Part shown: positions 1 through 21,848 of the stretch, piece by piece
Numbering within the stretch: position 1 is the first letter of the stretch
Layout of the letters: each line of letters starts with the position of its first letter
NCBI GenBank assembly: GCA_963765765.1
Contig: CAVXYC010000033.1
Coordinates: 1 to 21,848 of the forward strand
DNA: 21,848 bases
Direction of reading: 5' to 3'
Source: an uncultured Chloroflexia bacterium
Lineage (GTDB): Bacteria; Chloroflexota; UBA6077; JACCZL01
Position numbers and translations under genes: made by a program
The notes under the pieces: model-generated
Database searches by the model: none
What the model was told of the DNA's origin: nothing
Seen by the model: the letters and a program-made list of their open reading frames with translations, nothing else

Positions 1-216
1 CTGATAATTAGGCTGCCAATCGGGACCAGAGATGTCATGCTGGACAAAGGTCGTCCAGAAGTACCGACTTCGAGCGATGGCCCGAGTTTCGTCAACGTTA
101 TTAAATGGAACGGCAAAGGAGGGATATCTCGCTGCGGCGAACAAAAGTAGGCCCGACACCAATGCCACCTCGGCGACCAGAGAAAGTCGAAGCAACGCAC
201 TTCTAATGCTCGCCAT
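1..216 (-). CDS. N-terminus of a GT-C/PMT-like (GT39-type) membrane glycosyltransferase, runs off the window edge
   Basis: Manual translation from ATG at 216: MASIRSALLRLSLVAEVALVSGLLLFAAARYPSFAVPFNNVDETRAIARSRYFWTTFVQHDISGPDWQPNYQ. One TM helix followed by the acidic DE motif typical of GT-C first loops; open to position 1. Confidence 0.55.
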   Translation of the reverse strand, partial: MASIRSALLRLSLVAEVALVSGLLLFAAARYPSFAVPFNNVDETRAIARSRYFWTTFVQHDISGPDWQPNYQ

Positions 217-1134
217 TCAAGGGTGGGTGTGCACGTCGGGCGTGAAGGGAAGCAATCTCAGGAACATAGACCAATCAACCGCCACTCTCGTCGAACGAGC
301 GCCGAATAGATGCTGGTTGATCATCCTAGATTCTGCCTACGGTCGAATACATTCAGTCTATGAGTTCCAGATTCGCGGCGCTAAGTTCGCGAGCGAGTGG
401 AACGAATCGTACCATTCCCGCCATCTAATAACTCATCGGATGCCAAGCGCGGAAGGTCTATTCACAGGAGTGGTCCCCGCGTGACGCCCAGCGCCGCCAA
501 ATCTTATTCGCGCCCCTACTGGGCAATGACGTACAGGCCGCAGGATCCGTCCACCATCGCCCCCCGCGGCGAATGTGGGTACGGTATGTACAAAGTGCCG
601 GTGGCCGCCGCGACGAGTATCAGTACCGAGGCCAACGGCGCGGGCGACGAGAGATCCCTCCGCGCCCTGGGTCTGCTCCGCGAGAATCCCAACCCGAATT
701 GGCGGGCCCCCAACCTGCAGCGCACTACTCGCACGCACCACAACGGGCATTACAGACGGACAGCGAGAAGACTTTGGGATTTCGTCCGCGACCCGTTGCA
801 GGCAGCGCCCATGGTGACGTAGCATTCCGTGCCTCGGCACAAACCGTGGCTCGATCTCACCCGGGCCGGACGACCACGTTGTCACGTCACATACACTGCA
901 TGCGTGACATCCAATCGATGAATACTACATAAGCCTTCGGCCGCGGGATCCAACTCCCCAACAGAGTCTGCGGACGATGGTGACGGCCGGAGGAATCCAA
1001 GCTTTTACCCTCGGGATGCCGTCAGATATCGCGCGGCCATATGACGGGCCCAATCAGGACAACGTGGCAACCATTCACGCCCCGGCCTTGATGCCGTCAA
1101 CTGCGAGGCACCTCCTCCCGCCAGGTTAGCCGAT

Positions 1135-2860
1135 TTGGCTCGTACCTATCGCCTCGAAGCTGGACTGCTTCTCGGGCTAGCTGTTGTTGCTCTGGCCATA
1201 CGCCTTCCCTATCTTCAAATCATCCCGGCCTTTTATACCGACGAAATTTTTGATTTCGAGCGTGGTTTCTTTATTGCGCAAGGGCAGTTATTCCCGCTGA
1301 CCAATTACGCTGCATATATGGGCTCGCTATGGAACTGGCTCATAGCGATGGCATTCTGGTTGAGTCAGAACGACTTGTATGCACCGCGGACACTGGTTCT
1401 GACGTTCGGCGTACTAAGCGTTCTGGCGGTTATCTCCTCGGTCGCGCATGGGGCGGCCAGGTCGGTGGTCTGCTCGCGGGCGGTCTTCTAAGCACGGCGG
1501 CAAGCCACATCGTGGTCGTTTCCCACGTCGGATGGTCCAACAGTATTACCCCGTTGTTCACGACATTAGCGGTGTGGGCGCTGGATCAAGCCGTTCGATA
1601 TAGATACAAGAGCCAGACTATGCTGCTGATCCCGGCTATCGTGGGGTCTAGCCGTGCACACTCATCCTACGGCGGCCGCGCTGCTGCCAGCGGCGGTCAT
1701 ATTCCTGCTGTGGAGAGGTAAGCACCTGTGCTGGACACGTTGGCCTATCTCGCAGGGGCTGTTCATCGTAGTGAACTTAAATATGATCATTTACAACCTG
1801 AACACCGTTTGATTCCCTCACGGCGGCTCGTCAAATACATTCCCACTACACGGGCGGAGAGACCTTGACTCCGCTGGTCTACCTTGCGCGCGTCGAGTGC
1901 ATGGACTGCGCTGCTCATGAATCATCTAGGTGGAGCCGCGGGTTGGCCCCAAAACGCCACAGAGGTGTTCTCGACGCTGGCTTGTGGCCTGCGACGGTTC
2001 TCGCGGTCGTTGGTGCACTCTACGTATCGGCGATCAGGTAATCCACTACCGATTCTATTGCCGTAAGTTTCGTATTAGCACTCTCTCTCTTCACATCCAC
2101 GAGTTACGATGTTCTCGACACTCATTATCTCGCACCGCTCTTCCGGAACTGTATGCGGCCATCGCTGCGCTCTTATATCCACTCTCTAAGGTTGTCGTTC
2201 TGCAGTACTACGGGATTCAAAACAGGTGGAAGTTGCTCGGTCTACGCTTGGCCGCTCTAGGGTAGGAGCCTTCTTAGTACTGCATCCATTGCTCTATCTC
2301 CAGACACACTATTCTCAGGCATTGCAACTCCATTGGACTAACGAACCATTGTTTCAGCCATCCAAGCGATCAAACAAATCGGCGTTCCGACGAACCTGTC
2401 GTCATCGACCGCAAACTCGAAGAGGGAAGGTCGTTGTGGGGCGGGGGAACTCGCGGCCAGGCTATCCGACTGGCGTTGGATCTCCGCGGCATCCCATACT
2501 GTTTGGTCAACGTGGAGGGCGAGCGAGACCCCGATTGCCGACCATCCCTGCCGCCACGGCCTGGTGGTACTCGCTGCTCGCGAGCCCGAGATCAACGAAA
2601 TGATCGCGCGCCGACTGAACCTGCGTGATCTAGACGGTGGCCCGGTCAAACTTGAGTTTGATGCGTCCCACTCCGTGGCGAGTACAGTCCCGGGCGGTTC
2701 CAACGTCGCTTATAGTGCTGCGGGACGGCTAACCACCGTCTCACGACTGGCGCCGGACAGTGAGCTCTGGGGGACTGTTGAGGGGCTCGCAGCACGAGCG
2801 CCGCGTGTCCCTTCGAATCGCCACTGCTGGCCCGTGGAGTGGGTCCTTCCGTGGCTTTGA
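1135..2860 (+). CDS. ArnT/PMT_2-like (GT39/GT83) membrane glycosyltransferase, multiply frameshifted; 3' end approximate
   Basis: Pieces in successive frames: LAIRLPYLQIIPAFYTDE (TM1 + DE), YAPRTLVLTFGVLSV, YLLGRAWGGQVGGLLAGGLL..SHVGWSNSITPLFTTLAVW, then further hydrophobic segments and a soluble tail. Confidence 0.7.
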
Positions 2861-3303
2861 CGCCCGACATCCCCGTACGAGTGACTCGCCGCTGCGCGCT
2901 TCGCTTTTCTAGGCTTCGCCCGTCCTCATCCGCTTCCTCATGCTGGAGCAGACGCTGTGTTAGGCGCTCTCAGTCGGTTAACGCACACGGCTATCACACA
3001 GAGCACGCTACAGCAATATGCTACTCGCACCGCGGAAGACTCAAGCGGATCGGCCAGCTGCTCCAACTCATTGGCCCGTCAGTCACAGAAATCTGTCAGC
3101 CGCGACACGGAGCCCGCCGAAGCCGCTCGACCTTGTTCAGGACATGCGTGGAAACTCCCGGGAGAGAGGGCGCAGGTGACCTGACGGGGCACTGTGCCTC
3201 GTCATGAACAGAGGCCTGGCCATAGCGCTTGGCCATCCGCAATAGTACCTTGCAACGGCTGGGGGACTACCTGACGCTCTGATGCCGGCGCTCACTGTCC
3301 CAG

Positions 3304-5110
3304 TCAATTGAGCAACGCCCCACCCCTCGTCCGAAAGGCGAATAACGCTGTTGCGGAGCCACCGTTACAGCAGCCGCCAACATTACTGCGCCTCCGTAAA
3401 CAGGTAGTCGAAACGACAGTGACAACGCCATCATCCAGCACTCCGCAGCGGTGCGCCAGGTCAGGCAGCACGAATTGTCTTGCACGCTGAAACTTGAGGT
3501 CTACCGCGGAGCTAAATGGCTCCCACCGGCTTTGCCAGGGACCAGTCCAGGTTCCGGAAGACGTCGCCTCATCGAACGCTTGACGGTTCACCAGGATGAT
3601 ATCCACCCCGTAGCGGCGTGCGAATTGAAGGACCTCGTCCACTGATTCGGCGTAGTACGCGTCAATCAGTTCCAGCATTCGTTGACGCAGTTCACTGTAG
3701 AAGCCTAGATGGAAGGGGATCAGGTACTCCTTGTTTACAAGGACACTCCGATTCGCAAATGTCGGAACAAAATCCGTTTCGGTTGGCACCCCGGTTACCA
3801 GCGTATCCTTCGGCTGCGTCCGCAGGTAACTGGAAACTCCCGGGTGGCCATCCTTAACGAATGCAGCCTCATAAGCTGGCCGGATACTGAGCGACCCAGA
3901 GCGCAAATCCGAGCGCGAGGCCAGACAGCACCAATGAATTCACAGAGGGATCGAATCGTCGACTCACGGTGACAAATAGAATGCCGACTCCAAGCCCCGC
4001 CGATATGGCCAGAACCAGCGGCAAACTCTGCTTACGTAGCGACGGGATGGTACAGATGAAATAGAAGCAGGTGCGCCAGAACAAAGAGTGCCAGCGATGC
4101 CAGCGTTAGGTCGAGCAGGATACGACTTTGGCCTCTGAGCTCACGAGCGCTGACTATTCGTCGCCTGAAGATGAGCAGCAGCGGCAGTAGTAACGCCAGT
4201 ACGAAATATAAGAGAAGAATTGGTGATTAAATACTCGATCTTTTGCCCGAAGGTCGAACCCGCTGTGCCCATTTGCAATCCAGTAATCATAGGCGCTATC
4301 CACAAAGAAAAATTCGCGACCAGTCATGCCGAAGTCGGGCATTGCGCGCGCCTGGTCGACTGATACAACGGGTCCGAACGAGATGCTCTGAAGTTGGCTC
4401 GGCAGAAGCAGCGCAACCACTAGTGCGGCGCCGACAAGAAGTGGTCCCCACGCCGACCAGTCGCGAGCAATGCCGGGTCGCAACCCCGAACGTTGATGAG
4501 CCGCGCACCGAGTAGTGCAACGCCGAGGGCGCCTGCAACTGGATGAAACACGGCGCTGAATGCCACTCAAAGCTACCGCCAGGCGCACTCGCCCGGTCAC
4601 GAGTGACCAAACCTGAGCGACGAGGATCGGCAGAAACGATCGCGGACTCGCTGTTGCCACGTCGTCAACCTGCCAGACGTACCAACTCAAGAAGACGGCA
4701 GCTAGAAACGCACAGACGGGCTCAGGGTGTAGACGGCGAACTACGAGGAACGTGAAGAACGCGGCGGCGAGGCCCAGAATGGGCGGAAGGACTTTCGCGA
4801 CCAGCATCGGATCTGCCACCCAGCTCAACGCCCAGTAGAACGCCGTGTAGCCGGGTGGCGCGACCCATTGCAGATAATCCGCTATGAGATCGTTAGGGAA
4901 CAACTCTGGATCGTGGAAACGCTCCATCCAGAAGACGTAGTGTCGCGCATCGTCCTGGACCGCGTTCTGGTCGAGCGCGGGCGCCATGGCACGCCACGCA
5001 AATAGCAGCGCGAACCGGCGAGCAGCCAACGATCCTCGGGGGAGAATAGGGCCACAACGGCGCCGATGTCGGCTCGGGGGTCGGTAGGTTTGATGAACCC
5101 AACGTGTCAC
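3304..5110 (-). CDS. Polytopic membrane protein, probable GT-C-fold glycosyltransferase, frameshifted; start approximate
   Basis: N-terminal QDDARHYVFWMERFHDPELFPNDLIADY followed by TM helices; C-terminal YLRTQPKDTL..PTFANRSVLVNKEYLIPFHLGFY..RYGVDIILV. From recall this resembles conserved hypothetical membrane proteins of cyanobacterial glycan loci. Split over ORFs 4154-5110, 3869-4084 and 3304-3906. Confidence 0.65.
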
Positions 5111-5328
5111 GCATTACAGCAGGTTCTGAGGTCACGGTTCGGGGTCGAATCTTACAGCAACTCTCTTGCTACGGTCGGGCGCTCCACCACGGCCAAGCCG
5201 GGAAGGCCGAACCAGCGAGCTGCTAGTAGCCGACCACATGAGTACTGACAGGCAGTCGGGGCGTGGTGGCGTTCATCCCCGAAGACGAGGTGCCCGTATC
5301 ACCAACAATACCTGTCCTACTCTTATTC

Positions 5329-6844
5329 GGGTCTGCCCAGAACTTGTGACATTTTCAGGCCGCCTGGCGCCGAGCACGCTGAGTGGCCTGGTCGGCGCAC
5401 AACACGGCCATGGCCTGGCCACCCCGCTCAGACCAGCGACAGCCGGCGCGCTTGAGCCGCTGCTGAATGACGTGCTTGGCGCTGGATTCGACCGCGCCGG
5501 AACCGATCTAAGCCCTGCGCCGGAACTCCGGATAGCGCATGCGCGCCTGATTCGTCTGGAAATACGCCCGCTCGGTGGCCACCGTTGCCCGCGCCTCCGG
5601 GGTGCCCAGCGCGAGGTCGCGGCACCGCTCCAGCAGCGCCGCGGGACCCTGCTCATAGAGCACCGTCCGACTTGCTTCTGCCCAACCGTGCGCGGCCGCG
5701 GTCCCTTCCCCGTAGATGGCCCGGGCGATCGTCCCGACGTGTTCGGAGGCGTGATACCAGTCGACGATCTCGATCCGATCTCCAAACTGCTCGGCGGCGG
5801 CTTTCCAGATCCAGCGTGCTCCGTCACCCAGCACCACGATCCGTCGCAGCGTCGCCATCCCCGGCCCCACGCCCGTCCCGGCATAGGCGACTTCCTCCAG
5901 GCCCCTCGCCGCGCCACCTTGGCGCCCCAGCGCCCAGCCCACACGGCCACGACGCGCGCGCCGCGACGTAGCTCAGCGCCGTGAGCTGCCGCTGCGGGCA
6001 ACCGCCGTGTTCCAGCCCCCCACCACCCCGAGCTTCACCTCATCCAGCCATCCTGATAGCGCACCATGACCCCATCGGTCTCCGCCACCAGCTCCCGCGC
6101 GCCTCCACCTCGCGGCCGGCGCCGTGGTCCGTTCCACGATGGCGGCCTCCTTCTGGAGCCGCTGGTCCAGGACCGTCCCGGCGGCCTCGGTGATCGTGCG
6201 CGTCGTCTCCACGCCGATGGTGACACGGTCAGCGTGGCCAACTGCTCCGCCGCGATCCGGAAGGGCAACAGGGCGCCGAGCGTCACCAGCCAGTCGCGCA
6301 GGCTGGCGCTGATCCGCTGCTGAGCCGCGATGCCCAGGGTCTGATCGGTGGGACTCCCACTCGCCAGGCCGGACACTGGGCCCATGGGCGCTCCCACGCC
6401 ACGGCCCGCAGGTCGTCCGCAGGCGCCGCGCCCGCCAGCCACGCAGTCGGCCGAGGGTGCCGCAGCCGGGGAGCGCGCCGGGCGCGCGGCATCGATGGAT
6501 CGAGACTCCGTTGGGTGACCGTGATCAGGCCGCCGAGGAGCTGCGGGGCCAGCGCACGCAATCCCTCGCGCACGGCCTGCTCCAATGCCGACAGGTCCGC
6601 ATCGCGATGCTGGCTGGCCCACCGAGCGAGATCGCCAATGCAGGCTTCAACCGGTGCGACAATGGCGTCAGGAAGGGTCGGCGAGTCCATTCGAGGGCCC
6701 TTTAGAGATCCGCCGGGGTGTGGCCACGCCCTGGCGGATCACACTCAGGATGGCGCGCACCGTACCTGATCCGCGCCACCTTCCGGTAGTCTGCTTATTA
6801 CATTTGCCATGTGACCGCTGCACACAAGTTTCTGGGCAGCACCC
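5329..6844 (-). mobile_element. Complete insertion sequence, ISLre2/ISKra4-type (prokaryotic Mutator-like), 1516 bp
   Basis: IRs gggtctgcccagaacttgtg (5329-) and revcomp of the right end gggtgctgcccagaaacttgtg (-6844). Perfect 9-bp direct repeat ctcttattc at 5320-5328 and 6845-6853. Confidence 0.9.
5355..6690 (-). CDS. ISKra4/ISLre2-family DDE transposase, frameshifted
   Basis: Motifs ETDGVMV, EVKLG, VVLGDGARWIW, IVDWYHASEH, YFQTNQARMRY and GSGAVESSAKHVIQQRLKRAGCRWS, spread over several frames. Confidence 0.88.
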
Positions 6845-6860
6845 CTCTTATTCGCGTCGA

Positions 6861-6890
6861 TTGCTCCCTGGCCGGGACCCATGCTAGACT
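6861..6890 (+). promoter_or_regulatory. Putative sigma70 promoter with extended -10
   Basis: TTGCTC (6861-6866), 18-nt spacer ending TGC, TAGACT (6885-6890). Confidence 0.45.
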
Positions 6891-7192
6891 GCGTGTGCCC
6901 CTTGGTCACCTTTTCGGCGTTGAGCCTGATCGCGTAAGCAACGAATGTCAGCGATCTCCTGGCGTGAGCAGCGCGCGCGACGCTCCGCCCCCTTCGAGCA
7001 AGCTCTAGCATCGAACCTTCGCATCATTCCCTGGCTGGGATGTTTGCGCGGCAGCGCTTGCCAGCTATCCAAACGTCCTGGCCTCGCAGGCGGCTGTCGT
7101 GGGGCTCGGCGCTGTGCTTCTTCTTGTGCATCAGCGGGTGGCGTTCGCTTCGCCCGCTGTCAATGCTGGACTGTTTCTCTTTTCCGTGGCAT

Positions 7193-7448
7193 GGGAAACG
7201 ACTGAGCCTGCTCACGAAACACTCTGATAACGTCCGGGAGAACTCTTTACCGATTCAGAGCTCACGGATTATTCGACGACGTCATTTGGTGCAAGCGCTC
7301 GGAGTGCAAGGCAGATCATATAGAGGAGAACGATGCGATACTTATTGACGACAGCTTCAGCGAGCGGAGCGATGTGGCATGGCCGCGCGGGATACCCACC
7401 TTCGAGTGCAGCATGCTCGAGATGCTCATCGATGGACGGACGCTGTGA
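7193..7448 (+). pseudogene. C-terminal HAD-like fragment, resembling the tail of ATP-grasp proteins in polysaccharide loci
   Basis: Manual translation with one frameshift near 7242: GKRLSLLTKHSDNVRE/TLYRFRAHGLFDDVIWCKRSECKADHIEENDAILIDDSFSERSDVAWPRGIPTFECSMLEMLIDGRTL*. Contains HAD motif IV-like ILIDDS; no N-terminal part visible. Confidence 0.55.
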
Positions 7449-7772
7449 TGCTGCGACTAAGACATATTCAATGCAGCAATCCAGGTGCAATGGCTGGGTG
7501 TGCGATAGCAAGCGCCGTAGATGTAGCCGGGATGAGCGGACCAGCTTCGTGCATTCCAGTGACAAGAAGTGCGACTGAGATTCCGCGAGAAGTATTCAAT
7601 GCCCCCAGTACCGTTCTCTCTCATGTTGCACGGTCAGTGACGCCACTGCCCCCCAGGAATAGTGCGGTCGACAACATGGGTTGGCGGGCGCGGGCCACCG
7701 CCCCCTATAGTATGGCGGCGCCCGCTCTAACGTCTCGGCACCACTCCGATTCAGCGGCCGAGACCACCGAAG

Positions 7773-8624
7773 GTGACCCATACGGATAGCGAAATCCTCT
7801 CTCCACAAAGTCCCAGCGCCGCCGTGCGTCTTGCTCATCATCGGAACTTGCTCGCCGATCTACGGGAACTGTTCCACTCAAGCCATGTCCTCGAAGAGCT
7901 TGTCAAGCGCGACCTGAAGGTGCGCTACAAACGGTCAGTGCTAGGCGTTCTCTGGACGTTGCTGAACCCGCTGTTGATGATGATTGTCACGACGGTCATC
8001 TTCGCGAGCTTCTTCCGATTCGCCATTGACAACTTCCCGGTGTACTTCCTTTCGGCCTACCTGGTCTTTGGCTTCTTCGCTCAAGGGACCACGACCGGCT
8101 GCACGAGTATCCTGACTAGCGCCGCGCTGGTGCGGCGCATCTATTTGGCTCCGGCCCTGTTCCCGCTTGCCTCTGTTGCCACTGCGGGCGTGAACATGAT
8201 CATCGCGTTGCTGCCGCTCTTTGCACTGATGGCATTCACCGGGAGCCCGTTCACGTGGGCGCTGCTCTTCCTGCCTATTGGCCTCCTACTCACCGCGCTC
8301 TTCACGTACGGGGTGGCGCTCTTTCTGTCTGCCGCGTCGGTGTTCTTCCATGACACGACCCAGATGTACGCGATCATCATCACCGTCTGGATGTACATTA
8401 CCCCGATCTTCTACCCGGTTGATATCGTGCCCGAACAATATTCGCTCATTGTTCATCTCAATCCGCTCTTCCACTTCGTGGAGATCATCCGCAATCCCCT
8501 GTATCTCGGAACTCTGCCGGACCCTGTCAATCTAGGCGCTGCCACGGCCTACGCCTTTGGCGCAGCTGTGCTCGGCTGGTGGTACTTCGGGCGATCACGC
8601 AATGCCTTCGCCAGTTACCTCTAA
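7773..8624 (+). CDS. wzm: ABC-2 polysaccharide export permease (Wzm/RfbA/TagG-like)
   Basis: LVKRDLKVRYKRSVLGVLWTLLNPLLMM, YITPIFYP, LNPLFHFVEIIRNPL; about six TM helices. Confidence 0.93.
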   Translation: MTHTDSEILSPQSPSAAVRLAHHRNLLADLRELFHSSHVLEELVKRDLKVRYKRSVLGVLWTLLNPLLMMIVTTVIFASFFRFAIDNFPVYFLSAYLVFGFFAQGTTTGCTSILTSAALVRRIYLAPALFPLASVATAGVNMIIALLPLFALMAFTGSPFTWALLFLPIGLLLTALFTYGVALFLSAASVFFHDTTQMYAIIITVWMYITPIFYPVDIVPEQYSLIVHLNPLFHFVEIIRNPLYLGTLPDPVNLGAATAYAFGAAVLGWWYFGRSRNAFASYL

Positions 8625-9396
8625 CAACGGCCTGACCACGATGATCACCTTGGAGGGGGTTGGCGTCCGCTATCACCTCCCTCGAGGGGGAACTCGAAGC
8701 ATTAAAGAGCTCGCGCTGCTCTGGCTCCGGAGACGGGCTGTCTTCGAGGACTTCTGGGCCCTCCAGAACATCAATTTGCATGTGTCCGTCGGCGAGCGCC
8801 TCGGTATAGTCGGTCGGAATGGGGCCGGAAAGAGCACGCTGCTGCAAGTCATCGCCCGCATCGTTACACCTACCATCGGAAGTGCGACGGTCCGTGGCCA
8901 GGTAGCTCCACTGTTACAACTGGGTGCAGGATTCGATACTGAGCTCACCGGGCGAGAAAACGTCTTCCTGAACGGTGCCCTACTTGGAATGACACGAGCC
9001 CAGATCACAGAGCAGTTCGATGCGATCATTGACTTCGCGGAACTACCAGAGTTTGTTGACATGCCCCTCCGTGCGTACTCGTCCGGCATGGCGGCCCGAT
9101 TGGGCTTCGCCGTGGCCACGGCCGTCCAGCCGGAGATCCTTCTCATCGACGAGGTACTGTCAGTTGGCGACGAGCAGTTCCAGAATAAATGCATCGCTCG
9201 CATGCGTGACTTTTCCGATCACGGGACGACCGTGGTACTGGTGACACACGATCCGTCCCTGATCACCGAGCAGTGTACTCGCGCCATCTGGTTACATCGC
9301 GGGCACCTTCGAGCTGAAGGTTCACCTGACGAGGTGTTAGCTGCTTACCACGAGAGCCTGGCGGACGGGTCACCAGTTCTGTCCGGAGTCGGCTAG
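8602..9396 (+). CDS. wzt: ABC polysaccharide export ATP-binding protein (Wzt/RfbB/TagH-like), without C-terminal carbohydrate-binding domain; start could be 8641
   Basis: FWALQNINL, Walker A GRNGAGKST, ELTGRENVFL, signature YSSGM, Walker B LLIDEVLSVGD, VTHD. Confidence 0.93.
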   Translation: MPSPVTSNNGLTTMITLEGVGVRYHLPRGGTRSIKELALLWLRRRAVFEDFWALQNINLHVSVGERLGIVGRNGAGKSTLLQVIARIVTPTIGSATVRGQVAPLLQLGAGFDTELTGRENVFLNGALLGMTRAQITEQFDAIIDFAELPEFVDMPLRAYSSGMAARLGFAVATAVQPEILLIDEVLSVGDEQFQNKCIARMRDFSDHGTTVVLVTHDPSLITEQCTRAIWLHRGHLRAEGSPDEVLAAYHESLADGSPVLSGVG

Positions 9397-9523
9397 CCCA
9401 GCTCAAACCGCAGCAACGCGCCGTCTACCTTTCGAGGTACCACTCACCGTTCTGGGTGCGCTCATCGCTGCGTTCAGAGGAGCCGCGCGCGCCGAGTTGA
9501 CGGTCGATTACCCTGACGAGGCC

Positions 9524-9645
9524 GCCTCTCACCCTGGGAGAGGTCGGAGGGAAAGGTGTCTTTGGCTCCAACCAGAGGTGCGAGCACAGCGAGAGAGAAT
9601 CACTCCGCTGTCAACTCTCCCCCTGGGAGAGGCCTCGGGTGAGGG
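9524..9645. repeat. Two degenerate copies of a CCCTCTCCC-n-GGGAGAGGG REP-like palindrome
   Basis: cctctcaccctgggagagg (~9525) and ctctccccctgggagaggcctcgggtgaggg (~9614); same family as 18222-18290. Confidence 0.5.
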
Positions 9646-10523
9646 AGCCGCGACAACACCCATCAACCCGCGTCCAGGCAGACCTGGCCCTGGTCGCGGT
9701 CACGGCCGTCTGGGGCGCCACGTTCTTCATGATCAAGGACGCGCTGCTGGTAGTGCCGCCGTTCTGGTTCGTGTCCCTGCGATTCGCAATGGCGGCGCTG
9801 CTCCTATGGCCGTTCATGCTACGGGCTCGCGATCCGCAGAGTCGAATCCAGATCCGGTACGGGGTCTCCGTGGGGCTGCTGCTCTTTCTGGGATACGCTC
9901 TCCAAACGGCGGGGCTTCAGTTCACAAGTGCGTCGCGCGGTGGATTCATCACCGGGCTCACCGTGGTGTTCGTCCCGGTGGCACAGGCGTTCCTCCATCG
10001 CGCGCTGCCCAGCGGGCCGATCATGATGGGCGTGGGCCTCTCCGTGGTGGGCATGGCGCTGCTCTCGTTCGGAGCATCAGATATCGCGAGCTTGGCGCTG
10101 GGCGACCTGCTGGTGCTGGGCTGTGCGTTCGCATTTACCGCGCACATTCTCGCCATCGGGCAATTCGCGACGCGCGTCAACCCGTTGGGTCTTACGTTCG
10201 TACAGATCGTGACCGTGGCAATACTCAGCCTGGTGCTCGCCCTCGGAGTGGAGTCCTCTCCCGGAACGGGTCTTGTCGCCGCCCTGCCCGCCGTATTCTT
10301 CACCGCCGCATTTGCCACCGTGGCCGCGTTTTACGTGCAGGCGCGCGCGCAGCGCTTCACGTCACCCACGCACACGGCACTGATCTTCGCGCTGGAGCCG
10401 GTCTTCGCCGTCTTCTTCGCGTATCTGCTGGCGAATGAGCGCCTGACCACCCAGGAGGCCCTGGGCTGCGGACTGATCCTGGCGGGAATGCTGACGGCTC
10501 AGGCAGACCGAATGCGGAGCTAG
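9639..10523 (+). CDS. DMT/EamA family transporter
   Basis: VTAVWGATFFMIK, LQTAGLQFTSASRGGFITGL, GDLLVLGCA, ALIFALEPVFA; two EamA repeats, about 10 TMs. Confidence 0.92.
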   Translation: MREPRQHPSTRVQADLALVAVTAVWGATFFMIKDALLVVPPFWFVSLRFAMAALLLWPFMLRARDPQSRIQIRYGVSVGLLLFLGYALQTAGLQFTSASRGGFITGLTVVFVPVAQAFLHRALPSGPIMMGVGLSVVGMALLSFGASDIASLALGDLLVLGCAFAFTAHILAIGQFATRVNPLGLTFVQIVTVAILSLVLALGVESSPGTGLVAALPAVFFTAAFATVAAFYVQARAQRFTSPTHTALIFALEPVFAVFFAYLLANERLTTQEALGCGLILAGMLTAQADRMRS

Positions 10524-10560
10524 GCGCAATTGGTAAGAGATGTTCTGATGCTGCTGACTT

Positions 10561-10653
10561 GGAGGTGTCGGGCATCTTGCCCGACGGTCACGCTCTCCAC
10601 GGATATCGACGTGTAGTGCCGCTTCACTGTCGGGCAAGATGCCCGACACCACC
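10561..10653. repeat. REP doublet (REPIN-like), family A, copy 1
   Basis: Arms ggtgtcgggcatcttgcccgac (10564-10585) and gtcgggcaagatgcccgacacc (10629-10650) are inverted repeats; each arm is itself the hairpin gtcgggc-n5-gcccgac. Confidence 0.85.
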
Positions 10654-10668
10654 GATATCTGGTACAAC

Positions 10669-11040
10669 CTGGCGCCAACATCCGCGCCCAAGCGCACTCA
10701 AGCCGACTGCCCGGAACCGCGCCCTCAAGCGGCTACTCTCCGCATCGGTCGTTCAGCAAGCGGCTGATTGGCCGCCCATTGCGGCGGTAGCAGCTCGATC
10801 CGGCGCAATGCATTGTCGCGTGCTAGTTGGCACTTTGACTTGGTGCCAACTGGCATCGTGAGCTGACCACGGCCGGGCCGAATATGGAGTTGCGCCGTGC
10901 TAATCCACAACCCGCGTGGCGCAGACCGACCGGACGTCCTGCTGTGGCGGACCTGGTCGGCCTGGTTGGCATGACGTCGTAGCAGGGCGCCAGGCCGACA
11001 TCGCCGACGCGCGTTGCCGCGGAGCCAACGCTGCCGACGC
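10669..11040 (+). pseudogene. Decayed copy of the upstream region and 5' part of the terminase gene (copy 1)
   Basis: ctggcgccaacatc identical to 16701-16714; ctcaagcggctactctc 16/17 to 16780-16796 (ALKRLLS retained); gccgacatcgcc 11/12 to 17134-17145. Confidence 0.75.
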
Positions 11041-11053
11041 GGGAAGGATAGAT

Positions 11054-11353
11054 ATGCCCTGTCTCTTCGCTATCTGCGCTGGCCTGTTCCCGCGAATCGC
11101 GAATATCGTCCTCTGGATCGCTCGGCCAAACCTGTACCTGGCGCCGTTCGACAGCAACTGGCTGTGGCCGCTGCTCGGAATAGTGTTTCTGCCGTTCACG
11201 ACGCTTCTGTACGTCGTGATGTGGACACCGGGAGTCGGCCTGACCGGTGGCGACTGGTTCTGGCTCGTGCTGGCCGTGTTCCTCGACGTCGCGCACGCCA
11301 TGGGAAGTGGGTACGCCAACCGCGACCGAGTTCCAGGCATGTCGACACCCTGA
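11054..11353 (+). CDS. Small membrane protein, 99 aa (copy 1)
   Basis: RBS gaagga; MPCLFAICAGLFPRIA..WLWPLLGIVFLPFTTLLYVVMW..DWFWLVLAVFLD; about 3 TMs; paralog at 15059. Confidence 0.8.
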   Translation: MPCLFAICAGLFPRIANIVLWIARPNLYLAPFDSNWLWPLLGIVFLPFTTLLYVVMWTPGVGLTGGDWFWLVLAVFLDVAHAMGSGYANRDRVPGMSTP

Positions 11354-11361
11354 CAGCCGTC

Positions 11362-11401
11362 GATCCGCGAGCCCGCTACTCGTCCAGCGGGCTCGCCGAT
11401 C
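11362..11401 (+). terminator. Hairpin after the small membrane gene
   Basis: gatc-gcgagcccgct..agcgggctcgc-gatc; an equivalent hairpin is at 15387-15430; no U tract. Confidence 0.4.
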
Positions 11402-11728
11402 GGCTGGCGGCACAAATACGTCGGCGACGGCCCGCCAGGACCCTTTGGGGTGCGGCGGTCGTCGCTGCTTTTATTAGCGCGATGCGCGTCCGCCGTCGGC
11501 TTCCAGCCTCGCGAGAAGGTGGCGAGGACCGCCGCGGTCCATAGGGTCCTGGCCGTGCTGCCGAGCCGGCTCGCATCCTAGGTGGACATGGGCTGCCGAA
11601 CGGCACCGCCGGCCGGTGCCAGGTGGCATTCAAGGCGGAGGTCGCGGGGTGCCTAGACTGCCGGGTAGAAGATCGGCCGCGATCGTGGCGCCTGCTGTGG
11701 GTGCTGACGCGGACGAAGGAGGCATGTC

Positions 11729-12148
11729 ATGGACGTGGGGCCACTCGAGCTGCTGGTCGTCAGGTTCCCGGGGAACCGGTTCACGGGGGAGATTGCCCCG
11801 GCGCTCACGGAGCTGGTTGAGGGCGGCCTGATCCGGGTGATCGACATCCTGTTCGTGATCAAGGACGACGTCGGCGAAGTGACGGTGCTGGAGATCAATG
11901 ATCTCGACGATGACGATTTCAGCCAGTTCGACCCGGTGGTGGCCGACCTGACCGGGATGCTGACCCCGGATGATGCGCGGTCGTTGTCGGCGTCGTTCGA
12001 GCCGAACTCGTCCGCGGCGATCATGCTGTTCGAGAACACCTGGGCGACGAAGTTCCGCGACACGCTGGTGCGCGCAAACGGGCAGCTGGTGCTGAACGAG
12101 CGCATCCCACGGGCGGTTGTGGAGGAGCTGGTGGCGTCGGCGGCGTAG
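11729..12148 (+). CDS. DUF6325-like protein (copy 1)
   Basis: RBS aaggagg; GPLELLVVRFPGNRFTGEIAPALTELVEGGLIRVIDILFV..FENTWA..GQLVLNERIP. Confidence 0.85.
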   Translation: MDVGPLELLVVRFPGNRFTGEIAPALTELVEGGLIRVIDILFVIKDDVGEVTVLEINDLDDDDFSQFDPVVADLTGMLTPDDARSLSASFEPNSSAAIMLFENTWATKFRDTLVRANGQLVLNERIPRAVVEELVASAA

Positions 12149-12190
12149 CGAGGACAAAGCGCGCGACGAGCGTGACAAAAGGAGCACACG

Positions 12191-12561
12191 ATGCGAGGAC
12201 GACGAATGATGGGGCGACGCGGCCCGGGCCTGGTGGGCGCCATGGCAACGACGGCGGTGGTCGCCGGCACGGCGCGGCCGTTTCGCACGGCATGAACAAC
12301 CGCGCCGCGGCCAAGGAGCAGGAGGCGTATGCCGAACAGGCCGCCATACAGTCACAGGCCGACATCCAGGACATGCAGGCCCAGATGGCGGCGATGCAGG
12401 CGCAGCAGGCGCAGGCGGCGATGCAGGCGCAGGCCGCGCCCGCGCCGGCCGCCCCCGCCCCTGATCTGATGGGGCAGCTCCAGAAGCTGGCGCAGCTGAA
12501 GGAAGCCGGGGCGCTGACCGAGGAAGAGTACGCGGCCGCCAAGGCCAAGCTGCTGGCCTAA
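12191..12561 (+). CDS. SHOCT domain protein (copy 1), one frameshift near 12270
   Basis: RBS aaggag; MRGRRMMGRRGPGLVG start as in the paralog at 16151; Q/A/P-rich linker; SHOCT LQKLAQLKEAGALTEEEYAAAKAKLL. Confidence 0.85.
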
Positions 12562-12697
12562 GCCGGCAGCTTGGCCCGAGCCGACGGTCGACCTGGCGAG
12601 CGCGACACTTCGGGCGCGATCCGCTAGCGAGCGCGCCCGAGCCGAGCAGCCGCCGGGCCAGTTTCGGAGAGATATCACAACCGCATGGAGATGAAGA

Positions 12698-13225
12698 GTG
12701 CCTGATCTAATTGTGCTGGGGTTCAAGGACACATTTAAGGCCGACGAGGCGATCACCGAGATGGAGCAATTGCAGCGTGAGGGGCTGCTCAGCGTCGCCG
12801 ACTGGGCGCGGGTAATTCGTGACGAGAATGGCAAGACCTCCATCCGTCAGGGCTCGAACACCGCCGCCGCGGGCGCGCTGGGTGGGACGATCCTGGGCAT
12901 GCTGTTCGGTCTGATTTTCCTGATGCCGCTGGCTGGCGCCGCGATTGGTGCAGTCACCGGCGCGATCGTAGGGAAATTTGCCGACGTCGGGATCGACGAC
13001 AAATTCATCAAGTCGATGGGAAATCAGCTCACGCCCGGGACATCGGCCCTGTTCGTGTACGTGATCCAGGCGACCGCGGACAAGGTTATCGAGCGGATGG
13101 CTCGGTTCCAACCCGAAGTGCTGCGCACGTCACTGTCCGAGGATGCCGACGAACGGCTCCGCGAGGCGCTGCAGGCCAAGACTGAACCGTCGAGCACCCC
13201 TGAAGCGCCGAGCACCACCGTCTGA
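12698..13225 (+). CDS. DUF1269-like membrane protein (copy 1)
   Basis: LIVLGFKD..A, glycine-rich hairpin GALGGTILGMLFGLIFLMPLAGAAIGAVTGA, DVGIDDKFIK, LTPGTSALF, EVLRTSLS. Confidence 0.88.
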   Translation: MPDLIVLGFKDTFKADEAITEMEQLQREGLLSVADWARVIRDENGKTSIRQGSNTAAAGALGGTILGMLFGLIFLMPLAGAAIGAVTGAIVGKFADVGIDDKFIKSMGNQLTPGTSALFVYVIQATADKVIERMARFQPEVLRTSLSEDADERLREALQAKTEPSSTPEAPSTTV

Positions 13226-13383
13226 TTTCGTGGCGTTGGGGATGGAGCGGCGCGCGCGGCCAGGGCACCGGCCGGAGCGCGCGTCGGAACGTGTTGGTGG
13301 CAGGCGCTGAACGTCGGCATCGAGATGACGTTGTGGCAACGGGCCAGCTTCGGTGAGATGTCACTACCGCATGGAGGTGAAGA

Positions 13384-13908
13384 GTGACTGAGCTAATTGT
13401 GCTGGGGTTCAAGGACACATCCACCGCCGACCGGGCACTCACCGAGGTGGAGAAAATGCGACGTGAGGGGCTGCTCACGGTGGCCGACTGGGCGCGCGTG
13501 ATTCGTCGCGAGGACGGTAAGACCGAGATCCAGCAGGCCGAGAACACCACCACGTCGGGCGCCGTGGGCGGGACGTTTTTGGGCCTGCTGTTCGGCGTGC
13601 TCATCCTGAACCCGCTGGCTGGCGCCGCGGTCGGCGCAGTCACCGGCGCGATCGCAGGGAAATTTGCCGACGTTGGGATCGACGACACGGTCATCAAGGG
13701 GATGGGGAACCAGCTCCAGCCCGGGACATCGGCCCTGTTCATCTACGTGGTCGAGGCGACCACGGACAAGGTGATCGCGCGGATGGAACAGTTCCAGCCG
13801 GAGGTGCTGCGCACGTCGCTGTCCGAGGATGCCGATGCGCGGCTCCGCAAGGCACTGCAGGCCAAGCCTGAAGCGTCGAGCAAGCCCGAAGCGTCGAGCA
13901 CCCCCTGA
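13384..13908 (+). CDS. DUF1269-like membrane protein (copy 2, tandem paralog)
   Basis: Same motifs as copy 1; shares about 45 nt of upstream sequence (cgggccag.ttcgg.gagat.tcac.accgcatggag.tgaaga). Confidence 0.88.
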   Translation: MTELIVLGFKDTSTADRALTEVEKMRREGLLTVADWARVIRREDGKTEIQQAENTTTSGAVGGTFLGLLFGVLILNPLAGAAVGAVTGAIAGKFADVGIDDTVIKGMGNQLQPGTSALFIYVVEATTDKVIARMEQFQPEVLRTSLSEDADARLRKALQAKPEASSKPEASSTP

Positions 13909-14278
13909 ACCGTCGAGCACAAGCGTCTGATTCCGTGGCGTCGCGGCCCCGATCGGCGTCTGCTGTGGCGTTTCGAGTGAGCACCTCTGATTCAAGCTGG
14001 ACGTGGAGCGAGGGCGCCACGTTCTGAACCTGGCCGCCGGGCAACGCTTCGGTCGATGCGATGGTTAAGTCGCTCCCAAGAAGAAACATTTAGCGTGAGG
14101 CCTTCGCGCGCGACGAACGTCTGCATCGCGGGGCGCGAGCTTCCGCGCCGGCGATCGCGCTCGCGCGCACCAACACGCTATGAACAGCGGCGGCAAACCC
14201 CAAGCTACCTATGCGCAGTGTCATCCCGCGTCCCTCACGTGAACACACCTTCGTCGGCTGGTCCCTCAATCACCGCCC

Positions 14279-14374
14279 CCGTGTCATCCTGAGCCGCAGC
14301 GAAGGATCTTTTCCCCAACGCGATCTTGCAAACGCGGTGGGGAAGATCCTTCGCTGCGGCTCAGGATGACACGG
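14279..14374. repeat. REP doublet, family B, intact (unoccupied IS110 target)
   Basis: ccgtgtcatcctgagccgcagcgaaggatctt / aagatccttcgctgcggctcaggatgacacgg perfect inverted arms. Confidence 0.9.
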
Positions 14375-14532
14375 CTCTCTGGAGGTGAGGAGGATTGCTC
14401 GAACCGGGGATCGGAGCGCCAAGTTCAGGGTGCTGGCGGGCGGGCGACCCGTGGGGCTCTCGGCATGACAGGCGGCCGGCAGGGCGAAACGAGCTCGGCG
14501 CCAGTGTGTTCATGGGAGATGGACTCCTCGTT

Positions 14533-14632
14533 ACCGGTGGTGTCGGGCATCTTGCCCGACAGTAACGCTCCCGCACGGATATCGGCGTGTGGTGCCGCCT
14601 TACTGTCGGGCAAGATGCCCGACACCACCGGT
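14533..14632. repeat. REP doublet, family A, copy 2
   Basis: Perfect 33-bp inverted arms 14533-14565 / 14600-14632; loop similar to that of copy 1. Confidence 0.9.
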
Positions 14633-14644
14633 CATTGGGAGAGC

Positions 14645-15045
14645 CTGGCGCCAACATCGGTGCCCAAGCTCACTCGAGCTGACTCACTTCGGCGTGCACA
14701 CGTCCTCCACCCGGCAATTCGAGCTGAAAGTCCCCGCTCGCTGACATGGAACCGTTCAGCGAGCGGGCCATTGGCCGCCCATTGCAGCCATATCCAGCTC
14801 GATCCGGCGCGATCGAATGCTGTGAGCCAGTTGCGCACGCCGCTCGGTGACAATTGGCATCGTCAGCTGACCACGGCCGGGCGGAATATGGAGATGCGCC
14901 GTGCTAATCCACAACCCGCGTGGCGCAGACGGACCGGACGTTCTGCTGTGGCTGACGCGTCCGGCCTGAGCGGCGTGAGCGTCGTAGCAGGGCGCTGGGC
15001 CGAAGTCGCCGACGCGCGTGGCCGCGGACCGAACGCTGTCGGCAC
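14645..15045 (+). pseudogene. Decayed copy of the upstream region and 5' part of the terminase gene (copy 2)
   Basis: cacttcggcgtgcacacgtcctccacccggca versus cacttcggcatgcacacgtcctcaacccggca (16741-, ATG changed to GTG); gttcagcgagcggg..attggccgccca..cagctcga.ccggc retained. Confidence 0.8.
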
Positions 15046-15058
15046 GGGAAGGATGGAC

Positions 15059-15359
15059 ATGGGCTGCCTATTCGTCATCTTCGCCGGCGCGTTCCCACGA
15101 TTCGCGGACATCATCCTCTGGATCGCTCAGGCCGAATCTGTTCCTCGCGCCGTTCGGCGGCAACTGGCTGTGGCCGCTGCTGGGGATAATGTTTTTGCCG
15201 TTCACGACGCTCCTGTACGTCGTGATGTGGTCGCCCGCGACCGGCCTGCAGGGCGGCGACTGGTTCTGGCTCATGCTGGCCGTGATCCTCGACATCTCGC
15301 ACGCCGCCGGAGGTGTGTACTCCAACCGTGATCGAGTTCCGGGCATGACGACACAGTGA
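15059..15359 (+). CDS. Small membrane protein (copy 2), frameshift near 15128
   Basis: MGCLFVIFAGAFPRFADIILWIA / RPNLFLAPFGGNWLWPLLGIMFLPFTTLLY; paralog of 11054-11353. Confidence 0.78.
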
Positions 15360-15688
15360 TGGCCGCAACGCCACAGTGATAGCCGTGGATCGGCGAGCCC
15401 GTTTTACTCCTCCCGCGGGCTCCCCGATCCGTCGGCCGCGGCACGACAAGATCCTTTGGACTGCGGCGGTCTTCGTCGCTTCTCGCGAACCTGGAAGCCG
15501 ATGGCGGACGCGCTCCACGCTAGTCGACAGCGACGGCGGCAGCTGCTGACCCTCTGCCGAACGGCACCACCGGCCGGTGCCAGGTGACATTCAAAGCGAA
15601 GGTCGCGGGGCGCCTAGACTGCCGGAGAAGATCGGCCGCGATCGTGGCGCCTGCTGTGGGTGCTGACGCGGACGAGAGGAGACATGCC

Positions 15689-16108
15689 ATGAGTTTGGGC
15701 CCACTCGAGCTACTGGTCGTCAAGTTCCCGGGGAATAAGTTCACGGGGGAGATCGCCCCGGCGCTCACGGAGCTGGTCGAAGGCGGTCTGATCCGAGTGA
15801 TCGACATCCTGTTCTTGTACAAGGACGAGGCCAGCGAGATGACGGTGCTGGAGATCAACGACCTCGACGATGACGACTACCGCCAGTTCGACCCGGTAGT
15901 GGCCGACCTGACCGGGATGCTGACCGCGGAGGATGCACAGCGGTTATCGGCGTCGTTCGAGGCGAACTCCTCGGCGGTGATCATGCTGTTCGAGAACACC
16001 TGGGCGACGAAGTTCCGCGACACGCTGGTGCGTGCGAACGGGGAGCTGGTGCTGAACGAGCGGATTCCACGGACGGTCGTCGACGAGCTGGTGGCGGCGG
16101 CGGCGTAG
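15689..16108 (+). CDS. DUF6325-like protein (copy 2)
   Basis: RBS gaggag; MSLGPLELLVVKFPGNKFTGEIAPAL..; close paralog of 11729-12148. Confidence 0.85.
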   Translation: MSLGPLELLVVKFPGNKFTGEIAPALTELVEGGLIRVIDILFLYKDEASEMTVLEINDLDDDDYRQFDPVVADLTGMLTAEDAQRLSASFEANSSAVIMLFENTWATKFRDTLVRANGELVLNERIPRTVVDELVAAAA

Positions 16109-16150
16109 CGAGGTTCGAGCGCACGACGAGCGAGACGAAAGGAGCACAGG

Positions 16151-16534
16151 ATGCGAGGACGACGGATGATGGGGCGACGCGGCCCGGGCCTGGTGGGCAC
16201 CATGGCGACGGCGGCGGTGATCGGCGGCACGGCGGCGGCGGTGGGGCACGGCGTCGACCGGCGGATGGACCGACGCGATGCGCGGCGGGGGCAGGAAGAG
16301 TACGCCGAGCAGGCCGCCATACAGTCACAGGCCGACATCCAGGACATGCAGGCCCAGATGGCGGCGATGCAAGCCCAGCAGGCGCAGGCGGCAATCCAGG
16401 CGCAGGCCGCGCCCGCGCCGGCCGCCGCCGCCCCTGATCTGATGACGCAGCTCCAGCAGCTGGCGCAGCTAAAGGAAGCCGGGGCGCTGACCGAGGAAGA
16501 GTACGCGGTCGCCAAGGCCAAGCTTCTGGCCTGA
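16151..16534 (+). CDS. SHOCT domain protein (copy 2)
   Basis: RBS aaggag; GLVGTMATAAVIGGTAAAV..; C-terminal LQQLAQLKEAGALTEEEYAVAKAKLL. Confidence 0.88.
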   Translation: MRGRRMMGRRGPGLVGTMATAAVIGGTAAAVGHGVDRRMDRRDARRGQEEYAEQAAIQSQADIQDMQAQMAAMQAQQAQAAIQAQAAPAPAAAAPDLMTQLQQLAQLKEAGALTEEEYAVAKAKLLA

Positions 16535-16652
16535 GCCAGCTCCAGGCCTGAGCCGTTGTCGCCGACCGGATGCGCACTCATCTGGCGGGGATGCGGACGG
16601 TTCAGGCTGACCGACTGCGCGTCTCATGCATGGTCGAGATGCGCTACCTCCT

Positions 16653-16690
16653 GATGGTGGTGTCGGGCACGAGGTCCGATACCACACATC
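16653..16690. repeat. Single degenerate family-A REP hairpin upstream of the terminase
   Basis: gatggtggtgtcgggcacgaggtccgataccacacatc; same position relative to ctggcgccaacatc as the doublets at 10561 and 14533. Confidence 0.65.
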
Positions 16691-16749
16691 GGAATAAGCA
16701 CTGGCGCCAACATCGGCGCACAAGCCGTCCCAAGCCGATTCACTTCGGC

Positions 16750-18214
16750 ATGCACACGTCCTCAACCCGGCATCACGCGCTCAAGCGGCTCCTCTCTGAC
16801 ATCGGCCTGTTCAGCGAGCGGGTCATCGGCCGCCCACTGCGGCCGTATCAGCTCGAGCCGGCTCGATCCATCGTTCAGAGCGTGCTGCGGCGGCAGGGGC
16901 GGACGTTCACCATCATGATGGCGCGGCAGGCCGGCAAGAACGAGCTGTCCGCGCACATCGAGGCCTATCTGCTGAGCCTGTTCCAGCGCGTGGGCGGCAC
17001 GCTGGTGAAGGCGGCGCCCACATTTCGACCGCAAGCGCGCATCTCCATGCGACGCCTCGAGTCGATCCTCGATCGCGGCTGGAGCGCCGGCCAATGGCAG
17101 ACCGTGGACGGCCATCGACTGCGTCTGGGAAACGCCGAGATCGCCTTCATGTCCGCCGCTGAAAGCGCCAATGTCGTTGGCGCCACGGCGAACGTGCTGC
17201 TGGAGATCGACGAGGCGCAGGACGTGTCCGAGGCCAAGTACGATCGCGACTTCCGCCCCATGGGCGCCACGGCCAATGTGACCACGGTGCTCTACGGAAC
17301 GGCCTGGACCAGCGACACGCTCCTGGAGCGACTGCGCCAGCAGCATCAAGCGATGGAGGCCGAGGGCGCTGACCGAAGGCACTTTGAGTATTCCTGGCAG
17401 TCCGTGGCCCGCCACAATCCCGACTATGCTCGCTACGTTCAGGCGGAGATCGAGCGGCTTGGCGCCGACCATCCGCTCATTCGCACGCAGTATCTGCTTC
17501 AGCCACTCAGCGGCTCCGGCGGGTTCTTCTCGGATACGCAGCTCGCCTTGCTTCAAGGGGATCACGTCAGACTGCGAGCTCCCCGCGCCGGAGTGCAGTA
17601 CGTGGCCGGTCTGGATCTGGCCGGGTCGGACGAGCAGTCGGACGACGTGATGCTGGCGTCTTCTGAAGGACGCCGAGACGCAACCGTGCTCACCATCTGC
17701 GAGGTGCGCTGGGAGAGCGTGGCCGGCCTGGTGCCGGAGCCGTGGATCCGCGTGGTTGACCAGCTTCAGTGGGTCAACGTGCCGCACCGATCGCTATTTG
17801 AGCGGCTGCTCACACTGGTGCGCGATCACTGGCATTGCCAGCGCGTGGTGGTGGACTCCACCGGCGTGGGCGCCGGCATCGCCGGGTTCCTCAGCTCGGC
17901 CCTGGGCCGCCAGGTCGGTGGAGCCGTTTCAGTTCACCGCGGCGAGCAAATCGGACCTGGGCTACGGATTGCTGGGCGCCATCAACGGTGGTCGAGCCCG
18001 CATGTATGCCGACGACGCGTCCGCGGAGTGGCGTGAATTCTGGGCCCAGGCGCGCGCGGCTCGCTACGCCCTGGCGGCCGGGCAGCGGCTCAACTTCTTC
18101 GTCCCCATCAGCGCGGGTCACGATGACTACCTGATGTCCCTCGCCCTCGCCGTACGCGCGGCAGCCCACGGCGCTCCCCGCCGCGCCTCGGCACGATCAG
18201 CAGCAGCTCGCTGA
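16750..18214 (+). CDS. terL: Phage-type terminase large subunit (ATPase + RNase H-like nuclease), one frameshift near 17915
   Basis: Q-motif LRPYQ, Walker A MARQAGKNE, Walker B LLEIDEAQ, coupling motif YGTA, nuclease AGLDLAG, VVVDSTGVG, and GHDDYLMSLALA in the second frame. Confidence 0.85.
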
Positions 18215-18290
18215 CGTAGTTCCCTCTCCTAGAGGGAGAGGGTTGCTGACGTAGTTCCCTCTCCCTCTGGGAGAGGGTTAGGGTGAGGGA
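18210..18290. repeat. 35-bp tandem duplication containing a CCCTCTCC/GGAGAGGG REP-like palindrome
   Basis: gctgacgtagttccctctcctagagggagagggtt (18210-18244) and gctgacgtagttccctctccctctgggagagggtt (18245-18279), then agggtgaggg. Confidence 0.75.
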
Positions 18291-18789
18291 CCCGCGAGAT
18301 CCCCCATGCACGAGCTCCACTCGCAAAAATGCTGCACGCCAGTTGCCCATAGCGCGCATCAGTCTCACTAAGCGGAGCCGTCCGGTACGTCTTGTGCAGT
18401 GCCAAAGGCAATTGAATCATCACGCCGCTTTGCTGGCGGGTCAGGTTGTGTGCCATGTTTGCCTGGATCGTGAAACGGATGCTATTGGCAGTGCCGTTCT
18501 TCTTCTTGCGACGCTCTTTCATCGGCGGCCTCATTAGCTTCTTCCTTCTGAAAAAACTGACCGAAAAAGACTCCTCTCGCGGCATGTCGTCGTCCAGCCG
18601 CGGACAGTACTCCTAGGAGCCCGGCCCGTCTGAAGGCGCTTCTACGGCCGGCAGAATTATTCGCCGGTCACTGAATCCTGCCACCCGTTTCGCTGTCAAC
18701 CCGAGAAGCGCTATGGGCTCCGGCGCGCCGACACGCCATGCACACGCAGAGAGCCACCCGACCCGACAACCCGTGACTCGCCGCCCGTC

Positions 18790-18821
18790 GCCTTGTCATC
18801 CTGAGCCGCAGCGAAGGATCT
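18790..18821. repeat. Left arm of a family-B REP doublet split by IS110
   Basis: gccttgtcatcctgagccgcagcgaaggatCT; pairs with 20133-20164. Confidence 0.88.
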
Positions 18822-18832
18822 TGTATCTTGCA

Positions 18833-19100
18833 GTCCGAGCCTATGGGCCTGGGGATAACCCGCCGTCGTCGTCCTGGGGAGGGGGCATGGGGGAGGGGAT
18901 ATTCCTATCGGGGATAACTCTCCGCCACCGGCGACAATCAGCTTGGGGCCACCGCGGCGTCAGACCGTAAGGATCCCGGCCGTACGAGGCCGTGGGAAGC
19001 TGGATCGGCGTCCGCGGTTTCCGGCGTCCGAATCCGTACAGTTGCCGGGGCCGCGAGCCCGCATCGGCAAGACTGGATGTGTGCGTCCGGGCGGCTCCGT
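18833..19100 (+). ncRNA. Predicted bridge RNA (ends approximate)
   Basis: Target-binding loop: aaggatc (18969-18975), hairpin cggcc/ggccg, gggaag (18994-18999), closed by accgcgg/ccgcggt. Donor-binding loop: acagttgc (19038-19045), hairpin, caag (19068-19071), closed by atcc/ggat. Confidence 0.8.
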
Positions 19101-19132
19101 TGCGGCGGGTCCATGCGGAAGGAGACGATCCG

Positions 19133-20089
19133 ATGACGGGCACCGATAGCTCCGGTAGGGCTGGATGTGGCCAGCGCGTGGCTCGATGGCGCCACGGCCC
19201 GGAGGTCCGACCTGGCACATCCCGAACGATGTCGCCGGGGCAGCGGCCCTGGTCGCCGAGCTCGTCACGCTTGCTCCCCGGGGAATCGTGCTCGAGGCGA
19301 CCGGCGGCGTCGCGGCGGCGGTGGCGAGCTGGCGGGGTTGCCGGTCGCCGTCGTCAATCCGCGCCAGGTGCGCGAGTTCGCGCGGGCCAGCGGCACGCGC
19401 GCCAAGACTGGGACCGGCTGGATGCGCGCGTGCTGGCACGCTTCGATGGCGTTGCAGCCTGCGCCGCGCGCGCCGCTGGATGCCGCGGCGGACGATCTCC
19501 AGGCGCTGCTGGCCCGCCGTCGGCAGTTGCAGGCGATGCTCGTGGCAGAACGGAATCGACTCACCCGAGCCCGACCGGTGGCGAAGCCGAGCATCGCCAT
19601 CATCGTGGACGTGCTCCAGACGCAGGTGAAGGCGCTGGACGCCGAGCTGCGCACGCCGGTGGCGGCGGATGCCCGCTGGCAGGCCGCGCAGACGCTCCTG
19701 CGGACGGTCCCAGGAGTGGGGCTCGTCCTCTCCTCCACCTTACTGGGCGAGCCCGGCTGGGCCTGCTCACCCGCCAGCAGGTCGCCTCGCTGGTCGGCGT
19801 GGCGCCCTGGAATCGGGACAGTGGACGGACACAGGGGCGGCGCCAAACCTGGGGTGGGCGCGGATCGGTCCGCACAACCCTGTATATGGGCACCCTCGTG
19901 GCGACGCGGTTCAACACCGTGATCCGAGCGTTTTACCACCGATTGTCACCGCCGGGAAACCGAAGAAAGTCGCAATTAGCCTGCATGCGCAAACTCTTGA
20001 CGATTCTAAACGCGATGAAGCGCTCCGGCAGATCATGGGGCCACCGCAACCCGAGTCCGCCACGGCCACCACGGAGGTCGGCAGCTTGA
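19133..20089 (+). CDS. IS110 family DEDD recombinase/transposase, frameshifted
   Basis: RBS gaaggag; VGLDVAS, IVLEATGG, VVNPRQVREFA, AKT/DRLDARVLA, TVPGVG, GVAPWNRDSG (catalytic Ser region), ACMRKLLTILNAM. Confidence 0.92.
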   Translation: MTGTDSSGRAGCGQRVARWRHGPEVRPGTSRTMSPGQRPWSPSSSRLLPGESCSRRPAASRRRWRAGGVAGRRRQSAPGARVRAGQRHARQDWDRLDARVLARFDGVAACAARAAGCRGGRSPGAAGPPSAVAGDARGRTESTHPSPTGGEAEHRHHRGRAPDAGEGAGRRAAHAGGGGCPLAGRADAPADGPRSGARPLLHLTGRARLGLLTRQQVASLVGVAPWNRDSGRTQGRRQTWGGRGSVRTTLYMGTLVATRFNTVIRAFYHRLSPPGNRRKSQLACMRKLLTILNAMKRSGRSWGHRNPSPPRPPRRSAA

Positions 20090-20091
20090 CA
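20086..20091 (+). promoter_or_regulatory. -35 box of the IS110 circle-junction promoter
   Basis: TTGACA; after joining the ends at the CT core it lies 17 nt from TATCTT (18824-18829). Confidence 0.8.
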
Positions 20092-20106
20092 TACCAAACA
20101 GTTGCT

Positions 20107-20164
20107 TCCCCACCGGTATCGAGAGACGGAGGAAATCTTTCGCTGCGGCTCAGGATGACAAGGC
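20107..20164. repeat. Loop and right arm of the split family-B REP
   Basis: tccccaccggtatcgagagacggaggaaatctttcgctgcggctcaggatgacaaggc. Confidence 0.85.
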
Positions 20165-20354
20165 CCCGAAGGTGGCAGCACACGACCGAAGAGTGCCGTG
20201 TTGCTGAGAGAGACCAAGGACCTGACCGGACATCGCAATATACGCTGCGAAAAAAGGCAACACGCTTACGATCGATAGCTACCTGTTACAAGCCCAGCCA
20301 CCGGATGTCCCCCGCGGCTCATAATGAGAGTATGAGGAAGCTAAGAATCATCCC

Positions 20355-20771
20355 ATGATGCGCCTGATAAGCCAGATTCTGGTCAACGCCTTCATCCTCT
20401 GGGCGGTGGCGCAGATCGTCCCGGGCATTCGATTCGATGGGAGTTTCACGGCGCTGCTGATCCTGGGGATCGTCTTCGGCATCGTCAACGCCATCATCAA
20501 GCCGATTCTTCTCTTACTGACGCTGCCGCTCACCATTCTTACGCTCGGACTCTTCGCACTGATCATCAACGCGTTGATGCTGCTGCTCACCAGCGCACTC
20601 GTCCCCTCATATCAAGTGGACGGATTCTTCCCCGCGTTGCTCGGCAGCATCGCCATCAGCATCCTCAGCACGGTGCTGAACTGGATGAAGTTCGGGGGTA
20701 GAGAGTTTCGATCACGCTATCCCCGCAGTCGGGGCGCGCCTTCGAAAGCTTGGTTAGCTCTGGACGATTAG
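20355..20771 (+). CDS. Phage holin family protein (YvlD / 4-TMS holin superfamily IV)
   Basis: LVNAFILWAVAQIVPGI..FGIVNAIIKPILLLLTLPLTILTLGLFALIINALML..VDGFFPALLGSI; atypical tail after VLNW. Confidence 0.88.
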   Translation: MMRLISQILVNAFILWAVAQIVPGIRFDGSFTALLILGIVFGIVNAIIKPILLLLTLPLTILTLGLFALIINALMLLLTSALVPSYQVDGFFPALLGSIAISILSTVLNWMKFGGREFRSRYPRSRGAPSKAWLALDD

Positions 20772-20884
20772 AGTTAAAGTTAGATTGGCTTTACGCAGAA
20801 GTTGCAACGGCATCTATCGTCTCCAGCGAGCTAGCTCAACTCTACAAGTATGGTGAAAGACGGGCGATACCGGAAGCCTACGCC

Positions 20885-21327
20885 CTATTCCTTCCATACC
20901 TCTGCTCCCAGCGGCAGCTCATTCAACTCGACCGGGCCTCTCTCCAGCTCGGATAGTGCGCGTTAAGCAGCGGCTACAAAGCGCCCGTATGCGTCGGCTC
21001 GAGCAGGTGGAGCATTTCGTGCACGACCACATACTCAGTAGGTCTTTCGGCTTCTTCACCAACTCGCTATTCGGCAATGTTTCCCGCACGGGCGCTACAG
21101 CTGCCCCATTTCGTTTTCATACGCTGGAGAAAGTAGCCCGAGACGTTCCCGCCGAGCTTTGCCTCCCATTTCCTGATGATTGTCGGTACTACGTCATGTA
21201 GAAGAGTGCGGTGCCATTTCTGCATTACTTGTTCTCGTGTCGTCGCACTGCTGCCCGGTCTCACGGTGAGAGTGATCTGGCGATGACTGAGTTCACCGAA
21301 GGCTTTTTGTCCTTCTCCACGACAGAA
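20885..21327 (-). pseudogene. YgjP/DUF45 (M48-like, HExxH) protein, N-terminally truncated and frameshifted
   Basis: SVVEKDKKPSV/HRQITLTVRPGS..MQKWHR..LQRMKTKWGSC..NSELVKKPKDLL/YVVVHEMLHLLEPTH..YPSWREAR/LNELPLGAEVWKE*. Confidence 0.8.
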
Positions 21328-21848
21328 CTCCGCTCGTTCGCGACCATGCGCCAGACGATCCGATGCTGGTCACGTGGGGTGTTCCTGACTACAGCACGAC
21401 TATCCACTCCTTGCTCATCAACGGGCTGACGGCCCTTGGCCAAGCGGCCGGCTTCTGGTCCGTCTCAGAGTATCCAATCCTGCCATCGGGCCGAGTGCGG
21501 GTCGATCGGGATGTCCGTTGTGACGTCGCGTGGTTCACTCGTCCTTCCTGCCAAGTGGTACTACTCGCCGAGGTCGAGCGGTGGTCGGCCAGGCGCGTGG
21601 CTCCCGAGGTGCTCCGACGGAAAGTCGAGAATCTGGCACTCGCCCATCACCAACTCGAGCCCGGGCCGCGGGACGTACTGCTTGCCACGTGGACGACACC
21701 GCAGACCCAGTCCTCGGGCTGGAAACACTGTGGCGCACCCCGGTCAGGCTTCCTGGACAGTCAGGGTACACGCGTTCCAGCGGTCCCAGCGGAGGTCCGA
21801 ATAGAACTCGCACGGCTTGTCCTGCACCCAGGCGCGGGCCGGGCTGAT

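What the first reader, a model, noticed from the sequence alone, without database searches (positions are those of the whole stretch)
18820..20106. IS110 with a readable bridge RNA programmed against a REP hairpin
Seen: the reconstructed target is gaaggat-CT-tcccc and the circle junction (donor) is acagttg-CT-tgtat. The left end has two matching loops of the same design (ccgt-guide..hairpin..guide-ctgg). Loop 1 has aaggatc (left target) and gggaag (revcomp of CTtccc). Loop 2 has acagttgc (left donor) and caag (revcomp of CTtg). Established: this is the IS621 bridge-recombinase architecture, and as I recall the IS621 donor is ACAGTATCTTGTAT, very close to this one. Inference: a natural RNA-guided recombinase with a different REP specificity in a distant lineage. 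The left target guide is 1 nt shorter than the donor guide (ccgt-aaggatc, expected ccgt-gaaggatc), possibly a read indel.
Basis: partly seen in the sequence, partly recalled or inferred. Interest (0 to 1): 0.8.

Follow-up and report, generated by a model that had tools for sequence, protein, structure and literature searches.

The report
IS110 element with matching bridge RNA
This is an ordinary member of the known IS110/IS621 class of RNA-guided jumping genes, sitting in a repeated hairpin of a soil bacterium, and its guide RNA loops read out both that target and its own ends.

Summary
An IS110-group insertion sequence lies at 18820-20106 (+), bounded by CT on both sides, inside a REP hairpin. 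Its 311-nt left end holds a two-loop bridge RNA (18953-19091). Loop 1 carries AAGGATC and GGGAAG, which match the target AAGGAT|CT|TCCC. Loop 2 carries ACAGTTGC and AU..CAAG, which match the circle junction ACAGTTG|CT|TGTAT.

A covariance model built from 39 relatives, none from this genome, hits the window at 75.4 bits. Across relatives from about eight phyla, guides, handshake bases and flanks covary (0 of 5000 permutations reach the observed values). A second IS110 in the same genome has different guides that fit its own, different target. The RE-LE junction would form TTGACA-17-TATCTT.

- The "1-nt-short guide" is not an indel. It is the family's normal register, with C instead of U opposite the second core base, and independent soil-metagenome contigs confirm those bases.
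- The recombinase gene is broken by many frameshifts in this assembly. Those contigs lack the listed breaks, so assembly error is likelier than decay.

Verdict: a correct reading, but a new member of a well-described kind. Interest is low.

The parts
18790..18821 (+). Left arm of the REP hairpin, ending in the left target AAGGAT and the core CT (18820-21)
   Evidence: Read directly. It belongs to a REP family with 72-75 copies in this genome.
18820..20106 (+). IS110-group insertion sequence with the CT core repeated at both ends (element proper about 1285 bp)
   Evidence: A deleted sister copy on contig C15 has the same ends in the same REP site.
18824..18829 (+). TATCTT, the -10-like half of the promoter that forms only on the circle junction
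   Evidence: Read from the sequence. The spacing to TTGACA across the junction is 17 nt. The same layout is seen in 22 of 22 unique junctions of relatives, 16 with exact TTGAC. No + strand promoter-like site lies in the integrated copy.
18822..19132 (+). Left end (311 nt, non-coding). A 5' leader (18832-18952) is followed by the bridge RNA core.
   Evidence: The leader fold is not distinctive (z = 0.03).
18953..19091 (+). Bridge RNA core: target-binding stem-loop plus donor-binding stem-loop
   Evidence: Model R1: 75.4 bits, E 1.2e-17, full length 1-140. The target-loop-only model R2 gives 28.5 bits, E 6e-5.
18969..18976 (+). Left target guide AAGGATC(C). Seven bases equal the target top strand (6 flank + core C). 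The 8th is C where most relatives have U.
   Evidence: The bases are confirmed by public contigs with 0 gaps.
18994..19000 (+). Right target guide GGGAAG (reverse complement of CT+TCCC), followed by the handshake base C, which complements donor position 7 (G)
   Evidence: The AG-C motif is conserved in the family.
19038..19045 (+). Left donor guide ACAGTTGC, equal to the last 7 bases of the right end plus core C
   Evidence: It has the same 8-nt span as IS621 LDG A123-C130 (passage read).
19063..19072 (+). Right donor guide AU-CGG-CAAG, pairing discontiguously with CTTG and AT of CT+TGTAT, followed by the handshake base A (19072), which complements target position 7 (T)
   Evidence: Read from the sequence. 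The pattern is as described for IS621 RDG. Handshake covariation holds in 32 of 34 cases.
19133..20089 (+). IS110-family recombinase gene (RuvC-like DEDD domain plus Tnp domain), broken into at least three frames in this assembly
   Evidence: Pfam, tblastn frames, PDB IS621/ISCro4 hits, and indel differences from public contigs.
20086..20091 (+). TTGACA, the -35 half of the junction promoter, overlapping the stop codon TGA (20087-89)
20090..20106 (+). Short right end (15 nt + CT), with ACAGTTG as the left donor
20107..20164 (+). Right target TCCCC, the hairpin loop and the inverted REP arm (20128-20164)

Best explanation
This is an IS110-group (IS621-like) insertion sequence that moves by bridge-RNA-guided recombination.

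Inferred mechanism:
- Excision gives a circle whose RE-LE junction joins TTGACA to TATCTT at 17 nt. This promoter drives a left-end RNA.
- The RNA's first internal loop pairs with both strands of the genomic target AAGGAT|CT|TCCC, a host-specific REP variant.
- Its second loop pairs with the junction ACAGTTG|CT|TGTAT.
- One handshake base follows each right guide.
- The DEDD/Ser recombinase then exchanges strands at CT.

Shown here: the anatomy, family membership of the RNA and protein, and guide/flank covariation.

Inferred only: transcription, circle formation and activity.

The recombinase frame is broken in this assembly. I put about 0.6 on assembly indels and 0.4 on real decay of this copy.
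For: Ends, core and loops were read directly.

Bridge RNA:
- R1, built from 39 sequences of other genomes, hits 18953-19091 at 75.4 bits.
- Its consensus has 23 pairs, 14 of them with compensatory changes.

Covariation across the family:
- Left target guide against left flank: mean contiguous match 5.11 against a null of 1.29, n=27 unique, 0 of 5000 permutations reach it.
- Right target guide against right flank: 0.92 against 0.32, n=19, 0 of 5000.
- Donor-loop handshake base against the last left-flank base: complementary in 32 of 34, 0 of 5000. The window is the only A:T case.

Sibling element in the same genome:
- It has guides TCCGCACT and TGTAG.
- Its flanks are TCCGCA|CT|ACA.

Insertions and target sites:
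- The second copy (C15, internally deleted) sits in the same REP site.
- The target 12-mer occurs 36 times in the genome against 0.57 expected.
- The 15-mer context occurs 33 times here, twice in the same-genus genome and not at all in 37 other genomes of the order.

Recombinase:
- Its pieces hit the IS621 transposase 8wt6 at E 3.9e-10 and 2.5e-5.
- PF02371 scores 40.5 bits.
- DSG aligns with IS621's ESG motif, where the paper places the catalytic S241-G242 (alignment; residue numbers).

Public contigs and the junction:
- Contigs confirm the RNA region with 0 gaps.
- They carry an in-frame N-terminal domain.
- The junction promoter layout is conserved in 22 of 22 unique junctions.
Against: - The recombinase gene is not an open frame as given. 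It reads in three frames over 19186-20059, and PF01548 scores only 20.1 bits, under its cut-off of 29.
- The target-loop-only model gives just 28.5 bits with 4 of 14 non-standard pairs. It does not pass E 0.001 in the whole-genome search, where only the 4 sibling copies do.
- The left target guide has C, not U, opposite the second core base. In IS621, pairing of the guides with both strands of the CT core was strongly preferred (passage).
- Minimum-energy folds are no better than shuffles (z = -0.25 and 0.03).
- Only 2 insertions exist against 36 perfect empty sites, which suggests little activity.
- R1's donor half matches partly by construction, because the relatives were collected with a pattern taken from that loop.
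Confidence: 0.88

Rival explanations
1. Same kind of element, but this copy is a dead relic. The frameshifts are real, so it can no longer move on its own, and its RNA is a fossil.
For: - At least three reading frames are needed for the recombinase.
- About 10 bases are missing around 19314-19330 relative to public contigs, which is large for a consensus error.
- The RNA region has 0 gaps while the adjacent coding stretch has 15 in 243 nt, an uneven spread.
- The only other copy is an internal-deletion relic.
- 36 perfect targets stand empty.
- A sibling copy on C28 also carries many indels.
Against: - Differences from public contigs are mostly indels with few substitutions: 0 substitutions with 4 gaps in 179 nt, and 1 with 4 in 295 nt. 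This is the signature of long-read consensus error rather than of decay.
- The neighbouring terminase-like gene is also split across two frames.
- This short contig has the second-lowest stop-free frame length of the 33 contigs.
Confidence: 0.35
2. The left-end structure is an ordinary 5' leader or antisense regulator of the transposase, and the guide matches are incidental.
For: - The Xanthomonas sRNA family sX15 gives a weak hit on the opposite strand of the same region (26.6 bits, below the gathering score of 55).
- No RNA data are available here.
Against: Guides, handshake bases and flanks covary across 19-34 unique relatives, with 0 of 5000 permutations reaching the observed values. A regulator would not track insertion-site sequence. 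The sibling element re-codes both target guides together with its target.
Confidence: 0.03
3. The matches between loops and flanks are chance in GC-rich DNA.
For: Folding energies are not better than those of shuffles.
Against: Four guide segments of 7, 6, 8 and 2+4 bases match at the positions fixed by the family alignment. The covariance model gives E 1.2e-17. Both permutation tests are exceeded by none of 5000 shuffles.
Confidence: 0.01

Closest known systems
IS621 of Escherichia coli (IS110 group; bridge RNA; Durrant et al. 2024, PMC11208160; Hiraizumi et al. 2024, PMC11208158; passages read)
   Same: - CT core, long left end and short right end.
- A junction sigma-70 promoter.
- Two stem-loops with internal loops.
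[quoted passage not shown]
- An 8-nt left donor guide ending in C.
- A discontiguous right donor guide (AU, 3-nt gap, CAAG).
- A handshake base after each right guide.
- A REP target.
- The recombinase pieces hit 8wt6. The intact sibling aligns over residues 17-324 at E 7.7e-41.
   Different: - The host is a soil Chloroflexota MAG.
- The target is AAGGAT|CT|TCCC rather than IS621's ATCAGGCCTAC (legend read).
- The left target guide spans 8 nt (6+2) against 9 in IS621, and here it lacks the U for the second core base.
- Donor positions 6-7 are TG rather than AT.
- There is about 60-90 nt of extra leader before the target loop.
- The recombinase frame is broken in this assembly.
ISPpu9 and ISPpu10 of Pseudomonas putida (IS110 family, REP-targeting; PMC12288879, abstract in a search listing only; bioRxiv 10.64898/2026.03.19.712850, abstract read)
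   Same: IS110 elements whose copies all sit in one repeated intergenic hairpin. For ISPpu10 the target stem-loop itself is reported to add specificity. Here too the target lies in the arm of a hairpin.
   Different: Different host phylum and target sequence. Whether the hairpin contributes to recognition here was not tested.
ISCro4 transposase (PDB 9t56)
   Same: It is the best PDB match of the sibling recombinase (E 2.6e-41, residues 17-324). It ties with IS621 for the window's own pieces.
   Different: It was known to me only as a PDB title. Its RNA and target were not compared.
Xanthomonas sX15/asX7 sRNA pair (Rfam RF02234; Schmidtke et al. 2011, PMC3300014, passages read)
   Same: The sX15 model aligns full length to the opposite strand of the bridge RNA. 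By my reading, the reverse complement of its consensus holds the family's donor-guide and CAAG-side motifs. The paper reports a complementary transcript (asX7) and 10 homologues in one Stenotrophomonas chromosome, as expected of an IS-borne RNA.
   Different: The score is far below the gathering threshold. No sX15 hit at gathering score was found in four proteobacterial relatives. The link is a lead, not shown.

Membership tests
IS110 family, IS110 group (bridge recombinase elements) | Recombinase with a RuvC-like DEDD domain (PF01548) and a Tnp domain (PF02371) | tested here: inconclusive
   PF02371 scores 40.5 bits (cut-off 21.3). PF01548 scores 20.1 bits, below its cut-off of 29, because the frame is broken. 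The pieces hit the IS621 transposase at E 3.9e-10 and 2.5e-5. The intact sibling in the same genome passes both Pfam models.
IS110 family, IS110 group (bridge recombinase elements) | Catalytic D, E, D, D and Ser-Gly all present in one frame | tested here: not met
   In the window as given they are not in one frame. DSG aligns with IS621's ESG motif, the S241-G242 of the paper. The KT-D..D stretch is shifted by an extra 2 nt. With the differences seen in public contigs applied, sibling residues 17-105 align in one frame. The downstream breaks were not resolved.
IS110 family, IS110 group (bridge recombinase elements) | Long non-coding left end, short right end, CT core at both junctions, no long terminal inverted repeats | tested here: met
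   The left end is 311 nt. The right end is 15 nt plus CT. CT lies at 18820-21 and 20105-06. A short ATAC/GTAT sub-terminal repeat flanks the donor.
Bridge RNA (IS621 type) | Two stem-loops with large internal loops encoded in the left end | tested here: met
   R1 gives 75.4 bits over the full model. The family consensus has 23 pairs, 14 of them compensatory. With the guides held single-stranded, both stem-loops fold at -39.4 and -23.6 kcal/mol. The target-loop stem uses a register different from the consensus.
Bridge RNA (IS621 type) | Target loop: the 5' strand equals the left target plus core, and the 3' strand complements the core plus right target | tested here: met
   AAGGATC matches 7 of 8 positions; the 8th is C rather than U. 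GGGAAG matches 6 of 6. By my hand count on the table, 7 of 27 unique relatives also lack the U.
Bridge RNA (IS621 type) | Donor loop: the 5' strand equals the left donor plus C, and the 3' strand pairs discontiguously with the right donor | tested here: met
   ACAGTTGC matches 8 of 8. AU-CGG-CAAG pairs with CTTG and AT of the right donor (design as in the passage).
Bridge RNA (IS621 type) | Handshake guides complementary to position 7 of the other DNA | tested here: met
   For the first handshake base of each loop: C against donor G, and A against target T. Across the family 32 of 34 are complementary. The second handshake bases do not pair.
Bridge RNA (IS621 type) | Promoter reconstituted at the RE-LE junction | tested here: met
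   TTGACA, 17 nt, TATCTT across the junction. The -35 box is at the same offset in 20 of 22 unique junctions, and one base off in the other 2.
Bridge RNA (IS621 type) | The RNA is made, binds the recombinase, and a circular intermediate exists | not testable with these tools
   No RNA run was listed and only contigs could be laid.

The most novel reading that the evidence does not exclude
The window shows one branch of a pan-phylum IS110 clade in which the donor loop and element ends are almost frozen (AC-N-GTTG|CT|TGTAT, two bases away from the recalled donor of E. coli IS621). Meanwhile the target loop and the donor-loop handshake base are rewritten together to track a REP variant amplified only in the host genus. 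A sister element in the same bacterial family hits a second CT site (GTCATC|CT|GAGCG) of a REP repeat carrying the same motif, which in this genome's REP lies about 18 nt from the site used here. About a quarter of members, this one included, have dropped pairing to the second core base. This would be a natural record of retargeting rules, including a relaxed core rule.
Probability: 0.45. Interest if true: 0.35.

Novelty: new member of a known kind. Interest (0 to 1): 0.22.

Why it matters
It adds a clean, fully readable natural example of bridge-RNA programming, covering target guides, donor guides, handshake bases and the junction promoter, from Chloroflexota. The target is tuned to a REP variant found 33 times in this genome and almost nowhere else in the order. 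The 46-locus family gathered here could serve as a small natural dataset on which guide positions tolerate change. It does not change what is known about the mechanism. Thousands of such RNAs were predicted in 2024, and REP targeting is the classical habit of this family.

Tried and rejected
Steps that led nowhere, or to weak results:
- Rfam scan of 18600-20300: only two sub-threshold hits, sX15 on the minus strand and a miRNA. No bridge-RNA family matched.
- Plain MFE folding of 18925-19105 and 18832-18955: not better than shuffles.
- DNA search of 40 relatives: no close copy; the best outside this genome is 67%.
- Two scans of metagenome contigs for this target loop: 0 matches each.
- The same loop in 39 genomes of the order: found in the own genome only.
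- The look-up of sequencing runs: no RNA holder listed, and the best DNA share was 0.34.
- Read laying: contigs only. No joints were seen, and parts of the element had no cover. This says nothing about circles or expression.
- sX15 at gathering score in four proteobacterial relatives: none.
- Supplements of the 2024 papers were not opened. Their tables of predicted bridge RNAs may already list this subfamily.

Rows dropped:
- Of the 52 loci, two were cut by locus ends (L051, L058).
- Five did not look like bridge RNAs (L054, L063, L064, L071, L084).
- Six near-duplicates (L041, L056, L062, L079, L082, L086) were left out of A1 and A2.
- Permutation tests used unique loops only.

Rejected idea: an indel in the left target guide (see the report).
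Full report
**What is there**

The window is a whole 21.8-kb contig (C33) of a 6.5-Mb, 33-contig genome. By the record titles of kin that share loci with it, the genome belongs to Chloroflexota:
- G004 is in the same family, and its locus is the same sequence as L052, titled "Chloroflexota bacterium".
- G011 corresponds to L036 and G038 to L068.

At 18820-20106 (+) lies a 1.29-kb element with CT at both ends. The left flank is one arm of a REP hairpin (18790-18821) and ends in GCGAAGGAT. The right flank starts with TCCCC and runs into the inverted arm (20128-20164).

**The protein**

The coding region (19133-20089) is an IS110-family recombinase.
- PF02371 scores 40.5 bits. PF01548 scores only 20.1 bits, under its cut-off.
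- Two pieces hit the IS621 transposase 8wt6 and ISCro4 9t56, at E 3.9e-10 and 2.5e-5.
- DSG aligns with the ESG motif of IS621, where the 2024 structure paper places the catalytic S241-G242.

The gene is not one open frame. An intact paralogue from the same genome aligns in three frames:
- residues 28-75 in frame +2
- residues 80-217 in frame +1
- residues 206-324 in frame +3

There are further local shifts at the KT-D..D motif and near the C-terminus (my reading).

**The RNA**

To test them against something other than my own eye, I gathered relatives.

Collection and model:
- A pattern for the donor loop found 52 loci in one-genome-per-species GTDB contigs.
- By record title these come from Chloroflexota, Acidobacteriota, Nitrospirota, beta- and gamma-Proteobacteria, Gemmatimonadota, Rubrobacter, Methylomirabilia and others.
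- After dropping 2 cut, 5 aberrant and 6 near-duplicate loci, 39 were aligned.
- RNAalifold gives two stem-loops with large internal loops: 23 pairs, 14 of them with compensatory changes.

Model searches:
- A covariance model from these 39 sequences, with none from this genome, hits the window at 18953-19091. It scores 75.4 bits at E 1.2e-17 over the full model, and the next hit scores 8.2 bits.
- In the whole genome it finds only this site and the four copies of a second IS110.
- Because the collecting pattern came from the donor loop, I also built a target-loop-only model. It hits 18953-19027 at 28.5 bits (E 6e-5, next 13.1), with 4 of 14 non-standard pairs.
- That model does not pass the genome-wide threshold, where only the sibling's four copies do.
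- The window's target stem is real but uses another register. It rests on a GGCGUC/GGCGUC stretch with G-U pairs and folds at -39.4 kcal/mol with the guides kept single-stranded.

**Do the loops read the DNA?**

In the family alignment the 5' strand of loop 1 is an 8-nt segment that normally equals six flank bases plus CT. The 3' strand is 5-7 nt ending in AG and complements CT plus the right flank.

Window guides:

| Guide | Sequence | Match |
|---|---|---|
| Left target guide | AAGGATC(C) | 7 of 8 |
| Right target guide | GGGAAG | 6 of 6 |
| Left donor guide | ACAGTTGC | 8 of 8 |
| Right donor guide | AU-CGG-CAAG | pairs with CTTG and AT of CTTGTAT |

The right donor guide has the same discontiguous 2+4 design that the IS621 structure paper describes for A157-U158/C162-G165 (passage read).

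Family-wide tests:

| Test | Observed | Null | n (unique) | Permutations reaching it |
|---|---|---|---|---|
| Left target guide vs left flank, mean contiguous match | 5.11 | 1.29 | 27 | 0 of 5000 |
| Right target guide vs right flank, non-core match | 0.92 | 0.32 | 19 | 0 of 5000 |
| Handshake base after CAAG vs last left-flank base, complementary | 32 of 34 | 22.8 | 34 | 0 of 5000 |

The window is the only A:T case. The base after the right target guide (C) complements donor position 7 (G), as everywhere in the family.

**Independent checks inside the genome**

- A second IS110 (67% identical DNA; intact on C30 and C32, damaged on C16 and C28) has guides TCCGCACT and TGTAG. Its flanks are TCCGCA|CT|ACA in a different repeat.
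- A deleted derivative of the window's own element on C15 keeps 60 nt of the left end and 347 nt of the right end. It sits in the same REP site, GCGAAGGAT|CT|..|CT|TTCCC, with one extra T on the right.
- The 12-mer AAGGATCTTCCC occurs 36 times against 0.57 expected.
- The 15-mer REP context occurs 33 times here, twice in the same-genus genome and not at all in 37 other genomes of the order. The loop is tuned to a host-specific REP variant.
- A sister element in a same-family genome (L052) carries a right guide for CTGAGCG. It sits at GTCATC|CT|GAGCG, in a repeat carrying the same GTCATCCTGAGC motif. In this genome's REP that CT lies about 18 nt upstream of the one used here.

**Promoter**

Across the junction, TTGACA (20086-91, overlapping the stop codon) and TATCTT (18824-29) stand 17 nt apart.
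- All 22 unique junctions of relatives have a -35-like hexamer at the same place or one base off. Sixteen are exact TTGAC.
- The integrated copy has no + strand promoter-like site.
- This fits the published circle-dependent expression (passages).

**The suspected indel**

It is not one. The guide segment has the normal length, and the sibling and most relatives use the same register. What differs is the last base, C instead of U.
- By my hand count on the table, 19 of 27 unique members have T there, 7 (including the window) have another base, and 1 has no match.
- Logan contigs of soil-metagenome runs cover 18946-19115 with 0 gaps and one substitution, at 18986 in the hairpin loop. These runs are X1 and X2 from one study.

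**Are the frameshifts real?**

Contigs of these runs differ from the window in the coding part mainly by indels. The runs are X1 and X2 from one study and X4 from another.

| Stretch | Gap positions | Substitutions |
|---|---|---|
| 19126-19368 | 15 | 5 |
| 18883-19366 | 18 | 8 |
| 19242-19514 | 14 | 5 |
| 19615-19909 | 4 | 1 |
| 19697-19875 | 4 | 0 |

- Applying the differences listed for 19126-19368 inside a script (12 further indel rows were not shown) turns two out-of-frame HSPs into one in-frame alignment. It covers paralogue residues 17-105 at 62% identity, E 1.8e-31.
- Indels far outnumbering substitutions, a neighbouring terminase-like gene that is also split, and the second-lowest stop-free frame length among the 33 contigs all point to consensus errors.
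- The uneven spread and a roughly 10-nt deficit at 19314-19330 leave real decay open.
- I put 0.6 on assembly error and 0.4 on decay.

**Comparison and verdict**

Every sequence-level feature that defines an IS621-type bridge system is present. Expression, circles and activity could not be tested. The system was described in 2024, bridge RNAs were predicted in 85.7% of IS110s (passage), and REP targeting is classical for IS621 and ISPpu9/10.

This is a new member of a known kind. It is a good textbook example but not a surprise. The recalled IS621 donor string could not be found in the two papers' main text. Passages give A6, T7, C8, T9, G11, A13 and T14, which agree with it and differ from this element at positions 6-7.

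Noticed in passing
Own genome, not in the window: C30:283250-284580, C32:94700-96030, C16:27580-28910, C28:32080-33400 (approximate): A second IS110-group element (67% DNA identity to the window's) is present in four copies, two intact and two with indels. It has its own bridge RNA and sits after a GCGGAAT-GA-ATTCCGC palindrome at TCCGCA|CT|ACA.
   Followed up: partly
Own genome C15:59756-60157: An internally deleted, MITE-like derivative of the window's element. It keeps 60 nt of the left end and 347 nt of the right end, has no bridge RNA, and sits in the same REP site.
   Followed up: partly
window 18943-19095, minus strand: Rfam sX15 (Xanthomonas sRNA) aligns full length to the strand opposite the bridge RNA, at 26.6 bits (sub-threshold). 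The 2011 paper reports a complementary transcript, asX7, and 10 homologues in one Stenotrophomonas genome. The pair may be an IS110 bridge RNA and its antisense.
   Followed up: partly
window 14301-14352 and genome-wide: A REP family (GTCATCCTGAGC..GCGAAGGATCTTCCCC) occurs as inverted pairs about 48 bp apart. It has about 72-75 copies here, two in the same-genus genome and none in 37 other genomes of the order.
   Followed up: partly
window 16570-18214: A terminase-large-subunit-like gene (phrog_9, E 6e-9) continues in a second overlapping frame. It is either another frameshift or an assembly indel just upstream of the IS.
   Followed up: no
window 20355-20771: The gene just downstream of the REP hairpin encodes a 4-TMS holin-superfamily-IV protein (PF04020, 113.9 bits). 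Together with the terminase-like gene, this hints at prophage-derived surroundings.
   Followed up: no
L052 (= G004:C98), positions about 6330-6690, minus strand: A sister element in a same-family genome has a similar long left-end leader. Its target loop is set to GTCATC|CT|GAGCG, a different CT site in a repeat that carries the same GTCATCCTGAGC motif as this genome's REP.
   Followed up: partly
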